Source: Candidatus Saccharimonadota bacterium (GTDB taxonomy: Bacteria; Patescibacteriota; Saccharimonadia; Saccharimonadales; Saccharimonadaceae). Taken from it: 64,000 nucleotides of DNA. Below are positions 1 through 64,000 of this stretch, one piece after another (position 1 is the stretch's first letter; each line of letters starts with the position of its first letter). Where the stretch lies: positions 2,236 to 66,235 of the forward strand of contig JAILQE010000007.1 in the NCBI GenBank assembly GCA_024699125.1. The letters run 5' to 3'. The notes under the pieces were generated by a model. That model did not search any database. It had not been told where the DNA came from and was given only the letters and a program-made list of their open reading frames with translations. The position numbers were made by a program, and so were the translations under genes.

Positions 1-1
1 A

Positions 2-454
2 GTCGTGTTATTGTTGGAATCTACAGATGGCGAGATTGATAAATTAAATATGTTGCTAGCGCATGAATTTACGCACCTAGTGAGAAAGCAAGAATTTGGC
101 GAAAATATTTTTGAAAATTCCCTCGGTGAGAGATTTGTAACGGAGGGAATTGGATGCAATTATGCCAAAGAGATCGCGCCGGGCAAAGCGGATTTCGAAT
201 ATTGCATAGTCGGAGAAGACACTGTTTTGTGGGTAAAAAATAACCTAGAAATAATTGAAGAGCACATGGCGGGGAAAATTGATTCTAACGAATTAATAAG
301 TGACTATTTTTACATGTTTGCAGACACAGCCAAAACCGGCCTACCGGCAAGGACAGGCTATGTGTATGGTTATTTAAAAGTTAAAGAATATCTAGAAAAG
401 AATAATTTGAAAGCCAAAGATATCATTGCGAAAGACTGGCGAGACATTCTATAA
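2..454 (+). CDS. Partial CDS (5' end outside window): putative Zn-metalloprotease, DUF2268-like
   Basis: The frame is open to the window edge (the track start at 5 is only the first GTG). HEXXH motif in LLAHEFTHLV. The stop is followed by a hairpin terminator. Confidence 0.45.
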   Translation, partial: VVLLLESTDGEIDKLNMLLAHEFTHLVRKQEFGENIFENSLGERFVTEGIGCNYAKEIAPGKADFEYCIVGEDTVLWVKNNLEIIEEHMAGKIDSNELISDYFYMFADTAKTGLPARTGYVYGYLKVKEYLEKNNLKAKDIIAKDWRDIL

Positions 455-460
455 AGAAAC

Positions 461-493
461 AAAAAAAGTGCTGCAAACGCAGCACTTTTTGTT
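461..493. terminator. Bidirectional intrinsic terminator between convergent genes
   Basis: A-run, AGTGCTGC-aaac-GCAGCACT, T-run. Confidence 0.7.
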
Positions 494-500
494 TGTCGAA

Positions 501-1610
501 TTATTCTTCTTCGCTGGCTTCTTCGAGGGCGGAGAGCAAAGAATCTTCAACGTTTTGTTTTTTCTTCTTTGGAGCAGATTTAACGAGCTCGATATCGATT
601 TCGTAGCCAGTGAGCTTAGAAGCGAGGCGAACGTTTTGACCTTGCTTGCCGATAGCGATAGATTGTTGATCTTCGGTTACAGAAACTTTAGCTTTCTTGC
701 CGCTGATGTCAACTTTAGCAACCTCAGCTGGAGAAAGAGCTTCGCGAATATATTCGGAAATGTTGTCGCTCCAGTTGATGATATCGATTTTTTCACGTTC
801 ACCAATTTCGTTCATCACGGCTTGGACGCGAACACCACGACCACCAACGAAAGTACCGACTGGGTCGATACCAGGAACGGTAGAAGCCACAGCGATTTTG
901 GTGCGGCGGCCAGCTTCACGAGCGATGCCTTTGATTTCTACAGAACCGTTTTCGATTTCTGGCACTTCCTGGCGGAAGAGATATTCTACGAATTCAGCGT
1001 TGCCACGAGAGAGAATTAGTTGGGCACCACGATCGTTGCGTTCGATGCCTTTGATGAATACTTTGATACGTGAACCAACTGAATAATACTCGCCTTCGAT
1101 TTGTTCGGAGCGTGGCATGATGCCATTGGCTTTACCAAGATCGATACGTACGAGTTTTGGCTCAACGCGGGAAACGGTACCAGTAACTACGGTGCCAACT
1201 TTGTCCTCGAACATGTTGAGGATAGATTCGTTTTCAGCTTCGCGGAGCCTTTGCACGACAACTTGTTTTGCGGTCATAGCAGCTACGCGGCCAAAGGTTT
1301 CAACTTTGAATTTTTCTTCTTTGATGTCGCCAAGTTTAGCGCCTTTACCAGCTTCCTTCAAAGGAATTTCGGTGGCAGGGTTGTAAGCAACGTCATCTTC
1401 GATAACTTCGCGCATTACATAAACGTCAGCTTCACCGGTTTTAGTGTTCAAAGTAGCACGCACGTTCATATCGCGGTCACCATTATCTTTGCGCCAAGCC
1501 GCAGCGATAGCTTGTTCAATCACATCGAGCACGGTTTCTTTTGGCAAATTTTTTTCTTCGGCAATAATTTCAACCATTGCAGCCATTTGCTTGAGGTCAA
1601 GATTTTCCAT
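501..1610 (-). CDS. nusA: Transcription termination/antitermination factor NusA
   Basis: 369-aa ORF with the typical NusA N-terminus (EIIAEEKNLPKETVLDVIEQAIAAAWRK), an S1-like segment and two KH-like segments. The plus-strand ORFs across it are shadows. Confidence 0.9.
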   Translation of the reverse strand: MENLDLKQMAAMVEIIAEEKNLPKETVLDVIEQAIAAAWRKDNGDRDMNVRATLNTKTGEADVYVMREVIEDDVAYNPATEIPLKEAGKGAKLGDIKEEKFKVETFGRVAAMTAKQVVVQRLREAENESILNMFEDKVGTVVTGTVSRVEPKLVRIDLGKANGIMPRSEQIEGEYYSVGSRIKVFIKGIERNDRGAQLILSRGNAEFVEYLFRQEVPEIENGSVEIKGIAREAGRRTKIAVASTVPGIDPVGTFVGGRGVRVQAVMNEIGEREKIDIINWSDNISEYIREALSPAEVAKVDISGKKAKVSVTEDQQSIAIGKQGQNVRLASKLTGYEIDIELVKSAPKKKKQNVEDSLLSALEEASEEE

Positions 1611-1707
1611 TTTGTCCTTTCTTTAAATTAAAAACGCCGTCCCTTTTTAGGGGCCGGCCAAATTCTGTATACATTAATTATAGCACGCCGGTGGTATAAT
1701 GTAAAGA

Positions 1708-2391
1708 ATGGAAATCTTTGCAACCTATTTTTTAGTTTTCATGATATACTCGTTTGCCGGGTGGCTTCTTGAGACTGTTTTGAAATCGCTTTGGTACCGC
1801 CGCTTTATTAACCGCGGTTTTTTAATCGGCCCATGCTGCCCGATTTATGGTGTTGGCGTGCTCGCCATTACGTTCTTACTTGAGCAATATAAATCCGATG
1901 CGGTTGTAACTTTTTTCCTCGCCTTTATCATCATCGGCGTGCTCGAATACATCACGAGTATTATTATGGAAAAAGTTTTCCACGCGCGCTGGTGGGATTA
2001 CAGCAAAAAACCATTTAACGTGGATGGGCGCATTTGTTTGCAAAACCTTTTGTATTTTGGCTTTATTTCACTCGGTGTGATTTATGTTTTTAACCCGCCG
2101 ATTTTTGAATTCATCAACAATCTTGGTGGCGCCAAAAATTGGATTAGTATTGTGCTGGCTATTGTCTTTGTTGCCGACATTGCGATTTCTACTACGGTGC
2201 TTGCTGGCATCAGCCGCGAGGGCCGCAATTTGAATAAAGACAATACTGAAGAAATGGCGAACAAGGTTCGTCAAACCTTGAAGGAGCGCAACTGGAGCTA
2301 TCGCCGTATTTTGACCGCCTTCCCAGACATGCGCCATATCATCAAAAAGCAAAAAGAAAAAATCAAAAAGCTCCGCAAAAAATCTAAGTAA
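1708..2391 (+). CDS. Polytopic membrane protein, putative ABC-transporter type IV (PF06541/DUF1113-like)
   Basis: Motif SFAGWLLE...FINRGFLIGPCCPIYGVG. TGGTATAAT lies 7 nt upstream of the ATG. Confidence 0.5.
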   Translation: MEIFATYFLVFMIYSFAGWLLETVLKSLWYRRFINRGFLIGPCCPIYGVGVLAITFLLEQYKSDAVVTFFLAFIIIGVLEYITSIIMEKVFHARWWDYSKKPFNVDGRICLQNLLYFGFISLGVIYVFNPPIFEFINNLGGAKNWISIVLAIVFVADIAISTTVLAGISREGRNLNKDNTEEMANKVRQTLKERNWSYRRILTAFPDMRHIIKKQKEKIKKLRKKSK

Positions 2392-3034
2392 GTTGTGGAC
2401 ACTGATCGAATAGTTTTTTGATGGTTTCGGCTTGGGCGTTCCAGTAAGCTTTCCAGTTATCTTCTTCCGTAAACTCGGAGTCGTATTTCCATTCGCCATC
2501 AATCAAAACTTTAAAGATTGGAGAGAAACAAAAACCTGGTACCTTAATTGGCGAAGGCGTATCCACGATTTTGGTTTTATCGGTGCCGGTAGTAGCAGTG
2601 CCAGACACTACTTTAGTTTCGCCATTTTCGTGCCATGCAAGAGCATAGCCCCAAATAAAACCACACTTGATTTCGCCACCATACTTGTGCGCTAGTTCGG
2701 AAAAAACCTTTACACCAAGCTCGTCCGAATATTCGCCGCCACTACGACTCGCTACAAATGCTTTGTTGTGATTCCTCGGATTGTCTTCGTCGCTCACGCC
2801 CACAAAAACATTTGTATCGTCGCGTGCTAAAACTGGCAAACCATCGTATTGCTTAGCATAGCCAAGCGCCTTTTCAACTGCGATTTCTTCGGCAGATGGT
2901 TTAGTCTCTTCTGGTTCTTCTAAATGTAAATTTAGGTTCGCAAAAGACAAACCTTCGTAGCCGAGCCTAGCTAAAATCTTTTTGAAGGTTGCGATTTTGC
3001 CAGGATTGGTTGTAGCGATTAAAACTTGTTTCAT
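2384..3034 (-). CDS. RdgB/HAM1-family non-canonical NTP pyrophosphatase-like protein
   Basis: N-terminal LIATTNPGK, an EEPEET...AEEIAVEKA segment and PVLARDD resemble the Ham1 signature. The C-terminal half is divergent. Confidence 0.5.
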   Translation of the reverse strand: MKQVLIATTNPGKIATFKKILARLGYEGLSFANLNLHLEEPEETKPSAEEIAVEKALGYAKQYDGLPVLARDDTNVFVGVSDEDNPRNHNKAFVASRSGGEYSDELGVKVFSELAHKYGGEIKCGFIWGYALAWHENGETKVVSGTATTGTDKTKIVDTPSPIKVPGFCFSPIFKVLIDGEWKYDSEFTEEDNWKAYWNAQAETIKKLFDQCPQLT

Positions 3035-3037
3035 AAG

Positions 3038-3742
3038 CTATTCATCTTTATCATTGATGCTGACGCCGCCAAAACCACCGGCTACATCTAGATAAATCGT
3101 GTATTTGCCTTTACCAACTTCTCCTTTGCGCTCGTCTGATGCGCCACCAAAGATGAAGCCGGATTTAATTTTTACTTGCACATCTTTTGGAACTTTGATG
3201 TCGATACCACCAAACAAGCAAAAAGCTTTAATTGCGGTGTCTTTTTCGAATTTTGCGTTGCGAAGATCGAGCTCTACGCCACCAAAAACCGCAACGAGGT
3301 CGGAGCCGGTAAAGACTTCGCCATTATAAACGCGGTCGCTGCCAGAAAAGACTGCAGTTTGCGAATCCATACTTTTGCCGTCTTTTAAATCGTGGACTTT
3401 TTTCTCGATTTCTTTGTCGTTGTTCTTTTTGAAAATACTGCGGAAAATTAGCATTAAGCCTGCCATCACGAGGAACAAAGCAAGCGCGGCTTTGCCGGCA
3501 GTCTCGTAAGAAAACACATTTTGTGCGGCGAGCAAAAATAGCACGCCAACTGCGAGACAAACCAAGCTTGCAATGCGATTTTTTTCAGTAATCAAGCTGA
3601 TCGCGCTCGGCACGATGATGAAGAGCGTCCACCAGCCGTCAAAGAATACGTTGATATTAAATAGCCCCAATGCATTTCCGCCAAAGATGACACCAAGCGT
3701 AATGATTGCGAGCCCCCAGATGATTGCTTTAAATTGTTTCAT
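3038..3742 (-). CDS. LiaF-like cell-wall-stress membrane protein (DUF2154 C-terminal domain)
   Basis: Four N-terminal TM helices. The C-terminus GGVELDLRNA...GGIDIKVPKD resembles the LiaF family. SD AAGGAGA lies upstream. Confidence 0.45.
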   Translation of the reverse strand: MKQFKAIIWGLAIITLGVIFGGNALGLFNINVFFDGWWTLFIIVPSAISLITEKNRIASLVCLAVGVLFLLAAQNVFSYETAGKAALALFLVMAGLMLIFRSIFKKNNDKEIEKKVHDLKDGKSMDSQTAVFSGSDRVYNGEVFTGSDLVAVFGGVELDLRNAKFEKDTAIKAFCLFGGIDIKVPKDVQVKIKSGFIFGGASDERKGEVGKGKYTIYLDVAGGFGGVSINDKDE

Positions 3743-3795
3743 GTTTCTCCTTTATAAGATAATTATACGCCCAGCACTGTGTTATGATAAGAAAA

Positions 3796-5244
3796 ATGAG
3801 TCAAAAAACCTACATCGCAATCGACCTAAAATCTTTTTATGCATCGGTGGAATGCGTGGAAAGAAATTTAGACCCACTCACCACAAACTTAGTTGTGGCG
3901 GATTTATCGCGCACTGAAAAAACGATTTGCCTTGCGGTGTCGCCGGCACTCAAAAGTTATGGGCTGTCGGGCCGCTCGAGGCTTTATGAAGTAGTTGAAA
4001 AAGTGCGCGAAATAAATGCGATGCGTTTGAAAAGAGCCGGCAAATTTTCTGGCAAATCCGCAAACGATATTGAATTAAAAAAGAACCCGCATTTAGAACT
4101 TGATTACATTGTAGCTACTCCGCGCATGGCATATTACATGCGTTACAGTGCGCGGATTTATAATATTTATCTTAGTTTTGTGGCGCCGGAAGATATTTTT
4201 GCATATTCAATCGACGAGGTTTTTATTGATGCTACGCCGTATCTCAAAATGTATAATATGACGAGCTTAGAGCTCACCCGCAAAATTATCAAAGAAGTCT
4301 ACGACAAAACTGGCATCACGGCCACGGCCGGAATTGGCACCAACATGTATCTTGCTAAAGTCGCGATGGATATTGTAGCAAAACACATGGAGCCGGATGA
4401 AAACGGTGCCCGCGTGGCGGAACTTGATGAAATGAGTTATCGTGAAAAGTTGTGGTCGCACACACCAATTACGGATTTTTGGCGAGTGGGGAAAGGCATT
4501 GCAAAGCGTTTAGAATCTGCGGGCTTAAGAACCATGGGCGATGTTGCGCTTTGTTCCGAAACTAACGAAGACTATTTGTACAAAATGTTTGGCGTGAATG
4601 CGGAGTTTTTGATCGACCACGCGTGGGGCTATGAGCCGTGCGAAATCAAGGATGTTAAAAACTATTTCCCGGCATCAAATTCTTTTTCGTCTGGCCAAGT
4701 TTTGAAAGAACCATACGACTTTAAGAAAGCGCGCATCGTAGCAGACGAAATGGCAGACGAAACCGCATTAATGCTGCTGGCAAGAAAACTCACGACCGAC
4801 CAAATTGTACTCACGGTTGGATATGACAAAATAAGTCTTAATAATTATCACGGTGAAACCACCAAAGATTTTTATGGTCACGAAATCCCAAAGCATGCGC
4901 ACGGCACTTTTAATTTAGGCGCGCAAACTGCATCGTCAAAAATGATTCGCGATGCCGTGACTACGCTTTTTGATAAGTTGGTTGACAAAGATTTATATGT
5001 GCGCAGAATCACGATTGACGTTAATCACGTCTTACCAGAAACCGCCGCAGAAAAACCGCGTCAATTAAATTTCTTTTCTAACATTCCGGAACAAAAAGAA
5101 TTAGAAAAAGAAAAGCGCGTGGGTAAAGCGATTGTCAAAATCAAAGAACGCTATGGCAAGAACGCGATTTTGAAAGGAATCAATTTTGAAGAAGGCGCCA
5201 CTGGCCGCGAACGCCACGGCCAAATCGGAGGACATCGCGGATGA
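3796..5244 (+). CDS. Y-family (UmuC/DinB-like) translesion DNA polymerase
   Basis: IAIDLKSFYASVECV, SIDEVFID and GIGTNMYLAKVA motifs. The start was moved to the ATG at 3796, which lies 7 nt after TGTTATGAT. The track start at 3784 sits inside that -10 box. Confidence 0.8.
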   Translation: MSQKTYIAIDLKSFYASVECVERNLDPLTTNLVVADLSRTEKTICLAVSPALKSYGLSGRSRLYEVVEKVREINAMRLKRAGKFSGKSANDIELKKNPHLELDYIVATPRMAYYMRYSARIYNIYLSFVAPEDIFAYSIDEVFIDATPYLKMYNMTSLELTRKIIKEVYDKTGITATAGIGTNMYLAKVAMDIVAKHMEPDENGARVAELDEMSYREKLWSHTPITDFWRVGKGIAKRLESAGLRTMGDVALCSETNEDYLYKMFGVNAEFLIDHAWGYEPCEIKDVKNYFPASNSFSSGQVLKEPYDFKKARIVADEMADETALMLLARKLTTDQIVLTVGYDKISLNNYHGETTKDFYGHEIPKHAHGTFNLGAQTASSKMIRDAVTTLFDKLVDKDLYVRRITIDVNHVLPETAAEKPRQLNFFSNIPEQKELEKEKRVGKAIVKIKERYGKNAILKGINFEEGATGRERHGQIGGHRG

Positions 5245-5459
5245 AATATGACGGAATAATTAACCACCCACACTACGAACCAAAGTTGCATCCGCGTGCA
5301 TCAAAGGAAACTCGCGCCGCACAATTTTCGCCGTTTGCTGCGCTCACGGGTTTTGATGGAATTCTAGACTTCACTGTTAAAACTCACGAACTTAAATCGC
5401 GCCGCGTCGTGCAAATGACCGACCCGGATGGTGTGAGCGAGTGGTATAATGAAGACTAA
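5241..5459 (+). CDS. YolD-like protein (usual partner of Y-family polymerases)
   Basis: ATGA start/stop overlap with the polymerase gene. RAAQFSPFAALTGF matches the YolD-like core. Confidence 0.5.
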   Translation: MKYDGIINHPHYEPKLHPRASKETRAAQFSPFAALTGFDGILDFTVKTHELKSRRVVQMTDPDGVSEWYNED

Positions 5460-5476
5460 ATAAACGAGGATTATTT

Positions 5477-5737
5477 ATGGACCAACTCATTTGCCAAAGC
5501 TGCGCAATGCCACTAACTTCAGAAGATATGTTTGCCACCGAAAAAGATGGCAGTGTCAACAAAGATTATTGTAAATGGTGCTACAAAGATGGTGAGTTTA
5601 TTGATCAATGCTCGATGGAAGAATATATTGATAAATGTTCTGAGTTTGGCGAACAAGCCGGTATGACTAATGAGCAAATGCATGAATACTGCAGCAAAGT
5701 ATTCCCAACTTTGAAACGCTGGAAAAACAATGGCTAG
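5477..5737 (+). CDS. Zinc-ribbon domain protein
   Basis: CQSC...CKWC cysteine pairs. SD GAGGA lies 8 nt upstream. Confidence 0.5.
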   Translation: MDQLICQSCAMPLTSEDMFATEKDGSVNKDYCKWCYKDGEFIDQCSMEEYIDKCSEFGEQAGMTNEQMHEYCSKVFPTLKRWKNNG

Positions 5738-6023
5738 CTCAAAAGATTATCGCGACTTTGTTTCGGAACAATTATCATTGGTGCCAGACATTTCTTGTCG
5801 ACCAATGATGGGTGAGTTTTTGTTGTATGCTGGCGGTGTTTTGTTTGGCGGAATTTATGACGATCGTTTGCTGGTGAAAATTGTGCCAGAAAATTCCGGT
5901 TACAATATGTCGGAAGAAATTCCGTACGACGGCGCGAAGCCGATGTATTTGGTGGAAGATGTAGATAACAAAGAGTTACTAGCCGAGATTGTGAGAGCGA
6001 CGGTTGAGGGGTTGAGTAAATAA
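5730..6023 (+). CDS. TfoX/Sxy N-terminal-domain protein
   Basis: MMGEFLLYAGGVLFGGIYDDRLLVK is typical of the TfoX_N domain. It overlaps the previous gene by 8 nt. Confidence 0.55.
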   Translation: MASSKDYRDFVSEQLSLVPDISCRPMMGEFLLYAGGVLFGGIYDDRLLVKIVPENSGYNMSEEIPYDGAKPMYLVEDVDNKELLAEIVRATVEGLSK

Positions 6024-6151
6024 CGGGAGGGGCGGGGAATCCCGGGAGGGGCAGGGAATCCCGCGCTTTGCGCGGGATGCGAACCCTATAGGCCGAACCC
6101 CATCGTCACGAATAAAAAAACAAACCCCGTTGGGGTTTCTTTTTTTATTCG
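6024..6151 (-). repeat. tRNA-Lys trailer: long hairpin abutting the CCA, plus degenerate copies of the tRNA T-arm/acceptor 3' half
   Basis: CGGGAGGGGC (6024-6033) and CCGGGAGGGGC (6042-6052) copy tRNA positions 6160-6170. CGAACCCT recurs at about 6080. The hairpin ACGAATAAAAAAACAAACCCC-gtt-GGGGTTTCTTTTTTTATTCGT ends at the CCA. Confidence 0.7.
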
Positions 6152-6228
6152 TGGTGATCCGGGAGGGGCTCGAACCCTCGACACCAAGCTTAAGAGGCTC
6201 GTGCTCTAACCAACTGAGCTACCGGACC
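6152..6228 (-). tRNA. tRNA-Lys (anticodon CTT)
   Basis: Manual cloverleaf: GGTCCGG acceptor, D arm GCTC-AGTTGGTTA-GAGC, anticodon loop CTCTTAA, T arm GAGGG-TTCGAGC-CCCTC, encoded ACCA. Confidence 0.9.
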
Positions 6229-6358
6229 GAGTGAGGATAAAAACGAAAACTCGTTTTCGTTTTTGATCCGAACGAGGGACGGCTAGCGCGTAGCGCATCC
6301 CGGACCGGATATAAATCCGAATAGCGGCCGGCTAGCACGAAGTGCATCCCGGACCTGC
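6229..6358 (-). repeat. tRNA-Lys leader with two degenerate copies of the tRNA 5' end and a TGGTATAAT promoter
   Basis: In the sense orientation, GGTCCGGGATGC(A/G)CT(T/A)CG(T/C)GCTAGCCG occurs twice, mimicking the GGTCCGGTAGCTC 5' end. GTGGTATAAT lies at about 6349-6358 on the minus strand. Confidence 0.6.
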
Positions 6359-6420
6359 TAAACTATTATACCACAAAACCGCCAAAAACAAAAGATTTAA
6401 GGGCGTGATATAATTAAGGT

Positions 6421-7536
6421 ATGCAAAAAAAAGTTGCAATAGTTTGTGATTGGCTGACAAATGTGGGTGGCGCCGAGCAAGTTTTGCTTAGAGTCCATCA
6501 GCTCTATCCAGATGCGCCGATATATACCTCAAAATATAGCAAAAAGGGAATTGATTGGTTTAATGATGCCGATGTACGTACCGGCTGGCTGCAAATTTTC
6601 CCTGCCAAAATGCGCCGATTTCTCGGCCCGCTTCGCCAACGCTATTTTAACCATCTAGACCTATCCGATTACGACATTATTATTTCTGTGACCGGTGCCG
6701 AAGCGAAGTCCGTGAAGAAGGGCAACGCAGTTCATTTTTGTTACTGCCACGTGCCAACGCAATACTATTGGCAAATGTATGATGACTACGTCAAAAACCC
6801 AGGTTTTGGAATTTTGAATCCAATTGTGAGATTTTTCTTCAAACTTTTTGTCAGACCTCTAAGAAAAGCCGATTTTAAAGCGGCTCAGCGCCCGGATTAT
6901 TTTATTACAATTTCTGAACACGCCAAAGCGCAAATCGAAAAATACTATCAACGCGATGCGATCGTGGTTCATCCACCAGTCGAAGTTGAAGATTTTAAAA
7001 CCAAACTAGACCAAGAAATTGCCGATTTAAATTTGGAAAAGCCATACGTCGTTATTGCGCGCCAAGTTAACTGGAAGCGCTTGGATCTTTGCGTTAAGGC
7101 CTGTTTGAAACTTAAAAAACCATTGACGATAATTGGCGAAGGCCCAGAACACGAGCGCCTTGTAAAACTAGCTGGCGGTTCGCCGCTGATTAAATTCGTG
7201 CCACCAACTGATAGGGAAAATATCAAAAAACAACTCGTACACGCAAAAGGATTTTTGTTCCCGAGTTTGGAACCATTTGGCATTGCGCCAGTTGAAGCCT
7301 TGGCCGCCGGCTGTCCGGTAATTGCTTTTGCTGAAGGCGGTTCCCTCGACTACATTAAGGACGGCGAAAATGGAATTTTGTTTGATAAACAAAATGTTGG
7401 CGCACTCGTAGAGGCGATTGAAAAACTTGAAAAAATGTCATTTGATCCACAAAAAATTTCTGCATCAGCGAACAAGTTTTCGGTGGCGCGCTTTAATAAA
7501 GAATTATCGGAGTTTGTCGATGAAAAAACTCGCTAA
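6421..7536 (+). CDS. Glycosyltransferase family 4 (GT-B, group 1)
   Basis: EPFGIAPVEALAAGCPVIAFAEGG motif. TGATATAAT lies 6 nt upstream of the ATG. Confidence 0.8.
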   Translation: MQKKVAIVCDWLTNVGGAEQVLLRVHQLYPDAPIYTSKYSKKGIDWFNDADVRTGWLQIFPAKMRRFLGPLRQRYFNHLDLSDYDIIISVTGAEAKSVKKGNAVHFCYCHVPTQYYWQMYDDYVKNPGFGILNPIVRFFFKLFVRPLRKADFKAAQRPDYFITISEHAKAQIEKYYQRDAIVVHPPVEVEDFKTKLDQEIADLNLEKPYVVIARQVNWKRLDLCVKACLKLKKPLTIIGEGPEHERLVKLAGGSPLIKFVPPTDRENIKKQLVHAKGFLFPSLEPFGIAPVEALAAGCPVIAFAEGGSLDYIKDGENGILFDKQNVGALVEAIEKLEKMSFDPQKISASANKFSVARFNKELSEFVDEKTR

Positions 7537-8911
7537 AATTTACGAATACCTTATTTATGTTTTGCCTGCAGTTTTGTTCTTTTCGTATTTTCCAATCATT
7601 GCAATTGGCGCCAATGAATCAATGAATTTTGAATTATCACTGCCATTAATTTGGTTGGTCTTGTTTGACATTTTAGCCGTAGTTTTACTGTTCGCAAAAA
7701 TCAAATTTGGGAAAAAATACCCTGGCATTACAGACCGTAGATTTTTTGCGTTTTCGTGGCTACCGTTCTTTGCTACGGTATCGATTTTTTGGTCATTAAA
7801 TCCAACGCGCGGCATCCTCACGGCAGGCATTTTGTGGCTAGTTTTCTTTGCGGTTTTCGCACTCGTTTTTCTAACGAAATATTTTGTGGAAGATTTTAAT
7901 AAAGAAAAATTGATTAAATGTTTTTTGGTTTCGTCATGCGTGGTTTGTGTTTGGTGTTTTGCCCAATGTATTCTAGATGTTTTGAATGTTGGTCGTGATG
8001 CGTCCTTGCTTTGCCTTGGCTGCACCGTGCAATCATTTGGCTTTCCGCACCCAAACGGCTTTTCGATCGAGCCGCAATTTATGGGTAATTTATTGCTCGC
8101 GCCAACGCTCTATATGCTTTATGAATTTATCAAAGAGCGTAATTTAAAAAACACATTGCTGCTCGGATTCTTCGCTGCAACTTTGTTTTTGACATTCTCG
8201 CGCGGCGCAATTTATGCCTTTGCAGTGGCAACGATTTTTATGTTGGTTTTCGAAATTATCAAACAAAAAAAAGCGGCGCCGTTAAAATCGTTAGTTGTTT
8301 TAGTTGTGGCATTTTTGTTTACATTGAATCTGCAAGGCATTTTTGCGGCCGCTTCACGCACCAACGATACTTACTTTTCTGGCGTCAACAAAGTCGTTAG
8401 CCAATTGTCACTTGGTATTATTGATTTTCATGTTACGCCAAACGAACCAGAACCAGAACCGGAACCAGAGACTCCAACTGAAGTTTCGGATTACGACGGT
8501 TACGTCACCGAATCTACGGAAGTGCGCTTGATGCTTTCGAAAGCCGCTGGCGAAATTTGGCGCGAAGACAAAGCAGTCACGATTCGTGGTGTTGGTTTAG
8601 GTGGCGCCGGCATGGCTCTGTTTAGTCATGGTACCACGACGAGCACGAAAGAAATTGTTCAAAACGAATACTTTAGCATTCTGCTCGAACTCGGCCTCAT
8701 CGGCTTTGCCTTTTTCGTAATCGCCGCATTCCTGATAATCAAGGCCTTTAGTAAAAACCCAGCCAAAATCCTATTTTATGCACTCTTTATTGCCTATGCG
8801 GTGACACTGTGCTTCTTCGCTGGTCTCCCAAATGCCCTCCAGATATACTTGTCGCCGGCGCTGCTCCTATTAATGATGCCAAAAACCGAGCCAAAAATCT
8901 CTAAAAAATAA
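7520..8911 (+). CDS. O-antigen ligase/polymerase-like (Wzy_C) polytopic membrane protein
   Basis: More than 10 TM helices and an LFLTFSRGAIYAF motif. The start was moved to MKKLAKIYEY (17-nt overlap with the upstream GT). One loop contains PEPEPEPE. Confidence 0.6.
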   Translation: MKKLAKIYEYLIYVLPAVLFFSYFPIIAIGANESMNFELSLPLIWLVLFDILAVVLLFAKIKFGKKYPGITDRRFFAFSWLPFFATVSIFWSLNPTRGILTAGILWLVFFAVFALVFLTKYFVEDFNKEKLIKCFLVSSCVVCVWCFAQCILDVLNVGRDASLLCLGCTVQSFGFPHPNGFSIEPQFMGNLLLAPTLYMLYEFIKERNLKNTLLLGFFAATLFLTFSRGAIYAFAVATIFMLVFEIIKQKKAAPLKSLVVLVVAFLFTLNLQGIFAAASRTNDTYFSGVNKVVSQLSLGIIDFHVTPNEPEPEPEPETPTEVSDYDGYVTESTEVRLMLSKAAGEIWREDKAVTIRGVGLGGAGMALFSHGTTTSTKEIVQNEYFSILLELGLIGFAFFVIAAFLIIKAFSKNPAKILFYALFIAYAVTLCFFAGLPNALQIYLSPALLLLMMPKTEPKISKK

Positions 8912-8945
8912 TTTAAAAACATAAACCTTATGCTATAATAAGGTT

Positions 8946-10832
8946 ATGTTTAAGCTTGCTAAATCATTAAGCTTAGCGAAGGTCATAGCAATTTTGTTCG
9001 CTATCTCGCCATTTCTTGCCCTTGGCTTTATTTCTGATTCCGACGCTGCCACCAAATTCAATATTAAGGTAGATCCGTCGCTTCAACTCACCGTGCCAAA
9101 TACCTCGCCATCTATTATGCTAGAAACACCAGATGGTGAAATTCACCAAACTACTTTGAATACCACGATTACTACTAATAACCCAACCGGTTACACTCTT
9201 GTGCTTTTGATGAACGGTAGTGATTTGATAAACCGTACCAACCCAGATTACACGATCCCAACCATTGAAGAGAGTGTCAGTGTTTATGATTTCGCCAATA
9301 ATAGGTGGGGCATTTTGGGGCGTGGTGACGATCTATATCATCCAGCTACTTCTGGCTACCTCATCAACACAACTGATGCACCAATCACTAATGCCGAGGA
9401 GAATATCACCTTTGGCGTAAGGGTTGATGCCGAGCTGCCATCTGGCGCCTATGATTGTGACCTTACTATAGTAGCTTTGGCTAACCGTATCCCATATACA
9501 ATTGACGTAATCGACTATCTACAAGATATCGATGAAGACGTAATCGATAGCATGGTAGTGGGCACGCAATACCAACTCATGGATGAACGTGATGGGAAAA
9601 ATTATTTTGTTTCAAAACTCCGAGACGGCAACGTTTGGATGACGCAGAACCTTGATTTCGAGCTTTCTGCAGAAGGTACCACTCTTAATCCAGAGACTTC
9701 AGACGTTATTGCTCCAAAAACCGTGACCGTTTCTACCAATACCGCAACCTGGGGCCAAGACACTACGTTAGCCTACTACAAGGATGGCGGAGACCTTTAT
9801 CGCCCGAATGGCCTTGACGCTGCCGTCGATTCATCTGCGCTTGATTCTGATAGCGATGATCAACACTACCAGCTAGGCTCGTACTATTCATGGAGCGCCG
9901 CTACTGCTGGATCAGGTTCCGCTGCGGAGGCCGGAGCTGCTGCCCCTGAATCTATCTGTCCAAAGGGCTGGAAGCTGCCTACGGCCAGCGCTGATTTTGT
10001 TAACGAAGATAACGGGAGCACGCATAAACTATTCTTTAATATGTTTAAGGAATTCCATGAGGCTTACACTCGCTATGCACACACCAGCAACGTTTTAGAT
10101 GATGGCACCCAGAATGGTAACTACGCCAACAACCTTAACACTCCGGGCGAAGTGGTTACTATTCCTGGAGCAACCAGATTGCATGTAAGAATGACTTACC
10201 AAACTGAAAACTGTTGTGATTATGTTGTCGTTTGGTCTGGCGCTCATCCTGACTATCGCGCGGCGAGTAATTCCGGGGGCATAGGCACATATCGTGGTGG
10301 TAAGAGCACTGTTGAACTTGATGTAAATAGTGATTCGGTAACGTTTAGTATTAGATCGGATGGCTCGGTTACAAGCTATGGCTATTATGCAGTAGTAACC
10401 GGTTACGACGCCAACGGCGAAATAATTCGCGACCTAGATAGCCCTGTTAACCTAGATAACGTTAACGAGGATAGTGTCGTTAATGCAAACGAAGTGATGC
10501 CTGCCGCACCATACTGGATGAACTTTGCTGGCGTAATTGACTCTACTCAAGATTGGACGGCCGCACTTCGCTCAGTCGGCTACTGGTCTGCTAACTATGC
10601 TGGTAGCAACCAATCTTATGCTTTGTTCTCTCAAGAAGTCGAAGAAGAGGTTGACCCAGGCGAAGGCGGTGAAGGTGGTGAAGGTGGCGGTGAAGGCCAA
10701 GGTGAAGGTGAAGGTGGGGAACCGGAAACTACTACTTACTTTAATGCGCACCCAAACACCAAAATTGATACCACCAAAGGCCTCAATATCCGCTGTATTG
10801 CCGCTCCAGCTGCGTACACGGTAAACTATTAA
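8946..10832 (+). CDS. Secreted surface protein: shared N-terminal module + FISUMP (Fibrobacter-type) domain interrupted by a CUB-like module and a G/E-rich repeat
   Basis: Signal peptide. DGKNYFVSKLRDGNVWMTQNLDF ... YYSWSAATAG ... ICPKGWKLPT ... GLNIRCIAAP. CUB-like TENCCDYVVVWSG. TGCTATAAT lies 6 nt upstream. Confidence 0.65.
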   Translation: MFKLAKSLSLAKVIAILFAISPFLALGFISDSDAATKFNIKVDPSLQLTVPNTSPSIMLETPDGEIHQTTLNTTITTNNPTGYTLVLLMNGSDLINRTNPDYTIPTIEESVSVYDFANNRWGILGRGDDLYHPATSGYLINTTDAPITNAEENITFGVRVDAELPSGAYDCDLTIVALANRIPYTIDVIDYLQDIDEDVIDSMVVGTQYQLMDERDGKNYFVSKLRDGNVWMTQNLDFELSAEGTTLNPETSDVIAPKTVTVSTNTATWGQDTTLAYYKDGGDLYRPNGLDAAVDSSALDSDSDDQHYQLGSYYSWSAATAGSGSAAEAGAAAPESICPKGWKLPTASADFVNEDNGSTHKLFFNMFKEFHEAYTRYAHTSNVLDDGTQNGNYANNLNTPGEVVTIPGATRLHVRMTYQTENCCDYVVVWSGAHPDYRAASNSGGIGTYRGGKSTVELDVNSDSVTFSIRSDGSVTSYGYYAVVTGYDANGEIIRDLDSPVNLDNVNEDSVVNANEVMPAAPYWMNFAGVIDSTQDWTAALRSVGYWSANYAGSNQSYALFSQEVEEEVDPGEGGEGGEGGGEGQGEGEGGEPETTTYFNAHPNTKIDTTKGLNIRCIAAPAAYTVNY

Positions 10833-10841
10833 TCAAGCATC

Positions 10842-10872
10842 AAAAAAGCGACCTTTGTGGTCGCTTTTTTTT
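10842..10872. terminator. Bidirectional terminator (surface protein gene / dnaK)
   Basis: A6-GCGACC-tttgt-GGTCGC-T8. Confidence 0.75.
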
Positions 10873-10882
10873 GGTGGGTAGA

Positions 10883-12778
<1,896 letters not shown>

Positions 12779-12795
12779 ATTTTTTACTCCTTTTC

Positions 12796-12820
12796 TAGCA
12801 CTCGTGTGAGGTGAGTGCCA
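12796..12820 (-). promoter_or_regulatory. CIRCE-like HrcA operator 1 (in the dnaK 5' UTR)
   Basis: TAGCACTC-N9-GAGTGCCA, compared with the consensus TTAGCACTC-N9-GAGTGCTAA. Confidence 0.75.
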
Positions 12821-12830
12821 ACCTATCTCT

Positions 12831-12859
12831 ATTGTAGTAAATTAGCACTCGTTTGTCAA
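12831..12859 (-). promoter_or_regulatory. dnaK sigma-70-type promoter
   Basis: On the minus strand: TTGACA (12859-12854), 17 nt, TACAAT (12836-12831). Confidence 0.7.
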
Positions 12860-12868
12860 TAGTGCTAG
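12842..12868 (-). promoter_or_regulatory. CIRCE-like HrcA operator 2 (overlaps the -35 box)
   Basis: TTAGCACTC-N9-TAGTGCTAG. Confidence 0.75.
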
Positions 12869-13018
12869 CGCACCATTGTTGTTGCCAAGCAAGACCGCCA
12901 ATGTGGTCTTGGAGCTTCGCAAACAATAGTTGCCAATGAATTGTGAAGGCAGAGCTTTCGGATATGTACAATAGGCTTGGTACCTACGAAGAGTATTAAT
13001 CTGTGCTATAATTAAGCC

Positions 13019-14053
13019 ATGGCAATAGAGAGGCAAAACGACCCAAAACCAGACCGAATTATCGAGCCGACCGCTAGTTTTGATGATGACAAAATCGAAA
13101 TCAGCCTGCGCCCTACTTCGTTTAAAGAATACGTCGGGCAGGAACGCCTCAAAAATAATCTTAAACTCGCAATCGACGCTGTTAAAAAACGAAATGACGG
13201 CACCACGCTAGACCATATATTATTATATGGTCCGCCGGGGCTTGGCAAAACCACCATGGCAAATGTGATCGCTCACGAGCTCGGCGCGAGCATCCGCGTG
13301 ACTTCCGGCCCGGCCATCGAGCGCGCCGGCGATCTGGCTAGTATTTTGACTAATTTAAAAGACGGTGACGTGTTATTTATTGATGAAATTCATCGCCTGC
13401 GTCGCGCGGTGGAAGAAGTTTTGTACTCCGCGATGGAGGATTACAAGCTAGATATTGTGATTGGCAAGGGGCCAGCCGCGCGCTCGGTGCGTTTGGACCT
13501 TCCTAAAATCACCGTGATTGGTGCTACCACACGCACCGGCTCGTTGGCTGGGCCTCTGCGCGATCGCTTCGGGATTATTCACCGCCTAGAATACTATAAA
13601 GAACCGGAAATTGAGCAAATTATTAACCGCACCTCTGGAATTTTGAATACCAAAATCGAGCCAGAAGCCACCAAATTGCTCGCCACTCGCTCGCGTCTCA
13701 CGCCGCGTATCGCCAACCGCATTTTTAAGCGCGTCCGCGACTATGCCGACGTCAACGGCGACGGCATCATTGATCTAAAGATTGCCGAAGACGCTCTAAA
13801 GATGATGGAAATTGATTACCTTGGCCTCGACCCGGCCGACCGCAACATGCTGTCTCTCATGGTTTCAAACTATGGCGACCGCCCGGTGGGTCTCGCCACA
13901 ATTGCCGCTCTCACCGGCGACGAGCCAACCACGATCGAGGATTATTACGAGCCTTATCTTTTGCAGCTTGGCTTGATCGAGCGCACGCCGCGCGGCCGCG
14001 TAGTTACGAAAAAAGGGCAGGAGCATTTAAAAAATAATCAAAATATGGTATAA
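13019..14053 (+). CDS. ruvB: Holliday junction branch migration helicase RuvB
   Basis: [12 protein letters not shown] Walker A, FIDEIHRL, and a typical RuvB C-terminus. TGCTATAAT lies 6 nt upstream. Confidence 0.95.
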
Positions 14054-14074
14054 TATAGAAAAGAAAGGAATATT

Positions 14075-14659
14075 ATGAACGAATCTTTCACTAATATTCG
14101 CCACGAGCGTAGTAAAAAAGACTTTCCTCATCTAAAACTTGAGGACGGTGAATACGTTGAGCTCGCCTTTTCTCGTGCCAAAATTTATTTGATGGCTATT
14201 CTTGGCGGCGCAATCGCTAGTTTTGTGATTTTGCTCCTAGTTTTTGTGATCGTTATGAGCACCGGCAGCTTTGCCACCGATATGGGTCGCAACTTCCTTG
14301 CCACAGTTTTTCTCGTGATTATGGTGGTCATCTTCCTGGCCGGCTTGGTTTATTTGCGCATTTATCGCGGCAACAAACTGTTTATCACGAACAAGCGCGT
14401 GATGCAGTTTTCGATGATTTCACTTATTTCTTCATCCGTTAATATTATCGATTTAAAATCAATCGAAGATGCGAGCTTTTCGCAGAATAGTCTGCTGCAG
14501 AAGATTTTTAAATATGGCACGCTTCGCCTTTCCACGGTTGGCGACGAAACCACCTATACTTTCCCATTCTCAGACATCTCTGGTGAAGAACTAAAAACCA
14601 TCGCCTATCTCGTCTCGAACGCCAAAAAACAAGGTCATCCACCAAAACACGAAGAATAA
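14075..14659 (+). CDS. Membrane protein with a bacterial PH (bPH_2/YdbS-like) domain
   Basis: Two TM helices, then LFITNKRVMQF...GTLRLSTVG. Confidence 0.5.
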   Translation: MNESFTNIRHERSKKDFPHLKLEDGEYVELAFSRAKIYLMAILGGAIASFVILLLVFVIVMSTGSFATDMGRNFLATVFLVIMVVIFLAGLVYLRIYRGNKLFITNKRVMQFSMISLISSSVNIIDLKSIEDASFSQNSLLQKIFKYGTLRLSTVGDETTYTFPFSDISGEELKTIAYLVSNAKKQGHPPKHEE

Positions 14660-14687
14660 AAAAGCGCCCCTTGCCGGGGCGTTTTTT
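14658..14687. terminator. Bidirectional terminator
   Basis: CGCCCC-ttgcc-GGGGCG flanked by an A-run and a T-run. Confidence 0.7.
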
Positions 14688-14689
14688 GA

Positions 14690-15079
14690 TTAATTACGAT
14701 TTCGTTTGATATAGGCGTCTTCTTTTTCGAGCTCAGCTTTCAAGATATATTCTTTACATTTGCCATCCTCACAGTTGGCGGCTTCGTAAGAATAAGAGCT
14801 GTCTTCGTAGCCGAGATTAACACCGAATGGGTCGGTCCAAAGGGCAGGGTCGATGACAGTAATGTTTTCCTCGGAAATGGTTTCTGGGTAGTAGCCGTGG
14901 GTTTTATAGAAACTTTCTTCGAGCGCATAATACATAGCGTTGATGGCGGTTTTGCGATCGTTATCGCGCTCCATCGCGTCAACGTTAGCCTTCTGGATGA
15001 AGAAAATAATAAAGAGAAGGCTGGCAAAAACTGCCACAATTATAATTTCTAAAACTGTAAAACCATTTTTCTTTTTCAT
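14690..15079 (-). CDS. Prepilin-type N-terminal cleavage/methylation domain protein (type IV pilin-like)
   Basis: MKKKNGFTVLEIIIVAVF (G|FTxxE motif). The start was moved to the ATG at 15079, which lies 6 nt after TGCTATAAT on the minus strand. Confidence 0.7.
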   Translation of the reverse strand: MKKKNGFTVLEIIIVAVFASLLFIIFFIQKANVDAMERDNDRKTAINAMYYALEESFYKTHGYYPETISEENITVIDPALWTDPFGVNLGYEDSSYSYEAANCEDGKCKEYILKAELEKEDAYIKRNRN

Positions 15080-15121
15080 GCCTTTATTATAGCACAAAGA
15101 TGTGGTATAATAAAACAACGT

Positions 15122-15198
15122 GGTACCGTAGCTCAGATGGTTAGAGCGTGGGACTCATAAGCCCAAGGTCACTGGTTCGATCCCAGTCGGTACTACCA
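15122..15198 (+). tRNA. tRNA-Met (anticodon CAT; elongator-like G1:C72)
   Basis: Manual cloverleaf: anticodon loop CTCATAA, T arm CTGG-TTCGATC-CCAG, encoded ACCA. TGGTATAAT lies 10 nt upstream. Confidence 0.85.
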
Positions 15199-15275
15199 CA
15201 AATTCGTAACGACCATAGGTCGTTTTTTTTGTTGCCTCGCAACAAAAAAGAAGCGAAGCTTCTACGAATTTGTGG
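15196..15275 (+). other. Cloverleaf-like four-way junction trailer starting at the tRNA-Met CCA
   Basis: A 13-bp outer stem (15196-15208 / 15263-15275) encloses three abutting triloop hairpins at 15209-15223 (followed by a T-run, so also a terminator), 15225-15249 and 15250-15262. Confidence 0.7.
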
Positions 15276-15373
15276 AAGGACGGCAAGCGATAATGTTTTG
15301 CTTTGCAAAACATTTAGAGCGCCGGCCTACCATGAACAGGAAAAAGGGCGACCCGAAGGCCACCCCAAGATTT

Positions 15374-15745
15374 TTAGGAAGCTGCTTCTCGATAATTTTT
15401 CCCGAGCTTTACTAAGCTTAAAAGATCCCTCAGAAGCTTAGGCTTGTCCATAGGAAGGCCATTCTGGCGCAATTTAGTTTTAAACTTTCTGTTCTCTTTC
15501 GCGTCGTCTCCCTTCATATGGTTCTCGTTTGCCTCGAGGTATTTTTCCACAGACTTCATGTTGTCCGCAACAAAGGCCAACTGCCTCATTCGCTCAATGC
15601 TCGCAGAAAAACATCCATTATCTCTCAGAAGATTTTTGATGCCTCGAAGCTCAGATTTGATTCTTCGTCTTGCTCTGCAGGTTGTTGTGCTGGCAAGATC
15701 CTCCTCCAAGCTCAGCAATTTCTTTACAGCCGTTGTATTCTTCAC
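15374..15745 (-). CDS. Hypothetical protein (no recognisable family)
   Basis: GTG start 8 nt after AAGGAGG. Own TGATATAAT promoter and upstream terminator. Charged, helical sequence. Confidence 0.4.
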   Translation of the reverse strand: MKNTTAVKKLLSLEEDLASTTTCRARRRIKSELRGIKNLLRDNGCFSASIERMRQLAFVADNMKSVEKYLEANENHMKGDDAKENRKFKTKLRQNGLPMDKPKLLRDLLSLVKLGKNYREAAS

Positions 15746-15871
15746 TGAGAATACCTCCTTTTAAAAATCTAATACGCTCGTTTTGCAAACGGCGCATCTT
15801 TTAATTATATCACACTTTTGCTTATTTTTCAAGAGGCAGAAAAAAGCCCTAGCGAGTAGCTAGGGCCGTGG

Positions 15872-16066
15872 TCAGTTGTTCGGGGCGTTGCCATCTTTGG
15901 GAATGTCGTTATGGCAAACTCTTTGTAAAAAGTATCGGAAAGCCTCATCATTTCCGGAATCACGTTTACCTTCGACGTAAACAACCTTCTCGACGGGAAT
16001 TCCGTGTACGCCCTTTAATGTTGCTTTTTTAATCTCCTCGGGACTGGTTTCTGGCGTAATTCTCAT
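15872..16066 (-). CDS. Hypothetical small protein
   Basis: ATG 6 nt after GGAGGT. TGTTATAAT promoter at about 16128-16136 (minus strand). Hairpin terminator downstream. Confidence 0.4.
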   Translation of the reverse strand: MRITPETSPEEIKKATLKGVHGIPVEKVVYVEGKRDSGNDEAFRYFLQRVCHNDIPKDGNAPNN

Positions 16067-16157
16067 ATTGTTACCTCCGTAAAAAAATAATCATCAACTA
16101 CCACGAACTGTAATGTTCGACACGACGTCCATGGTATTATAACACAATTCAAAATAA

Positions 16158-16322
16158 CGGAAGGGACAGGATGGTGATCCAGTCTCCTAAAGCCCCCAAA
16201 TCTAAAGCAGCAGAAACTTCGTTTCTACGCATTCCTCGGGCAACAAAAATAGGAGAGCAAGCTCTCTATTTTTATTGCCTCTCGGCCTGCTGAAAAGCTG
16301 CGCTTTTCTGCTGCTTTAGACT
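16158..16322 (-). repeat. tRNA-Ser trailer: structured ~150-nt insert bounded by a 15-nt direct repeat of the tRNA 3' region
   Basis: CGGAAGGGACAGGAT at 16158-16172 equals 16326-16340. A 12-16 bp outer stem (16201-16216 / 16305-16320) encloses three hairpins. TGGTGATCC at 16172-16180 matches the tRNA-Lys 3' end. Confidence 0.7.
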
Positions 16323-16409
16323 TGGCGGAAGGGACAGGATTCGAACCTGCGAAGCTATTAACTTGCTGGTTTTCAAGACCAGTGCCATCAACCACTCGGC
16401 CACCCTTCC
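16323..16409 (-). tRNA. tRNA-Ser (anticodon TGA)
   Basis: Manual fold: GGAAGGG acceptor, anticodon loop CTTGAAA, long variable arm, T arm CAGG-TTCGAAT-CCTG, GCCA end. TGCTATAAT lies 7 nt upstream. Confidence 0.9.
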
Positions 16410-16510
16410 ATATATTATTATAGCATAAAAAGCGCTTCTGTAAAAGCCATTATTTTAAGGGGTGATCGTCTTGTAAAACAGAGGGAAATCCAGTATAATC
16501 AAAATGCGCT

Positions 16511-16738
16511 TTGAACGCAAAAATTTTCGCAGGAGGTACATTATATGGGGTAGTTAAGCTCATTCAAGAGGAGTCAACCGAGGTTACTCGCGAAGGGAAA
16601 AAGTTTCCGCTTTGGTTCCTTAATGCGACTTGCGACGTTAGCGAGTATGGAGATTTTGAAATGCTCAGAAAAAGCATTCCGCACCGCGTCGAAAACCCCA
16701 ACCCTACATGGGTAAAACACCAATACGGCCTCGGCTAA
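16511..16738 (+). CDS. Hypothetical protein, start uncertain
   Basis: The only in-frame early start is TTG. A good promoter (TTGTAA-17-TATAAT, 16471-16499) and a downstream terminator bracket it, but the strong internal SD is followed only by ATG-GGG-TAG in another frame. Confidence 0.25.
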   Translation: MNAKIFAGGTLYGVVKLIQEESTEVTREGKKFPLWFLNATCDVSEYGDFEMLRKSIPHRVENPNPTWVKHQYGLG

Positions 16739-16744
16739 AAAATT

Positions 16745-16774
16745 GGGCGACCAGTTAAGGTCGCCCGCTTTTTT
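16745..16774. terminator. Bidirectional terminator
   Basis: GGGCGACC-agttaa-GGTCGCCC-GCTTTTTT. Confidence 0.75.
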
Positions 16775-17474
16775 ATTCTGCGTTTGTATGAACTGCTACC
16801 ACGTCGTCGAGATCATCTACGGCGTCGAGCAATTTTTCAAGTTTTTCGGCGTTTTCACCATCCACTGGAATGTAATTATTTGGTACATAAGAAAGCTCGG
16901 CAGAAGTAATGGTGAGGCCAGCCTCAATCAAAGCGGCGCGGACTTTCATCAAGTCGGAAGCGGCGGTGTAGATTTCGATGCCGTCTTCTTCTTCGGAAGC
17001 ATCCTCGGCACCAGCTTCAAGTGCAGCCATCAAAGCGTCTTCGCCTTTTTCGGAGATCATAATCACGCCTTTTCTAGTGAACTGGAACATCACTGAGCCC
17101 GGGTCAGCCATGCGGCCACCGTTTTTATCGAGTGTATGGCGTACCTCTGGCATTGTGCGGTTTTTGTTGTCGGTAGCGATTTCAATAATGATACCAACGC
17201 CACCAGGGCCGTAGGCTTCGTAGACTTCTTCGATAAGAGCTGCAGCGGATTTATCAGCCACGCGAGCAATTGCGCGTTCGATGTTGGCTTTTGGCATGTT
17301 AGCCAGGCGGGCTTTTTCAAGCACCATGGCAAGGGAAGGGTTCATGTTTGGATCGGTACCGCCACGCGCTGCGATGGCAATTTGGTTGCCAATTTTTGTA
17401 AACAACGCGCCGCGCTTTGCGTCGACGACGGCTTTCTGACGTTTGGTGGTGGCCCACTTGCTGTGTCCTGACAT
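16773..17474 (-). CDS. yebC: YebC/PmpR-family transcriptional regulator
   Basis: MSGHSKWATTKRQKAVVDAKRG is the canonical family N-terminus. SD GGAGA lies upstream. Confidence 0.9.
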   Translation of the reverse strand: MSGHSKWATTKRQKAVVDAKRGALFTKIGNQIAIAARGGTDPNMNPSLAMVLEKARLANMPKANIERAIARVADKSAAALIEEVYEAYGPGGVGIIIEIATDNKNRTMPEVRHTLDKNGGRMADPGSVMFQFTRKGVIMISEKGEDALMAALEAGAEDASEEEDGIEIYTAASDLMKVRAALIEAGLTITSAELSYVPNNYIPVDGENAEKLEKLLDAVDDLDDVVAVHTNAE

Positions 17475-18660
17475 TATTTTCTCCAGTTAATTTTTCTAAT
17501 TTTATCATTTTTCGCTGTTTTTGTCTAATCCAAAGTAGCCCGGCCAGCATTGGTATATATAATATAAAAACTTGTGGCTGGTTTTTGGGCATCTCAATGA
17601 GAAAAAGTTCTTGGCTGCCGAAAAAATTTATCACGGTACCATGAAATTTTAAAGAGAGCTCAGTAATAAAACAAATTAAATTGCCGATAATTGGCACACC
17701 ACCGATTATTCCAGTGACAAAAGTTAAGCCCATCACGTAGGGGAGCGTTGGTAAAATAATTAGATTTGCCGCAAAGGCAATAATGGATAACGCGCCAAAA
17801 TGATAAAGCGAAATCGGCGCCGTCATCAGGGTGGCGGCGGCCGTGGCGATGAGAGTTTGCGCCAAAAAACCAGGCCTTTTAAAACCATATAAATATTTAG
17901 TGAGTAGCGGCGCAATAATCATGATGCCGCCAAACGACGCAAACGAAAGTTGCCAGCCGAGATTATTTAAAAATGCCGGTTCGATTAACAAGGTGATGGT
18001 GGCTGCAATTAAAATGATTCGCCACGGCGCAAACTTGCGCCCGGTGTACCAGGCAACAAGCGACATCGCCGACACTAATCCGGCGCGTATAATGGACGGA
18101 GAAAAACCCACGATTGCCATGAAGCTAAAAATAAAAAGTAGTGCAAATATTAAGCCGGATCGCCGCGAGATTTTACCAAAAATCTTGCGCGTGGCGCCAA
18201 TTAAAATTGAAAGGTGTGTGCCGGACGCCACCACTACATGAGTAAGTCCGGCTACGCGCAAACTCTCGGTAAAACTTTTGGAAAGCCCCGATTTCACGCC
18301 CATTAAGTACGCTATGCCGAGGCTTGCTTCCTCGGCTGGCAGCAAACCGTTGATTTTTGCTGCAAAGAAATCACGCATATAAACCGCCGACTCGATTTCC
18401 GGCGCAAAGATTTGTTTTGTGGAGGCTCGTGTCAAGCCAATTATCATCCCCGCTGCAAAAACTGCAATCATGCAAGCATGGGTGGAATGAAAATAAGCGT
18501 AGACGAAAATTATTCCTCCCGCGATTAACCAATACTTAGAAGTAAAAATATCGCCACTTAGCGATCCTAAAAAGGTCGCCAAAATCACACCGGTCACTAC
18601 GCCGCCACAGAGCGCCACAAAAAGATACGATTGATGTAAAAACCTCCTCATGTCCCACAA
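17317..18660 (-). CDS. comEC: ComEC/Rec2-family DNA internalisation channel (competence domain only, no beta-lactamase domain)
   Basis: Polytopic. GLTHVVVASGTHLSIL motif. The frame runs 158 nt into yebC before the first stop. Confidence 0.7.
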   Translation of the reverse strand: MWDMRRFLHQSYLFVALCGGVVTGVILATFLGSLSGDIFTSKYWLIAGGIIFVYAYFHSTHACMIAVFAAGMIIGLTRASTKQIFAPEIESAVYMRDFFAAKINGLLPAEEASLGIAYLMGVKSGLSKSFTESLRVAGLTHVVVASGTHLSILIGATRKIFGKISRRSGLIFALLFIFSFMAIVGFSPSIIRAGLVSAMSLVAWYTGRKFAPWRIILIAATITLLIEPAFLNNLGWQLSFASFGGIMIIAPLLTKYLYGFKRPGFLAQTLIATAAATLMTAPISLYHFGALSIIAFAANLIILPTLPYVMGLTFVTGIIGGVPIIGNLICFITELSLKFHGTVINFFGSQELFLIEMPKNQPQVFILYIPMLAGLLWIRQKQRKMIKLEKLTGENNVRTQQVGHHQTSESRRRRKARRVVYKNWQPNCHRSAWRYRSKHEPFPCHGA

Positions 18661-18760
18661 ATATCACAACCCATGTTTTTTACAACCCACCCCAACAAAA
18701 ATAACCGCAAGAATTTAATAAAAATCAGCACAAATAATCCGCATATGCTATAATAATATT

Positions 18761-21700
18761 ATGCTTAAGGTCATCAAACGATCTGTTCCAGTGGTGGCAA
18801 CTCTTGCTGTTTTGATTTTGGGCGCTCTCTGCGAGCGCACTTCTGCTTTGCAGCAAAAATCCGACTTCGTTGTTCGTGTCAATAACAGTTTGTCTCTTAT
18901 CGTCCCAAAGCAAGATATTAAATTCATGCTCAACCCAGACAACGACGATATTTCCTACGATAGTATTAGCGTTGAAGTTCGTACTAATAATAAAAATGGT
19001 GCTACCGTGTTTGTTTCGACTAATAAGAATGATGGGAGGATCGGTAAAGATCTTAGCGACGACTATCTAAATTCGCAAAGCTTTTCTGCAGCCACTAGCC
19101 TGGTTGGACGGAGTACTAAAGGGATAATCCAGAGTATTTACGGTGAAAAAGACGCAAGCACCTTTCCTGGCGGTTATTGGGGAATTTCGTATGATGGCGA
19201 GCATTACTATGGCATAGGTCCTAAGAATAATCCAACTAACTTCTATTCCGTTCAAAGCTCTGGCCAAAGTGACGTAAGGGAAATCCGCGTTGGTGCTAAA
19301 TCGAGCGATGTTTTACTTAGTGATTATTACGAGAACACGATTATCTTCACGGCCGTTGCTACTTATTCACCAAAAACAACTAAAGATATTGTCTATATGC
19401 AAGAAATCGACACCGAGGTTGCTGATTCTATGATCCCAAACATTCAGTATCAACTGCGCGATATGCGCGACAACAAAAAATATTGGGTGGCGAAACTTGA
19501 TGATGGTAATGTCTGGATGACTCAAAACCTCGATCTTGAGCTTTCTCCAAGCGTCACACTGACTCCAAAAGATACAAATATTCTCGCTGATTGGACCCCG
19601 ATGAGAGGCACTATCGAGGCCACTCAGACTACTGCCGATACCTGGGTGAACGACGGCACCACGCCATATTCATATGGAGCCATCAGCTCCGATAACCGTA
19701 CCGAAGTAAGGGGTTATATTAGCAACACGAGCAACACCGACATTGTCGATGGTCGTTATGCCTTCCCATTTGGTACCTACAAAACCCAAGAGGAATGTGC
19801 CGCCGCTGTGTTTAACAGCGATTATTGCGAACACTATAATGTGGGAAAATACTACAACTGGGCTGCAGCTATTGCCAAAAATGACGCTAGTGCTATCGCG
19901 GATAGCGGTGAAACCGTGACTATTAACCAAAGTATCTGCCCGGCTAACTGGCGTTTGCCTATTGGTTATTCTGATATTGAAAAGAAGGGTGAGTACACCG
20001 TTCTACTAGAAGATGCTAAGGTGGCGTCTAGCGTTACCTCCGAATCCGGTATTACTGAAAGCTACTATATCGGCAGTAATTCTAATGCGCTCGTAGAATC
20101 ACCGTTGTTCTTTACTAACGCGGGTACCAAGAGCAAGGGCCAGTCAATTGAACACTTTTATGGTGAATATTGGACGTCGACAATCCACAATGAACCAAAC
20201 GTAGACCGTTTTTCCTTTGATCGTCGCAGCGAGTCTAGCACAAACGAACTAAAAACTAACTTTTATCCAAATATCGGCAATTCAACTGCTGATCTTGGTA
20301 TTGGTCGTTCAATTCGCTGCGTGGCAAAAAGCATGTATACTCACAAACTTGGATATTATATTGAAAACCAACGTATCGCTGAGCAGGTGATCAATAATTC
20401 GGTCCCTACCCAAACGATGGTATTCGATCCGTATTCATATGTGGATGCTAGCAACTACATTAAAGATGGTAATAAATACATCTCTGGCTGGAGCAAAACC
20501 GGCGATTGTTCTGGCAGCATTGCAGCCGGTGACCACGTCGATGTGGCACAAGCCTGTAACGTATATGCACAGTTCAAAGAAGGTCAGAGAGTAGATTTTT
20601 ATGGCAACGGTGGCACATTTGATGGTTCGTCCGATAACAATGTGGTACTATTGTCTGCCATACCACAAAAGAGCTTAGGAAGCAGACGGCGATATAGCTA
20701 TAGTGAGCGAAAAGCCAGCAAAGACGAAAACGATGGTTATTACACCACTTATTATAACTCGAGCACCTGTTATAGCGACGACATTACAATCGGGGAGTTT
20801 GGGAACTCTACGTATGTAGACCTGGATTTGACATATGGAATTAGCGGCGCCGCTGATTACCTGCGTATTTATGAGGGCGATAGCGGTGGAGAAATATGGT
20901 ACACCAGCGGTAGCGGATATGTCAGTGACCCTCAAAACAAAGTTATTAGAGTTTATAGTAAATCTGTTACCGTAAGCCTATGTACTAATAACTACTATAG
21001 TAGCAACAATAGTGGATTAGGCTACGGCTACTGGATTGATTTTCTACCGGAAAACGGTTTTAATCATGTCATTAAAGCAGGCACTGTAAAAATCCCAAGC
21101 CGCTCTGGTTATAAATTCCTGGGCTGGTCCACCAGCGAAGACGCAACTACACCAGACTTTGTCTTTGATCCAGAACACAATGAATATCCAGACAACCTCA
21201 AGCTCTATGCCGTATGGGCCGAAATGGGCGTAGAATATCATAACCTTATCGTTTCGGCCGACAAAAACATTGCTGATATGACCATTAAACAAGGCAGTAT
21301 GGCCGGCACTAGCATCACTGGCACCAGACACGGTAACATGTTCGTATTCTCTAACCTAACCGAAGGCGCCAACTACTATCTAGTTCCAGAGTTTGTTTCT
21401 GGTTATGAATTTGACAGCTGGAGAAAAGTTGATGCTACTACCGGTGCAAGCCTAAGCTCAACCGACAACCAAAACGCCTATTACACAATTGGCGCAGGCG
21501 ACAGCGCTGTCATTCTTAATAGTAGAAGAGGCCTTCTTGCCATTCAAAACTTCAATTGTGCCTCTCTTGCTAATGTTGGTGATACCACCGAGCTAGTTGA
21601 CATCCGCGATAACTCTGTCTATACAGTCGCAAAACTTGCGGATGACAAATGCTGGATGACTGAAAATATGCGTCTAGACTTCTCTAATCTTAAGATTGAC

Positions 21701-23332
21701 ATTTCGGCTCTAAATACAAACAATCCAACTGCGGACTTCATGAAAGTTGCAAACAGTAGATTTAACGGCACCAGAATGTGGTGTGAATCTAGAGATAGTT
21801 CAATTGATTATCCTGAGTGTTATAATACGGCACACTACAATACAACGAATATCAATGACTACACGAATGATGCCTATGGTCATACCTACGATGAAGGTGG
21901 TGTCTATTATAACTGGTATACAGCGACTGCAGGGCATGGTTCGTATGAGACGACCAATACCAGTGTCACGGGCGATATATGCCCGGCCGGCTGGCATATC
22001 CCAAGTGGGGCGTTTAACGGAGAGTTTAGCAGACTAGACAAAGCCATGGGTGGCAACGGCAACTCCGACACTAGCTCCTCGGCTGGGGGGTACAACCGCT
22101 GGAAGGGCTCAGTATTTGATCCTGTTTTTGCCGGCTTATACAGCAATTCCTATATCAGTCAGCGAAGCAATCGTTATGGGTCCACATCCTACTCGTGGAA
22201 TGATTCTGCATTAAACTGGACATCCACCGCGAGCAGTAGCCAATCATCGGCTCAGGTATTTAGTATTCAGTATCCTTATTACTCCTACCCAGGCACAACT
22301 ACCGTGGACAAATATTATGGTCTTCCAGTACGCTGTGTTTCCAATAATAATATTGATGTGGCATACAACATGAACGGTGGGGATGGTAGCATCGATACGC
22401 AACGCCGTATGGCTATAGGCTCGACACAGGAATTAAGCATAACTGTGCCACAGCGTGATGGTTATGTGTTCACTAGTTGGAATTCTAAACAAAACGGTTC
22501 TGGCGCAACTTACTATCCTGGGCAATCAATCATTATTCCAAGCGAAAACCTTACGCTTTATGCGCAATGGGTTGCCCCAAGCGGTACAATGCAAAACTTT
22601 AATTGTAATTCGCTCCAAAGAGGCAAAGTTATAGCTTTGACGGATGTTCGCGACGGATCGGTCTATTCTGTGTCGAAGCTTGCAGACGATAAATGTTGGA
22701 TGACGAATAATCTTCGGCTAAGCTTTACTAACTTGAGAGAAGATATTTCTTCCAGCAATACTAATAACCCAACAGCGAATTTCGTGAGTGCTGCAAACGC
22801 AAATCCATCCAGTTCGGATTCATGGTGTGATAATTGGAATGCCTCTTGCAATGATAAGATTACCTACAACACCTCGAATATCGGAAATAAAGAGAATGTC
22901 GATTCCTTTGGCAACACATATGATTATCACGGTGCTTATTATAACTGGTATACAGCTACAGCTGGTCACGGCCTGTACTCGGCCACTAGCGGCGGCTCTA
23001 CTGCTGGCGATATTTGTCCAGCCGGCTGGCATCTTCCAACAGGTGGTGATAATACTGGCGATTATTATGAACTAAACTATAAACTTAATAATAATACAAA
23101 CGTGACCAATGACAACACTAAGTTACGAGCCTTTCCTGCCAGCTTTACATATTCTGGGTACTATTATGGCTCAAGAGTTGAGGGCCGTAGTAGCTACGGA
23201 ATGTACTGGACGTCTACGGGCCATTCCTCAGGCTTTGCGAGAGTACTCCGTATAGAAGGCACGAGTGTGAATACTGGAACTAATGGTAATGTCCCGACTT
23301 ATGGATACTCAGTTCGTTGCGTCAAGAACTAG
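18761..23332 (+). CDS. Giant secreted surface protein: N-terminal module shared with the 8946 gene, three FISUMP domains, a CUB-like module, Listeria-Bacteroides-type repeats
   Basis: Signal peptide. Three copies of (D/N)xxY..AKL.D..(V/C)WMT.N(L/M) ... YYNW..A.A ... CPAGWH(L/I)P ... (S/P)(I/V)RCV. GYKFLGWS...LYAVW and DGYVFTSWN...LYAQW repeats. TGCTATAAT lies 6 nt upstream. Confidence 0.8.
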   Translation: MLKVIKRSVPVVATLAVLILGALCERTSALQQKSDFVVRVNNSLSLIVPKQDIKFMLNPDNDDISYDSISVEVRTNNKNGATVFVSTNKNDGRIGKDLSDDYLNSQSFSAATSLVGRSTKGIIQSIYGEKDASTFPGGYWGISYDGEHYYGIGPKNNPTNFYSVQSSGQSDVREIRVGAKSSDVLLSDYYENTIIFTAVATYSPKTTKDIVYMQEIDTEVADSMIPNIQYQLRDMRDNKKYWVAKLDDGNVWMTQNLDLELSPSVTLTPKDTNILADWTPMRGTIEATQTTADTWVNDGTTPYSYGAISSDNRTEVRGYISNTSNTDIVDGRYAFPFGTYKTQEECAAAVFNSDYCEHYNVGKYYNWAAAIAKNDASAIADSGETVTINQSICPANWRLPIGYSDIEKKGEYTVLLEDAKVASSVTSESGITESYYIGSNSNALVESPLFFTNAGTKSKGQSIEHFYGEYWTSTIHNEPNVDRFSFDRRSESSTNELKTNFYPNIGNSTADLGIGRSIRCVAKSMYTHKLGYYIENQRIAEQVINNSVPTQTMVFDPYSYVDASNYIKDGNKYISGWSKTGDCSGSIAAGDHVDVAQACNVYAQFKEGQRVDFYGNGGTFDGSSDNNVVLLSAIPQKSLGSRRRYSYSERKASKDENDGYYTTYYNSSTCYSDDITIGEFGNSTYVDLDLTYGISGAADYLRIYEGDSGGEIWYTSGSGYVSDPQNKVIRVYSKSVTVSLCTNNYYSSNNSGLGYGYWIDFLPENGFNHVIKAGTVKIPSRSGYKFLGWSTSEDATTPDFVFDPEHNEYPDNLKLYAVWAEMGVEYHNLIVSADKNIADMTIKQGSMAGTSITGTRHGNMFVFSNLTEGANYYLVPEFVSGYEFDSWRKVDATTGASLSSTDNQNAYYTIGAGDSAVILNSRRGLLAIQNFNCASLANVGDTTELVDIRDNSVYTVAKLADDKCWMTENMRLDFSNLKIDISALNTNNPTADFMKVANSRFNGTRMWCESRDSSIDYPECYNTAHYNTTNINDYTNDAYGHTYDEGGVYYNWYTATAGHGSYETTNTSVTGDICPAGWHIPSGAFNGEFSRLDKAMGGNGNSDTSSSAGGYNRWKGSVFDPVFAGLYSNSYISQRSNRYGSTSYSWNDSALNWTSTASSSQSSAQVFSIQYPYYSYPGTTTVDKYYGLPVRCVSNNNIDVAYNMNGGDGSIDTQRRMAIGSTQELSITVPQRDGYVFTSWNSKQNGSGATYYPGQSIIIPSENLTLYAQWVAPSGTMQNFNCNSLQRGKVIALTDVRDGSVYSVSKLADDKCWMTNNLRLSFTNLREDISSSNTNNPTANFVSAANANPSSSDSWCDNWNASCNDKITYNTSNIGNKENVDSFGNTYDYHGAYYNWYTATAGHGLYSATSGGSTAGDICPAGWHLPTGGDNTGDYYELNYKLNNNTNVTNDNTKLRAFPASFTYSGYYYGSRVEGRSSYGMYWTSTGHSSGFARVLRIEGTSVNTGTNGNVPTYGYSVRCVKN

Positions 23333-23370
23333 CACTGATTAACCCCATCTCTGTGATATAATACACCCAG

Positions 23371-23447
23371 GCACCCATAGCTCAACTGGATAGAGCGTCA
23401 GCTTCCGGAGCTGAAGGTTAGAGGTTCGAGCCCTCCTGGGTGTACCA
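23371..23447 (+). tRNA. tRNA-Arg (anticodon CCG)
   Basis: Manual fold: anticodon stem-loop TCAGC-TTCCGGA-GCTGA, T loop TTCGAGC, ACCA end. TGATATAAT lies 8 nt upstream. Confidence 0.85.
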
Positions 23448-23456
23448 AGGTGTTAT

Positions 23457-23533
23457 GCCTCCGTAGCTCAGTGGATTAGAGCATCTGTCTTCGGAACAGA
23501 GGGTCGTAGGTTCGAGTCCTATCGGAGGTACCA
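23457..23533 (+). tRNA. tRNA-Arg (anticodon TCG)
   Basis: Manual fold: GCCTCCG acceptor, anticodon stem-loop TCTGT-CTTCGGA-ACAGA, T arm GTAGG-TTCGAGT-CCTAT, ACCA end, followed by T8. Confidence 0.85.
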
Positions 23534-23606
23534 TTTTTTTTGTAGAAGAGCCTTCGGCACGGACTCGAGCAATCGAACAAAAAAATAATCCCTCGCGGGA
23601 TTATTT

Positions 23607-23711
23607 TTAGCGACCGTTTTTCAAAATTGGGTGTTTGCGCTTGTCGCTGTGCTTGTGATTATTGTTGCGATTTTGCTTTGCAACTGGTTTTAAAGTGATT
23701 TTTCTTGCCAT
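23607..23711 (-). CDS. Small basic protein (34 aa, MARKITLKPVAKQNRNNNHKHSDKRKHPILKNGR); not in the ORF track
   Basis: On the minus strand, TGGTATAAT-N6-ATG exactly follows the local leaderless grammar. The stop is followed by the hairpin AAAAATAATCCC-gcga-GGGATTATTTTT. Confidence 0.5.
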   Translation of the reverse strand: MARKITLKPVAKQNRNNNHKHSDKRKHPILKNGR

Positions 23712-23799
23712 GCGAAAATTATACCATATCGCAGCCAAATGGCAAGACTATCACCACCTACTCTACCCAAATCTAAATGCTTATGTTATAATCCAAATT

Positions 23800-25422
23800 A
23801 TGAACGAGGAAGAGCTCCAAAGAAAGCGCCGCGACAATGAGGAAGCGGCTACCGCTAGCCGGGCTAGAATTTTGGACCTCCACTACCTCGACACTAGAGA
23901 ATTTGAGAATGACCTCCCGCTCGTTAAGGGCGTACTTACTGTTAGCCAGATGCGTAACGGCTTCATAATTCCGTTGCAAAAAGGCGAGGGTGAAAACGAG
24001 TTTCAATTCATTGTCACCAGTCAAACTCCTCGCACCCTCATCCAGAAAATGACTCAAGAATACACCGATAACGGTGAGCGCATTCGATTCTTCTTGGTTT
24101 CTAATTCTGCCTTTAAAGTGTTCATGCTGCGTCACGACCCACCAATCGTGCGCCACTATGACGACATCAAGATTGCCGCTGAAGGTGATTCTGAAACCTT
24201 TGACTCAGTTTCTAATACGTTAAACAGTGTTTCTACTGAAGAAGTTTTTGACTTTTTGCTAGATCAGGCCGACAAACTCGGTGCCTCCGATATCCACATC
24301 GAAAACATGCGCGGCAATATCCGTATTCGCATGCGCGTAGACGGCATTATGCACGCTGTGGCTAATATCGACAAAGATCGCTATCGTATTTTGATGGGCG
24401 AGCTTAGCTCTCGCGCTAACGTGTCAACGGCTTCTAATAAACCGCAGTCCGGCCACATGCAAAAGGAAATTACGCGCGATGGTGCCACTCATATTTTAAA
24501 TATCCGCGTCGAAACCGTGCCAACTATGTATGGTCAAGACGCCGTGATGCGTTTGTTCAACTTTGATGAATCATTGCTCAACCTTGATTTGCTCGGCTTA
24601 TCAAGCGAAGAGCTTGATGAAATCAATAAGATTGTTTCGCGCCCACACGGCCTTGTTTTAATCGTTGGCCCTACTGGTTCCGGTAAATCCACTACGCTTT
24701 ATTCAATGCTCAATGCCTTGAATGACACAAGTAGAAAAATTATCACCCTTGAGGATCCAATTGAATACAGTATCACCGGTATCGAACAAATTCCAATCGA
24801 TACCAATAATGGTGGCTCTTTTGCTGCGGGATTGCGCTCGGTGCTTCGTCTTGATCCAGACGTCGTAATGGTAGGCGAGATTCGTGATACCGACACCGCC
24901 AGGACGGCCATTCAAACTTCAATTACTGGTCACCTAGTGCTTAGTTCGTTCCACGCGGCATCCGCTTCGGCTGCCTTTTCGCGCATGATTGATCTTATTG
25001 GCATTAATCCAATTTTCGCTACATCAATTCGTCTAGTGATGGCACAGCGCCTGGTGCGTAAACTATCAAGCAGTAAAGCTGCACGCCCAGCTACTCCAGA
25101 AGAAGCTGATTATATTAGAAAAGCTCTAGACGGCGTCCCGATGGAAGTCCTCGAAGGAATTAATCTCAACGAAATTACCTTGTATGACCCAGTTAAAACC
25201 GAAGAAGAGCCATTTGGCTTCTCGGGCCGCACCATCATCATGGAACAACTTGTGGTCACTGACGAAATCCAAGCCTTCATTCGCGGCAGCGTCAAAGACA
25301 CCAACGCTAAGATCATTGAAGAAACCGCCAAGAAAAACGGCATGCTTACGCTCGAGCAAAAAGGCATCATCGCCGCGCTTAAAGGTATCACTACGCTCGA
25401 AGAGGTCATGCGTGTCATATAA
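23800..25422 (+). CDS. pilB: Type IV pilus assembly / type II secretion ATPase (PilB/GspE family)
   Basis: GPTGSGKSTTLYS Walker A, the Asp box and GEIRD. The start was moved to the ATG at 23800, 7 nt after TGTTATAAT. The upstream part of the track ORF overlaps the small minus-strand gene and its promoter. Confidence 0.85.
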   Translation: MNEEELQRKRRDNEEAATASRARILDLHYLDTREFENDLPLVKGVLTVSQMRNGFIIPLQKGEGENEFQFIVTSQTPRTLIQKMTQEYTDNGERIRFFLVSNSAFKVFMLRHDPPIVRHYDDIKIAAEGDSETFDSVSNTLNSVSTEEVFDFLLDQADKLGASDIHIENMRGNIRIRMRVDGIMHAVANIDKDRYRILMGELSSRANVSTASNKPQSGHMQKEITRDGATHILNIRVETVPTMYGQDAVMRLFNFDESLLNLDLLGLSSEELDEINKIVSRPHGLVLIVGPTGSGKSTTLYSMLNALNDTSRKIITLEDPIEYSITGIEQIPIDTNNGGSFAAGLRSVLRLDPDVVMVGEIRDTDTARTAIQTSITGHLVLSSFHAASASAAFSRMIDLIGINPIFATSIRLVMAQRLVRKLSSSKAARPATPEEADYIRKALDGVPMEVLEGINLNEITLYDPVKTEEEPFGFSGRTIIMEQLVVTDEIQAFIRGSVKDTNAKIIEETAKKNGMLTLEQKGIIAALKGITTLEEVMRVI

Positions 25423-25439
25423 TATGCTATAATCGTCGT

Positions 25440-26189
25440 ATGAGTGATAAAGTTATTTCAGACTATAACGGCTACGACTACAAAAAAATCTTCTGGGAAG
25501 ATGCCGACCGTGAATACGAAGACCTTGCAGATCGCATGGCCATTCGCAAACTAATTCCAAAACGCATGGAAAAATTCGCCGACATTGGCGGTGGTTATGG
25601 CCGTCTTGCTAACGAATATTTGAAGCATGCCAAAAAGCCAATTATTTTTGACTATTCAAAGAGCGAACTAAAACAAGCCAAAGAGACCTTTGGTGACAAA
25701 GTTGAAACTCGTTCCGGTGATATTTACGAACTTCCATTTAAAGACGCCGAACTAGATGGCTTGATGATGATTCGCGTTACTCACCACCTCAAAGATATGC
25801 CAAAAGCTATCAACGAGCTTTATCGCGTGTTAAAACCAGGCGGCATGGCTATCATCGAAGTTGCCAACAAACGCACCTTGCCAAAAATGGCTCGCTTCGT
25901 ATTCCGCCGCTCTAAGGTCAATCCATTTAGTAAAAAACCTGCTAATTATACAGAAATCTCTAAAGACGGTTTTTATAATTACCATCCAAAATACGTGGAA
26001 GACATCTTCAAGAAAACCGGTTTTAAGACCGAAAAAGTACTTTCAGTGTCTAACTTTAGAAGCCGGGCCTTGAAAAAACTTTTCAAAACCAAGAACTTGG
26101 TTAAAATGGAAAACGTTGCTCAATCTACTTTGGCGCCAATTCGTTTTGCACCATCCATCTACTACAAGTTGAGAAAACCTGAAGAATAA
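25440..26189 (+). CDS. Class I SAM-dependent methyltransferase
   Basis: DIGGGYGRL (motif I) and LKPGGMAIIE. TGCTATAAT lies 6 nt upstream. Confidence 0.7.
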   Translation: MSDKVISDYNGYDYKKIFWEDADREYEDLADRMAIRKLIPKRMEKFADIGGGYGRLANEYLKHAKKPIIFDYSKSELKQAKETFGDKVETRSGDIYELPFKDAELDGLMMIRVTHHLKDMPKAINELYRVLKPGGMAIIEVANKRTLPKMARFVFRRSKVNPFSKKPANYTEISKDGFYNYHPKYVEDIFKKTGFKTEKVLSVSNFRSRALKKLFKTKNLVKMENVAQSTLAPIRFAPSIYYKLRKPEE

Positions 26190-26207
26190 GATATAATTAT
26201 GATGGCT

Positions 26208-26282
26208 GGGGCCATCGTTCAACGGATAGGACATACCCCCTCTAAGGGTACAATGCTGGTTCGATTCCAACTGGCCCTGCCA
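26208..26282 (+). tRNA. tRNA-Arg (anticodon TCT)
   Basis: Manual fold: GGGGCCA acceptor, anticodon stem-loop TACCC-CCTCTAA-GGGTA, T arm CTGG-TTCGATT-CCA(A), GCCA end. Confidence 0.8.
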
Positions 26283-26298
26283 CAGGTTATTTTGTTAG

Positions 26299-27741
26299 GT
26301 GGAAATGAAAAAGCAGCAGGGAAAAGCTAAGGGTGGATCAAAAAAGTCAGAGATTTTTCTGACGATTTTTTTGACTATCACCATTTTTGCAAGCATAACT
26401 TGCTCAGCAATATTTGCGCTGAAGCCAGAGTTTGATACGCTCGGTTTTTTGCTATCGCGTTTTGTTGATTATGGCTCTGAATATCAAGCCGACTATGGTA
26501 GAGTTTGCTACGGCACAATTTTTGGTTGTGAAAAAATAACACCAGAATATGACGACGTTGCGGTTGATACAAAAACGCTCGGCCAGCAGGATATTATTTT
26601 TAGTTTTAAACACAACGACGAATCGATTGAACTAAAGCAAACAGTTTTTGTGGTTGATAAAACTGCGCCGATGATTACGGTAGAAAAAGAAGAGGCCACG
26701 ATTTGCCCGGGTGGCAAAATTGCGAATTTTGGTCTTAAAGTTGAAGACGATTATGATGGCGAGCTAACCGAAAAAGCGACAATTAATTATCACGAAGAAG
26801 ATCAGAAAGTGATTATTAGTGTACTGGATAGCAACGAAAATTCGGCTACCTATATTCTACCGGCCAAATCTGGCGACACGGAACCGCCAGTAATTACTCT
26901 AAATGGTGAAGAACACGTTTCGATTTATCAAAACAATTGGTATGGCGATGCTGGTGCTACGGTTGTCGATAACTGTGACGAAGTTGAACTCGTGACCACC
27001 GGTTCCGTTAATACGAACGCCGTGGGCACCTATGAAATTACCTACTCGGCTACAGACAATTCCGGTAACGCTGCGAGCGTGAAACGCACAGTAGAAGTTA
27101 AACAGCCACAGCGCGCTAGTGGTACCATCTATCTTACCTTCGACGATGGTCCAGGCCAATACACGGCAAGGCTACTAGATATTCTGAAAAAATACAATGT
27201 AAAAGCTACATTCTTTGTAACGGGAAAAGGTGACGATAGTTTAATTTTGCGTGAGTACAATGAAGGCCATACGGTTGCTTTGCATACCTTTTCGCACGAC
27301 TACGGCTATGTTTACCAAAGCGAAAAGAACTATTTTGATGATCTATATCGCATCCAGGACCGCGTCAAAAGAATTACCGGTGTAGCCCCAACATTAATTC
27401 GTTTCCCAGGCGGCAGCTCAAATACTATCAGCGCCAACTATGATGGCGGACAGAGAATCATGTCTAAACTCGTAAAATCCGTGCAGGAAAAAGGATTTAC
27501 GTATTTTGACTGGAATATTTCTTCTGGTGATGCGGGCGGCGCCACAACATCCGATGCGGTGTTTAATAATGTGGTACGATCGCTGAAAAATGGTGGTTCA
27601 TCGGTGGTTTTGCAGCATGATATCAAAGGTTTTTCGGTGGATGCTGTAGAGCGCATCATCCAGTATGCCTTGAACCGTGGCTACACCTTTGCACCACTTA
27701 CCGCGAGCTCGTTTGCTGCTCACCACGGCGTAAATAATTAG
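26299..27741 (+). CDS. Secreted polysaccharide deacetylase (NodB domain) with N-terminal Ig-like (DUF5011-type) domains
   Basis: IYLTFDDGPGQYT and RFPGGS motifs. An Ig-like segment GTYEITYSATDNSGNAASVKRTVEV. The start is uncertain (GTG at 26299 or ATG at 26305). Confidence 0.75.
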   Translation: MEMKKQQGKAKGGSKKSEIFLTIFLTITIFASITCSAIFALKPEFDTLGFLLSRFVDYGSEYQADYGRVCYGTIFGCEKITPEYDDVAVDTKTLGQQDIIFSFKHNDESIELKQTVFVVDKTAPMITVEKEEATICPGGKIANFGLKVEDDYDGELTEKATINYHEEDQKVIISVLDSNENSATYILPAKSGDTEPPVITLNGEEHVSIYQNNWYGDAGATVVDNCDEVELVTTGSVNTNAVGTYEITYSATDNSGNAASVKRTVEVKQPQRASGTIYLTFDDGPGQYTARLLDILKKYNVKATFFVTGKGDDSLILREYNEGHTVALHTFSHDYGYVYQSEKNYFDDLYRIQDRVKRITGVAPTLIRFPGGSSNTISANYDGGQRIMSKLVKSVQEKGFTYFDWNISSGDAGGATTSDAVFNNVVRSLKNGGSSVVLQHDIKGFSVDAVERIIQYALNRGYTFAPLTASSFAAHHGVNN

Positions 27742-27886
27742 ATTGAAATTATGCTTGCATATTCTTGCGGGCTTTGTTAAACTAGAAAAGTCGCTCGTTT
27801 ATTTTTCCCAACTAGATCGGTGGTTGATCTTATTCCGGAGGTGGGTCGGTCGTTAGAGCGATATAATTAAGGAGAAAAATTGATAC

Positions 27887-27973
27887 ATGCGTATCAAACG
27901 ACAAAAACGTTCAGACGAACGCCAAAAGTCAAAAATTCCCCCTGCCGCTTGGCAAGAATTTATTGAAATCTAA
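27887..27973 (+). CDS. Possible small basic protein (28 aa)
   Basis: GATATAAT promoter, then AAGGAG, 9 nt, ATG. The stop is followed by a strong bidirectional terminator. No similarity recognised. Confidence 0.25.
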   Translation: MRIKRQKRSDERQKSKIPPAAWQEFIEI

Positions 27974-27984
27974 AACGTCAAGCG

Positions 27985-28018
27985 AAAAAAATATCCCCGC
28001 GAAGGGGAATATTTTTTT
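27985..28018. terminator. Bidirectional terminator
   Basis: A-run, ATATCCCC-gcgaa-GGGGAATAT, T-run. Confidence 0.75.
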
Positions 28019-28028
28019 GCAAAATGAA

Positions 28029-36079: not shown

Positions 36080-38200
36080 ATGAACTTAAAAGAAGAAGAA
36101 CGCCGTGCGCGTCTTTTGAAGATGCGTGCTGAGAGGTTGCCGGACATCAAAAAACAATTTGAAGAGGCACAAAAACGCAATTTTAATTCAAACTTCGCGC
36201 CGGGTGGCAAGGATGCTAAACTCGTGGCAAAACCAGCTAAAAAGACTGCCGCAAAAGCTACCAAGGCCGTAAAAGAAACTGCGAAATCCAAAGCCAAAAG
36301 CGAAGCCGAAGCCCGCAAGGTTAATCTTTCTGTGAGCACTAAAAAAGGCGAGATGGTTCACCACCAGCGCATGCTCAGCCAAGACGTTAACGCGCAAGCT
36401 ACGCAACACATCATCGGTGTGCCAGTAAATAAATCTCGTTACAACGGTTACAATGGCGAACAAGTCACAAACGCCAAGCTCAAATCCGCCCGTCCTGATC
36501 CAGATGCTGTCCGCATTATTCCAATCGGCGGTCTCGGCGAGTTTGGTATCGGTAAAAATATGACCATCATCGAATACAAATCCGAAATGATTGTAATCGA
36601 TATGGGTGTGCTCTTTGCCGGTGAGGATTATCCTGGTGTTAACTACATGATCCCAGATATTAAATATCTTGAAGACAACATGAAAAACGTGAAGGCGATT
36701 TTGTTCACCCACGCCCACCTAGACCACATCGGCGCCTGCCGCCACTTGTTGCCACAATTTAACCCATTGATTCCAATTTATGGCACCGATTTTACGATTG
36801 GCATGATTAAAAAACAAATGTCTGAGCTTGAAGATGTGCCAGATTTAAACTATCAAGTTGTTGATCCGTTTAAACACGAAAAATTCCAGGTCTCCGAACA
36901 TCTTTCCGTTGAGTTTATTCATACTTTGCACTCTATCCCGGGCAACACTGCTATCGTGGTGCGCACACTAAACGGCTTGATTTATCTTTCCGGCGACTGG
37001 CGCCATGAGGAAAATCCAATGGGCCGCCAAACCGACTACGAGCGCATTGACGAAATCGTCAAAAACGAGGGAATCGACCTCATGCTCAACGAGTCTACCA
37101 ACATCGACTCACCGGGCCGCCACCCACACTCCGAATTCGACGTCGGCGACAGCCTCGGCAAAGTGATGGACCACTACGCCAACGGCCGTGTGATTATCTC
37201 TTGTTTCTCGTCGCAGATTTCACGCATTGAATTGATTTTGAAAGAAGCCGCCGCTCGCGGCCGCAAAGTTGCATTCTCTGGTTTCTCGATGATTAACAAC
37301 GTAGAAGTCGCACTCCGCGCTAAGTCCATCAAGGTACCAAAAGACACCATTATGAAGATGGAAGACATCATCAAGTTGCCAGACGAAAAAGTTTGTATCG
37401 TTTGTACCGGTTCTCAGGGCGAGCTTAACGCTGTATTAAACCGCATGGTGACCGGCGCGCACAAGTTCATCAAAATCAAATCTACCGATACTATTGTATT
37501 CTCATCTAACCCAATTCCGGGTAACGAGCCGCATGTGGTTTCGACTGTGGATGGTCTTCTACGCGAAGGCGCCCAGGTGATTCAAAACGGCAAAACCCAC
37601 CTTACCAACATTGGCCCGCTTCACCTTTCTGGTCACGCCTACTACGAAGACCACGTAGATTTTGTCACTCGTCTTCACCCAACCACCTATATGCCATACC
37701 ACGGCGAGTTTTACATGCTTCAACACAACGCCGAGATGGCTGAAAACGTGATTGGTATTCCAAAAGACAACATTTTGATTGCCGATGACGGCGACGTAGT
37801 GGAATTCACCAAAGAGAAAAAGCTCCGCAAAGCCGGCCGTATTCACGTTGGCAACAAGCTTTACGATGATGCCGACCAACCGGTTCACGAAGCCGTGATT
37901 AAAGACCGTATTCATATTTCGCGCGAAGGTATTTTCGTAATCGTCCTCACCTTGAATAAGAAAACTGGCCACCTTCTAAAGACGCCAGACATCGTATCGC
38001 GCGCGTTTATTTATCTCGATAACTCCGAGGAGTTGATTGGCAAGATTCGCCACTACCTCCGCCAAAAGACCGACAAGTCGATTTCTACCGACCCAGAAAT
38101 GAAGGTCTTAAAAGAGGAAATCAAAGAAGATATCACTCATATTCTCTTTGACGCAACTGGCCACACGCCGATCGTGATTCCGGTCATCAACAAAGTCTAA
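36080..38200 (+). CDS. rnj: Ribonuclease J with a ~120-aa Lys/Ala-rich N-terminal extension
   Basis: Metallo-beta-lactamase HAHLDHIG plus beta-CASP and C-terminal domains. N-terminal AKKTAAKATKAVKETAKSKAKSEAEARK. Confidence 0.9.
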   Translation: MNLKEEERRARLLKMRAERLPDIKKQFEEAQKRNFNSNFAPGGKDAKLVAKPAKKTAAKATKAVKETAKSKAKSEAEARKVNLSVSTKKGEMVHHQRMLSQDVNAQATQHIIGVPVNKSRYNGYNGEQVTNAKLKSARPDPDAVRIIPIGGLGEFGIGKNMTIIEYKSEMIVIDMGVLFAGEDYPGVNYMIPDIKYLEDNMKNVKAILFTHAHLDHIGACRHLLPQFNPLIPIYGTDFTIGMIKKQMSELEDVPDLNYQVVDPFKHEKFQVSEHLSVEFIHTLHSIPGNTAIVVRTLNGLIYLSGDWRHEENPMGRQTDYERIDEIVKNEGIDLMLNESTNIDSPGRHPHSEFDVGDSLGKVMDHYANGRVIISCFSSQISRIELILKEAAARGRKVAFSGFSMINNVEVALRAKSIKVPKDTIMKMEDIIKLPDEKVCIVCTGSQGELNAVLNRMVTGAHKFIKIKSTDTIVFSSNPIPGNEPHVVSTVDGLLREGAQVIQNGKTHLTNIGPLHLSGHAYYEDHVDFVTRLHPTTYMPYHGEFYMLQHNAEMAENVIGIPKDNILIADDGDVVEFTKEKKLRKAGRIHVGNKLYDDADQPVHEAVIKDRIHISREGIFVIVLTLNKKTGHLLKTPDIVSRAFIYLDNSEELIGKIRHYLRQKTDKSISTDPEMKVLKEEIKEDITHILFDATGHTPIVIPVINKV

Positions 38201-38246
38201 AAAGCGCCCCCTAGAGGGGCTCTTTTTGTGGTATAATATATTCCGA

Positions 38247-38331
38247 GCCCCGGTGGCGGAATTGGTATACGCGTTCGACTTAAAATCGAATGGAGAAATC
38301 CATATGAGTTCAAGTCTCATCCGGGGCACCA
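38247..38331 (+). tRNA. tRNA-Leu (anticodon TAA)
   Basis: Manual fold: GCCCCGG acceptor, anticodon stem-loop TTCGA-CTTAAAA-TCGAA, long variable arm, T arm TGAG-TTCAAGT-CTCA, ACCA end. TGGTATAAT lies 9 nt upstream. Confidence 0.9.
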
Positions 38332-38451
38332 ACGAAATGGCCTTAAGGGTCATTTTTTGTGTTCCAGAGTGCTTAGTATTGATATATTTTAAGATTATGT
38401 TATAATATGAATACCGGCTTAGGCCGAGTTCTTTTTATAGGAGGCACATGA

Positions 38452-39069
38452 ATGAGTGTTTTCAAGGCAGGCCTTGAGATGTTAGAAGCCGAGAGTATGT
38501 TTATCGATGCGCTTAAATCAGTGAAACTAGTAAACAAAAACGGCGCGATGAGTAGTCTTAGTCTTGTCGAAAATCGTTTAAACGATCATGGAGGATTTTG
38601 TTATTATCTCACGGCTCTTGTACTCATGGCCCTTAGTGAGGGCCATAGAATATGTGGAACTATAGATACTATGCCGCGCCAAGGTTTTCGCCAGACAAAA
38701 GACTATAAACACGCATGGGTTGAGTTTGAGTACGGAGAAAACTGGTATGTTTACGATTCGTTGTACGAACATATCATACCTCGTGAAGAATGGTACGAAA
38801 TGTGTAACCCCCGTCAAATCATCTCGGATCTAACACTAGAGCAGGTTATGAAAAAGTATTTAAGGAAACAATATGCCTGCAAAATAGCTGAGAATATCTG
38901 GGTGTTCAAGTCAGAGAAAGACATTCCTGAGCGGTGTCGCGAAGCGGATAAAGGAGATGGCTTCTTTTTCAATTCTATTCAGAAGGGCTATCTAATGTTT
39001 AATTATTATGATTTTGATAATTCGTATTTTACAAAAACCTTTATCGCCTACGACGGCAGATACTACTAA
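38452..39069 (+). CDS. Hypothetical protein, possibly a transglutaminase-like cysteine peptidase fold
   Basis: GGFCYYLTA ... KHAWVEFEYGENWYVYDS resembles the Cys / His / Asp core of transglutaminase-like proteins. SD AGGAGG. AT-richer than its neighbours by eye. Confidence 0.4.
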   Translation: MSVFKAGLEMLEAESMFIDALKSVKLVNKNGAMSSLSLVENRLNDHGGFCYYLTALVLMALSEGHRICGTIDTMPRQGFRQTKDYKHAWVEFEYGENWYVYDSLYEHIIPREEWYEMCNPRQIISDLTLEQVMKKYLRKQYACKIAENIWVFKSEKDIPERCREADKGDGFFFNSIQKGYLMFNYYDFDNSYFTKTFIAYDGRYY

Positions 39070-39152
39070 CAGACAACGCCCCTCGCTGATAGCGAGGGGT
39101 TTTGCATTGGGGCGAGTGGCAAAGCTCGCTCTTTTTTGTTATACTTAAAAAT

Positions 39153-39674
39153 ATGAGTATTATAGCCATTATCGCCCAAGTCATTAACGGCTTTGGCACA
39201 CTGGTTAATTCGTTTGGTATTGTTTCAAAAGACAAAAGAAAAACCCTATTATTTTTTATCGCTGGTAATATTCTTTGTGCTATCGCCACGGGCTTACTCG
39301 GTGCCGTTGCAGGAACAATCATTCTTGTCGTTTTTGTAATCGAAACCATCATCAATTACTTCTGGGAGAAGAAGCCCGATAAGTATCCAATCTGGCTGAT
39401 TGCACTATACATTATTATCCCATGTACCATTCTAGTCATTACTGCCACGTCCGCTTGGGATATTTTACCGATTGCAGCAGGTATACTATTCCCGCTTGCA
39501 CTAGTGTCTAAAGGGTTTTGGTTACGTCTGCTTAATCTCGCAGCTGTGATGGTTTGGATTCCATACAATTTTTACTTTGGACAATATGTGGGAGCGATTA
39601 GCTGCATAATCTTCTCACTAATTAACGCAACTGCGATTATTAAATATGACATCGTAAAAAAGAAGGTCAAATGA
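39153..39674 (+). CDS. YgjV-family inner membrane protein (paralog 1)
   Basis: Small polytopic protein similar to the 43384 gene. The start was moved to the ATG at 39153, 7 nt after TGTTATACT. Confidence 0.5.
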   Translation: MSIIAIIAQVINGFGTLVNSFGIVSKDKRKTLLFFIAGNILCAIATGLLGAVAGTIILVVFVIETIINYFWEKKPDKYPIWLIALYIIIPCTILVITATSAWDILPIAAGILFPLALVSKGFWLRLLNLAAVMVWIPYNFYFGQYVGAISCIIFSLINATAIIKYDIVKKKVK

Positions 39675-40486
39675 ATATATTTTTTTGTGGCGATGAGGGG
39701 ATTAAGGATGGTCTGGCGATGGCGATTCTGTCGCTAGTAAAACACGTCAAGGAGCCGCTGCATATTTATGTGCTCACAATTAATTATCAAAACTCCAAGC
39801 CGCTAACTAGCAAAACCATAAATACTCTCGACAAAATCGTAAAAGAAGGCGCAAAAACAAGTTTTGTACACATGATTGATGCCACGGAGATTTTTAAACG
39901 CCGTCTTCCAAAGGCCAACATGAAATCATATTTTACGCCGTGCTCGATGCTCAGGCTTTATCTTGATGAAATTCCAGAGCTGCCAAGGGACCGCTTGTTA
40001 TATCTAGACTACGACGTTCTTTGTCGCAAAGACCCATCAGAATTCTACAACATGAATCTAGACGGTATCGAAGCGGCCGGTGTGCTCGACATTTATGGCA
40101 AACATTTTTATCGTTATAACTTCCCGAAAAAAGACTACATGAACTCCGGAGTACTGCTATTCAATATGGCCGAGTGCGAAAAATCGCGCATCTTTCCACG
40201 CGCGGTGGAGCTCTGCGCTAGGCGCCGCATGATGCTAGCCGATCAAGCCGCGTTAAATAAAGTTATCAAAAAACGCAAGTTGATGCCGCGCAAATACAAT
40301 GAGCAGCAAGACAAGCCAAAGAAAGACACTGTATTCCATCATTTTTCCAACAATTTCAAATTCCTGCCGGTTTTTCATGTTCAAAAAGTTAAGCCGCACC
40401 AGGTTGAGAAGGTTCACAAAGTTCTTAAGCTCACCGAATACGATGATATAATTAAAGAGTACGAAAAAATAAAGGAGAATCTTTAA
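39671..40486 (+). CDS. Glycosyltransferase family 8
   Basis: LYLDYDVL (DxD region) and NSGVLLFNM motifs. ATGA overlap with the upstream gene. Confidence 0.75.
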   Translation: MNIFFCGDEGIKDGLAMAILSLVKHVKEPLHIYVLTINYQNSKPLTSKTINTLDKIVKEGAKTSFVHMIDATEIFKRRLPKANMKSYFTPCSMLRLYLDEIPELPRDRLLYLDYDVLCRKDPSEFYNMNLDGIEAAGVLDIYGKHFYRYNFPKKDYMNSGVLLFNMAECEKSRIFPRAVELCARRRMMLADQAALNKVIKKRKLMPRKYNEQQDKPKKDTVFHHFSNNFKFLPVFHVQKVKPHQVEKVHKVLKLTEYDDIIKEYEKIKENL

Positions 40487-41316
40487 TGGCCAAAGCCATG
40501 TTGTTTCAAGGGGATATTCCAGAGTCTGAACGCGTTTTTTATTATGAGTCCGAAAAAGACGACCCAATCAAAACCAAAGAGCAGGAAGAATCTGGTCGTG
40601 TCGAGTTGCCAGAAGGCTATGTTTATGTGCGTAAAAATCCATTCGTAAGACTTTATTCTGCAATTATTTATCGCGGGTTCAAACTTTTCGCTCGCTATTA
40701 CGCGCGCTTTTATCTGCATATGAAAGTTGAAAACCGCAAAGTATTAAAGAAGGTAAAGAAAACTGGCTATGTGATTTACGCCAACCATACCAATCCATTT
40801 CATGATGCGTTTTCGCCGGCTATCATTGCGGATCGCCACATTTACACGATTTCAATCCCGGCTAATCTTTTTATCCCGGGCGTTGGTAAGTTTTTGCCAT
40901 ATCTTGGCATCATGCCACTTGGCTCCACGCCAGAACAAAAAGAGCAATTCCACGCCGCCATTGATTATCGCATCGGCAAACAAAAGAAGTGTCTGGTGAT
41001 TTATCCAGAGGCCCACGTTTGGCCATATGCTACCAAGATTCGCCAGTTCCCACAGGGCGATCGCTCATTCATCTACCCAGTCCGCAATAATGTGCCGGTC
41101 TTCACGATGACCACCACTTATCATAAGTCCAAGAAAAAAGGTCAAGCCCGCCCAGACATGACGGTTTATATTGACGGCCCATTCTATCCAGATCCAAAAC
41201 TAAATGACGACGAAAACCGCGCCAAGTTAGCCAAAAAAGCTTACGATTCTATGGTAAAATATTCTAAGAAGAACAGTTATGAGTATTTTCAATACCGGAA
41301 AAAGTCTACTAAATAG
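40486..41316 (+). CDS. Putative acyltransferase (PlsC/LPLAT-like superfamily)
   Basis: YANHTNPFHD and VIYPEAHVW blocks resemble acyltransferase motifs I and III. The assignment is tentative. Confidence 0.4.
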   Translation: MAKAMLFQGDIPESERVFYYESEKDDPIKTKEQEESGRVELPEGYVYVRKNPFVRLYSAIIYRGFKLFARYYARFYLHMKVENRKVLKKVKKTGYVIYANHTNPFHDAFSPAIIADRHIYTISIPANLFIPGVGKFLPYLGIMPLGSTPEQKEQFHAAIDYRIGKQKKCLVIYPEAHVWPYATKIRQFPQGDRSFIYPVRNNVPVFTMTTTYHKSKKKGQARPDMTVYIDGPFYPDPKLNDDENRAKLAKKAYDSMVKYSKKNSYEYFQYRKKSTK

Positions 41317-42262
41317 AAACGCCAAAGTCGTTCCGATTTTTATTACCATCAACAACGATTTTGTGCCGTATGCGGCTTGTGCGATCGCTTCGCTCACGCG
41401 TCATACTAATCCAAAGCGTCGCTATCGCATTATCATTTTGCATGACGGCATTAGTTTTCGCAATTATTACAAACTTCGCAACCTTGTTACTAGAAACTGT
41501 GAAATCCAGTTCCGCCGCATTACTCACAGCGTATATCTACGCGCGATTATTCGTTATTGTTCAACTCGCACCGGTAGTGGTGATTTCTTCTCATCCGCGG
41601 TTTATTACTATCGCTCATTTATTGCGCGCCTTTTCCCACAATACAACAAAGCAATCTACATCGATAGCGACGTGATTCTGCTCGACGACATCGCCGAACT
41701 TTTCGACAAGGATTTGAAAGGGAATCTCGTGGGCGCTTTGGTTGATCCAAAAGTTGAAATGGTACCAGAGTTCCGCGAATATGTTAACAAGGCCGTGGGT
41801 GTGCCGTACAAAGAATACGTTAACTCTGGCGTGCTACTTCTAGACCTTAAAGGCCTTCGCAAAGAGCACTACCTTTCGCGCATGGTTAACATGATCAATA
41901 AGTACGATGCGGATCTCGTAGCTCCTGACCAAGATTATTTGAACGTGATTTGCCGCGGCAAAATTTTGCATCTCGAACCAAAATGGAATATGCAGCCAGT
42001 ACGCGGCGATTTGCCAGAAGACACCAAGCTTATTCATTTCAACTTGTTTAAAAAGCCGTGGAATTATGACGACGTAGATTGTGAAGACATTTTTTGGGAA
42101 GCAGCTAGGCGCTCCGGTTTCCATAATGAACTTTTGCGCCGCAAAGAAAACTATTCGGTTGAAGACAAGCGTTTGAATGAAGCGCAACTTGAGGCTTTGA
42201 TTAAAAAGGCGGCAACTCTCGCAAAAACCAAAGAACCTCTCATCAAAAACGACGATCTATGA
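41279..42262 (+). CDS. Glycosyltransferase family 8
   Basis: IYIDSDVILLDD and NSGVLLLDL motifs. 38-nt overlap with the upstream gene, so the start is uncertain. Confidence 0.7.
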   Translation: MSIFNTGKSLLNRNAKVVPIFITINNDFVPYAACAIASLTRHTNPKRRYRIIILHDGISFRNYYKLRNLVTRNCEIQFRRITHSVYLRAIIRYCSTRTGSGDFFSSAVYYYRSFIARLFPQYNKAIYIDSDVILLDDIAELFDKDLKGNLVGALVDPKVEMVPEFREYVNKAVGVPYKEYVNSGVLLLDLKGLRKEHYLSRMVNMINKYDADLVAPDQDYLNVICRGKILHLEPKWNMQPVRGDLPEDTKLIHFNLFKKPWNYDDVDCEDIFWEAARRSGFHNELLRRKENYSVEDKRLNEAQLEALIKKAATLAKTKEPLIKNDDL

Positions 42263-42280
42263 TAAAATAAAACAAGGTAC

Positions 42281-42354
42281 GGCACTGTGGCGGAGTGGTT
42301 ACGCAGCGGTCTGCAAAACCGCGTACACCGGTTCAATTCCGGTCGGTGCCTCCA
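42281..42354 (+). tRNA. tRNA-Cys (anticodon GCA)
   Basis: Manual fold: GGCACTG acceptor, anticodon loop CTGCAAA, T arm CCGG-TTCAATT-CCGG, TCCA end. Confidence 0.85.
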
Positions 42355-42381
42355 TTTTTTTATGAAATAAAAAAATGGAGA

Positions 42382-42444
42382 CACCGGGCTTCGCCAACGG
42401 TGCCTCCGTCTCCAAAGAGCACCGGGCTACGCCAACGGGCCTCC
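42382..42444 (+). repeat. Two tandem degenerate copies of the tRNA-Cys T-arm/acceptor 3' half
   Basis: CACCGGGCTTCGCCAACGGTGCCTCC (42382-42407) and CACCGGGCTACGCCAACGGGCCTCC (42420-42444), compared with the tRNA's CACCGGTTCAATTCCGGTCGGTGCCTCC. Confidence 0.7.
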
Positions 42445-42458
42445 AAATTCTTGAAAGT

Positions 42459-42547
42459 GTGCTATAATTAAGTCATAAGAAAAGCGCCTCTAGGAAGCAC
42501 TTTTCTGGTTTGGTATCTAGTTAGTTAAACGACTAACTAGATTTTTT
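42459..42547 (+). ncRNA. Candidate ~73-nt small RNA (promoter + terminator, no ORF)
   Basis: TGCTATAAT (42460-42468). Hairpin TCTAGTTAGT-taaacg-ACTAACTAGA (42516-42541) followed by T6. No start codon in between. Confidence 0.35.
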
Positions 42548-42719
42548 CTTCGGTGCGGATTTACACCTTGGAAGAAGGACGCATAGCAGATTAAACTGTA
42601 TAGTCATCTGTCTCCTTTCCGGCGACCTGGTCACCCTAGAAAGATCGTTTAATGGTCACCTCACACAGCAAAAGCCGCGAGGCTTTCGCGTCGGCCCACT
42701 AAAGCTCCGAAGACCAACC
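42547..42719 (-). ncRNA. Unassigned structured region whose ends pair; weak resemblance to SRP RNA domain IV on the minus strand
   Basis: TCTTCGGTGC (42547-42556) pairs with GCTCCGAAGA (42704-42713). The minus strand reads GACCAGGTCGCCGGAAAGGAGACAGATGAC, compared with E. coli 4.5S ACCAGGUCAGGUCCGGAAGGAAGCAGCCAAGGCAGAUGAC, but it lacks the AGCA side of the symmetric loop. Possible minus-strand promoter TTGTAA / TAGATAAT at 42723-42752. Confidence 0.25.
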
Positions 42720-42782
42720 GCCATTATCTAAACACACGAAAAATCATTTTACAACCCCCTCCACCCCAGTTAAACGCAAGCC

Positions 42783-43343
42783 TTATAGCCGGTTAGCGTA
42801 AGCGGCAACTAAATCGTTGTCATAAAGTGGCTCTGGTAGATTGTTTAAACTGAAAAATTTTAGTTCGGAGCTTTCGGAATTGGTTTTCAAATCTAAATCC
42901 TTTGTATCGACTAATACTAAATACAAATTCGAGTTGTTATAGCAAACGTCGCCGTTTGGATAAACGCGGCGGCGGCCTTGGCCGGACACCACATCAATTA
43001 AAGTTAGGGAATTAGGCAAAACTTTAATGCCAGTTTCTTCAAACAGTTCGCGCGCCGCAGTGTCGCGCAGATCTTCGCCCAGCTCTTGGCAGCCACCCGG
43101 CAAGCACCACTCGCCGTTGTCGGAACGTTTTTCTAGCAAGATTTCACCGTTTTCATTTCGCACAATTACAGAAGAGCCAGTCTGGATAAACGGAATGTGT
43201 GAAATCCTTTCGTCTAGCGCCATCCGAAAAAGTACCGGATAGCCGCCGTAGTTCGCACTTAAGTTTAAAATCTCGTCTTCGCTCGAATTTTTTATAATTT
43301 CCACAAATTCTTCGTGGGAGTAGTCACGCATTTTCTTGTACAT
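42783..43343 (-). CDS. NUDIX hydrolase
   Basis: Nudix box GGCQELGEDLRDTAARELFEETG. Confidence 0.8.
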   Translation of the reverse strand: MYKKMRDYSHEEFVEIIKNSSEDEILNLSANYGGYPVLFRMALDERISHIPFIQTGSSVIVRNENGEILLEKRSDNGEWCLPGGCQELGEDLRDTAARELFEETGIKVLPNSLTLIDVVSGQGRRRVYPNGDVCYNNSNLYLVLVDTKDLDLKTNSESSELKFFSLNNLPEPLYDNDLVAAYANRL

Positions 43344-43383
43344 GCCTTAATTATACTATCTTTTAAAGTGTTATAATGTAATC

Positions 43384-43932
43384 ATGCTAACGCTTATTGC
43401 GCAGGTCGTAAGGGCTATTTCGGCGATTTTTCTAATCATCGCAGACCGCTCCAGCAACCGCAAAACGATGCTAGTTTTTAATGCGATCTACAACCTTCTA
43501 AACGGTGTGCAGTATTTGTTGCTCGGCGCAATTTCCGGCGCCATTAGCTCGTTTATCACGGTGCTTCGTAACGTGATTTTTTATCGCTACAAAAAGCGCG
43601 CGCCGCTCGCAGTGCTGCTCGTATTTTTCATCATCGTGATAGCGATCAACCTTGGCTCGGTAGACTCTTGGATCGCTATGCTGCCGATTCTGTTTGTCGT
43701 AATTTATAGCACCGCGCTCTACATTGGCAACGTTTTTTGGATCAAAATCGCCGTCATTGTAGTGTGCGTTCTCGAAATCATCTACGACTACGTGGTGGGC
43801 GCCTATGTTGGTATGGCGGTTTGCGCTCTCGACATCGTTTTCGTGTCAATCAGTTTCAAAAATCTTAAGAACCCAGCAAGAAAATCTATTTCAAAACCTG
43901 CATCAAAACCACGCCCACGGCGGCGAGGGTAG
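43384..43932 (+). CDS. YgjV-family inner membrane protein (paralog 2)
   Basis: Similar layout to the 39153 gene (…NRKTMLVFNAIYNLLNGVQYLLLGAISGA…). TGTTATAAT lies 6 nt upstream. Confidence 0.5.
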   Translation: MLTLIAQVVRAISAIFLIIADRSSNRKTMLVFNAIYNLLNGVQYLLLGAISGAISSFITVLRNVIFYRYKKRAPLAVLLVFFIIVIAINLGSVDSWIAMLPILFVVIYSTALYIGNVFWIKIAVIVVCVLEIIYDYVVGAYVGMAVCALDIVFVSISFKNLKNPARKSISKPASKPRPRRRG

Positions 43933-44812
43933 TGGCAATCAAACGAATCGACACGGCGCGGCGGTTGATTTTTTCGCGTCCAAAATTCGGCCACAAAATC
44001 GAGAAAATCACGCCAAAGATAAACACGATAATTGGTTTTGCTGTTTTAATAATTGCCGGTGCTAGGGCAATGGATGGCGCCAGGATGAGAGCCGTGAAAT
44101 AGCAGGCGTCGTGGCCAACATAAAGCAAGTGGTCAATTACCATGGTTAGCCAAAACTTTGGGCTGGTATGATTTTTGCGCCACACATGTAACCAGCGCTG
44201 GCGCCATTTTTTCACCGCCACCACCGCCACGATGTCGCCGATACCTTTGCCAATAAACAGATAGAAAAGCATGGTTTCTGGCGAAACGCCGGCACCAAAT
44301 TTGGTCGAGAGCGTGTGTGCAAAAGCGCCCACAGTCACTTGCATAAGCACAAATCCGGCGGTTTTAATGAGATTGCCTTTGCTGCGCCTTTTGGATGACA
44401 AAATGATGAGTAGCGGAGCAGACAGTACGACCAAAAACGCCGCAAGTTGCGCACCGCCAATGTGTTCGCCCAGGATGAAACGGCCAAAAATCAAATAGAA
44501 AAGCGGCGAGAATTGCTCGAGCAAAGTTACGTTGGTCGTATCGTCTTTACTAAGCGCCAAATAATACGGAATAGTGGCAAGCGAAGCGATGAGGCCAGAC
44601 ACTACAAGTAAAACTGCAACCAAAACTGGCGTAGCCTGCACTTCAAACAGTAAGAAAATTAGAAGCGCCGTCAAAAGATAGGCACCACCAAAGAAAACTT
44701 TTTGCGCCTGCGCATGGCGGCCCTTAAAAATCGTATCCGTAATAAAGTTGTCGATAAAGCCATAAAGCGCCGAAAGCACCGTAGCAACACAGGTGAGAAT
44801 TAGCCAAATCAT
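43886..44812 (-). CDS. DMT/EamA-like transporter
   Basis: About 10 TM helices in two similar halves. Confidence 0.55.
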   Translation of the reverse strand: MIWLILTCVATVLSALYGFIDNFITDTIFKGRHAQAQKVFFGGAYLLTALLIFLLFEVQATPVLVAVLLVVSGLIASLATIPYYLALSKDDTTNVTLLEQFSPLFYLIFGRFILGEHIGGAQLAAFLVVLSAPLLIILSSKRRSKGNLIKTAGFVLMQVTVGAFAHTLSTKFGAGVSPETMLFYLFIGKGIGDIVAVVAVKKWRQRWLHVWRKNHTSPKFWLTMVIDHLLYVGHDACYFTALILAPSIALAPAIIKTAKPIIVFIFGVIFSILWPNFGREKINRRAVSIRLIATTLAAVGVVLMQVLK

Positions 44813-45789
44813 ACGCCAACCACCCCCTCATAAATAATAAACCCGTAATAAATTGCAAAGGTTAGAAGCATCATAAACCCTTCCATGCGCGAAATTTTGC
44901 GGTCAAATCTCGTAACGATAAATAGCAGCGCCGCCGAACCAATCAGCATCGCAAGATCAATCACCTGGAAACTGCCCGGCGTAACCGCGCCAAAAAGAAG
45001 CACCGGAAAACTCAGTACGACACAAATATTAAAAATGTTGCTGCCGATGATATTGCCAACAATGAGGTCAGTTTCTTTGCGTTTTGCTGCTGTGATGGTT
45101 GTGATGAGCTCCGGTAAAGAGGTTCCGAGCGCCACCACGGTGAGCGAAATCAAGCGTTCTGATATGCCAATTTTAGTTGCAAAGCCGGTCGCGCCGTTTA
45201 CCACCAACTGGCTACCGCCGATAATCGCCACAAGTCCAAGAATGGTCAAAACGAAAGATTTGCCAAGTTTATATTGCGGTTTTTCAGGCTTTTTAGATCT
45301 TGCGTCACGGTTTTGCCGGACCATCGCGATTAAATAATAGAGGAACACAGCGAAAAACAAGAAACAAACCAGTGCATCTGCACGCGTGATTTGGTTTAAG
45401 ATCGCATTGCTAAGCGTGGTATCGAGAAAAAGCACGATGAGAGCCGTCGAAATCAAAAGTAGAATTGGGATTTCCTTTACCACCGTGTTCTTTTTAACCA
45501 CAATCGGGCAAATCACGGCACCAATCCCAAGCAGCAGCAGAATGTTCATAATGTTGCTACCTACCACGTTGCCAATCAACATGTCGGTACTACCAGACGC
45601 AAGGGAACTAATCGAAATCGCAAGCTCCGGCGCACTGGTGCCAAACGCGATAATAGTGAGGCCAATCAACATTTTAGACACTTTAAAATTGGCCGCAATC
45701 GAAGATGCGCCCGAAATCAAAATATCGGCCCCCTTAATAAGGAGGATAAACCCCACGACAAGCATCAGAATTTGTAGAACAATGTCCAT
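44809..45789 (-). CDS. Ca2+/Na+ antiporter (CaCA, YrbG-like)
   Basis: Two alpha-repeats: GNVVGSNIMNILLLLG and GNIIGSNIFNICVVL. Confidence 0.8.
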   Translation of the reverse strand: MDIVLQILMLVVGFILLIKGADILISGASSIAANFKVSKMLIGLTIIAFGTSAPELAISISSLASGSTDMLIGNVVGSNIMNILLLLGIGAVICPIVVKKNTVVKEIPILLLISTALIVLFLDTTLSNAILNQITRADALVCFLFFAVFLYYLIAMVRQNRDARSKKPEKPQYKLGKSFVLTILGLVAIIGGSQLVVNGATGFATKIGISERLISLTVVALGTSLPELITTITAAKRKETDLIVGNIIGSNIFNICVVLSFPVLLFGAVTPGSFQVIDLAMLIGSAALLFIVTRFDRKISRMEGFMMLLTFAIYYGFIIYEGVVGV

Positions 45790-45944
45790 TTTCGTGTTTG
45801 TTTTTAGCTTTTACTCTTTAACTGTATCACACTTATGCCAATCTGTAAAGAGTATGCTTTTTATGTATTGACTTTTTAACGATTTTGTGCTATAATAATA
45901 AGAGTTCGTTTTTTTCCCAAAAAATTAGAAAAGAGGTGATAAAG

Positions 45945-46298
45945 ATGAAGGGGATTGACGAAGGAACAAGAAAAATGATGGATGCTTACTGCAAGCTCCA
46001 CTTCGAGGAAGGCAAGACACCTAAAGAGATAGCTAGGAAGTTTCGTCTTAGCTACACCTGCGTTCTTGCCCACCTTGATGAGATAGCGATGGAAAATGGT
46101 TGCACGAGAGCAGAACTGCTCGAAGCGCCAAATAGATCTGGTGAAAGACTCAGGTATTGCGGACGGTTGAAAACGGCTGAACCGCTTGACCTGAGCCAGT
46201 TGAAAGAGGATACCGCCAAAACAATAGACGATATTGGAAAAATGGTGAAATCCGTTGACGAGATTCTCAAAAAAGAAAGGGGAGAGAAAAATGAATAA
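45945..46298 (+). CDS. Hypothetical HTH-containing protein
   Basis: SD AGAGGTG. HTH-like KTPKEIARKFRLSYTCVLAHL. The start was moved to 45945. Confidence 0.4.
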   Translation: MKGIDEGTRKMMDAYCKLHFEEGKTPKEIARKFRLSYTCVLAHLDEIAMENGCTRAELLEAPNRSGERLRYCGRLKTAEPLDLSQLKEDTAKTIDDIGKMVKSVDEILKKERGEKNE

Positions 46299-47097
46299 AA
46301 CCAGAAAAAGCCCTCGCTCGATCGCTAATGCGATTAAAAGAGGAGAAGGCAGTCGCCAAATCATCGACAAGCATGGGTTTGATGATTTAATGGAGTTGCA
46401 AAACTTCATTAAGGCGTCGTACCGCGAAAGCGAAGCCCTGCTCTCATCATTGGCAAAGAATGACGAACGGAATACAATTCGACGTCGCAGGGCAGTATTC
46501 GACCCTGAACCGGTCGAGTTGGACATCGTTGAGCCTACCGAGCCCGCAGAAGCCGAAACGCTTGAGGCGAAAAGAGACCGGTTGTCGGATGAAGCCGTTG
46601 CTCTCGAAGTCGAACACAAGGCCATAGTGTCCCAACGAAAGGCTATTGTCGACAGCTTTGTCGAACTCCGTCGAGAGCTTAAGGACATGGAGCTGAAGGT
46701 TAAAGAACTCGGCAAGAAAATTCTTAAGAAAGAGGAGAAGGCAGGAGAGCTTGGAGCGAAGATGAACGAGCTATCTTCAAAACATTCTGCAGTCATGGCT
46801 GAACTTTCAGCTGTAAGGGGACAGATTGCCGAGAAGAATAAGCTCATCGTCTTAGTATCGAGCGACGGGACCATTGACGTATGTCGTGGCAACGAGCCGT
46901 TGGCGATAGAATTCGAAGGATGGGAGGAAAAACGTGACTCCATGTATAACGACGAGTCTGGCAAATACGAAGAGCTGTCTAAAAAGCAGCTTGGAGTCTT
47001 AGCTAAGCTCTGTATACTGAAGAGCAATTTCCAGAATTCCTTAATAGAGTTTACGATCGACGCTCCGTATAAGGCCCTGCAGGGTCTTATAGCCTAA
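46291..47097 (+). CDS. Hypothetical coiled-coil protein
   Basis: SD GGGGAGAG. ATGAATAA overlap with the upstream gene. Central heptad-rich segment of about 100 aa. The start was moved to 46291. Confidence 0.4.
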   Translation: MNKTRKSPRSIANAIKRGEGSRQIIDKHGFDDLMELQNFIKASYRESEALLSSLAKNDERNTIRRRRAVFDPEPVELDIVEPTEPAEAETLEAKRDRLSDEAVALEVEHKAIVSQRKAIVDSFVELRRELKDMELKVKELGKKILKKEEKAGELGAKMNELSSKHSAVMAELSAVRGQIAEKNKLIVLVSSDGTIDVCRGNEPLAIEFEGWEEKRDSMYNDESGKYEELSKKQLGVLAKLCILKSNFQNSLIEFTIDAPYKALQGLIA

Positions 47098-47193
47098 CGT
47101 CCATCATTGGAAAGGGGGTGATAAATGCCGCTGACGTTTTGGCGGTATTTTTCTTGCCTAAAAACCAAAAACTATGATATAATAAGACCACAT

Positions 47194-47270
47194 GCGAATG
47201 TAGCTCAGTTGTTTAGAGCGCTTCCTTGCCAAGGAAGAGGTCGAGAGTTAGAGTCTCTTCATTCGCACCA
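47194..47270 (+). tRNA. tRNA-Gly (anticodon GCC) with an atypical D loop and T loop
   Basis: Manual fold: GCGAATG acceptor, D loop AGTTGTTTA (no GG), anticodon stem-loop CTTCC-TTGCCAA-GGAAG, T arm GAGAG-TTAGAGT-CTCTT, ACCA end. TGATATAAT lies 10 nt upstream. Confidence 0.75.
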
Positions 47271-47378
47271 TTTTTGTATAGAATCAAGAATGCTCCATCG
47301 GAGCCTTTTTTGTGCCTCACACGTTGAACTTACGCTAAGTCCGGTGTATAATATAACCATAAATAGGAGAATTAAAAA

Positions 47379-47948
47379 ATGCCAACTTGGCTAATTGTCC
47401 TGTTGATAGTACTCGGCGTAATCCTACTCATCGCCATCATTATCGCAGGTATGTACAACGCATTAGTAAGATTAAACACTCGTGTAGACGAAGCATGGTC
47501 TGATATCACCGTGCAACTCAAACGTCGTGCGGATATGATTCCACAACTCGTCAGCACCATCAAAGGCTATGCCAAACACGAAACCGAAGCTATCAAACAA
47601 GTTTCCGAAGCTCGTGCCAAAATGATGGGCGCCAGAAGCGTCGCCAGCACCGCCGAAGCAGATCGCTCTATGCTTGGTGCACTTTCCCGCATCATGGCAA
47701 TTTCTGAATCTTACCCAGATCTCAAAGCCGATAAAAACTTCCAACAGCTTCAAAATGCTATCGAAGACACCGAAAACAAAGTTCAAGCTTCTCGCCGCTT
47801 CTACAACGCTGGCGTCAAAGATCTTAACACTAGAATCGATGTTTTCCCATACAACGTTTTGTTCCACAAATTCAAAAAACGTGAATTCTACGAAGTAGAC
47901 GCTAAAGAATACGATCGCATCGAAAAAGCTCCAAACATTGAGTTTTAA
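47379..47948 (+). CDS. lemA: LemA-family membrane protein
   Basis: TM helix, then YNALVRLNTRVDEAWSDITVQLKRRADMIPQLV. Confidence 0.85.
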   Translation: MPTWLIVLLIVLGVILLIAIIIAGMYNALVRLNTRVDEAWSDITVQLKRRADMIPQLVSTIKGYAKHETEAIKQVSEARAKMMGARSVASTAEADRSMLGALSRIMAISESYPDLKADKNFQQLQNAIEDTENKVQASRRFYNAGVKDLNTRIDVFPYNVLFHKFKKREFYEVDAKEYDRIEKAPNIEF

Positions 47949-47956
47949 GGAGCAAA

Positions 47957-48815
47957 ATGTACAAGCAAATCGCCGCAAACAAACGAAAGACCGTCTATCT
48001 TATGATTGGTTTTGTCGTCTTCATTGCGGCGATTTCTTGTATTTTTGCCTGGTATTTTAGGGATTGGACCATCGCCCTTTGGACACTTCTTGTTTCAATC
48101 GGCTACGCGGTTTTGCAGTATTTTCTTTCAAGTTCTCTAGCCACTGCCATGGCGGGCGCTAAAGAAATTGAAAAAAAGGATTGCCCGCGACTTTATAACG
48201 CCGTAGAAAACTTGAGTATTACTACCGGTTTACCAATGCCAAAAGTTTATATTGTGAATGACTCTGCGCCAAACGCTTTTGCGACTGGTCGCAATCCAAA
48301 AAATGCTATCGTGGCTGCCACCACCGGCCTGCTCGACATCATGGATGACAACGAGCTCACTGCCGTGATGGCGCACGAAATGTCGCACGTCAAAAACTAC
48401 GACATCCGTGTTTCTACGATCGTGTTTGGTTTGGTTTGCGTAGTGGGCATGTTGGCTGATATTTCATCGCGCTTCCTGTTTTATGGTAGCCGCCGTCGCA
48501 ATGAAGAGCGCAGTCCAGTAGGCGCAATTCTTATGATTGTCACCGCGATTCTCGCACCGATTTTTGCTGCGATGGCCCAAATGGCCGTTTCGCGCCAGCG
48601 CGAATATTTGGCCGATGCTTCAGCCGTTAATATTACGCGCTATCCAGAAGGTATGATTAACGCACTTAAAAAATTACAATCTCACTCACAGCCAATGAAG
48701 AGTCAAAACTCTGCCATGGCGCAAATGTATATCAACAACCCTTTGCGCAAAGGCTTCCTAAGCAATTTGTTCAGCACACACCCGCCAATTGAAAAACGTA
48801 TTGAAAGGCTCGAAC

Positions 48816-48835
<20 letters not shown>
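47957..48835 (+). CDS. htpX: Zinc metalloprotease HtpX (M48)
   Basis: HEMSHVKNYD (HEXXH) with four TM helices. The usual lemA-htpX pairing. Confidence 0.85.
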
Positions 48836-52513
<3,678 letters not shown>

Positions 52514-52623
52514 AACTTTAGAATACCACATCTTATCACTCTCTTAAATTCTTGACTTTTAAGCATAAGTATGATATAATATGAGTACTGGCTCTACATT
52601 CCAAAAAAGAGGAGGGACTGCGT

Positions 52624-53028
52624 ATGAAGGATGCGGTAGTGATAGGAGGCCCGAGCCGGAATAGCCTCATTGAGTCATTGGACTACCATATTAATGGTGG
52701 AACTAAGAAGGAGGTGTTCTTTACATTATTGTCCGATGAAGGTGAAGAAAAACAATACACCGGAGTCGTTACCGGACTTAACGCAAGTTGGCGATTGAGC
52801 AAAGGTAACGGGTCTATACTTGATGTCACGGGAGTTTTTCGTCTTGAAGGCGAGAAGAAACCTAAGCGGTGGTTAATCCGCATCAAGCATTACGACACTA
52901 TGGGCGCAAGAAGTGGGTACGTGCAAAAAATGGTGCATCTTAAGCCCGAAATGCCGGCCAATCCTGAACCGAAGGGTAATGAACCCAAGAAAAAGAGAAG
53001 GCCCAAAAAGCCGTATAAGAAAAGATAG
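52624..53028 (+). CDS. Hypothetical protein with a basic C-terminal tail
   Basis: Promoter TTGACT-N17-TGATATAAT. SD GAGGAGGG. Tail KKKRRPKKPYKKR. Confidence 0.4.
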   Translation: MKDAVVIGGPSRNSLIESLDYHINGGTKKEVFFTLLSDEGEEKQYTGVVTGLNASWRLSKGNGSILDVTGVFRLEGEKKPKRWLIRIKHYDTMGARSGYVQKMVHLKPEMPANPEPKGNEPKKKRRPKKPYKKR

Positions 53029-53038
53029 GAGGTGGACT

Positions 53039-53329
53039 ATGAATGTTTTTCTGAACTGCCAGGATAAGCCGATCGGCACTATCAAAAGAATTGCCGAAAG
53101 GTTCGAGCTCGAAATTCGAGGAAACATCATCAAGCGCGACGTCGTGGATGACAATACGTTTACTTCGCATAGGATGAATCTCGTATCATGCGGAGAAGAC
53201 CAGGGACTCACGTTTGGTGAGTACTCGAGAGACGTTGAAAAAGGTGGAAAAAGAATAGGCACATATAAGAATATGTTTCTCGAAGGCCTCCCGATCAAGG
53301 TCATAACGCTCATTAATTACTTTATCTAA
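53039..53329 (+). CDS. Hypothetical protein (96 aa)
   Basis: SD TAGGAGGTGG, then 4 nt, then ATG at 53039. The upstream part of the track ORF overlaps the previous gene. Confidence 0.4.
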   Translation: MNVFLNCQDKPIGTIKRIAERFELEIRGNIIKRDVVDDNTFTSHRMNLVSCGEDQGLTFGEYSRDVEKGGKRIGTYKNMFLEGLPIKVITLINYFI

Positions 53330-53368
53330 ACTTAACCCTCGCCCGGAATCGGGCGGGGGTTAAATTTT

Positions 53369-53608
53369 GGGTGATCGACGGGAGGACGCTCGCTGAAGCT
53401 CGCTATCCGCCTTTGGCGGGCGAACCCTGCGGGAAGGTGATCTCGGCGGTAGTGGCTTCGCCCCTCCCTCCTCGTCACCAAATAAAAAAACAAGCCTTAC
53501 GGCTTCTTTTTTCTTTGGTGATCGACGCGTGCTTCGCACGCTACAGATCACCGGCGTTTCTCAAAAACAAAAATAAGACTTACGGCTTATTTTTGTTTTT
53601 TCTAAACT
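53369..53608 (-). repeat. tRNA-Glu trailer: three same-sense and one inverted copy of the tRNA 3' end, interleaved with long hairpins
   Basis: GGTGATC at 53370, 53437 (GGTGATCTCGGCGG, 14 nt exact) and 53518. The inverted GATCACC lies at 53546. Two hairpins carry a GCCTTACGGC / GACTTACGGC apex. A pseudo T-loop CGAACCC lies at about 53421. Confidence 0.7.
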
Positions 53609-53683
53609 TGGTGATCTCGGCGGGAGTCGAACCCGTATTGTCGGGATGAAAACCCGATGTACTAACCGCTATACTACGAGACC
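53609..53683 (-). tRNA. tRNA-Glu (anticodon TTC)
   Basis: Manual fold: GGTCTCG acceptor, anticodon stem-loop TCGGG-TTTTCAT-CCCGA, T arm CGGG-TTCGACT-CCCG, ACCA end. Confidence 0.85.
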
Positions 53684-53719
53684 ATAGTTAGTTAACATAA
53701 TATATTATATTAGATTTAC

Positions 53720-54157
53720 CTAAAATTTGCAAGAGTATTTGTATTCTATGTGGTAATTTGTCTTGCCGTATGGTGCGTCTGGAATGATGCGTGCCGAGGT
53801 GCTGTTGATGTCGCAGTAACGGCCGAGTTCGTCGACTTCGTCGGCATGTTTGCCGTTGTCGTATAGTAGTAATTGTCTTAATGCTACTTCCGAAAAACCG
53901 TACTCACTGTATTTTTTCATCAAATTTTCACGATTGCTCTCAGGGATAGAGCCGGTAAATTTATCGTAGTAATACTCTTCATAATATTCGTGCGCAAGAG
54001 ATTCGATGCGGCCTTTAATCCGCCGTTCCGGAGTTAAAAACAGTACCACAAGCGTAGCTACCGCCACCAAAACCACGCAAACCATAATAATAATCATTGT
54101 GGTTTTGCGTGAAAATTTCACTAATTTGTTCAAGCGTTTGATACACGGCCTAGTCAT
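53720..54157 (-). CDS. Hypothetical membrane-anchored protein
   Basis: One N-terminal TM helix. No family recognised. Confidence 0.4.
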   Translation of the reverse strand: MTRPCIKRLNKLVKFSRKTTMIIIMVCVVLVAVATLVVLFLTPERRIKGRIESLAHEYYEEYYYDKFTGSIPESNRENLMKKYSEYGFSEVALRQLLLYDNGKHADEVDELGRYCDINSTSARIIPDAPYGKTNYHIEYKYSCKF

Positions 54158-54201
54158 AACTCCATCTTATCATAACATCTAGCTTATGGTAATATATAAC
54201 T

Positions 54202-55635
54202 ATGAGCAAACTTTTTAAACGTACTAAAATTCTAGCAACTATCGGGCCAGCTGTTGACTCCCCAGAAAAAATCGAAGAAATTATTATGGCCGGCGTTAAT
54301 GCCTGCCGCCTTAACTGTTCCCACGGTTCCGACGAAGAACGCGCCCGCCACATTGGCTGGATCCGCGCCGCCGCTGCCAAAAAAGGCCGTTCTGTTGCGA
54401 TTTTGCAAGATTTGCAAGGTCCAAAAATTCGCCTTGGCATGCTTAAAGACAATCACCTAGATTTGAAAAAAGGCGATGAATTGATCCTGGATTCTGCGCT
54501 CGAGAATCACGATGGTGGGCTCACGGTCCCAGTGCAATATAATCTCGCCAGCAAGGTTAAACCAGGCGAACCAATCTTCATGTTTGACGGCAAAATCAAA
54601 AGCCACGTTGTAGAAATTGTTTCCGACACCGCCATCAAAGTTGAAATCGAAAACGAAGGCTTCATTATGTCTAAAAAAGGCCTCAATCTTCCTGATACCG
54701 ATTTTGGCGGCGATATTTTAACTCAGAAAGATCTCGACGATATTAAATTTGGTGCCGAACACGACTTTGATTATGTGGCGCTTTCATTTGTGCAGAGCGC
54801 CAGTGACATCGAAAAACTCAAACAAATTTTGTTGTCGCACGGTTCAACTGCTAAAGTAATCGCCAAAATTGAAACCAAAAAAGCCATCGAAACCGACGAA
54901 GCTTTGGAAGCTATCGTCAAGGCTGCCGACGGCATCATGGTGGCACGCGGCGACATGGCTGTCGAAGCCGGTGCCGAAGTTGTGCCAATCGTCCAACGCA
55001 AACTTATTGCCCTTTGCCGCGCCAATTCCAAGCTTTGTATCGTGGCAACCCAAATGCTTAGCTCCATGGTAGATAATCCAGAACCAACTCGTGCTGAAGT
55101 TTCCGACGTCGCTACCGCTGTTATTCAGGGCGCCGACGTAGTGATGCTTTCCGACGAAACCGCGAACGGCAAATATCCACTCGAGACCGTGCAAGAAATG
55201 AAAAAAGTGATTTTGTATGCGCAAAATCATTCTAGAGTTGCTACGATTTCGCAAGCTCCAACCGGCGACTTCGAAGTTTATAACGCAATTTCACACGCTG
55301 CCGCTCGCCTCGCCGAGACCATCGATGCCGACGTGATTGTGTGCCAAACCAAATCTGGCACCACTTCACGCTCGATCGCTGCGCAACGTCCAAACGTACC
55401 AATCATTTCCGTTACTGACAACGCACGCGTGGCTAACCAGCTCGCTATGATTTATGCTAACACGGCATTCGTGCGTGAGTATTCCGATAATTACGGCTAC
55501 GATTTAGCCAAAGAACTCAAAGAAAGTGGTTACATTCACACTAAAGACGGCAAAAAAGATTTGCTCGCAGTGATTGTTTCGGGTGGCAAAGATAAAATCG
55601 GCGGCACCGACACCATTCAGGTCCGCTATGTTTAA
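54202..55635 (+). CDS. pyk: Pyruvate kinase
   Basis: TKILATIGPA, NCSHG and MVARGDMAVE motifs. Confidence 0.92.
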   Translation: MSKLFKRTKILATIGPAVDSPEKIEEIIMAGVNACRLNCSHGSDEERARHIGWIRAAAAKKGRSVAILQDLQGPKIRLGMLKDNHLDLKKGDELILDSALENHDGGLTVPVQYNLASKVKPGEPIFMFDGKIKSHVVEIVSDTAIKVEIENEGFIMSKKGLNLPDTDFGGDILTQKDLDDIKFGAEHDFDYVALSFVQSASDIEKLKQILLSHGSTAKVIAKIETKKAIETDEALEAIVKAADGIMVARGDMAVEAGAEVVPIVQRKLIALCRANSKLCIVATQMLSSMVDNPEPTRAEVSDVATAVIQGADVVMLSDETANGKYPLETVQEMKKVILYAQNHSRVATISQAPTGDFEVYNAISHAAARLAETIDADVIVCQTKSGTTSRSIAAQRPNVPIISVTDNARVANQLAMIYANTAFVREYSDNYGYDLAKELKESGYIHTKDGKKDLLAVIVSGGKDKIGGTDTIQVRYV

Positions 55636-55643
55636 GGAGGATT

Positions 55644-56696
55644 ATGAATTTAAAAACCATTCGCGACATTGATGTCAAAGATAAAACCGTGCTTGTGCGC
55701 GTGGATTACAACGTGCCAATTAAAGACGGTGAAGTTGAAAGTGATTTAAGGATTTCTGCCAGCCTGCCAACTATTCAATTTTTGCTCGATGGTGGCGCCA
55801 AAAAAGTGGTGCTGATTTCGCACCTTGGCCGTCCGGAAGGGAAAGAGAATCCAGAATTTAGTTTAAAGCCAGCCGTCGAATGTTTGCGCGCGCTTTTGCC
55901 TGGCCCCGAAATCGGCTTCTTTGAAATTAAAAAAGGCCAGCACCTGGTTGATCTTTCAAACTGCCGTGTAGCTTTGCTCGAAAACTTGCGTTTTGATCCA
56001 CGTGAAGAAGCAAACGATGCTGAGTTTGCTAAAGAAATCGTAGAATTTACTGGCGCTGAGATTTTCGTACAAGATGGTTTTGCCGTGGTGCACCGTGCCC
56101 ACGCTTCAACCGACGCGATTAGTATACTTTTACCTTCCTACGCCGGCCTACTTTTAGAAAAGGAAATCAACGGGCTTTCTAAAGTGATTAATAATCCAGA
56201 ACGTCCGCTTCTTATGATTATCGGTGGCGCTAAAGTCGAAGACAAAGCTCCATTAATTGAAAAATTCATCGGCCTTGCCGACCAAATCGCCGTGGGTGGC
56301 AAAATCGCCGCCGATGGTTACACGAATTCGTCCGACAAAATTTATGTTGCCGATGATTTTGACGAAGATACGGCTGGTGCCAAACTCGATGTTGGCCCAT
56401 CCAGTACCATTAAAATTGCCGAAATGATTCAAAGTGCCAAAACCGTAGTTTGGAACGGCTTGCTAGGAAAAGCCGAAGACGCTGCCTATGCCACCTCATC
56501 TACCATCGTGGCAGAACTAATGGGCGAAAGTGCAGACAAAACCACCGTAATTTGTGGTGGCGATACTACCGGATTTGTCGAACAAATGATGTTAGAACAC
56601 CCGCAACTTAAATATTCGCTCGTTTCTACGGGTGGTGGCGCGGCGCTCGAATTCTTGCTTGGAAATGACTTGCCTGGCCTTGCCGGCCTAAAGTAA
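55644..56696 (+). CDS. pgk: Phosphoglycerate kinase (short form)
   Basis: VLVRVDYNVP and SHLGRP motifs, with a C-terminal GGGAALEFL. Confidence 0.9.
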   Translation: MNLKTIRDIDVKDKTVLVRVDYNVPIKDGEVESDLRISASLPTIQFLLDGGAKKVVLISHLGRPEGKENPEFSLKPAVECLRALLPGPEIGFFEIKKGQHLVDLSNCRVALLENLRFDPREEANDAEFAKEIVEFTGAEIFVQDGFAVVHRAHASTDAISILLPSYAGLLLEKEINGLSKVINNPERPLLMIIGGAKVEDKAPLIEKFIGLADQIAVGGKIAADGYTNSSDKIYVADDFDEDTAGAKLDVGPSSTIKIAEMIQSAKTVVWNGLLGKAEDAAYATSSTIVAELMGESADKTTVICGGDTTGFVEQMMLEHPQLKYSLVSTGGGAALEFLLGNDLPGLAGLK

Positions 56697-56736
56697 AATA
56701 TTCACACCGTGATATATTTGTGGTATAATATTTTGT

Positions 56737-58287
56737 ATGAAAAAACCAAAGACCTACCAACAAGTAATTGGTGAAACCATCGAACAAATGCGCCTCGAAA
56801 AAGGCTGGACGCAGGGCGAACTTGCCGCTGCCGTTGGTTCATCACAGTCTGCAATTCACCGCATCGAAAAAGGCGGCCAAAATATTTCGCTTGAAATGAT
56901 CAAGAAGCTTTCCGAAGCTCTTGGTAACCAAATTCTCTCTATTAATGACTCCGTTTCGCAGAGTTTTCGTATTCGCGGTGGCAAAGAGCTTGCTGGCGAG
57001 ATTACCGTTAATACTTCCAAAAACGCAGCCGTTGCTTTGCTTTGTGCGGCACTTTTGAATTCCGGCAAAACTGTTTTGCATCGTGTTGCGCGCATCGAAG
57101 AAGTCTTTCGTATTATTGAAGTTTTGGAATCGATTGGCGTAAAATGCCATTGGCAAAATCGTCATCGTGACCTTGAAATTATATCACCCCGCGAATTGAA
57201 ACTTGATGAAATGAATATTGAGGCCGCGCGCAAAACCCGTTCTATCATTATGTTCCTTGGCCCATTGCTTCATTTTTATAAAAAGTTCGAAATTCCATAT
57301 GCTGGCGGTTGTTCGCTTGGTACTCGCACGGTTGAGCCACACCTCAAAGCTTTGGAAAGCTTTGGCCTTCAGGTTGATGCTACCAAAAATAGTGGTTTTT
57401 ACAGTGTAGAAGTTGATCAAAAAACCTTGAAGAAAACTACCGACCGCCGCATTATTCTTACTGAACGTGGCGACACTGTCACTGAAAACATTTTGATGGC
57501 CGCCGCACTTTGTCCAGGCAAAACCACCATCGTGGGCGCCTCACCAAACTACATGGTGCAAGACGTTTGTTTCTTCCTCGAAAAACTTGGCGTCAAAATC
57601 AGCGGTATTGGCACCACGACTTTGGTTGTGCGTGGCCGCCAAAGATTCAATTCCGACGTTGAATACTACATTTCTGAAGACCCAATCGAAGCCATGTCGT
57701 TTATCGCCGCTGCGTTTGCTACGCATTCCGAAATTACTTTGCTTCGTGCACCAATCGAATTTTTGGAAGTAGAGCTTGAGGTTTTGAAAAACATGAACGC
57801 TAAATTTGAAATTAGCGAAGAGTATCTTTCCAACAATGGTCGTACGCGTCTTGTTGATTTGACTGTTAAAAAATCCGACCTCGTGGCGCCAATCGATAAA
57901 ATTCATCCGATGCCATTCCCGGGTCTCAATATTGACAACTTGCCATTCTTCTCGGTGATTGCCGCCGTGGCCGAAGGCCGCACTTTGATTCACGACTGGG
58001 TATTCGAAAACCGCGCCATTTACACGGCTGAACTTGCGAACTTAAATGCCAAGGTCGAGTTGCTTGACGCTCACCGCATTTACGTAGAAGGTCCAACCAA
58101 CTGGCATGCCGCTGAGCTCGTGGCTCCACAAGCTTTGCGCCCAGCCGTCGTGATTTTGATCGCGATGCTCGCCGCTCCTGGCACTTCGATTCTCCGCAAT
58201 GTTTATCCAATCAACCGCGGCTATCAAGATTTCGCTGCCCGCTTAAGACATTTAGGTGCAGACATTTCACCACTCACTGGTATTTAA
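56737..58287 (+). CDS. murA: UDP-N-acetylglucosamine 1-carboxyvinyltransferase fused to an N-terminal XRE-type HTH domain
   Basis: aa ~8-66 (IEQMRLEKGWTQGELAAAVGSSQSAIHRIEKGGQNISLEMIKKLSEAL) is an XRE HTH. From aa ~77, FRIRGGKELAGEITVNTSKNAAVALL ... YAGGCSLGTRTVEPH carries the catalytic Cys loop. TGGTATAAT lies 7 nt upstream. Confidence 0.85.
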   Translation: MKKPKTYQQVIGETIEQMRLEKGWTQGELAAAVGSSQSAIHRIEKGGQNISLEMIKKLSEALGNQILSINDSVSQSFRIRGGKELAGEITVNTSKNAAVALLCAALLNSGKTVLHRVARIEEVFRIIEVLESIGVKCHWQNRHRDLEIISPRELKLDEMNIEAARKTRSIIMFLGPLLHFYKKFEIPYAGGCSLGTRTVEPHLKALESFGLQVDATKNSGFYSVEVDQKTLKKTTDRRIILTERGDTVTENILMAAALCPGKTTIVGASPNYMVQDVCFFLEKLGVKISGIGTTTLVVRGRQRFNSDVEYYISEDPIEAMSFIAAAFATHSEITLLRAPIEFLEVELEVLKNMNAKFEISEEYLSNNGRTRLVDLTVKKSDLVAPIDKIHPMPFPGLNIDNLPFFSVIAAVAEGRTLIHDWVFENRAIYTAELANLNAKVELLDAHRIYVEGPTNWHAAELVAPQALRPAVVILIAMLAAPGTSILRNVYPINRGYQDFAARLRHLGADISPLTGI

Positions 58288-58288
58288 T

Positions 58289-58370
58289 AAAAGCAATTTA
58301 GCAATTTTTTGGAGAGCGCTCCTGGCCGCTAGGCCAAGTCTTACTCTCCAAAAAATTCTAAATTGCTTTT
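58289..58370 (+). terminator. Very long nested inverted repeat acting as the murA terminator
   Basis: Arms 58289-58316 and 58344-58370 form 14 + 12 bp with a small internal loop. The centre holds the inner hairpin CCTGGCC-gcta-GGCCAAG. A T-run follows. Confidence 0.6.
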
Positions 58371-58420
58371 TAAATACCATGGGGGTTTAAATATCGTGCC
58401 AAATGTTTTAAGATGGTTAG

Positions 58421-60445
58421 GTGAATATCTTAGAAAAGCTTAATTCAGCTCAAGCAGATGCGGTACAAACTTTGGAAGGGCCGCTTCTAATTTTGGCGGG
58501 CGCTGGCTCTGGCAAAACCAAAACTTTGACGCATCGCATCGCGAATTTAATTGCAAATGGCGTTAATCCAAACAATATTTTGGCTGTGACTTTTACCAAC
58601 AAAGCCGCGCGCGAAATGCGCGAGCGCCTTTGGAAACTTTTAAACGACACCAATGGCGACGTGGTGCCGCGTAGTTTTATGCCGTACATGGGTACCTTCC
58701 ACGGCATTTGTGTAAAGATTTTGCGCATCGAGTCCGAAGCCGCCGGACTTGATAAAAATTTTGTGATTTATGATACAGATGATCAAATTTCGCTCATCAA
58801 ACACATCATCAAAGATTTAGATATGGCGAGCGACAAATCGCTGAAGCCAAAATCCATTCAGTCGATTATTAGCAAAGCCAAGAACGAAGGTCAATCGCCA
58901 GACGATTATGCGGCTGCCGCGTGTTATCCAAACCAAAAGCAAACTGCCAAAATTTTTGCACGTTATGAAACCGAAAAAACTCGTGCGAACGCACTCGATT
59001 TTGACGATTTACTTTTAAAGGCTTTGGAACTTTTCCAGAATAATCCAGACATTCGCAAAAAATGGCAAACCAAATTTGAGCACATTTTGATTGACGAGTA
59101 TCAGGATACCAACATTATTCAATATCAACTTATTAAACTTCTCGTCAACAAAAATCGCAACATTTGCGTGGTGGGCGATGACTGGCAGTCGATTTATTCG
59201 TGGCGCGGTGCCGACTTCACTAACATTCTGCATTTTGAACGCGATTTTCCGGGCGCCAAAGTTATCAAGCTCGAACAAAACTATCGTTCCACTGCAAACA
59301 TTTTGGACGCGTCGCAAAAAATCATCACCAAAAACAAAACTCGCACCGACAAAACTTTGTTTACCGAAGCCGAAAAAGGCGAGCCGGTGGATGTAGAATC
59401 TTTGCGTGATGAAAACGAAGAAGCAAACTACGTGGCGCGCAAGATTTTTGAATACCACCGCCAGTATCCAAACTTTTCTGACTTCGCTGTTTTATATCGC
59501 ACCAACGCGCAGTCCTACACTTTTGAAAAAGCCTTCATGAACATGCGCATCCCGTACAAAATTATTGGCGGCGTACGTTTCTATGATCGCAAAGAAGTCA
59601 AAGACGTGCTTGCAATTTTGAAGGTGCTCGTAAACCAGCGCGACAAAATCAGTTTAGAACGCGTGGTGAAAAATGTTTTGTCCGGCATCGGTGATGCGTC
59701 GCTCGCAAAAATTCTCGCTGCTGTTGACGCAATCGAGGAAGCTGAACCGTTGAAAGATCCAGACCTTGTGGATGTGTTAACTGCTGCCAAGGCTAAAAAC
59801 GCATTTAATAAGTTTTTGAATTTCATCAAAACTACACCGCTCGATTTATCGCCGGCCGAAATCACGAAAAAAGCCATCGAATATTTTGATTTTGAAACTT
59901 TACTCACGGACGGCACACCAACCGGCGAAGAACGTATCGCAAACCTCGGCGTGCTTATAGGTAACGCCAACGGCTACGAAACCATAGATGAATTTTTGGC
60001 CGACGCCACCTTGATGTCTTCCGCCGACGAAGCTTCGAGCGATAACGCGGTTACTTTGATGACGATGCATGCAGCTAAAGGTCTAGAATTCCCGGTAGTA
60101 TTTTTGGTTGGTATGGAAGACGGCTTATTCCCGAGCTCCCGCGTAGACGACGAAGCCGCGCTCGAAGAAGAGCGCCGCCTAGCTTACGTTGGCATGACGC
60201 GCGCTATGAAAAAACTTTTCCTTACCTACGCCGCTTCGCGTTACAGTTTTGGCGAACGCAGCTACAATATGCCGTCGCGTTTCTTAATTGAGCTCGGTTA
60301 CAATCCATATGGCTCGAACCAATTTTATGGCAACAACGATTCATATGACGACGACAACGACGGCTTCAAGGACTACGACGAATTCGACGATTCCGACTTC
60401 CCAGCAGATGACCCATTCCCGGACGACGGCCCAATTTATTACTAG
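58421..60445 (+). CDS. pcrA: UvrD/PcrA-family ATP-dependent DNA helicase with an acidic C-terminal tail
   Basis: AGAGSGKTKTLTHRI Walker A, DEYQDTN, and QNYRS. GTG start. Confidence 0.9.
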   Translation: MNILEKLNSAQADAVQTLEGPLLILAGAGSGKTKTLTHRIANLIANGVNPNNILAVTFTNKAAREMRERLWKLLNDTNGDVVPRSFMPYMGTFHGICVKILRIESEAAGLDKNFVIYDTDDQISLIKHIIKDLDMASDKSLKPKSIQSIISKAKNEGQSPDDYAAAACYPNQKQTAKIFARYETEKTRANALDFDDLLLKALELFQNNPDIRKKWQTKFEHILIDEYQDTNIIQYQLIKLLVNKNRNICVVGDDWQSIYSWRGADFTNILHFERDFPGAKVIKLEQNYRSTANILDASQKIITKNKTRTDKTLFTEAEKGEPVDVESLRDENEEANYVARKIFEYHRQYPNFSDFAVLYRTNAQSYTFEKAFMNMRIPYKIIGGVRFYDRKEVKDVLAILKVLVNQRDKISLERVVKNVLSGIGDASLAKILAAVDAIEEAEPLKDPDLVDVLTAAKAKNAFNKFLNFIKTTPLDLSPAEITKKAIEYFDFETLLTDGTPTGEERIANLGVLIGNANGYETIDEFLADATLMSSADEASSDNAVTLMTMHAAKGLEFPVVFLVGMEDGLFPSSRVDDEAALEEERRLAYVGMTRAMKKLFLTYAASRYSFGERSYNMPSRFLIELGYNPYGSNQFYGNNDSYDDDNDGFKDYDEFDDSDFPADDPFPDDGPIYY

Positions 60446-60498
60446 AGCTTGACTTCTTATACCTCTTGTGCTTATATATAATATATATAGGCTACACT

Positions 60499-62679
<2,181 letters not shown>

Positions 62680-62743
62680 ATTGAACAGACGTTGGCGAAG
62701 CCCGGCAGTTCCCAACAAAAATAGACTTGCTGAAGCCTATGCA

Positions 62744-62819
62744 TGGTCTGGGTGATCAGATTCGAACTGACGACCTCAGCGTCCCGAACGCTGCGCGCTA
62801 CCAACTGCGCCACACCCAG
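62744..62819 (-). tRNA. tRNA-Pro (anticodon CGG)
   Basis: Manual fold: CTGGGTG acceptor, anticodon stem-loop CAGCG-TTCGGGA-CGCTG, T arm GTCAG-TTCGAAT-CTGAT, ACCA end. TGCTATAAT lies 9 nt upstream. Confidence 0.85.
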
Positions 62820-62940
62820 ATTGGATTTATTATAGCACGAAAAAACTTAACCCTAAGTTTTAAAAACATAAGTCGCCGTTTAACAGGGAAAGAAAAAATC
62901 TTATTGATAAGATTTAAAAACTTAATATTGAGTTTCGGAA

Positions 62941-63148
62941 AGACCAGGTTTAAAAAAACTAACCAAAGTTAGTTTTCTTAAACCTGGTCTGGGTGACAGG
63001 ACTTGCCCGCCGAAGTCGGCCACAGTCCTGCTTTTTTGAAGTTTTTGTGACAACAAAAATGGGGCTTATTTTTGCTGCGCGAAAATAAAAGCCCACTGCG
63101 GATACTCAAAAAAGCCAAAGCAAGCTTTGGTTTTTATCCGTATCCTTG
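62941..63148 (-). repeat. tRNA-Pro(TGG) trailer: ~143-nt hairpin-rich insert bounded by a 21-nt exact copy of the tRNA 3' end, plus a 50-nt hairpin
   Basis: TGGTCTGGGTGACAGGACTTG at 62985-63005 equals 63149-63169. Hairpins lie at 62941-62990, 62997-63030, 63042-63060, 63058-63096 and 63099-63140. Confidence 0.75.
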
Positions 63149-63224
63149 TGGTCTGGGTGACAGGACTTGAACCTGCGACCTCGACTTCCCAAAAGTCGCG
63201 CGCTACCAACTGTGCTACACCCAG
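63149..63224 (-). tRNA. tRNA-Pro (anticodon TGG)
   Basis: Manual fold: CTGGGTG acceptor, anticodon stem-loop CGACT-TTTGGGA-AGTCG, T arm CAGG-TTCAAGT-CCTG, ACCA end. TGATATAAT lies 11 nt upstream. Confidence 0.85.
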
Positions 63225-63332
63225 ACGGTACGATTATTATATCACATTTTCCAAGAAATGGGCAAAAAACAGATGCTTTATTATGATTGTGTTATTTGCT
63301 ATAATACCATTAATTAAACGGAAATTATTTTT

Positions 63333-63950
63333 ATGGATTCAAACCCTAACACTGAACAGAATACAAACGTTAATTCTCAAGCAGCCCCTGCTCCAACGGC
63401 TCCGGTCGCACCAGCTCCAGCTCCAGCCCCAGCTCCTACTCCGGTTACGCCAGCTCCAGCCGTCCAGGCTACTGCGCCAGAAGCAAAAAAGAAGAATACG
63501 GGTCTAATTATTGCTATAGTGATAGGTTCTCTTTTAGTAATTGGGGTTATAGCTTATATAGTTGAAAAAATTCTTTTTCCTAGTGTTGTCGTAGGCGACT
63601 GGGCCTGCACGAAGTATAGCAATGCGAGCGGCACGCCAAGCGTTGAGGTTATCCTCAATAAAGACGGCTCCTACATGTATGGCAAATATGGCGATATTAA
63701 AAATAATCACTTCTCGGGCAAAACCTACGAAGCGACAAAGCTAGAAAAAGGTACAGACCTAGGCGGGGCAGTTGATTACATGATTAAGTTTGGTCCAGTT
63801 ACGGAATTTGTTTCAGACGGTGTTAAAGGCGATCCATCCGAGCACGAAGTAGACGACTTGGAGATGATTATTACTGAACAGTCTGGCAAGAGACAAGCCA
63901 CCGCTATGCATGCTCATACCTACAATACCTACAGTTGCGAAGCTAAATAA
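63333..63950 (+). CDS. Hypothetical membrane-anchored protein with an Ala/Pro-rich N-terminal tail
   Basis: APAPTAPVAPAPAPAPAPTPVTPAP, then one TM helix and a globular C-terminal part. Confidence 0.45.
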   Translation: MDSNPNTEQNTNVNSQAAPAPTAPVAPAPAPAPAPTPVTPAPAVQATAPEAKKKNTGLIIAIVIGSLLVIGVIAYIVEKILFPSVVVGDWACTKYSNASGTPSVEVILNKDGSYMYGKYGDIKNNHFSGKTYEATKLEKGTDLGGAVDYMIKFGPVTEFVSDGVKGDPSEHEVDDLEMIITEQSGKRQATAMHAHTYNTYSCEAK

Positions 63951-64000
63951 TCTTATGTTCGGCATATTCATGCTAAAATAAATATGTTAAGGAGATAGAA

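What the first reader, a model, noticed from the sequence alone, without database searches (positions are those of the whole stretch)
15196..15275. Perfect cloverleaf-shaped four-way junction fused to the CCA end of tRNA-Met
**Structure.** A second cloverleaf-like fold begins directly at the encoded CCA.
- The outer stem is 13 bp: CCACAAATTCGTA (15196-15208) pairs with TACGAATTTGTGG (15263-15275).
- It encloses three hairpins that abut with at most one unpaired nucleotide between them.
  - ACGACC-ata-GGTCGT
  - T6GTTGC-ctc-GCAACA6
  - GAAGC-gaa-GCTTC
- All three have 3-nt loops.

**Why it stands out.** Only the first hairpin plus its T-run is needed for termination. The remaining symmetry has no obvious explanation.

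A trailer with the same architecture but unrelated sequence follows tRNA-Ile (32323-32408). Conserved shape without conserved sequence suggests a selected RNA or DNA structure, or a common generating mechanism.
Basis: seen in the sequence. Interest (0 to 1): 0.65.

Follow-up and report, generated by a model that had tools for sequence, protein, structure and literature searches.

The report
Palindromic two-way terminator cassette after tRNA-Met
The "second cloverleaf" fused to the CCA end of tRNA-Met is real; it is best read as a DNA-level nested palindrome that stops transcription from both sides, and it always comes with a conserved hairpin that mimics the tRNA's acceptor end, in one narrow group of Saccharibacteria.

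Summary
The fold is real. Window 15196-15275 forms a 13-bp stem enclosing three abutting hairpins with 3-nt loops (RNA -38.6, DNA -29.5 kcal/mol, z about -9 to -10). It starts at the CCA of tRNA-Met.

It belongs to a family. The same architecture follows tRNA-Ile(UAU) (32323-32408), tRNA-Ser in a larger form (16195-16325), and tRNA-Met or tRNA-Ile in eight related Saccharibacteria loci. It occurs nowhere else in 315 kb and in no shuffle.

The Met and Ile copies are homologous, not unrelated. Each is followed by a conserved, covarying ~60-nt hairpin ending in YTACCA that mimics the tRNA acceptor end. Many relatives have an empty site, so the unit is an insertion that the tRNA can do without.

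Hairpin 1 plus T8 looks like the tRNA terminator. Hairpin 3 plus T6 on the minus strand looks like the terminator for the convergent gene. Hairpin 2 is their paired T/A tracts.

The stems are almost purely Watson-Crick, the loops are mostly GNA-type, and the inner segment is inverted between strains. A similar extended palindrome also lies at a non-tRNA site.

Best reading: a two-way terminator cassette shaped at the DNA level by template switching and inversion. Mobile-element and RNA-processing readings remain open.

The parts
15101..15111 (+). Extended -10 promoter element TGTGGTATAAT of tRNA-Met
   Evidence: Read from the sequence. The same motif is the most over-represented 10-12-mer of the window. 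It is conserved upstream of tRNA-Met in the loci where tRNA-Met is divergent from the pilin gene.
15122..15198 (+). tRNA-Met(CAT) with encoded CCA (15196-15198); 3' end ...CGGTACTACCA
   Evidence: ARAGORN; Rfam RF00005, 65 bits.
15196..15208 (+). 5' arm of the 13-bp outer stem (CCACAAATTCGTA); its first three bases are the tRNA's CCA
   Evidence: Perfect inverted repeat 15196/15275 with 13-nt arms. Covariation across 11 trailers.
15209..15230 (+). Hairpin 1 (ACGACC-ata-GGTCGT, 15209-15223) plus the T-run to 15230: predicted intrinsic terminator of tRNA-Met
   Evidence: Terminator-consensus hit on the + strand, 15208-15224 followed by TTTTTTGTTG. The ACAGCC/GGCTGT hairpin at this position in relatives resembles the simple terminator hairpins after tRNA-Met in L026, L035 and L040.
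15225..15249 (.). Hairpin 2: T6GTTGC-ctc-GCAACA6, the two opposed T/A tracts paired around a short GTTGC core
   Evidence: Perfect inverted repeat with 11-nt arms; folds.
15244..15263 (-). Hairpin 3 (GAAGC-gaa-GCTTC, 15250-15262) plus the A6 tract, which is T6 on the minus strand: predicted intrinsic terminator for transcription coming from the convergent gene
   Evidence: Terminator-consensus hit on the - strand, 15263-15249 followed by TTTTTGTTGC.
15263..15275 (+). 3' arm of the outer stem (TACGAATTTGTGG); its TGG is shared with the base of the next hairpin
15273..15332 (+). Conserved hairpin 'module': TGG-A-AGG-A-CGGC / AA GC GA-TA / apical hairpin / T-TA-GA GC / GCCG-G-CCT-A-CCA. Its 3' strand resembles the tRNA-Met 3' end and its TTAGAGCG resembles the tRNA D-arm.
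   Evidence: Fold -25.7 kcal/mol, z -5.6. Alignment A2: 91.8% of cells paired, 11 of 19 pairs changed on both sides, 0/500 shuffles as good. Covariance model R1 scores it 81.5 bits and finds it only after cloverleafs. It is 100% identical to the L019 copy although the flanks are 88.6% identical.
15345..15366 (-). Own terminator of the convergent 123-aa ORF (15374-15745, minus strand)
   Evidence: Terminator-consensus hit; ORF list.
32323..32408 (-). Homologous four-way-junction trailer of tRNA-Ile(TAT) (tRNA at 32406-32482, minus strand)
32266..32325 (-). Second copy of the module, directly 3' of the Ile cloverleaf
   Evidence: R1 hit, 63.2 bits; fold -31.4 kcal/mol, z -6.2; 98% identical to L003:189-248 although the flanks are 86% identical.
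16195..16325 (-). Larger four-way-junction trailer of tRNA-Ser(TGA). An 18-bp outer stem starts at CCA (one mismatch) and encloses two small hairpins and a long central bidirectional terminator. A partial copy of the tRNA-Ser 3' end follows.
   Evidence: Fold -68 kcal/mol, z -9.2; sequence; same structure in L022.

Best explanation
The 80-nt 'cloverleaf' is a nested DNA palindrome that works as a two-way transcription stop.

How the parts are read:
- Hairpin 1 plus its T8 run ends tRNA-Met transcripts.
- Hairpin 3 plus its T6 run on the other strand ends transcripts arriving from the convergent gene before they run antisense into the tRNA.
- Hairpin 2 exists because the two opposed T/A tracts, with a short palindromic core, are complementary.
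- The 13-bp outer stem lies beyond both predicted termination points. It is therefore read as an inverted repeat of the DNA, not as part of the normal transcripts.

How it probably arose and persists (inferred): replication template switching copies one arm onto the other. This keeps arms perfect, changes several bases at once and can grow an arm into the tRNA's CCA. Inversion of the segment between the arms also occurs.

The cassette is one half of a lineage-specific insertion of about 135 nt at the CCA end of tRNAs ending in CTACCA (elongator tRNA-Met and tRNA-Ile(UAU)). The other half is a conserved hairpin whose 3' strand copies the tRNA's 3' end.

Status of each step:
- Shown: the structure, the family, the empty and filled sites, the covariation, the inversion and the terminator-consensus matches.
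- Inferred: actual termination, and template switching as the generating process.
For: 1. Both side hairpins match the intrinsic-terminator consensus, H1 on the + strand and H3 on the - strand. In all nine cloverleafs H1 is followed by a T-run and H3 is preceded by an A-run.

2. The unit is dispensable. Many syntenic relatives have tRNA-Met CCA followed directly by a T-run, promoter or the pilin-like gene (L007, L012, L014, L015, L020, L023, L028, L036, L038). L049 has tRNA-Ile(TAT) with the same ...CGCCCCTACCA end and only a simple shared terminator.

3. The signature is DNA-like.
   - In the outer stem 97.2% of cells pair, and only 4 of 143 cells are G:U.
   - Both strands of the window copy fold equally well, -38.6 kcal/mol each.
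   - Of the 24 three-nucleotide loops, 15 are GNA on one strand or the other (counted by hand). GNA triloops such as d(GCGAAGC) are exceptionally stable in DNA (my own knowledge).

4. The inner three-hairpin segment is inverted between strains. L011 against L016 scores 10 forward and 37 as reverse complement, and the loop TAC becomes GTA.

5. The inverted repeat takes in a variable amount of the tRNA end in different loci: offsets -6, -3, -2, 0 and +1 relative to C74. This is what arm-copying would give and not what a fixed-end element would give.

6. Of the 15 perfect inverted repeats with arms of at least 11 nt in the window, 10 lie within 160 nt 3' of a tRNA. A similar extended palindrome also lies between two protein genes at 58280-58380. 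Extended palindromes around terminators are therefore not confined to tRNA flanks.

7. Published work shows that template switching creates and maintains perfect stems, makes multi-base compensatory changes and inverts spacers (PMC8794818, PMC8604942, PMC5941160).

8. No Rfam family matches. No transposase, integrase or reverse transcriptase was found among the 50 window ORFs scanned.
Against: - The architecture is kept over deep divergence: flanks are only 70-75% identical in L009, L011 and L016. It is also kept in L030, where the downstream gene is co-directional and an antisense terminator has no obvious use. That looks like more than a by-product.
- H1 and H3 are never reverse complements of each other. 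A single fold-back event would make them so.
- The attached module is much better conserved than the flanks (98-100% against 86-88%). It has covarying stems and a conserved internal loop. It sits at both Met and Ile loci in type combinations that do not follow the locus. This suggests sequence-specific function or mobility that a terminator reading does not explain.
- In L011 a hairpin anchored at the CCA of tRNA-fMet lies upstream of the real terminator, so it would be transcribed.
- No transcript data were available, so termination at H1 and H3 is only a consensus prediction.
Confidence: 0.45

Rival explanations
1. The cloverleaf plus module is a small non-autonomous mobile or recombining element, or the recombination site of one. 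It homes to the 3' end of tRNAs ending in CTACCA. An enzyme encoded elsewhere in the genome would act on its hairpins as single-stranded DNA, for example a Y1/HUH-type transposase or a tRNA-end-specific integrase. Each inserted unit ends in TACCA and so re-creates the target, which would allow tandem accretion.
For: - Sites are filled or empty at two different tRNA loci.
- Every unit ends in YTACCA and sits directly after ...CTACCA. Tandem units occur in L003, L016, L019 and L030.
- Module types are shared between the Met and Ile loci and between genomes at 98-100% identity, although the flanks are 86-88% identical.
- The stems are nearly all Watson-Crick, with conserved mismatches and bulges, and the orientation relative to the tRNA is fixed. 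This resembles ssDNA recombination sites such as REP, attC or IS200/IS605 ends.
- Partial copies of tRNA 3' ends near many tRNAs resemble displaced att fragments (Islander paper PMC4383910).
Against: - There are only two copies in the 64-kb window and none away from tRNA-Met or tRNA-Ile in 315 kb, although CTACCA occurs 41 times in the window counting both strands.
- No transposase, integrase or reverse transcriptase was found among the 50 window ORFs scanned.
- There is no match in phage or plasmid collections or in viral contigs.
- The flanking CCA/TGG is an inverted repeat, not a direct one.
- The left boundary of CCA-anchored repeats varies from -6 to +1.
- Other tRNAs carry copies of their own ends rather than a common element.
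Confidence: 0.25
2. The junction and the module are functional parts of the tRNA precursor RNA. Transcription reads through H1. The outer helix, which sequesters CCA and stacks on the acceptor stem, and the acceptor-mimicking hairpin ending in ACCA then serve as entry sites for RNase III, RNase P or another nuclease. These would define the tRNA 3' end, or release a small tRNA-end-like RNA with its own function.
For: - The shape is kept with compensatory changes over deep divergence.
- The tRNA, the junction and the module fold as three independent domains in one 215-nt RNA: -85.8 kcal/mol, z -6.4.
- All 11 modules fold 0.2-5.2 kcal/mol better on the tRNA-sense strand than on the antisense strand.
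- The module is conserved in sequence and always lies on the tRNA strand.
- The CCA-anchored hairpin of L011 tRNA-fMet lies before its terminator, so it must be transcribed.
- In L019 and L022 the module's ACCA is followed by a T-run, exactly as the tRNA's CCA is in empty sites.
Against: - H1 plus T8 is a canonical terminator upstream of the outer 3' arm and the module, and no + strand promoter-like site was found between 15199 and 15275.
- G:U pairs are almost absent, 4 of 143 outer-stem cells and at most one per module fold, unlike typical functional RNAs.
- Three-nucleotide loops are poor RNA loops.
- The inner segment works in either orientation.
- Most relatives process the same tRNA without it.
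- No Rfam family matches.
Confidence: 0.2
3. It is a coincidental juxtaposition of two ordinary convergent terminators with no family, history or constraint.
For: H1 and H3 are each ordinary-looking terminators.
Against: - The 13-bp outer stem and the palindromic core of H2 are not needed for termination.
- There are 11 instances, all at tRNA-Met or tRNA-Ile ends, and none in shuffles.
- The outer stem covaries.
- The structure is present in L030, where there is no convergent gene.
Confidence: 0.03

Closest known systems
Intrinsic (Rho-independent) terminators, including bidirectional terminators between convergent genes
   Same: H1 (+ strand) and H3 (- strand) are short G+C-containing hairpins followed by T-runs, placed between a tRNA gene and a convergent ORF.
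   Different: - A classical bidirectional terminator is one hairpin flanked by an A-tract upstream and a T-tract downstream.
- Here there are two separate hairpins facing each other, and their T/A tracts pair into a third hairpin.
- The whole is wrapped in a 13-bp inverted repeat that starts in the tRNA's CCA and lies outside both predicted transcripts.
Inverted repeats kept perfect by replication template switching (quasipalindrome correction, spacer inversion)
   Same: The arms stay perfect despite multi-base differences between lineages. The spacer is inverted between strains. The arms extend into neighbouring sequence. This matches the behaviour described in PMC8794818, PMC8604942 and PMC5941160.
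   Different: Those studies describe single hairpins. Here three hairpins are nested in a fourth stem. H1 and H3 are never mirror copies of each other.
Displaced tRNA-gene fragments left by tyrosine-integrase elements (genomic islands at tRNA genes; Islander, PMC4383910)
   Same: A second copy of the tRNA's 3' end lies downstream of the intact gene. For tRNA-Met it is ...CCGGCCTACCA or ...CCGGACTACCA against the tRNA's ...CGGTACTACCA. Longer copies occur in L025, L026, L032 and L035, and after the window's Ser, Pro, Glu, Cys and Lys tRNAs.
   Different: - The 'island' between the tRNA and the fragment is only 60-150 nt and carries no integrase or cargo.
- The fragment is paired with a complementary strand into a covarying hairpin.
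- Units are stacked in tandem.
REP / REPIN elements and IS200/IS605-derived palindromic elements
   Same: The module is an imperfect hairpin with conserved mismatches next to a conserved short motif (CTAC on this strand, GTAG on the other). It is intergenic, lies near gene 3' ends and occurs in tandem.
   Different: Copy number is very low and strictly tied to two tRNA genes. No Y1 transposase (RAYT or TnpA) was seen in the window. The resemblance to REP is recalled from memory and was not tested against a model.
tRNA-like processing signals downstream of another RNA (tandem bacterial tRNAs separated by RNase P; MALAT1-mascRNA)
   Same: A four-way junction and an acceptor-like helix ending in ACCA sit directly 3' of a mature RNA end.
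   Different: ARAGORN and Rfam do not call the junction a tRNA. It has a 13-bp 'acceptor', three-nucleotide loops and no T- or D-loop motifs. Processing was not tested.

Membership tests
Intrinsic terminator | Stable G+C-containing hairpin immediately followed by a U-tract on the transcribed strand | tested here: met
   Consensus scan: + strand 15208-15224 followed by TTTTTTGTTG; - strand 15263-15249 followed by TTTTTGTTGC. The same arrangement holds in all nine cloverleafs.
Intrinsic terminator | Transcripts actually end at the U-tract | not testable with these tools
   No transcript or 3'-end data were available.
Classical bidirectional terminator | One hairpin with an A-tract 5' and a T-tract 3', so that it terminates in both directions | tested here: not met
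   H2 has the tracts the wrong way round (T6 on the 5' side, A6 on the 3' side). Two-way function would come from two separate hairpins. The tRNA-Ser, tRNA-Lys and tRNA-Pro(TGG) trailers do contain the classical form.
tRNA or tRNA-like gene | Recognised by tRNA models; 7-bp acceptor stem; D and T loops with conserved bases | tested here: not met
   ARAGORN and Rfam RF00005 call only 15122-15198. Nothing relevant matches 15196-15332 at E up to 10. The outer stem is 13 bp and all loops are 3 nt.
MITE | Terminal inverted repeats | tested here: inconclusive
   The outer arms look like terminal inverted repeats, but the left arm includes the tRNA's own CCA, and the boundary varies from -6 to +1 in other trailers.
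MITE | Direct target-site duplication flanking the element | tested here: inconclusive
   The cloverleaf alone is flanked by an inverted CCA...TGG. The cloverleaf plus module is flanked by a direct TACCA...TACCA, but the second TACCA is a paired, covarying part of the module.
MITE | Many dispersed copies in the genome | tested here: not met
   Two copies in 64 kb, both at tRNA ends. There are none elsewhere in 315 kb by covariance model or by descriptor scan.
REP/RAYT or IS200/IS605-derived element | Associated Y1 (HUH) transposase gene and high copy number | tested here: inconclusive
   No such domain was found among the 50 window ORFs scanned. The rest of the genome could not be searched. 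Copy number in the window is low.
Integrase att remnant (genomic island at a tRNA gene) | Direct repeat of the tRNA 3' segment marking the far end of an integrated element | tested here: met
   The module's 3' strand...CCGG(C/A)CTACCA, matches the tRNA's ...CGGTACTACCA. In L019 the match is 10 of 11.
Integrase att remnant (genomic island at a tRNA gene) | Integrase and cargo between the repeats | tested here: not met
   Only about 130 nt of hairpins lie between the repeats. No plausible protein gene lies there: the list gives only short ORFs running through the tRNA and the hairpins, and two of them share the interval with the tRNA on opposite strands.
Invertible DNA segment (inverton) | Segment bounded by inverted repeats and found in both orientations | tested here: met
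   L011 and L019 carry the inner segment as the reverse complement of L016 and the window. Scores are 10 forward against 37 reverse complement, with the loop flipped. This is seen between genomes, not within one population.
Invertible DNA segment (inverton) | Dedicated invertase and a functional difference between the two orientations | tested here: not met
   No recombinase was found in the window. The segment is functionally symmetric, with a terminator facing outward on each side in either orientation.
Any described RNA family (Rfam 15) | Score at or above the family's gathering threshold | tested here: not met
   Only 13 tRNAs in the window reach their thresholds. A permissive scan of 15100-15400 gives only far-below-threshold matches to unrelated families.

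The most novel reading that the evidence does not exclude
The four-way junction and the acceptor-end-mimicking hairpin together could be an undescribed kind of tRNA-end-anchored element in Saccharibacteria. There are two versions of this reading:
- A miniature element that homes to ...CTACCA tRNA ends through an unknown enzyme that recognises hairpin plus TACCA and acts on single-stranded DNA.
- A processed 3'-trailer RNA, a 'mini-tRNA' made of an acceptor stem, a D-arm-like loop and ACCA, whose release depends on the junction.

The wider pattern seen here would then be the footprint of one tRNA-end-specific system. That pattern is constant cores flanked by arms copied from whichever tRNA they follow, at the 3' ends and perhaps also the 5' ends of many tRNA genes.
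Probability: 0.25. Interest if true: 0.75.

Novelty: new variant of a known kind. Interest (0 to 1): 0.55.

Why it matters
If the ordinary reading holds, this is a clear natural example of how replication template switching and inversion can build and maintain an elaborate multi-branch palindrome around terminators. It is also a caution: perfect covariation does not by itself prove a functional RNA.

If either novel reading holds, it would point to one of two things:
- a tRNA-end-specific recombination or homing activity in the reduced genomes of Saccharibacteria;
- a new tRNA-trailer-derived small RNA.

Either way, the conserved 60-nt hairpin has covarying stems, an invariant internal loop and a YTACCA end. 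It matches no described family and is a concrete, testable candidate.

The finding also shows that tRNA flanks in this clade are hot spots of structured insertions and partial tRNA copies. This matters for annotating tRNA genes, terminators and integration sites in metagenome-assembled genomes.

Tried and rejected
- Rfam, at gathering thresholds on the whole window and permissively on 15100-15400: only tRNAs and spurious sub-threshold hits.
- Genome-collection scan with the module pattern GACGNCAAGCGATA...TTAGAGC: one true relative (L003, a Saccharibacteria MAG). The other five hits (Dehalococcoidia, Novipirellula, Arthrobacter) were set aside as probable chance matches: none has a tRNA next to the match, and their sequences were not examined further.
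- Phage and plasmid blastn of 15199-15340: no match.
- Viral-contig scans with the tRNA-Met 3' end (no hits) and with the module core (11 hits, all at most 16 bits with model R1 against 60-80 bits for real copies): no phage link.
- Pfam scan of 50 window ORFs looking for a transposase, integrase or reverse transcriptase: all hits were to ordinary cellular families, such as NusA, DnaK, ComEC, a PilB-like ATPase, RNase J, LigA, UvrD and a Y-family polymerase; 13 ORFs had no hit.
- DNA-uptake-sequence idea: k-mer counts show only promoter motifs over-represented, and the hairpin cores are not repeated genome-wide.
- MAFFT alignment of whole cloverleafs (A3) was not structurally consistent, so no covariance model of the junction was built. 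A descriptor scan and an arms-only alignment (A4) were used instead.
- Reading the module as a K-turn, a loop E motif or a T-box UGGN element: considered from memory. The geometry or the discriminator pairing does not fit, so it was not pursued.
- A single fold-back duplication as the origin of the junction: rejected as sufficient, because H1 is never the reverse complement of H3.
- Literature searches for a description of such trailers in Saccharibacteria or of terminators at tRNA genes: nothing specific found.
Full report
**1. The observation**

ARAGORN places tRNA-Met(CAT) at 15122-15198 on the + strand, with an encoded CCA at 15196-15198.

Read directly from the sequence:
- CCACAAATTCGTA (15196-15208) is the exact complement of TACGAATTTGTGG (15263-15275).
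- Between them lie H1 ACGACC-ata-GGTCGT (15209-15223), H2 T6GTTGC-ctc-GCAACA6 (15225-15249) and H3 GAAGC-gaa-GCTTC (15250-15262).
- Only T15224 is unpaired at the junction.

The four-way junction is the minimum-free-energy fold in every test:
- RNA, + strand: -38.6 kcal/mol, z -9.1.
- DNA, + strand: -29.5 kcal/mol, z -9.9.
- RNA, opposite strand: -38.6 kcal/mol, z -10.0.

The trailer of tRNA-Ile(TAT) at 32323-32408 (minus strand) has the same layout.

**2. It is a family, tied to tRNA 3' ends**

I wrote a descriptor scan that asks for a perfect outer stem of at least 7 bp around three perfect abutting hairpins. It found 11 instances in about 315 kb (the window plus 35 related loci). All start at or within 3-5 nt of the CCA of tRNA-Met or tRNA-Ile. 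None appeared in 10 shuffles of the window.

The relatives came from two scans:
- A metagenome scan with the tRNA-Met 3' end gave 34 loci.
- A genome scan with a downstream motif gave one true relative, L003, an uncultured Candidatus Saccharibacteria MAG.

All nine distinct cloverleafs have fold energies of -34 to -45 kcal/mol, and eight of them give the four-way junction as the minimum-free-energy structure; the exception is the window's Ile copy.

A third, larger four-way junction follows tRNA-Ser (16195-16325, minus strand). Its 18-bp outer stem again starts at CCA, and it folds at -68 kcal/mol with z -9.2. L022 has the same structure.

Across the 11 outer stems:
- 97.2% of cells are paired.
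- 10 of 13 pairs show changes on both sides (47 cells).
- No shuffle reaches the observed covariation score.

**3.

The 3' arm of every Met or Ile cloverleaf runs into a hairpin of about 55-60 nt. In the window these are 15273-15332 on the + strand and 32266-32325 on the minus strand. The layout is:

TGG-A-ARG-N-stem / AA GC GA-TA / apical hairpin / T-TA-GA GC / stem-N-CYT-A-CCA

The evidence for this structure:
- 91.8% of cells are paired.
- 11 of 19 pairs changed on both sides.
- 0/500 shuffles are as good.

A covariance model built from 11 copies (R1) finds the hairpin only directly after cloverleafs. It is always on the tRNA strand, scores 63-82 bits, and occurs nowhere else in 315 kb. None of the other loci searched later, including the viral contigs, scored above 16 bits.

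Its 3' strand (...GCCGGCCTACCA; in L019 ...CCGGACTACCA) resembles the tRNA-Met 3' end ...GTCGGTACTACCA. Its TTAGAGCG is identical to the 3' half of the tRNA's D-arm. It therefore looks like a tRNA reduced to an acceptor stem and a D-arm-like loop. This last point is my inference from the sequence.

So the Met and Ile trailers are homologous, not 'unrelated'.

**4. It is an insertion, and it is dispensable**

Synteny is conserved: YebC ... tRNA-Ser ... tRNA-Met ... pilin-like gene, bPH-domain gene, RuvB.

At the Met locus the relatives fall into four groups:
- In many relatives the tRNA-Met CCA is followed at once by TTTTTTGTGCTATAAT, which is a T-run plus the pilin promoter, or by the pilin-like gene itself. 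These are empty sites: L007, L012, L014, L015, L020, L023, L028, L036 and L038.
- Others have a simple hairpin terminator: L031 and L040.
- Others have a hairpin plus a short copy of the tRNA end: L008, L018, L025, L026, L033 and L035.
- The window, L009, L011, L016/L027, L019, L022/L037 and L030 carry cloverleaf plus module. L016, L019 and L030 have two tandem modules.

The Ile locus was reached through homologues of the neighbouring 67-aa protein:
- L049 has tRNA-Ile(TAT) with the same ...CGCCCCTACCA end and only a plain shared terminator.
- L048 has a single long hairpin.
- More distant relatives carry tRNA(CAT) at this place.

Every inserted unit follows ...CTACCA and itself ends in YTACCA.

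**5. What the three hairpins do**

The consensus scan calls H1 with its T-run as a + strand terminator. It calls H3 with its T-run as a - strand terminator. The convergent 123-aa ORF (15374-15745, minus strand) also has its own terminator at 15345-15366.

In all nine cloverleafs H1 is followed by T4-8 and H3 is preceded by A4-7. H2 is the pairing of these two tracts around a core of 2-5 bp.

The ACAGCC/GGCTGT hairpin seen at H1 or H3 in several copies resembles the plain terminator hairpins after tRNA-Met in L026, L035 and L040.

The cassette therefore reads as two opposed terminators. This is inferred from consensus matches; no transcript data exist.

The outer 3' arm lies beyond the H1 termination point, and the outer 5' arm lies beyond the H3 termination point. 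In normally terminated transcripts the outer stem cannot form.

**6. DNA level or RNA level**

Points that favour DNA:
- Both strands of the window copy fold equally well.
- G:U pairs are almost absent: 4 of 143 outer-stem cells, and at most one per module fold.
- 24 of 27 loops are 3 nt, and 15 of those are GNA on one strand or the other (counted by hand). GNA triloops such as d(GCGAAGC) are exceptionally stable in DNA (my own knowledge).
- The inner three-hairpin segment exists in both orientations. L011 and L019 are the reverse complement of L016 and the window. L011 against L016 scores 10 forward and 37 as reverse complement, and the loop TAC becomes GTA.
- The left end of CCA-anchored inverted repeats varies between loci. 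Offsets relative to C74 are 0 (most common), +1, -2, -3 and -6, where the right arm copies GTACTACCA.
- 10 of the 15 long perfect inverted repeats in the window lie just 3' of tRNAs, against 0-2 long repeats per shuffle.
- A comparable nested palindrome sits between two co-directional protein genes at 58280-58380.

These are the behaviours described for replication template switching: perfect arms, multi-base compensatory change and spacer inversion (PMC8794818, PMC8604942, PMC5941160).

Points that keep an RNA role alive:
- The architecture persists where flanks are only 70-75% identical.
- It persists in L030, which has no convergent gene.
- All 11 modules fold slightly better on the sense strand.
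- The 15+5-bp hairpin anchored at the CCA of L011 tRNA-fMet lies upstream of that gene's terminator, so it would be transcribed.

**7. Signs of mobility or selection in the module**

Module 'types' do not follow the locus:
- The type with apical stem AATGTTTTGC is at the Met locus in the window and L019, and at the Ile locus in L003.
- The type with apical stem ACAGCTCGC is at the Ile locus in the window and L003, and at the Met locus in L011.

Within a type, identity is 98-100%, although the flanking DNA is 86-88% identical. This means either strong purifying selection or recent copying between loci and genomes.

By contrast, the cloverleaf next to it is more diverged than the flanks while keeping its shape. 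For example, the outer arm is CAAATTCGTA in the window and CAAAACCACG in L019.

No transposase, integrase or reverse transcriptase was found among the 50 window ORFs scanned. No phage, plasmid or viral-contig relative exists. CTACCA occurs 41 times in the window, counting both strands, but only the two tRNA ends are occupied.

**8. Verdict**

The feature is real, non-random and part of a lineage-specific family.

| Reading | Confidence |
|---|---|
| Two-way terminator cassette: a nested DNA palindrome built and kept perfect by arm-copying and inversion, inserted with a tRNA-end-mimicking hairpin at the CCA of tRNAs ending in CTACCA | about 0.45 |
| Miniature tRNA-end-homing or recombining element | about 0.25 |
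| Functional precursor or trailer RNA | about 0.2 |
| Coincidental juxtaposition of two ordinary terminators | about 0.03 |

The second and third readings are not excluded, mainly because of the module's conservation. Neither the cloverleaf nor the module matches a described RNA family.

I rate the finding as a new variant of known kinds (terminators, template-switch palindromes, displaced tRNA fragments), with interest 0.55.

Noticed in passing
window 14690-15340, compared with L007-L040: The whole tRNA-Met unit (promoter, gene, cloverleaf and module) is inverted relative to the conserved neighbours. In most relatives tRNA-Met lies upstream of the pilin-like gene on the same strand. In the window, L009, L011, L016/L027, L019 and L022/L037 it is divergent from that gene (L033 also has this orientation, but carries only a hairpin plus a short tRNA-end copy). 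Apart from L030, every locus with the cloverleaf has the inverted arrangement. The junctions coincide with TGGTA (in the -10 box TGGTATAAT) and TACCA (the module's end).
   Followed up: partly
window 16195-16325 (-) and 16150-16195 (-): The tRNA-Ser(TGA) trailer is a third, larger four-way junction whose outer stem starts at CCA. It is followed by a partial copy of the tRNA-Ser T-arm and acceptor 3' strand (..ATCCTGTCCCTTCCG). L019 has a version of this copy that ends in GCCA and is again followed by a CCA-anchored hairpin.
   Followed up: partly
window 6016-6153 (-), 53380-53608 (-), 62941-63150 (-), 42350-42460 (+): The trailers of tRNA-Lys, tRNA-Glu, tRNA-Pro(TGG) and tRNA-Cys also carry long palindromes that start in or next to the CCA. 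They also carry partial copies of that tRNA's own 3' end. After tRNA-Pro(TGG) the copy ends exactly at ...CCCAGACCA and is itself followed by an inverted repeat anchored on AGACCA (62941-62990).
   Followed up: partly
window 42386-42398, 42424-42436 (+) and 62691-62703 (-): A constant 13-mer, GGGCTWCGCCAAC, occurs three times. After tRNA-Cys both copies form the loop of hairpins whose stems copy that tRNA's 3' end. After tRNA-Pro(CGG) the arms did not clearly match the tRNA end. It is absent from all fetched loci. It may be a second family with a constant core.
   Followed up: partly
window 6229-6375 (-); L018 and L038 upstream of tRNA-Met: The tRNA-Lys promoter (TGTGGTATAAT) lies about 135 nt upstream of the gene. 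The leader holds two tandem copies of the tRNA's own 5' end (GGTCCGG plus a hairpin) and an A/T-rich hairpin with a T-run just before the gene. A homologous leader element, with a duplicated GGTACCGTAG, precedes tRNA-Met in L018, and a similar duplication occurs in L038. tRNA 5' ends are therefore duplicated too.
   Followed up: no
window 32406-32482 (-); L041-L046: At this syntenic position the window, L003, L048 and L049 carry tRNA-Ile(TAT). More distant relatives carry a tRNA with anticodon CAT, which ARAGORN calls Met. From its position and from its GGGGGCG acceptor stem in L042, I read it as tRNA-Ile2. If so, this points to a switch in how the AUA codon is decoded within the clade.
   Followed up: no
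window 58280-58380: A long nested palindrome of about 35 bp, with A/T tracts around a G+C hairpin and further perfect arms (DNA fold -32.3 kcal/mol, z -10.3). It lies between two co-directional protein genes (EPSP-synthase-like and UvrD-like), away from any tRNA.
   Followed up: partly
L035 about 2105-2180; L026, trailer of tRNA-Ser: Partial tRNA copies (Met in L035, Ser in L026) carry a homologous ~30-nt insert in the T-loop, ATGGAG(Y)GA(R)CGA...CGACATCCC.
   Followed up: no
window 23533-23545, 42354-42362, 47270-47276: Several tRNAs (Arg-TCG, Cys, Gly), and tRNA-Met in the empty-site relatives, are followed directly by a T-run with no separate hairpin, as if the tRNA's own acceptor/T-arm helix served as the terminator hairpin.
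   Followed up: no
L041 about 2700-2913: Tandem duplication of the 3' half of a tRNA(CAT) together with 11 nt of its flank (TTTTTCGCACA), next to the orthologue of the window's 67-aa ORF.
   Followed up: no

What the first reader, a model, noticed from the sequence alone, without database searches (positions are those of the whole stretch)
16158..16340. 153-nt structured insert behind tRNA-Ser, bounded by a 15-nt direct repeat and carrying a foreign tRNA 3' end
**Direct repeat.** CGGAAGGGACAGGAT occurs inside the tRNA (16326-16340) and again at 16158-16172.

**Insert.** The DNA between the copies holds a 12-16 bp outer stem (TCTAAAGCAGCAGAAA / TTTCTGCTGCTTTAGA). That stem encloses two triloop hairpins and a ~19-bp hairpin.

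**Foreign fragment.** Next to the distal repeat lies TGGTGATCC (16172-16180). In tRNA sense this reads GGATCACCA, which is the exact 3' end of tRNA-Lys (6152-6160). It also matches the first 8 nt of the tRNA-Glu 3' end.

**Interpretation.** The layout resembles a target duplication or att-like scar left by a small element inserted at the tRNA 3' end. The element appears to have carried a piece of a previous tRNA target.
Basis: partly seen in the sequence, partly recalled or inferred. Interest (0 to 1): 0.7.

Follow-up and report, generated by a model that had tools for sequence, protein, structure and literature searches.

The report
Structured tRNA-Ser trailer ending in tRNA-end copy
Behind a serine tRNA gene of a Saccharibacteria (TM7) bacterium lies a conserved, elaborately folded 150-base trailer that ends in a copy of the tRNA's own 3' end; it is one of a family of such tRNA-end-mimicking modules in these bacteria, it is laid out like the poorly understood RtT repeats of E. 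coli, and it is not the scar of a foreign mobile element.

Summary
CGGAAGGGACAGGAT occurs exactly twice in the window (expected 0.05). One copy is positions 59-73 of tRNA-Ser(UGA). The DNA between the copies folds far better than shuffles (z = -7.4).

The window comes from a Nanosyncoccus-like Saccharibacterium. At the same YebC-linked tRNA-Ser locus, relatives carry modules of four structural types, which I call A-D. Every type ends in an 18- or 21-nt copy of that tRNA's 3' end.

The window's insert is type B: a four-way junction plus a terminal hairpin. It recurs in five lineages, and 16 of its base pairs show compensatory changes. Strains with identical YebC differ in module content, including an 82-nt unit gained or lost between two copies. 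This fits unequal recombination between the copies.

- Of 238 distinct tRNA loci, 35 have such a downstream copy. The control arrangements give 0-2.
- No copy lies more than 300 nt from its tRNA.
- No recombinase was found among ten ORFs tested.
- The "tRNA-Lys fragment" is a variable hairpin loop.

The closest analogue is the E. coli tyrT/RtT repeats. They have the same layout, but neither covariance model matches the other's sequences. Function is unknown. My best guess is a co-transcribed trailer RNA that mimics the tRNA 3' end.

The parts
16417..16444 (-). Promoter-like site of tRNA-Ser (TTTACA, 16 nt, TATAAT, preceded by TG)
   Evidence: matches 11 of 12 consensus positions
16323..16409 (-). 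tRNA-Ser(UGA) with encoded CCA. Its positions 59-76 (ATCCTGTCCCTTCCGCCA, called X here) are the repeated segment.
   Evidence: 60 bits against Rfam tRNA
16305..16328 (-). P1, 5' strand: the tRNA 3' end CCGCCA plus the trailer AGTCTAAAGCAGCAGAAA
   Evidence: inverted repeat I1
16292..16308 (-). P2: triloop hairpin GAAAAGC-GCA-GCTTTTC
   Evidence: helix 3 is 100% paired, with one compensatory pair
16239..16279 (-). P3: 19-bp hairpin GGCAATAAAAATAGAGAGC-TTG-CTCTCCTATTTTTGTTGCC with a G(CUUG)C tip. It also matches an intrinsic-terminator pattern on both strands.
   Evidence: I8; (helix 4: 10 of 18 pairs show compensatory change)
16213..16225 (-). P4: triloop hairpin GAAAC-GAA-GTTTC
   Evidence: (helix 5)
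16193..16216 (-). P1, 3' strand: TTTCTGCTGCTTTAGATT plus TGGGGG, which is complementary to the tRNA's CCGCCA end
16158..16188 (-). P5: terminal hairpin (AGGAGAC-TGGAT-CACC-ATCC-TGTC-CCTT). Its 3' strand is the distal copy X' (16158-16172, tRNA positions 59-73). In this strain X' lacks CCA and reads TTA instead.
   Evidence: (helix 6, 88% paired); for strain variants of X'
15840..16157 (-). Neighbour, not part of the module: a strain-specific cassette. It has a TGTGTTATAAT extended -10 box, a 64-aa ORF (15872-16066) and a terminator (15845-15867). It sits between X' and the conserved promoter region CTGCCTCTTGAAAAATAAGC.
   Evidence: absent from all 200+ fetched loci; no Pfam match

Best explanation
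**What it is.** The 153-nt 'insert' is a lineage-conserved, tRNA-derived trailer module of tRNA-Ser(UGA) in Nanosyncoccus-like Saccharibacteria. I call it type B.

**How it folds.**
- As RNA it forms a four-way junction. The outer stem P1 starts at the tRNA's own CCGCCA end.
- Two GNA-triloop hairpins (P2 and P4) flank a long hairpin P3 with a CUUG tip.
- A terminal hairpin P5 follows. Its 3' strand is a copy (X') of tRNA positions 59-76.

**How it relates to other modules.** It is one of at least four module types (A-D) found behind Saccharibacteria tRNAs. All end in an 18- or 21-nt copy of the local tRNA's 3' end, paired to an upstream arm tailored to that tRNA. In type A this makes an acceptor/T-arm minihelix with a GCCA tail.

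**How it probably works (inferred).**
- The modules are transcribed with the tRNA. In most species a genuine terminator follows the copy's CCA.
- They are therefore trailer RNAs with a tRNA-like 3' end, as RttR is in E. coli.
- I infer that the mimicry lets tRNA-end enzymes (RNase P, RNase Z, CCA-adding enzyme, or exonucleases that stop at CCA) define or process the RNA.
- Alternatively, the arm that is complementary to the CCA end can pair with either the tRNA end or its copy.

**DNA-level behaviour.** The direct repeats X and X' make the locus a small tandem array. It gains and loses units by unequal homologous recombination. This produces the strain polymorphism.

**State of the window's copy.** It is a partly decayed member: X' has lost CCA, and a strain-specific gene cassette abuts it.

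**Shown versus inferred.**
- Shown: the repeat, the structure, its conservation and covariation, the synteny, the polymorphism, and the bias towards same-strand downstream copies.
- Inferred: co-transcription, processing and any cellular role.
For: **Repeat and fold.**

**Same locus in relatives.** L001, L002, L003, L006 and L007 all carry a downstream copy of the tRNA-Ser 3' end.

**The copy tracks its own tRNA.** In 23 metagenome loci the copy carries the same C/T state as its tRNA: CCCTTCC in 13 and CCTTTCC in 10.

**Type A (14 distinct sequences).**
- 92% of cells are paired, against 46-58% when the partner columns are slid.
- 15 pairs show compensatory change.
- The arm position opposite the C/T site is G in 6 of 6 C-type sequences and A or T in 6 of 6 T-type sequences.

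**Type B.**
- 94% of cells are paired, against 54% or less when slid.
- 16 pairs show compensatory change.
- Independent minimum-energy folds of four lineages give the same architecture. A fifth lineage is L167.

**Terminators.** They follow the copy's CCA in at least 14 loci (sequences).

**Bias in arrangement.**
- Own 3' end copied downstream on the same strand: 35 of 238 distinct tRNA loci at 12 nt or more.
- The five control arrangements (3' end upstream, 5' end upstream or downstream, and two reverse-complement arrangements): 0-2.

**Synteny.** Most module-bearing loci with enough flank, including all five type B lineages, encode YebC at 81-100% identity to the window's.

**Polymorphism.** Strains with identical YebC show X-B; X-A-X-B; X-B-X'; and a hybrid of the left half of B with the right half of A.

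**E. coli analogue.** tyrV is followed by 19-nt copies of positions 58-76 every 178 nt. The annotated RttR RNA ends exactly at the first copy's CCA.
Against: **No expression data.** Transcription through P3 is not shown. P3 is followed by a T-run and matches an intrinsic-terminator pattern on both strands. If it terminates efficiently, P1, P4 and P5 would rarely form in RNA.

**Weak constraint on the copy in type B.** In the window and several sister strains X' is decayed (CCG|TTA, GCCT, ATCCTGTTTTCCGCC). The tRNA-like 3' end is therefore not under strong constraint in type B.

**Limits of the covariation evidence.**
- Hairpins of any origin, including plain terminators, also evolve by compensatory change.
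- The covariation controls do not correct for phylogeny.
- Only five independent type B lineages are available.

**Alternative to selection.** Identity between X' and the tRNA could be kept by gene conversion.

**Turnover.** Module types are interspersed among species. This requires either ancestral arrays with differential loss or horizontal exchange.
Confidence: 0.6

Rival explanations
1. Mobile-element scar. A small non-autonomous element, mobilised in trans by a tyrosine integrase or transposase that targets tRNA T-loops, inserted at the 3' end of tRNA-Ser. It duplicated or replaced the 18-21-nt target, so X and X' are att-like or target-site duplications.
For: - Direct repeats bound the modules and begin at fixed T-loop positions (56 or 59), as expected for T-loop crossover sites.
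- An 82-nt unit (module A plus X) is present or absent among strains with identical YebC.
- The internal scaffolds of types C and D are shared between different tRNAs, while their ends match the local tRNA:
  - the tRNA-Lys trailer in the window resembles the tRNA-Ser trailer in L166;
  - the tRNA-Arg trailer in L004 resembles the tRNA-Ser trailer in L206.
- L004 has a tandem array of 2.5 units.
- The region downstream of X' is hypervariable.
Against: - None of the ten ORFs of 146-383 aa tested in the window matched a recombinase family. This check is not exhaustive.
- No X copy lies more than 300 nt from its tRNA in 1.07 Mb, so no full-length islands use these sites.
- The 18-mer occurs in viral contigs only inside unrelated phage tRNA-Ser genes. 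No attP was found.
- Type B at more than 90 bits occurs only at the YebC-linked tRNA-Ser locus.
- Stems have diverged with compensatory changes at an orthologous site. This indicates long vertical residence.
- The arms are complementary to the local tRNA copy. A freshly inserted foreign element would not be.
Confidence: 0.15
2. Neutral remnant. The ancestral tRNA gene, or its 3' part plus the terminator, was tandemly duplicated. The extra copy is decaying. X' stays identical only because the duplication is recent or because of gene conversion from the adjacent tRNA. The structure is just terminator hairpins and has no function of its own.
For: - The arms resemble the tRNA's own 5' acceptor strand (GGAAGG) and the 5' strand of its T stem (GCAGG).
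- L010 and the L003 tRNA-Arg(CCG) show repeat units that continue past the CCA into the trailer, as a plain tandem duplication would.
- X' is decayed in the window, L084, L085, L003, L007 and L209.
- P3 and H1 look like bidirectional terminators in some lineages.
Against: - Only the 3' end survives, and only downstream: 35 loci against 0-2 for the control arrangements.
- Random decay of whole-gene duplicates should leave 5' and internal pieces as well.
- In type A the copy is nearly invariant while the neighbouring stem H1 has changed on both strands at 13 of 15 pairs.
- The arm co-varies with the C/T change in the acceptor stem. Gene conversion from the tRNA cannot easily do this for a 7-nt arm.
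- In most type A sequences H1 has no T-run, and the real terminator lies after the copy.
- P1, P2 and P4 of type B are conserved even though they are not needed for termination.
Confidence: 0.2
3. Chance repeat next to an ordinary terminator.
For: Short repeats and hairpins are common in AT-rich intergenic DNA. The 9-mer match alone is weak.
Against: - The 15-mer has an expectation of 0.05.
- The same arrangement recurs at this locus in many species and at other tRNAs.
Confidence: 0.01

Closest known systems
E. coli tyrT/tyrV RtT repeats (RttR small RNA; Rfam RF00391)
   Same: - A tRNA gene with encoded CCA is followed, on the same strand, by units that each end in an exact copy of the tRNA's 3' end starting in the T-loop. 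In E. coli this is 19 nt, positions 58-76. Here it is 18 or 21 nt.
- An upstream arm pairs with the copy from position 59 onward: GGGGAAGGAT with ATCCTTCCCC in E. coli, and GGAT or GCAGGAT with ATCC(TGT) here.
- Both units contain GCGAAGC/GCGCAGC-type triloop hairpins.
- Both occur as tandem arrays (3.1 units in E. coli, 2.5 in L004).
- The annotated RttR RNA ends exactly at the copy's CCA.
- The function of RtT is also unresolved. It has been reported to be involved in transcript processing and possibly in the stringent response (bioRxiv 10.1101/2024.07.17.603846, citing Bosl and Kersten 1991; PMC3318445).
   Different: - No detectable sequence or structure homology. The Rfam RtT model scores 133-138 bits on E. 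coli but gives no hit at E <= 1 on ten loci that include types A-D.
- No RtT hit in the window region.
- My type B model scores only 8.5 bits on the E. coli locus.
- Different phylum, different tRNAs (Ser, Arg, Lys, Pro, Glu, Met), four architectures, and shorter units (26-170 nt against 178).
- No tpr-like ORF.
Direct repeats of tRNA 3' ends left by integrases (attL/attR of prophages and genomic islands)
   Same: Same-orientation duplicate of the tRNA 3' end starting in the T-loop. There is variable DNA beyond it, and content differs between strains.
   Different: - The spacing is 26-170 nt, never kilobases.
- No integrase was found among the ORFs tested.
- No attP-bearing phage was found.
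- The intervening DNA is a conserved structured element, not cargo.
tRNA-like 3' elements processed by tRNA enzymes (for example the MALAT1 mascRNA, or viral tRNA-like structures)
   Same: An acceptor/T-arm mimic ending in (N)CCA is placed at the 3' end of another RNA, where RNase P, RNase Z or the CCA-adding enzyme could act. The type A minihelix has a 7-bp acceptor-like stem that copies the cognate tRNA on both strands.
   Different: - This comparison rests on my own knowledge and was not tested here.
- Those elements are eukaryotic or viral.
- Here the mimic follows its own cognate tRNA.
- The window's type B copy lacks the CCA.

Membership tests
RtT RNA (Rfam RF00391) | Match to the Rfam covariance model at or above the gathering score (45 bits) | tested here: not met
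   - no RtT hit at E <= 10 in window 15800-16560.
- four E. coli units score 133-138 bits, but there is no hit at E <= 1 in ten loci that include types A-D.
RtT RNA (Rfam RF00391) | The unit lies downstream of a tRNA gene and ends in a copy of that tRNA's 3' end including CCA | tested here: met
   - Met for the family as a whole.
- In the window's own copy the match stops at the discriminator base, and CCA is replaced by TTA.
RtT RNA (Rfam RF00391) | Released from the tRNA primary transcript as a stable RNA | not testable with these tools
   No transcriptome data are available. Terminators placed after the copy in at least 14 loci are indirect support.
Integrase-mediated insertion at a tRNA gene (attL/attR) | Direct repeat of the tRNA 3' segment flanking the inserted DNA | tested here: met
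Integrase-mediated insertion at a tRNA gene (attL/attR) | A tyrosine or serine recombinase gene within or next to the insert, in this or a related genome | tested here: not met
   - The insert is 153 nt and has no ORF.
- Ten ORFs of 146-383 aa in the window gave no recombinase family.
- No X copy lies beyond 300 nt in 1.07 Mb.
- The search of the window's ORFs was not exhaustive.
Integrase-mediated insertion at a tRNA gene (attL/attR) | An empty site, or the same element at other sites or in phage or plasmid DNA | tested here: inconclusive
   - Unit-number polymorphism exists, but it is explained by recombination between the repeats.
- No copy of type B elsewhere.
- No attP in viral contigs.
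MITE-like element (terminal inverted repeats plus target-site duplication) | Terminal inverted repeats directly flanked by a short target duplication, with multiple dispersed copies | tested here: not met
   - The inverted repeat (P1) is separated from X' by 20 nt on one side and overlaps the tRNA on the other.
- The window holds a single copy.
Canonical tRNA or tRNA pseudogene | Detected by ARAGORN or by the Rfam tRNA model | tested here: not met
   only the tRNA-Ser itself is detected. The module is not.

The most novel reading that the evidence does not exclude
Saccharibacteria carry an undescribed family of functional RNAs encoded in tRNA trailers, and in some cases in tRNA leaders. There are four architectures, including a four-way-junction RNA and a cognate acceptor/T-arm 'mini-tRNA'. 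Each mimics, and can pair with, the 3' end of its own tRNA. They act in tRNA 3'-end maturation or control, or as decoys for enzymes or toxins that recognise the CCA end. They would be functional counterparts of the long-unexplained E. coli RtT repeats.
Probability: 0.4. Interest if true: 0.75.

Novelty: new variant of a known kind. Interest (0 to 1): 0.58.

Why it matters
**An old open question.** Repeats that end in a copy of the tRNA's 3' end have been known behind E. coli tyrT for decades, as I recall the literature. The RttR RNA was described in 1991. Their origin and role are still unclear.

**What this adds.**
- The same design principle appears in a distant, genome-reduced phylum, behind at least six tRNA species.
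- It comes in four structural variants and shows clear compensatory evolution.
- This suggests the arrangement is selected rather than accidental.
- It also provides a rich comparative data set for inferring what is constrained: tRNA positions 59-76, an arm complementary to them, and often a stretch complementary to the CCA end.

**Why it is surprising.** In organisms with about 1-Mb genomes and a reduced set of RNases, keeping such elements is unexpected.

**Practical consequences.**
- If the elements are processed by tRNA enzymes, they bear on how CCA-encoding tRNAs with hairpin trailers are matured in candidate-phyla-radiation (CPR) bacteria.
- The repeats explain strain-level length polymorphism at tRNA loci.
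- They could mislead tools that predict genomic islands or att sites.

Tried and rejected
**Foreign tRNA-Lys fragment: rejected.** The 9-mer is GGAT, a loop, then ATCC, and the loop differs in every relative.

**Phage attP: not found.** The 18-mer occurs in viral contigs only inside two unrelated phage tRNA-Ser genes.

**Integrase in the window: not found.** Ten ORFs of 146-383 aa gave NusA, glycosyltransferases, PGK, transporters or nothing.

**Long-range repeats marking islands: none.** None in 1.07 Mb.

**Known RNA family: none.**
- No match at gathering score.
- Only weak hits to sX4 (22-32 bits against a cutoff of 70). These overlap the tRNA itself.

**Homology to RtT: none by either model**.

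**The 64-aa ORF next to X'.**
- No Pfam family.
- No exact record in the protein collection.
- No homologue in any fetched locus.

**Literature.**
- Searches for Saccharibacteria/CPR tRNA-linked repeats or minihelices found nothing relevant.
- Bosl and Kersten 1991 is not held in the library.

**Ideas considered without support.**
- A reverse-transcriptase origin of the 18-nt copies, by analogy with retroviral primer-binding sites and a stop at m1A58. It does not explain why the copies lie next to the cognate gene on the same strand.
- Dedicated aminoacyl-minihelix carriers for cell-wall synthesis. This is unlikely as a general explanation, because ArgRS, LysRS and GluRS need the anticodon.
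Full report
**1. The observation**

tRNA-Ser(UGA) lies at 16323-16409 on the minus strand (60 bits against Rfam tRNA).

*The repeat*
- The 15-mer CGGAAGGGACAGGAT occurs at 16326-16340, inside the tRNA, and at 16158-16172.
- It occurs nowhere else in the 64-kb window, even with two mismatches allowed. The expectation is 0.05, and no shuffle out of 100 reached two matches.
- In tRNA sense it reads ATCCTGTCCCTTCCG. [quoted passage not shown]
- The tRNA continues with CCA. The distal copy continues with TTA.

*The fold*
- The DNA between the copies is strongly structured: -80 kcal/mol against -49 +/- 4 for shuffles, z = -7.4.
It is 24 nt at 92% complementarity (16193-16216 with 16305-16328), and it includes the tRNA's CCGCCA.

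*The 9-mer*
- TGGTGATCC is present, but statistically weak: 2 copies against 0.18 expected.

**2. Organism and locus**

Flanking genes are RuvB, a bacterial PH-domain protein, YebC and ComEC. The best YebC matches are Candidatus Nanosyncoccus and other Saccharibacteria. The window is ordinary chromosome. It carries 13 dispersed tRNA genes that encode CCA.

**3. The repeat is a property of the lineage**

At the same YebC-linked locus, five reference genomes also carry a same-strand copy of the tRNA-Ser 3' end 42-100 nt downstream (L001, L002, L003, L006, L007). In L002 the tRNA has CCTTTCC instead of CCCTTCC, and so does its copy.

*Metagenome scan for this tRNA (120 loci)*
- At least 23 of 107 usable loci have a copy.
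- Every copy has the C/T state of its own tRNA: 13 of one state and 10 of the other.
- Most module-bearing loci with enough flank encode YebC at 81-100% identity to the window's, so they are orthologous.

*Other tRNAs*
- Own-3'-end copies also follow tRNA-Glu, tRNA-Pro(UGG) and tRNA-Lys(CUU) in the window.
- They follow Arg, Lys and Met tRNAs in relatives.

*Statistics over 238 distinct tRNA loci*

| Arrangement | Loci with a match of 12 nt or more |
|---|---|
| Own 3' end, downstream, same strand | 35 |
| Five control arrangements (3' end upstream, 5' end up- or downstream, two reverse-complement) | 0-2 |

- The copies start at position 56 (21 nt) or position 59 (18 nt).
- None lies more than 300 nt from its tRNA in 1.07 Mb of sequence.

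**4. Anatomy**

Four architectures recur. The labels are mine.

*Type A (14 distinct sequences, alignment A1)*
- tRNA-CCA is followed by a perfect 17-20-bp hairpin, H1, with an invariant AGCUUGCU tip.
- Then comes U-GAAGGAAGG, then GGAT, a 4-5-nt loop, and ATCC-TGT-CC(C/U)UUCC-GCCA.
- The result is an acceptor/T-arm minihelix of the cognate tRNA.
- H1 has 13 of 15 pairs with compensatory change.
- The whole structure is 92% paired, against 46-58% when the partner columns are slid.
- The arm base opposite the C/T site is G in all six C-type sequences, and A or T in all six T-type sequences.

*Type B (the window's insert)*
- P1 (outer stem). Its base pairs the tRNA's CC-GCCA with UGG(A/G)GG.
- P2: GAAARGC-GNA-GCYUUUC.
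- P3: a long hairpin with a G(CUUG)C tip, extended by two short helices.
- P4: GAAAC-GAA-GUUUC.
- P5: a terminal hairpin, AAGGAGAC-GGAU-NNNN-AUCC-U-GUC-CCUU, whose 3' strand is the copy.
- Five lineages have type B: the window group, L186, L192, L209 and L167. Their YebC is 85-88% identical to the window's. Their outer stems differ entirely in sequence but remain complementary.
- Their independent minimum-energy folds are superimposable.
- On alignment A2, 94% of cells pair against 54% or less when slid, and 16 pairs show compensatory change.

*Types C and D*
- Both have other internal scaffolds. Type D reads like a T-arm with a hairpin inserted in the T-loop.
- These scaffolds are shared between different tRNAs, while the arm and the copy match the local tRNA:
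  - Type C: the tRNA-Lys trailer in the window resembles the tRNA-Ser trailer in L166.
  - Type D: the tRNA-Arg trailer in L004 resembles the tRNA-Ser trailer in L206.

*Terminators*
- In at least 14 loci a clear intrinsic terminator follows the CCA of the copy.
- H1 of type A usually has no T-run (sequences).
- This places the module inside the tRNA transcription unit.

**5. Strain polymorphism**

Nine contigs encode a YebC identical to the window's. Behind the tRNA they show the following arrangements:

| Loci | Arrangement |
|---|---|
| L084 | X-B, then a decayed copy (ATCCTGTTTTCAGCC) |
| L085, L086, L088 | X-A-X-B |
| L087 | X-B-X' (17 of 18 match) |
| window | X-B-X' (15 of 18 match) |
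| L083, L089 | Hybrid: left half of B joined to right half of A, no distal copy |

- X-A-X-B differs from X-B by exactly 82 nt, which is module A (64 nt) plus X (18 nt).
- L150 is 97.5% identical upstream. It has X-A-X, a terminator, then a type C module and X'.
- L004 has 2.5 tandem units.
- These patterns are what unequal homologous recombination between the direct repeats, and between the shared hairpin cores, would produce.
- Just beyond X' the window carries a 318-nt cassette (promoter, 64-aa ORF, terminator). It is absent from every other fetched locus.
- After that cassette the promoter region shared with the other strains resumes: CTGCCTCTTGAAAAATAAGC.

**6. The 'foreign tRNA fragment'**

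GGATCACCA is the 5' half of the P5 tip: GGAT, loop CACC, A(TCC). GGAT and ATCC are conserved. The loop is CACT, TTTT, CCCT or AAAT in relatives. The match to the tRNA-Lys/Glu ends is therefore specific to this strain's loop and is best read as chance.

**7. Mobile-element tests**

- The window has no second copy of the insert.
- The type B covariance model R1 scores 93-116 bits only at the tRNA-Ser locus of other strains and species.
- R1 gives weaker, architecture-level hits (about 39-40 bits) in the window's tRNA-Glu trailer and its tRNA-Lys leader.
- The 18-mer is found in viral contigs only within unrelated phage tRNA-Ser genes.
- No recombinase family was found among ten ORFs of 146-383 aa.
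- A site-specific origin of the very first duplication cannot be excluded. The fixed T-loop boundaries are suggestive. The present element, however, does not look like a recent insertion.

**8. Closest known system**

*Shared layout*
- I fetched the E. coli K-12 tyrT/tyrV locus.
- tyrV ends ...GGTTCGAATCCTTCCCCCACCACCA. The last 19 nt (positions 58-76) recur three times downstream at a 178-nt period.
- The annotated small RNA RttR runs from 8 nt after tyrV to exactly the CCA of the first copy.
- Inside the unit, GGGGAAGGAT is complementary to the copy from position 59. GCGAAGC and GCGCAGC triloop hairpins are present, as in types B-D.
- The layout is thus the same.

*No membership*
- The Rfam RtT model scores 133-138 bits on the E. 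coli units, but gives nothing at E <= 1 on the Saccharibacteria modules.
- R1 scores 8.5 bits on the E. coli locus.
- I therefore say the element is laid out like RtT, but I do not file it as a member of that family.

*What is known about RtT*
- Its function is unresolved.
- It is described as processed from the tyrT transcript and possibly affecting the stringent response (bioRxiv 10.1101/2024.07.17.603846; PMC3318445, both citing Bosl and Kersten 1991, which I could not read).

**9. Mechanism**

*Shown*
- A conserved structure.
- A copy of tRNA positions 59-76 that tracks its tRNA.
- An arm that pairs with the copy.
- A recurrent stretch complementary to the tRNA's terminal bases, including CCA:
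  - UGGRGG in type B;
  - UG..GGAAGG in type A;
  - GGUGAUC behind tRNA-Glu;
  - UGGUCU behind tRNA-Pro.
- Terminators placed after the copy.

*Inferred*
- The module is transcribed with the tRNA.
- Its tRNA-like end is recognised by tRNA-end enzymes, giving a defined trailer RNA as for RttR.
- The complementary stretch can pair either with the tRNA end or with its copy.

*Not established*
- I cannot say whether the RNA acts in maturation, as a regulator, or as a decoy.

*State of the window's copy*
- It is a degenerate member: no CCA, a weak 5' acceptor strand, and P3 followed by a T-run that matches a terminator pattern.

**10. Verdict**

It is not, on this evidence, a foreign element's scar, and there is no captured tRNA-Lys piece.

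The element is a new variant of a known but poorly understood kind, tRNA-trailer units that end in a copy of the tRNA's 3' end. It is absent from Rfam 15, and the literature I could search does not mention it.

Noticed in passing
window 53313-53608 (minus strand, trailer of tRNA-Glu 53609-53683): The roughly 300-nt trailer holds three hairpins or copies built on the tRNA's last bases (GGTGATC...GATCACC(A)) and a 14-nt exact copy, CCGCCGAGATCACC, at +159. The type B covariance model hits 53446-53548 at 39 bits. The hit covers a triloop hairpin GCGTGC-GAA-GCACGC, a long A/T hairpin and GGC-GAA-GCC.
   Followed up: partly
window 62985-63148 (minus strand, trailer of tRNA-Pro(UGG) 63149-63224): A 21-nt exact copy of tRNA positions 56-76 (CAAGTCCTGTCACCCAGACCA) lies 143 nt downstream. 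It is preceded by the arm GCAGGACT, which pairs with it, and a small hairpin. It is followed by a terminator whose stem pairs with the copy's AGACCA end.
   Followed up: partly
window 6020-6151 (minus strand, trailer of tRNA-Lys(CUU) 6152-6228): The trailer has a 19-bp hairpin directly after CCA. Next comes a type C-like module sharing ATCCCGCGC-NNN-GCGCGGGAT with a tRNA-Ser trailer of another species (L166). It ends in two partial copies of the tRNA 3' end (GCCCCTCCCGG, then GCCCCTCCCG).
   Followed up: partly
window 6229-6355 (minus strand, leader of tRNA-Lys): Between the promoter and the tRNA lie two pseudo-5' ends: GGTCCGG plus a triloop hairpin, TAGCC, and a degenerate 3'-end-like stretch. 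These are minihelix-like units placed upstream of the tRNA. A similar pseudo-5' end (GGTACCGTAG) precedes tRNA-Met in L118 and L145.
   Followed up: partly
window 15200-16157, and the equivalent stretch in L083-L091, L150 and L001: The stretch between tRNA-Ser and the oppositely oriented tRNA-Met is hypervariable among strains with identical YebC. Different small ORFs are found there: 64, 80, 123, 129 and 205 aa, and a DUF6512 protein. Several sit behind the same promoter region (AATAAGCAAAAGTGTGATATAAT). The 64-aa ORF cassette is unique to this strain.
   Followed up: partly
window 16410-16772: About 360 nt, holding a 75-aa ORF with no Pfam match, separate YebC from tRNA-Ser in this strain group. 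In L001 the two are only 58 nt apart. The segment is 97.5% identical in L150 and L164, but only about 70% identical in other strains with identical YebC.
   Followed up: no
window 16158-16165 and 6020-6030; L097 near 5505-5540: The distal tRNA-end copies behind tRNA-Ser and tRNA-Lys in the window both break off at ...CCG|TTATTT. L097 has ...CTCCG|TTATTTTGATT...TGTGTTATAAT at the end of a type B remnant. This could be a shared promoter/UP-like element or a preferred junction. I did not resolve which.
   Followed up: no
window 32406-32482: ARAGORN reports a tRNA with anticodon TAT (Ile). This anticodon is uncommon in bacteria.
   Followed up: no
window 16278-16419; L099 6655-6800; L192; L119: Weak, sub-threshold Rfam hits to the Xanthomonas small RNA sX4 (22-32 bits; gathering score 70). 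They span tRNA-Ser plus the first trailer hairpin, and probably reflect the tRNA part only.
   Followed up: no

Follow-up and report, generated by a model that had tools for sequence, protein, structure and literature searches.

The DNA analyzed here is a 64-kb window (one stretch of 64,000 nucleotides) from the genome of a Saccharibacteria organism. The assembly comprises 765,546 bp in 13 contigs, with ∼45% G+C and an estimated completeness of 98.8%, and the genome-wide counts given below rest on this assembly and on the 46 tRNA genes found in it. All 46 of these genes encode CCA at the 3' end, and ARAGORN places 13 of them in the window. One is tRNA-Cys(GCA), which is followed by a long hairpin and by two copies of its own 3' part; another is tRNA-Pro(CGG), on the opposite strand, with a related unit in its trailer (Table 1). 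An Rfam search of positions 42000-43000 matched the tRNA alone, everything else scoring far below the gathering score, and the same search at four other loci returned no family besides tRNA.

Table 1. Features of the tRNA-Cys(GCA) and tRNA-Pro(CGG) loci and their trailers (positions in the window)
Feature	Position	Strand	Basis or description
tRNA-Cys(GCA), CCA encoded	42281-42354	+	ARAGORN; Rfam tRNA match, 63.4 bits
Hairpin 1	42344-42386	+	Arm pairing and folding
Unit 1 left arm, TGGAGACACCG	42376-42386	+	Reverse complement of CGGTGCCTCCA with one G-to-A change
Unit 1 module, GGCTTCGCCAA	42387-42397	+	GGC/GCC mini-stem, TTC loop, AA bulge
Unit 1 right arm, CGGTGCCTCC	42398-42407	+	Direct copy of tRNA-Cys 64-73 of 74, 10/10 identical
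Unit 2, decayed	42417-42445	+	Sequence, alignment to tRNA-Cys; folding z = -0.95
Unit 2 left arm, GAGCACCG	42417-42424	+	
Unit 2 module variant, GGCTACGCCAA	42425-42435	+	
Unit 2 right arm, CGGGCCTCCA, one base lost	42436-42445	+	
tRNA-Pro(CGG)	62744-62819	-	ARAGORN
Terminator-like hairpin, ATAGGCTT-cagc-AAGTCTAT, then TTTTTG	62721-62740	-	Read from sequence
Module unit behind tRNA-Pro(CGG)	62680-62713	-	Sequence, alignment; folding z = -0.44
Pro unit left arm, GGGAACTGCCG	62703-62713	-	
Pro unit module, GGCTTCGCCAA	62692-62702	-	
Pro unit right arm, CGTCTGTTCAAT	62680-62691	-	Decayed copy of the T-arm of Pro-CGG itself

An earlier note on this DNA described a hairpin that uses the end of tRNA-Cys as its 5' arm, CTCCATTTTTTTAT-gaa-ATAAAAAAATGGAG. 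The hairpin is present, yet it is longer than first claimed. Its arms (42344-42363 and 42367-42386) are 20 nt each and pair at 19 of 20 positions, with one mismatch. The left arm consists of the entire acceptor 3' strand, the CCA and TTTTTTTAT; the loop is gaa; and the right arm is made of ATAAAAAAA and TGGAGACACCG, the latter an inverted copy of the tRNA-Cys end. Folding of this hairpin yields -22.4 kcal/mol (z = -8.6), and none of 200 shuffles folds as well. For tRNA-Cys and its trailer folded together, z is -6.2. Two copies of the tRNA 3' part had also been noted, at 42382-42407 and 42420-42444, and both are there with the sequence described. They form part of units 1 and 2, which make up a diverged pair in the window. 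The right arm of unit 1 corresponds to the 11th to 2nd bases of tRNA-Cys counted from the 3' end, and unit 1 as a whole folds with z = -3.6. The term 'pseudo T-arm', used for these copies in the earlier note, does fit tRNA-Cys, but the fit is coincidental: CACCG is found within the Cys T-stem and also as the complement of the acceptor strand.

The 16-mer core of the Cys units was said to occur again on the minus strand at 62690-62705, and it does, with its 5' end 39 nt behind tRNA-Pro(CGG). It had been taken for a Cys-derived fragment sitting behind a Pro tRNA whose own 3' end is unrelated, and here our analysis leads to a different view on both points. What the two trailers have in common is only the 15-nt module CGGGCTTCGCCAACG, while the flanks follow the host tRNA. 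The right flank of the Pro unit, CGTCTGTTCAAT, looks like a decayed form of the T-arm of Pro-CGG itself, CGTCAGTTCGAAT. Because the right flanks copy the 3' part of the host tRNA, the shared piece is the module and not a fragment of tRNA-Cys. The Pro unit hairpin is no longer favoured over shuffles.

We analyzed the distribution of this module across the window and the genome. In the window, the 16-mer has four matches with ≤3 mismatches, compared to 0.61 expected, and none of 100 shuffles reached four. Genome-wide, all six copies with ≤1 mismatch lie ≤160 nt downstream of a same-strand tRNA, namely Cys (two copies), Pro-CGG, Arg-GCG and Thr-TGT (two copies), so the 16-mer is not a frequent motif unrelated to tRNA loci, the outcome that would have spoken against the earlier proposal. 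A seventh match, with two mismatches (C5:8530), has no tRNA near. The exact 11-mer GGCTTCGCCAA occurs six times in the genome, five times in tRNA trailers and once elsewhere; tRNA trailers account for 1.9% of the genome. Degenerate copies of the module are found behind tRNA-Asp as well. In the second of the Asp units, the direct copy is perfect though the inverted arm is degenerate. The motif of the Cys trailer is one member of a repeat family whose copies in this genome are almost all in tRNA trailers. The proposal that pieces move or recombine between trailers is supported too, since the same module stands behind Cys, Pro-CGG, Arg-GCG and Thr-TGT here and behind other tRNAs in 11 other species of the genus; finding one module behind different tRNAs implies that it spread or recombined from one trailer to another.

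Each unit is an imperfect palindrome, composed of an inverted copy, a GC-rich apical module and a direct copy of the 3' part of the host tRNA. In an alignment of nine units, only the centre is constant, CG-GGCTTCGCCAA-CG, with its GGC/GCC mini-stem, TTC loop and AA bulge. To the right of the module comes the 3' part of the upstream tRNA itself, aligned from the first base, in 19 of 19 copies (8 here and 11 in other species); this count comprises the module copies that have an upstream tRNA, with alignment scores of 7-29, the weakest being those of the decayed Pro copy and the second Thr copy. The distance between the start of the direct copy and the tRNA 3' end is 11 nt (seven copies), 8 nt (one), 26 nt (two) or 29 nt (nine), and the start is always at CG. 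These starts are C66 or C48/G49 in units with module CGGGCTTCGCCAACG, and intact copies run to the encoded CCA. With other module types, the direct copy begins 18 nt before the 3' end, within the T-loop.

The left flank (registers read by eye) is the first part of the right flank in reverse complement and not Cys sequence. Nor does it match the 5' strand of the tRNA: the left arm reads CACCG in Cys, where the real strand has CACTG, and ACAGG in Arg, where the real strand has GTAGG. On a fixed alignment of the units, 69% of cells are paired, compared to 60% when shuffled (none of 500 shuffles as high), and this is an underestimate because bulges are out of register. In the stem of the module hairpin, nine pairs have changed on both sides, whereas shuffles give 5.0 (1 of 500 as high).

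Copies of a tRNA's own 3' end lie behind 15-23 of the 46 tRNAs, depending on the criterion. The 10 nt before the CCA recur with ≤1 mismatch within 260 nt downstream of 15 of 46 tRNAs, as opposed to 1 of 46 upstream and 16 of 2064 non-self pairs. A looser 11-nt probe gave 17 of 46 downstream, 3 of 46 upstream and 100 of 2062 non-self pairs. Local alignment of each trailer to its own tRNA reached a score of at least 20 in 28 of 46 cases, versus 5 of 46 for upstream sequence. With neighbouring tRNA genes and non-3' matches taken out by eye before counting, 23 of 46 trailers copy the 3' part of their own tRNA, and for 12 of these 23 the start is a T-loop position exactly 18 nt from the 3' end. The trailers of tmRNA and RNase P RNA are without copies of their own ends. 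Of the 64 non-self hits that BLAST of the trailers gave, 31 lie in same-strand trailers of other tRNAs, 4 in trailers but antisense, 21 within tRNA genes and 8 in other places. Among the last eight, three belong to a trailer whose tRNA is partial and located at a contig end; on contig 7, two more follow an orphan stem-loop that ends in CCA.

Direct repeats of this kind bring to mind site-specific integration. Integrases leave direct repeats of the tRNA 3' segment, from the T-loop to the 3' end (the sublocation rule), and the trailers could be attL/attR scars in which the old 3' end was displaced downstream and the element later lost save for short remnants. The direct repeat of the own 3' segment at 15 of 46 tRNAs (23 of 46 by local alignment) agrees with such an origin, and older copies in distal position would suit repeated integration, albeit weakly. 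Fragments of tRNA genes arising from integration are described in PMC9897764. The attL/attR duplications left by integrases resemble the trailers in that a direct 3'-segment copy, often from the T-loop, lies downstream of an intact tRNA. Yet the repeats in the trailers are 15-150 nt apart, with no ORF, integrase or other element DNA between them. The sole tyrosine recombinase in the genome (Phage_integrase domain, C9:86596-87129) does not adjoin a tRNA, the nearest being ∼2.5 kb away. Moreover, the same short modules are inserted behind unrelated tRNAs, beyond the targeting of one integrase, and integration predicts neither the inverted copies nor their perfect contiguity with hairpins. We therefore consider integration scars a highly improbable source of the trailers.

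The trailers are also set apart by their hairpins. There are 71 hairpins with at least 12 matched pairs in the genome, of which 25 are in tRNA trailers; with at least 16 pairs, 18 of 19 are in tRNA trailers. The trailer hairpins are terminator cores lengthened outwards as palindromes, with the extension running from the CA of CCA or from 7-11 nt inside the tRNA. Many of the first hairpins have the Rho-independent form, a GC-rich stem and then a T-run. The first hairpin, often such a lengthened terminator core, usually spans the stretch from the real CCA end to the first inverted copy. These hairpins behind many tRNAs are a lineage-specific repeat family of a very small Saccharibacteria genome.

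For comparison, we analyzed relatives. Within the genus, tRNA-Cys is conserved but its trailer is not: an own-end copy was seen by eye in 4 of 18 readable orthologous trailers, and each of the four matches the acceptor sequence of its own species. A covariance model of the unit has matches in 11 of 61 genus genomes. Outside this genome there are 14 hits, 11 of them ≤111 nt behind a same-strand tRNA, and the hosts of these 11 are Gly-GCC (four species), Phe (two), His, Trp and Met-CAT. Perfect head-to-tail double units stand behind tRNA-Gly in one species and behind tRNA-Trp in another. The exact 15-mer was found in 3 of 301 sampled genomes of the order: in this genome, in a genus-mate behind tRNA-Lys(CTT), and in one coding hit that we take as chance. 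A genus-mate has an own-end copy at 5 of 34 tRNAs analyzed, and a genome from another family in the order has one at 6 of 36 (neighbouring tRNAs were taken out by eye for these counts). In four of the latter six, the copy begins 18 nt from the end; the architecture there is the same, with related GC/GA-rich modules. We also followed tRNA-Leu(TAA) behind RNase J through 80 relatives; the tRNA is present at nine loci, and two of the nine have an own-end copy. Contigs of related strains, which share at most 0.26 of sampled words, carry variants of the Cys trailer, one with an additional unit. Among the sequencing runs behind this comparison, the two RNA libraries had small shares of the sampled words, and such libraries may include DNA.

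The compact, very GC-rich modules, with their GAA/GTA/TTC triloops and tandem G.A pairs, might suggest small, non-autonomous hairpin elements that owe their movement to a protein recognising folded single-stranded DNA (REP/RAYT-like, IS200-like or another enzyme) and targeting tRNA-like DNA loops or junctions. Insertion at fixed places (before C48/G49, before C66 and inside pseudo-T-loops) is consistent with this, as is a Y1 transposase of the IS200 type at a contig end. This Y1 copy is, however, a 75-aa internally deleted relic, and Y1_Tnp is present in 7 of 61 genus genomes and in none of the 10 other genomes with module hits. Since the transposase survives here as a relic and does not co-occur with the repeats, we rejected mobilisation by RAYT/IS200. 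To our knowledge, target-derived inverted arms are not a feature of the REP/RAYT or IS200 families. Like the trailer units, REP/BIME sequences are short, GC-rich repeats that form hairpins between genes, frequently close to terminators; but REPs stand behind many kinds of gene and have constant arms, whereas the trailer units are in tRNA trailers only and have arms that vary with the host tRNA. That some enzyme moved the modules as hairpin elements has, in our judgement, only a slim chance of being correct.

Two further candidates were rejected. Distances of 18 nt and 29 nt coincide with the hard stops that modified tRNA bases impose on reverse transcriptases, but no RVT_1 domain was found in the 98.8%-complete genome, and as a source reverse transcription was set aside, leaving the 18- and 29-nt starts as an unexplained coincidence. 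A CRISPR array was dismissed as well: the 'spacers' of the tandem units are identical to each other, not unique.

The origin that we favour, at somewhat less than an even chance, is fold-back copying of DNA (template switching) combined with unequal recombination and followed by decay. Quasi-palindrome template switching makes imperfect palindromes longer or more perfect by arm copying and leaves clustered changes that look compensatory. At a very stable small hairpin, the nascent strand would fold back, and neighbouring sequence would be copied. The arrangement 'tRNA end - hairpin' would become 'tRNA end - hairpin - inverted copy', and at the next hairpin a direct copy would be added. Tandem arrays would arise through unequal recombination, or slippage, among 3'-end copies, modules would pass between tRNA trailers via joins at CG or T-loop microhomologies, and copies would decay once formed. 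No essential function is assumed; RNA from read-through would form stem-loops bearing the copied 3' end. Template switching is known as a hotspot mechanism for point mutations, and we know of no description of it as the source of a tRNA-specific repeat family.

Several observations are in line with such copying of DNA. The copies are confined to trailers and oriented (6 of 6 16-mers, 5 of 6 exact 11-mers), and the arms derive from the host tRNA in 19 of 19 module copies. Because the left arm complements the copy by Watson-Crick pairing and does not reproduce the 5' strand of the tRNA, the units have the form that an inverted duplication predicts. Hairpin 1, inverted copy, module and direct copy are contiguous in 12 of 20 folded copies (≤3 nt from hairpin 1 to the closing stem), or in 16 of 20 if tandem units behind a previous copy count. 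Turnover is evident from the tandem units in two species, the additional unit in a strain, the 4 of 18 Cys trailers with a copy, and the folding of unit 2 and the Pro unit, now no better than that of shuffles. In one species, a clustered change of TTAG to CCAA created pairing with an upstream TTGG, the signature of a templated quasi-palindrome mutation. Moreover, no resident enzyme suits the rival DNA models: there is one recombinase, no RVT_1 domain was found, and the Y1 transposase is a relic. Copying at the DNA level would account for left-arm complementarity, contiguity, tandem arrays, turnover, decayed units and the clustered TTAG change.

A related system is known from E. coli. Behind its tyrT gene are tandem repeats, each with the last ∼19 nt of tRNA-Tyr, which are explained by unequal recombination. 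As in the trailers, repeated units stand behind a tRNA gene, and each ends in a 3'-end copy with CCA. Head-to-tail identical units of the tyrT type, ending in the tRNA 3' end, are seen in the Gly and Trp units and in the additional Cys unit of the related strain. But tyrT is a single locus in E. coli, whereas here a third to half of the tRNAs are involved, with inverted copies and with modules common to different tRNAs.

Other observations sit less well with fold-back copying. A generic process should lengthen the terminators of protein genes too, yet 18 of 19 long hairpins are in trailers, and the specificity for tRNAs is left unexplained. Intact copies stop at CCA, a boundary without an obvious reason at the DNA level, and 12 of 23 own-end copies begin exactly 18 nt from the 3' end. 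Recurrence in another family is easier to reconcile with a maintained function or a persistent mobile agent than with chance decay. Mismatches in trailer hairpins are asymmetric, with 9 G.G and 7 A.G on the tRNA-sense strand versus 1 C.T and 0 C.C, among copies that are not independent, and this points to structure of the sense strand; likewise there are 6 G.T versus 2 A.C, too few, and in copies too closely related, for a test of selection. Polarity of decay is weak, in that the proximal copy is better in three trailers, the distal in one and neither in one, among few trailers overall. Finally, template switching itself is inferred.

The main rival to this origin is an RNA element that acts in cis. 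In a tRNA precursor, the trailer could guide or shield maturation of the 3' end, much as t-elements do: hairpin 1 would pair with the CCA end, and the next stem-loop would show a copy of the tRNA 3' end. RNase III might then cut the long hairpin, and RNase P or PNPase might halt at the mimic. Such an element would matter in a lineage unable to repair CCA. We regard it as possible but rather doubtful.

The gene content of this organism is in keeping with an RNA element. CCA is encoded by 46 of 46 tRNA genes, and neither the PolyA_pol head domain of the bacterial CCA-adding enzyme nor an archaeal-type CCA-adding enzyme was found in the 98.8%-complete genome, a result that does not amount to proof of absence; among 41 relatives in the order, one has a PolyA_pol head domain. 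With the same reservation, RNase Z, the RNB family (RNase R/II) and RNase E/G were not found in this assembly. Found in the genome were RNase III, RNase J, a PNPase-like ORF with both RNase_PH domains, two ORFs with DEDD exonuclease domains, RNase P RNA and tmRNA. A limited literature search on CCA addition in the candidate phyla radiation returned nothing on this point, its hits concerning glycyl-tRNA synthetase.

Features of the trailers themselves also argue for a role as RNA. The arms of trailer hairpins are 16-25 bp long, compared to 12-15 bp in ordinary terminators. All seven exact or near-exact module copies in this genome are oriented as the tRNA, the direct copy stops at CCA as a mimic of a tRNA end would, and the stem of the module hairpin covaries (9 pairs changed versus 5.0 in shuffles). 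A closing stem, formed by inverted and direct copy, is predicted in most of the 20 folded copies, and the architecture is found in two families of the order. The fold of tRNA-Cys plus trailer (z = -6.2) agrees with this as well.

Against an RNA element, its occurrence is sporadic: 15-23 of 46 tRNAs here, 5 of 34 in a genus-mate, 6 of 36 in the other family and 4 of 18 Cys trailers. Between tRNA and element there is often a strong terminator-like hairpin, and with the palindromic extension located past the T-run, the element may be missing from most transcripts. The predicted mimic has a 3' overhang of 0-11 nt, and only in 4 of 20 folded copies is it 4 nt, as in a real NCCA end. Many units are decayed, and the inverted arm can be degenerate beside a perfect direct copy, as in Asp unit 2. 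The trailer of tmRNA, moreover, is without such a copy.

The t-elements of plant mitochondria, tRNA-like acceptor/T-arm structures that serve processing by RNase P/Z (PMC1920247), resemble the trailer units in being partial acceptor and T-arm mimics outside a tRNA gene, thought to be tRNA-derived. In contrast to t-elements, the trailer units are bacterial, stand in the trailer of the tRNA itself and copy the end of that tRNA, including CCA. Their 5' arm is the exact complement and not tRNA 5' sequence, they occur in tandem and decay, and RNase Z was not found in the genome.

A stronger version of the RNA proposal can be framed from these sequences. Precursors of Saccharimonadales tRNAs would carry a self-encoded mimic of the 3' end, a device for maturation and protection in cis that replaces the CCA-adding enzyme, RNase Z and the exonucleases for structured RNA. 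Such a device might, for instance, give RNase III or RNase P a defined cut and halt PNPase before it reaches the real CCA. We think this version unlikely. If it were true, the repeats would be what can be seen of a bacterial pathway for making tRNA 3' ends that has yet to be described.

Fold-back copying of DNA and a function in RNA are compatible, as repeats born by copying could be put to use later. Under either reading, the trailers are a specific sequence signature of this lineage. Copies of tRNA 3' ends as integration scars and tRNA-like processing signals as t-elements were known already (PMC9897764 for the scars, PMC1920247 for t-elements). A limited literature search returned no account of a palindromic, module-bearing family at a third to half of a bacterium's tRNAs, and nothing on such trailers in Patescibacteria. 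If the repeats did arise by copying of DNA, the trailers would document, in a minimal genome, how fold-back template switching and unequal recombination act in nature at tRNA genes, with birth, spread and decay visible within one genus, and annotators would be warned that pseudo tRNA 3' halves need not mean integration of a mobile element. If they act as RNA, they would point to an as yet unknown way of making and guarding the CCA ends of bacterial tRNAs, in an order where a CCA-adding enzyme was not found in 40 of 41 genomes sampled. The module hairpin is without a T-run on the tRNA strand; on the opposite strand it was flagged as terminator-like, with TCTCCATTTT following it.

CCA is encoded in all 46 tRNA genes of this organism's own genome. 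A domain search of the 98.8%-complete assembly did not find PF01743, the head domain of the bacterial CCA-adding enzyme, nor was this domain found in 40 of the 41 genomes sampled from the order. The corresponding archaeal-type domain, PF09249, was likewise not found in the own genome, and domain searches there found none of RNase Z, RNB and RNase E/G.

Trailers, the DNA just downstream of tRNA genes, show several further features (see table). Those of tRNA-Ile(GAT), an anticodon-CAT tRNA and tRNA-Ile(TAT) have in common a homologous element of ~60 nt, which reads GTGGAAGG.CGGCAAGCGA...TTAGAGCGCCG.CCTACCA and also contains a D-arm-like TTAGAGCGC. The sequence of its inner hairpin is wholly different between copies, with pairing kept. 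The anticodon TAT is uncommon for tRNA-Ile among bacteria; the gene carrying it here occurs alongside tRNAs with anticodon CAT.

The end of contig 6 truncates a partial tRNA-Leu-like gene, behind which trailer units with the pattern GGTGC(C/G)...CTAGC...GCGTCGCACCA stand three in tandem. This run is another array of the trailer-unit kind (inverted copy, GC-rich module and direct copy of the 3' part of the host tRNA). In many trailers, such as those behind tRNA-His on contig 10 and tRNA-Val(CAC) on contig 11, GC-rich hairpins interrupt pseudo T-loops (GGTTCGAAT ... ATCC). The loops of these hairpins read GAA, GTA or TTTA, and tandem G.A mismatches (GAGC/GCGA motifs) recur in them; the hairpins are predicted to be stable on the tRNA-sense strand only.

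The modules seen in tRNA trailers recur, with pseudo 3' ends (...TTCCCGCCCAC), behind an orphan stem-loop of ~40 nt on contig 7, at a locus where tRNA and Rfam searches detected neither a tRNA nor an Rfam family. This stem-loop, whose 3' end reads ...GTCCACCA, is directly preceded by a TATAAT-like motif and followed by a terminator palindrome with 22-nt arms (21 matched bp) that starts at ACCA. Immediately 3' of the trailer of tRNA-Cys(GCA) is GTGCTATAAT, the same –10-like motif as is seen ahead of tRNA-Pro(CGG), and ~45 nt beyond it comes a 12-bp palindrome with a T-run. This stretch, for which an Rfam search gave no match, could specify a putative short unannotated transcript of ~70 nt.

Features described in this part, with contigs numbered as in the organism's own assembly
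Feature	Location	Strand	Source
~60-nt trailer element	within window 15199-15330	+	
~60-nt trailer element	within window 32275-32405	-	
~60-nt trailer element	contig 2, behind tRNA-Ile(GAT)		
tRNA-Ile, anticodon TAT	window 32406-32482	-	tRNA gene search
Stretch behind Cys trailer	window 42459-42550	+	
Palindrome with T-run	window 42515-42542		
GGCTCTGG/GGTTCCGG-type repeats	window 62400-62560	-	
Partial tRNA-Leu-like gene and trailer units	contig 6, 72900-73198 (outside window)		
Orphan stem-loop, palindrome and trailer modules	contig 7, about 77900-78090 (outside window)	-	
75-aa ORF, IS200-type Y1 transposase motifs	contig 7, 80310-80537 (contig end)	-	

In the 75-aa ORF of contig 7, an N-terminal HUH motif (KYHLVFAPKYRR) is fused directly to a C-terminal tyrosine motif (GYYVDTVG); the ORF is an internally deleted relic of an IS200-type Y1 transposase. 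Downstream of the tRNA-Pro(CGG) trailer lies a lengthy stretch of repeats of the GGCTCTGG/GGTTCCGG type, whose putative product, if the stretch is coding, would be a low-complexity repeat.

What the first reader, a model, noticed from the sequence alone, without database searches (positions are those of the whole stretch)
62941..63169. 21-nt exact duplication of the tRNA-Pro(TGG) 3' end, including CCA, flanking a hairpin-rich ~143-nt insert
**Duplication.** TGGTCTGGGTGACAGGACTTG (63149-63169) covers the CCA, the acceptor 3' strand and the T-stem 3' strand. It recurs exactly at 62985-63005.

**Insert.** The intervening DNA (63006-63148) holds four hairpins. One of them (62997-63030) uses the duplicated copy as one arm.

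**Beyond the copy.** A further 50-nt near-perfect hairpin (62941-62990) has a 3' arm that overlaps the copied CCA end.

This is the clearest case in the window of a regenerated tRNA 3' end, which is the classic signature of site-specific integration. No integrase and no cargo gene are present.
Basis: seen in the sequence. Interest (0 to 1): 0.7.

Follow-up and report, generated by a model that had tools for sequence, protein, structure and literature searches.

The report
Repeated tRNA-end cassettes behind tRNA-Pro
The exact 21-base copy of the tRNA-Pro end is real, but it marks one of several short hairpin "cassettes" that this group of tiny bacteria (Saccharibacteria) stack, shuffle and lose behind their tRNA genes, rather than the footprint of an inserted virus or island.

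Summary
Observation: confirmed. The last 21 nt of tRNA-Pro(TGG) recur exactly 143 nt downstream on the same strand. Shuffles give 0 matches. The interval is hairpin-dense (z = -7.3).

Interpretation: only partly right. The insert is two modules found only in tRNA-Pro trailers of Ca. Nanosyncoccus-type Saccharibacteria.
- Module A (87 nt): two terminator-type hairpins.
- Module B (56 nt plus the 21-mer): a stem-loop with compensatory changes, whose 3' arm and tail are the tRNA-end copy.

Relatives carry A, B, A-B, B-A, B-B', B-A-B', A-A or neither. Close relatives differ in order and number, always with joints at the tRNA-end repeat.

Among 11 full modules the copy is 99% identical and the B body 63%. 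Copies behind six tRNA-Pro variants match their own tRNA. One module is a chimera.

Cognate 3'-end copies also follow tRNA-Ser, Glu, Lys, Cys, Leu and Gly (6 of 42 non-Pro tRNAs, 0 in seven controls).

I found no integrase, no cargo gene, no viral attP and no dispersed copies.

The closest known case is the E. coli tyrT/tyrV rtT repeats, re-verified here.

Best reading: locally generated, recombination-shuffled trailer cassettes, not an integration scar. Function is inferred: termination or insulation, and a tRNA-like RNA 3' end.

The parts
63236..63265 (-). Sigma-70-like promoter of tRNA-Pro(TGG): TTGCCC, 18-nt spacer, TATAAT with an upstream TG
   Evidence: Consensus scan, 10 of 12 matches. 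The region is nearly identical in relatives L129, L138 and L141.
63149..63224 (-). tRNA-Pro(TGG) gene with encoded CCA
   Evidence: ARAGORN; Rfam tRNA model, 61.8 bits.
63149..63169 (-). Repeat copy 1: tRNA positions 56-76 (end of the T loop through CCA)
63062..63148 (-). Module A (87 nt). Hairpin A1 spans 63100-63145 and has A-run and T-run flanks, making it a bidirectional intrinsic-terminator type. Hairpin A2 spans 63062-63094. The module starts right after CCA, its closing stem pairs CCAC with GTGG, and it ends in ...CCCCA.
   Evidence: Inverted repeats I3 and I17; terminator scan hit 63130->63115; folds. Homologous copies occur only in tRNA-Pro(TGG/CGG) trailers of relatives, at 85-96% identity over the aligned parts.
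63006..63061 (-). Module B body. It holds a small A/T hairpin (63044-63060), an A-run, and then the 5' arm and loop of the B stem-loop, with a cUUCGg-type loop on the tRNA-sense strand.
   Evidence: Folds; alignment of 16 B modules and consensus structure; blastn finds it only in tRNA-Pro trailers; covariance model R1 finds only this site in the window, at 75.4 bits.
62997..63030 (.). B stem-loop. Its 3' arm in tRNA sense is the first 9-10 nt of the copied 21-mer. Read on the + strand it is followed by TTTTTTGAAGTTTTTG, the form of an intrinsic terminator facing the tRNA's 3' end.
   Evidence: Three pairs show changes on both sides, and the wobble pairs fit the tRNA-sense strand.
62985..63005 (-). 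Repeat copy 2: the partial tRNA-Pro(TGG) 3' end that closes module B
   Evidence: Among 11 full-length B modules the copy is 99.1% identical and the body 62.7%.
62941..62990 (.). Hairpin H1 (23-bp arms). Its stem includes AGACCA of the copied tRNA end, paired with TGGTCT.
   Evidence: Inverted repeat I1; folds. In L100 the same hairpin follows the CCA of the real tRNA directly, 96.7% identical over 61 nt including the 21-mer.
62840..62946 (-). Three short A/T-rich hairpin repeats (a 32-nt family) and the promoter region of tRNA-Pro(CGG), with a TATAAT at 62829-62834
   Evidence: Direct-repeat family D2. The promoter-proximal part is homologous in L130.
62744..62819 (-). tRNA-Pro(CGG), a paralogue 78% identical to tRNA-Pro(TGG)
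   Evidence: family D1.
62680..62716 (-). Decayed B-like module behind tRNA-Pro(CGG): GTTGGGAACTG-CCGGGCTTCGCCAACG-TCTGTTCAAT. The 5' arm is complementary to CAGTTC of its own tRNA's T arm.
   Evidence: Intact counterparts with exact 26-nt copies are in L034, L080, L035 and L054.

Best explanation
**What it is.** The 21-mer is not the scar of an integrated element. It is the end-piece of a trailer cassette.

In Ca. Nanosyncoccus-type Saccharibacteria, the DNA just behind tRNA genes is built from short structured modules.
- Each module starts right after a ...CCA.
- That copy forms the 3' arm and tail of a conserved stem-loop.

In this window the array is tRNA-Pro(TGG), then module A (two terminator-type hairpins), then module B (stem-loop plus 21-mer), then hairpin H1.

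**How it arises and changes.** This is shown by comparison; the enzymology is inferred.
- Units are created, duplicated, reordered and deleted by unequal or slipped recombination. The partners are the tRNA's 3' end, its copies, and the short T-runs.
- The copy is kept identical to the adjacent tRNA by gene conversion or selection.
- The logic is the same as for the 178-nt rtT repeats behind E. coli tyrT/tyrV.

**What it does (inferred).**
- The hairpins stop or insulate transcription in both directions around the tRNA. A1 is bidirectional. B faces incoming antisense transcription.
- Where B is co-transcribed with the tRNA, the tRNA-like end would give the trailer RNA a defined, tRNA-style 3' terminus. 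E. coli RttR ends in this way.
For: **1. The modules are locus-specific and shared among relatives.** A, the B body and H1 match only tRNA-Pro(TGG/CGG) trailers in the window plus about 1 Mb of relatives.

**2. Cassette behaviour.** The order downstream of tRNA-Pro(TGG) differs between genomes:

| Genome | Order |
|---|---|
| window | A-B |
| L138 (neighbouring protein 95% identical) | B-A-B' |
| L129/L130 (87.5% nt identity) | B-B' |
| L141 | the same two modules as L129, in the opposite order |
| L128 | B*-A-B |
| L108, L045 | B-A |
| L116 | B-B' |
| L042 | A-A |
| L100 | neither; H1 follows the tRNA directly |

Three of five contigs from close relatives end at or near this tRNA.

**3. Tandem-duplication signatures.**
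- L127 repeats the 21-mer plus the first 20 nt of the trailer.
- L010 has two 63-nt units behind tRNA-Leu.
- Relatives also carry 5'-partial pseudo-tRNA-plus-promoter duplications with breakpoints in the T loop.

**4. The copy is homogenised.**
- Copy 99.1% identical against body 62.7%.
- Six different tRNA-Pro 3'-end variants each have an exactly matching copy of 21-30 nt.
- In L130, a B hairpin identical to the TGG-type carries a CGG-type tail behind tRNA-Pro(CGG).

**5. The structure is conserved.** There are compensatory pairs in B. The tRNA-Ser trailer unit is 95.6% identical between the window and L132, while the flanking genes are 81-87%.

**6. Generality.**
- 6 of 42 non-Pro tRNAs have a same-strand downstream copy of at least 10 nt of their own 3' end, against 0 in seven control comparisons.
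- Over all 254 tRNAs, 39 have such a copy, against 0-1 for reverse-complement controls.
- The tRNA-Ser trailer differs between the window and L132/L134 by one whole unit bounded by the repeat.

**7. Precedent verified.** E. coli tyrV is followed by three 178-nt units. Each ends in a 19-nt copy of the tRNA-Tyr 3' end (A58 to CCA), and RttR ends at the first copy's CCA.

**8. Terminator features.**
Against: - No transcript data exist, so every functional statement is inference.
- In the window, two terminator-type hairpins lie between the tRNA and B. B may therefore rarely be transcribed in tRNA sense here.
- The window's array is not a simple tandem repeat: the sequence after the copy differs from the sequence after the tRNA.
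- Simple duplication does not explain one regular feature. Every copy is immediately preceded by an arm complementary to its first 5-10 nt, and by a loop built on GCTTCGC or GGCTTCGCCAA. That regularity could point to a dedicated mechanism or function that I did not identify.
- A 21-nt tract is short for RecA-type gene conversion.
- The exact identity of the copies could instead reflect frequent re-creation.
- 89 of about 116 related loci have neither module. The system is therefore clade-restricted and dispensable.
- The integrase search was crude, and the Pfam summary of neighbouring genes was truncated.
Confidence: 0.55

Rival explanations
1. **Integration scar.** An integrase-bearing island or prophage once integrated into the T loop of tRNA-Pro(TGG), regenerating the 3' end. 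Nearly all of it was later deleted. What remains is attL (the tRNA), 143 nt of element DNA, and attR (the displaced 21-mer). In other words, a degenerate or CIME-like remnant.
For: - The geometry is the classical one: an intact tRNA plus a same-strand copy running from the T loop to CCA.
- The interval downstream of tRNA-Pro(TGG) varies in gene content among relatives. Gene Y and different surface proteins come and go.
- Partial tRNAs left as remnants of repeated integrations are documented in Prochlorococcus tycheposon islands (bioRxiv 10.1101/2020.12.28.424599).
- Several tRNAs in this genome carry such copies.
Against: - No integrase-like motif in the window or in about 1 Mb of relatives. 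Neighbouring genes are mostly housekeeping.
- Viral contigs hold no attP-type fragment.
- The inter-repeat DNA is conserved, structured and locus-specific.
- Copies are always 34-175 nt from the tRNA, and lie on the tRNA-proximal side of the variable genes, not beyond them.
- Copies track their own tRNA variant.
- The same two-part architecture behind at least six different tRNAs would need many integrase specificities.
Confidence: 0.12
2. **Miniature mobile cassettes.** The hairpin-plus-tRNA-end units are non-autonomous cassettes. A recombinase encoded elsewhere excises and re-inserts them at tRNA T-loop or CCA sites. It would act on folded hairpin DNA, in the manner of integron attC x attI recombination.
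For: - Units are reordered between close relatives, not only gained and lost (L129 against L141; window against L138).
- Every unit starts after a CCA.
- Every copy is preceded by a hairpin whose 5' arm matches the start of the copy, and whose loop carries a recurring GCTTCGC or GGCTTCGCCAA motif. That motif reads GCGAAGC on the other strand, which from my own knowledge is a very stable DNA mini-hairpin. The pattern holds behind tRNA-Pro, Cys and Leu.
Against: - No candidate recombinase was seen.
- Module bodies are specific to each tRNA locus rather than shared between tRNAs.
- Copy lengths vary from 10 to 42 nt, unlike a fixed crossover site.
- Wobble pairs favour an RNA-level structure on the tRNA-sense strand.
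- Reordering can also result from successive unequal exchanges in an array with three or more repeats.
Confidence: 0.1
3. **Neutral by-product.** Palindrome-rich tRNA trailers are prone to replication slippage and template switching. The copies and hairpins are functionless debris that turns over quickly.
For: - Many truncated forms exist: L067, L078, L036, L116b, L129b and L141.
- Most related species lack the modules.
- Junctions lie at T-runs and short repeats.
Against: - There are compensatory changes that keep the stems.
- Modules are as conserved as, or more conserved than, flanking coding DNA.
- The copy is 99% identical while the body is 63%.
- The same ordered architecture, a CCA-anchored hairpin domain followed by a hairpin plus copy, recurs at unrelated tRNAs.
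Confidence: 0.18
4. **Chance or assembly artefact.**
For: None.
Against: - 0 matches in 100 shuffles.
- The same arrangement type appears in more than 25 independent assemblies.
Confidence: 0.01

Closest known systems
E. coli tyrT/tyrV trailer repeats (rtT locus; RttR small RNA, Rfam RF00391)
   Same: - A same-strand copy of the tRNA's 3' end lies in the tRNA's own trailer. It starts in the T loop and ends at CCA: 19 nt in E. coli, 21 nt here.
- Units can be tandemly repeated.
- The unit also holds an inverted copy that can pair with the start of the direct copy (GGGGAAGGAT against ATCCTTCCCC in E. coli; the B 5' arm here).
- No integrase is involved.
- I verified this on NC_000913: three 178-nt units, with RttR ending at the first copy's CCA.
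   Different: - There is no sequence or Rfam similarity.
- Units here are shorter (about 50-90 nt) and heterogeneous (types A, B, H1 and C).
- They are shuffled between species.
- They are present behind many different tRNAs rather than one operon.
- In the window the copy is single, and terminator hairpins separate it from the tRNA.
Displaced tRNA fragments (attR) of tRNA-targeting integrative elements: Islander-type islands, tycheposons, and CIMEs as integrase-less remnants
   Same: - An intact tRNA plus a direct-repeat partial 3' copy.
- The repeat starts in the T loop, a known crossover sublocation (from my own knowledge of Williams 2002).
- The repeat bounds DNA that is present or absent among relatives.
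- Partial tRNAs as remnants are described in bioRxiv 10.1101/2020.12.28.424599 and in the Islander abstract, PMC4383910.
   Different: - No integrase, cargo or attP donor was found.
- The inter-repeat DNA is 34-175 nt of conserved, structured, locus-specific sequence.
- Copies co-vary with the adjacent tRNA.
REP/BIME-type mosaic palindromic elements
   Same: Short hairpin modules lie in intergenic DNA downstream of genes, combined in variable mosaics. They probably act as terminators or stabilisers.
   Different: - REP/BIME elements are dispersed in hundreds of copies with a shared consensus (from my own knowledge). These modules are confined to one tRNA family's trailers.
- These modules also contain a copy of the upstream gene's 3' end.
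Integron cassette arrays (attC hairpins)
   Same: Arrays of short units. Each ends in an imperfect hairpin followed by a few bases shared with the insertion site. Units are gained, lost and reordered.
   Different: There is no IntI, no attI and no ORF cassettes. The shared segment is a tRNA 3' end of variable length. The resemblance is in behaviour only.

Membership tests
tRNA-targeted integrative element (island or prophage att scar) | Intact tRNA gene plus a displaced partial 3' copy in direct orientation | tested here: met
tRNA-targeted integrative element (island or prophage att scar) | Integrase (tyrosine or serine recombinase) gene, or its remnant, between or next to the repeats | tested here: not met
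   Only 143 nt lie between the repeats and hold no ORF. A crude Tyr-recombinase motif regex gave 0 hits in the window plus about 1 Mb of relatives. The Pfam summary of 124 downstream ORF clusters showed housekeeping families, but the list was truncated to 25.
tRNA-targeted integrative element (island or prophage att scar) | A matching attP in a phage, plasmid or circular element | tested here: not met
   The viral contigs hold the 21-mer only inside 7 complete tRNA-Pro genes, and the B-specific 22-mer 0 times. Plasmid and phage GenBank collections were not searched.
tRNA-targeted integrative element (island or prophage att scar) | An uninterrupted (empty) site in relatives | tested here: inconclusive
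   L100 joins the tRNA's CCA directly to hairpin H1. However, its downstream context is not orthologous. Other relatives show module reshuffling rather than a simple filled-or-empty pair.
rtT-type tRNA-linked trailer repeats (E. coli tyrT/tyrV) | A copy of the tRNA 3' end (T loop to CCA) within the tRNA's own trailer, on the same strand | tested here: met
   for the window; for E. coli.
rtT-type tRNA-linked trailer repeats (E. coli tyrT/tyrV) | Tandem repetition of the unit (trailer plus copy) | tested here: inconclusive
   Met in relatives: L127, L116, L129, and L010 for tRNA-Leu. The window has a single copy, and the sequence after the copy differs from the sequence after the tRNA.
rtT-type tRNA-linked trailer repeats (E. 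coli tyrT/tyrV) | Homology to Rfam RF00391 (rtT RNA) | tested here: not met
   No rtT match at E <= 10 in 62000-64000, nor at gathering threshold in the whole window.
rtT-type tRNA-linked trailer repeats (E. coli tyrT/tyrV) | A processed trailer RNA whose 3' end is the copied CCA | not testable with these tools
   This needs RNA 3'-end mapping.
Dispersed miniature repeats (MITE, REP) | Multiple dispersed copies at unrelated loci | tested here: not met
   blastn with A, the B body and H1. The covariance model of B, run with filters off, hits only this site in the window.
Intrinsic (Rho-independent) terminator | A G+C-containing hairpin followed directly by a T-run | tested here: met
   A1 was found by the scan, 63130->63115 on the minus strand. 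On the + strand the B hairpin is followed by TTTTTTGAAGTTTTTG (by inspection; the scan does not list it). Activity was not tested.

The most novel reading that the evidence does not exclude
These Saccharibacteria carry a previously undescribed, lineage-wide class of structured tRNA 3'-trailer elements.
- Each starts with a hairpin domain anchored on the tRNA's CCA.
- This is followed by a stem-loop that ends in a copy of that same tRNA's 3' end, kept identical to the tRNA.
- The elements would act as tRNA-3'-end mimics, for example as processing or termination signals, or as decoys for factors that recognise tRNA ends.
- They would move as cassettes by recombination at the tRNA-end repeat.

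The tRNA-Pro 21-mer would be one member. The tRNA-Met and tRNA-Ile trailer family (model R2), and the mini-tRNA-like unit behind tRNA-Ser, would be others.
Probability: 0.25. Interest if true: 0.75.

Novelty: new variant of a known kind. Interest (0 to 1): 0.5.

Why it matters
**1. Practical.** Island-finding methods treat "tRNA plus displaced 3' fragment" as proof of integration. In these genomes that signature is produced many times over without any island, so it would give false calls.

**2. Biological.** In a bacterium with a small genome, about half of the tRNA genes in this window carry conserved hairpin arrays with compensatory changes, ending in a copy of their own 3' end. This points to lineage-specific handling of tRNA transcription, termination or 3'-end processing. 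It could be tested in cultivated TM7 co-cultures.

**3. Evolutionary.** The arrays show cassette-like gain, loss and reordering at a 21-nt repeat between species of about 87-95% identity. This makes them a compact natural system for studying short-repeat recombination and gene conversion around tRNA genes. It also explains why metagenome assemblies break at these tRNAs.

Tried and rejected
- **Rfam.** A scan of the region at E <= 10 and of the whole window at gathering threshold found only tRNAs. The weak miRNA-like hits merely reflect the long hairpin.
- **Viral contigs.** The 21-mer occurs only in complete tRNA-Pro genes. The B-specific 22-mer is absent.
- **Metagenome scan.** The B-specific 22-mer gave only 4 loci. 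In all four the module sits directly behind tRNA-Pro(TGG).
- **Dispersed-repeat (MITE) idea.** Rejected by blastn and by a covariance-model search.
- **Integrase search.** A motif regex over six-frame translations gave 0 hits. The Pfam scan of 124 downstream ORF clusters was only partly informative, because the output lists 25 of 140 families.
- **Gene Y.** This 347-aa gene lies between the two tRNA-Pro genes in L130, L129, L085 and L100. It has no Pfam match and is not flanked by a further repeat copy, so it is not cargo of a repeat-bounded element.
- **Exact-protein look-ups.** The window's own 205-aa protein is not retrievable: one search included the stop codon, and searches were masked. 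Close relatives were reached through cluster members instead.
- **Reverse-transcriptase idea.** I considered priming or stops at m1A58 as the source of copy boundaries at T-loop positions 56-59. Other copies start at positions 34, 47-51 or 66, and no reverse transcriptase was seen, so I did not pursue it.
- **B as an antisense small RNA against the tRNA 3' end.** I found no convincing promoter upstream on the + strand.
- **Literature.** Searches found no description of such trailers in Saccharibacteria or Patescibacteria. The library is incomplete, so this is weak evidence of novelty.
Full report
**1. Observation**

The window encodes two tRNA-Pro genes on the minus strand: TGG at 63149-63224 and CGG at 62744-62819 (Rfam).

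The 21-mer TGGTCTGGGTGACAGGACTTG occurs at 63149-63169 and 62985-63005. The copies are identical, and the identity does not extend on either side. With up to three mismatches these are the only matches in 64 kb, and 100 shuffles gave none.

In tRNA sense the repeat is positions 56-76, from the end of the T loop to CCA. The second copy lies 143 nt downstream.

The interval and its left flank fold into five hairpins. The fold energy is -85 kcal/mol against -52 for shuffles (z = -7.3). No ORF lies between the repeats.

**2. Organism and relatives**

Nearly all are Candidatus Saccharibacteria, many of them named Ca. Nanosyncoccus from rumen or gut. The window has 45% G+C, CCA-encoding tRNAs and a sortase-type surface protein, which fits this placement.

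The window's 205-aa neighbouring protein is identical to one recorded from a 73-kb NCBI contig.

**3. What the insert is made of**

Read in tRNA sense, the 143 nt plus the copy resolve into two modules that recur in relatives.

- **Module A (87 nt; 63062-63148).** It starts immediately after CCA and holds two hairpins. The first has A- and T-run flanks and is picked up by the terminator scan.
- **Module B (56 nt; 63006-63061, plus the 21-mer).** It holds a small A/T hairpin, an A-run, and a stem-loop whose 3' arm is the start of the 21-mer. CACCCAGACCA is left as a tail.
- **Hairpin H1.** It follows B, and its stem includes AGACCA of the copy.

On the + strand the B stem-loop is followed by TTTTTTGAAGTTTTTG. 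This is the form of an intrinsic terminator that would stop transcription running towards the tRNA's 3' end.

blastn and a covariance model of B find these modules only in tRNA-Pro(TGG) and tRNA-Pro(CGG) trailers. They appear nowhere else in the window or in about 1 Mb of related sequence.

**4. Arrangements in relatives**

About 116 loci had enough downstream sequence. Of these, 89 have neither module and 27 have some combination.

| Genome(s) | Order behind tRNA-Pro(TGG) |
|---|---|
| window | A-B |
| L014, L061, L071, L081 and others | A only |
| L085, L094, L118, L127 | B only |
| L108, L045 | B-A |
| L067, L078 | A-B' (copy truncated to 10-14 nt) |
| L116, L129/L130 | B-B' |
| L099, L138 | B-A-B' |
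| L128 | B*-A-B |
| L042 | A-A |
| L050 | A followed by a partial second A |

The closest relatives I could reach are the most telling.

- **L138.** Its neighbouring protein is 95% identical and its promoter region nearly identical to the window's. Its order is tRNA-B-A-B'. The window therefore differs from it by one B unit bounded exactly by the 21-mer.
- **L129/L130 and L141.** L129/L130 are 87.5% identical to the window in flanking genes. L129 and L141 carry the same two modules in opposite orders.
- **Contig ends.** Three of five contigs from this cluster end at or near the tRNA. This is expected if populations are heterogeneous at this point.
- **L100.** The tRNA's CCA is joined directly to H1.

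**5. The copy follows its tRNA**

- Among 11 full-length B modules, the stem-loop body is 62.7% identical on average and the 21-mer copy 99.1%.
- Behind tRNA-Pro(CGG) and tRNA-Pro(GGG) genes with six different T-stem or acceptor variants, there are analogous modules whose 21-30-nt copies match their own tRNA exactly.
- The 5' arm of the stem-loop changes in step. For example, TGACTTG pairs with CAAGTCA where the TGG type has GGACTTG pairing with CAAGTCC.
- In L130, the second module behind tRNA-Pro(CGG) has a hairpin identical to that genome's TGG-type B, but a CGG-type tail. The switch lies inside the shared CAAGTC. This is direct evidence of recombination or gene conversion with the adjacent tRNA.
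- The consensus fold of 16 B modules keeps the stem. Three pairs show changes on both sides, and the one-sided changes give G-U pairs on the tRNA-sense strand.

**6. Not only tRNA-Pro**

Four other tRNAs in the window carry same-strand copies of their own 3' ends downstream.

| tRNA | Copy length | Distance downstream |
|---|---|---|
| Ser | 15 nt | +151 |
| Glu | 18 nt, 1 mismatch | +156 |
| Lys | 11 nt | +100 |
| Cys | 10 nt | +44 |

- Relatives add tRNA-Leu(CAG), with two tandem 63-nt units, and tRNA-Gly(CCC).
- Over 254 tRNAs, 39 have a downstream copy of at least 10 nt of their last 30 nt. Reverse-complement controls gave 0-1.
- Among the 42 non-Pro tRNAs the count is 6, against 0 in all seven controls.
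- Copies mostly start in the T loop (positions 56-59). Some start at 47-51, about 34, or 66.
- Each copy is preceded by an arm complementary to its first 5-10 nt, and by a loop built on GCTTCGC, GGCTTCGCCAA or CGCTACGCGAA. That motif is otherwise rare and is concentrated in tRNA trailers.
- Folding shows a common two-part trailer. First comes a hairpin domain whose closing stem includes the tRNA's CCA. Then comes the hairpin plus copy.
- At tRNA-Ser, L132 and L134 have two such units where the window has one. The shared unit is 95.6% identical while the flanking genes are 81-87%.
- In L134 the extra unit looks like a mini-tRNA: acceptor stem, one hairpin, then GCCA.

**7. Tests of the integration reading**

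- Viral contigs hold the 21-mer only inside complete tRNA-Pro genes. They never hold the B-specific 22-mer.
- A metagenome scan for that 22-mer found four loci, all directly behind the tRNA.
- A crude tyrosine-recombinase motif search over all six frames of the window plus loci gave no hit.
- Pfam families of genes downstream of tRNA-Pro(TGG) in relatives are mostly housekeeping, although the summary was truncated.
- The variable gene Y in L130 and others has no Pfam match. It lies beyond the copies rather than between repeats.

Together with sections 3 to 6, this makes an integrase-mediated scar unlikely. I put it at about 0.12.

**8. Closest known case**

I re-derived the E. coli K-12 tyrT/tyrV trailer.

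- Three 178-nt tandem units each end in a 19-nt copy of the tRNA-Tyr 3' end, from A58 to CCA.
- The annotated small RNA RttR ends exactly at the first copy's CCA.
- Each unit also contains an inverted copy (GGGGAAGGAT) of the start of the direct copy.

This is the same design without any integrase. The present case differs in four ways.

- It has no sequence or Rfam similarity to rtT.
- It uses short heterogeneous modules.
- The modules are shuffled between species.
- It occurs behind many tRNAs.

**9. Mechanism, with what is shown and what is inferred**

Shown by comparison:
- The units are bounded by the tRNA-end repeat.
- They are gained, lost, duplicated and reordered between related genomes.
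- The copy is homogenised against the adjacent tRNA.
- The stems are maintained by compensatory change.

Inferred:
- The events are unequal or slipped recombination between the 21-mer copies and the T-runs, plus short-tract gene conversion.
- The hairpins terminate or insulate transcription in both directions.
- When B is co-transcribed, the tRNA-like end gives the trailer RNA a defined 3' terminus, as in RttR.

Unexplained:
- Why a complementary arm and a recurring loop motif precede every copy.
- Why modules so well conserved in sequence are so unstable in arrangement.

Because of these gaps I keep 0.10 on a trans-acting recombinase moving hairpin cassettes. I also keep 0.25 on the broader novel reading of a lineage-wide class of tRNA-3'-end-mimic trailer elements.

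**10. Verdict**

The repeat is a recombination joint bounding variable DNA, but not an integration scar.
- This is a new variant of a known kind: rtT-like tRNA-linked trailer repeats.
- Interest is 0.5. The single locus is modest. The recurrent, conserved, cassette-like architecture across tRNAs is unusual, and as far as my literature searches reach it has not been described for Saccharibacteria.

Noticed in passing
window 16158-16172 (tRNA-Ser 16323-16409, -); 53436-53453 (tRNA-Glu 53609-53683, -); 6042-6052 (tRNA-Lys 6152-6228, -); 42398-42407 (tRNA-Cys 42281-42354, +): Four other tRNAs in the window have a same-strand partial copy of their own 3' end 44-173 nt downstream. Each copy forms the 3' arm of a hairpin. 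tRNA-Glu has two further short GATCACC(A) copies, and tRNA-Lys has a second GCCCCTCCCG.
   Followed up: partly
window 15199-15332 (+) behind tRNA-Met; 32266-32405 (-) behind tRNA-Ile; also L132 8024-8153, L136 12030-12164, L134 13793-13919: A conserved structured trailer family of about 135 nt. A closing stem includes the tRNA's CCA. Three short hairpins with GAA or TTC triloops follow, giving a cloverleaf-like, tRNA-sized domain. Last comes a hairpin ending in NTACCA. 18 of 37 pairs show compensatory changes in only 4 sequences. Covariance model R2 found a fifth member in L134 at 103 bits. There it follows a 66-nt non-tRNA sequence ending in GGCCTACCA. There is no Rfam match.
   Followed up: partly
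window 32406-32482 (-): tRNA-Ile with anticodon TAT (UAU). Most bacteria read AUA with a lysidine-modified CAT tRNA, so this is an unusual decoding arrangement.
   Followed up: no
window 42386-42398, 42424-42436 (+), 62691-62703 (-): The motif GGGCT(T/A)CGCCAAC occurs only in tRNA trailers in the window: twice behind tRNA-Cys and once behind tRNA-Pro(CGG). With up to 2 mismatches there are 8 matches against 1.5 expected. In relatives it forms the loop directly 5' of the tRNA-end copies.
   Followed up: partly
L036, L124, L102, L059, L066, L029, L056, L113 (upstream of tRNA-Pro genes): 5'-partial pseudo-tRNA-Pro copies (positions 1 to about 65), followed by a TATAAT promoter and then the complete tRNA. 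These are tandem duplications of promoter plus tRNA 5' part, with the breakpoint in the T loop. They mirror the 3' copies seen downstream.
   Followed up: partly
L132 7400-7483 and L134 11148-11226, compared with window 16158-16322: The tRNA-Ser trailer has two units in relatives and one in the window. The difference is a whole-unit indel bounded by the 18-nt tRNA-end repeat. The shared unit is 95.6% identical while flanking genes are 81-87%. The extra unit in L134 resembles a mini-tRNA: GGAAGG...CCCTTCC-G-CCA.
   Followed up: partly
window 62680-63148 compared with L130 4348-6174, and with L129, L085, L100, L116, L067, L138, L141: The interval between tRNA-Pro(TGG) and tRNA-Pro(CGG) varies in gene content among relatives. 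Some have a 347-aa protein with no Pfam match (gene Y). Others have convergent glycine-rich surface proteins or other genes. The window has none.
   Followed up: partly
L139, L140, L142; also L023 and L072 from one MAG: Several metagenome contigs of close relatives end inside or right next to tRNA-Pro(TGG). This suggests assembly-graph branching caused by population heterogeneity in the trailer.
   Followed up: no
window 56737-58287 (+): A MurA-like ORF of 516 aa carries an N-terminal helix-turn-helix-like extension of about 70 aa. This was judged by reading the sequence, not by a family search.
   Followed up: no
window 60466-62679 (+): A surface protein with a CBM_X2 domain, a long (PE)n repeat and a C-terminal VPNTG sortase-like motif plus a membrane anchor. 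Its homologue in L130 has a shorter repeat.
   Followed up: no
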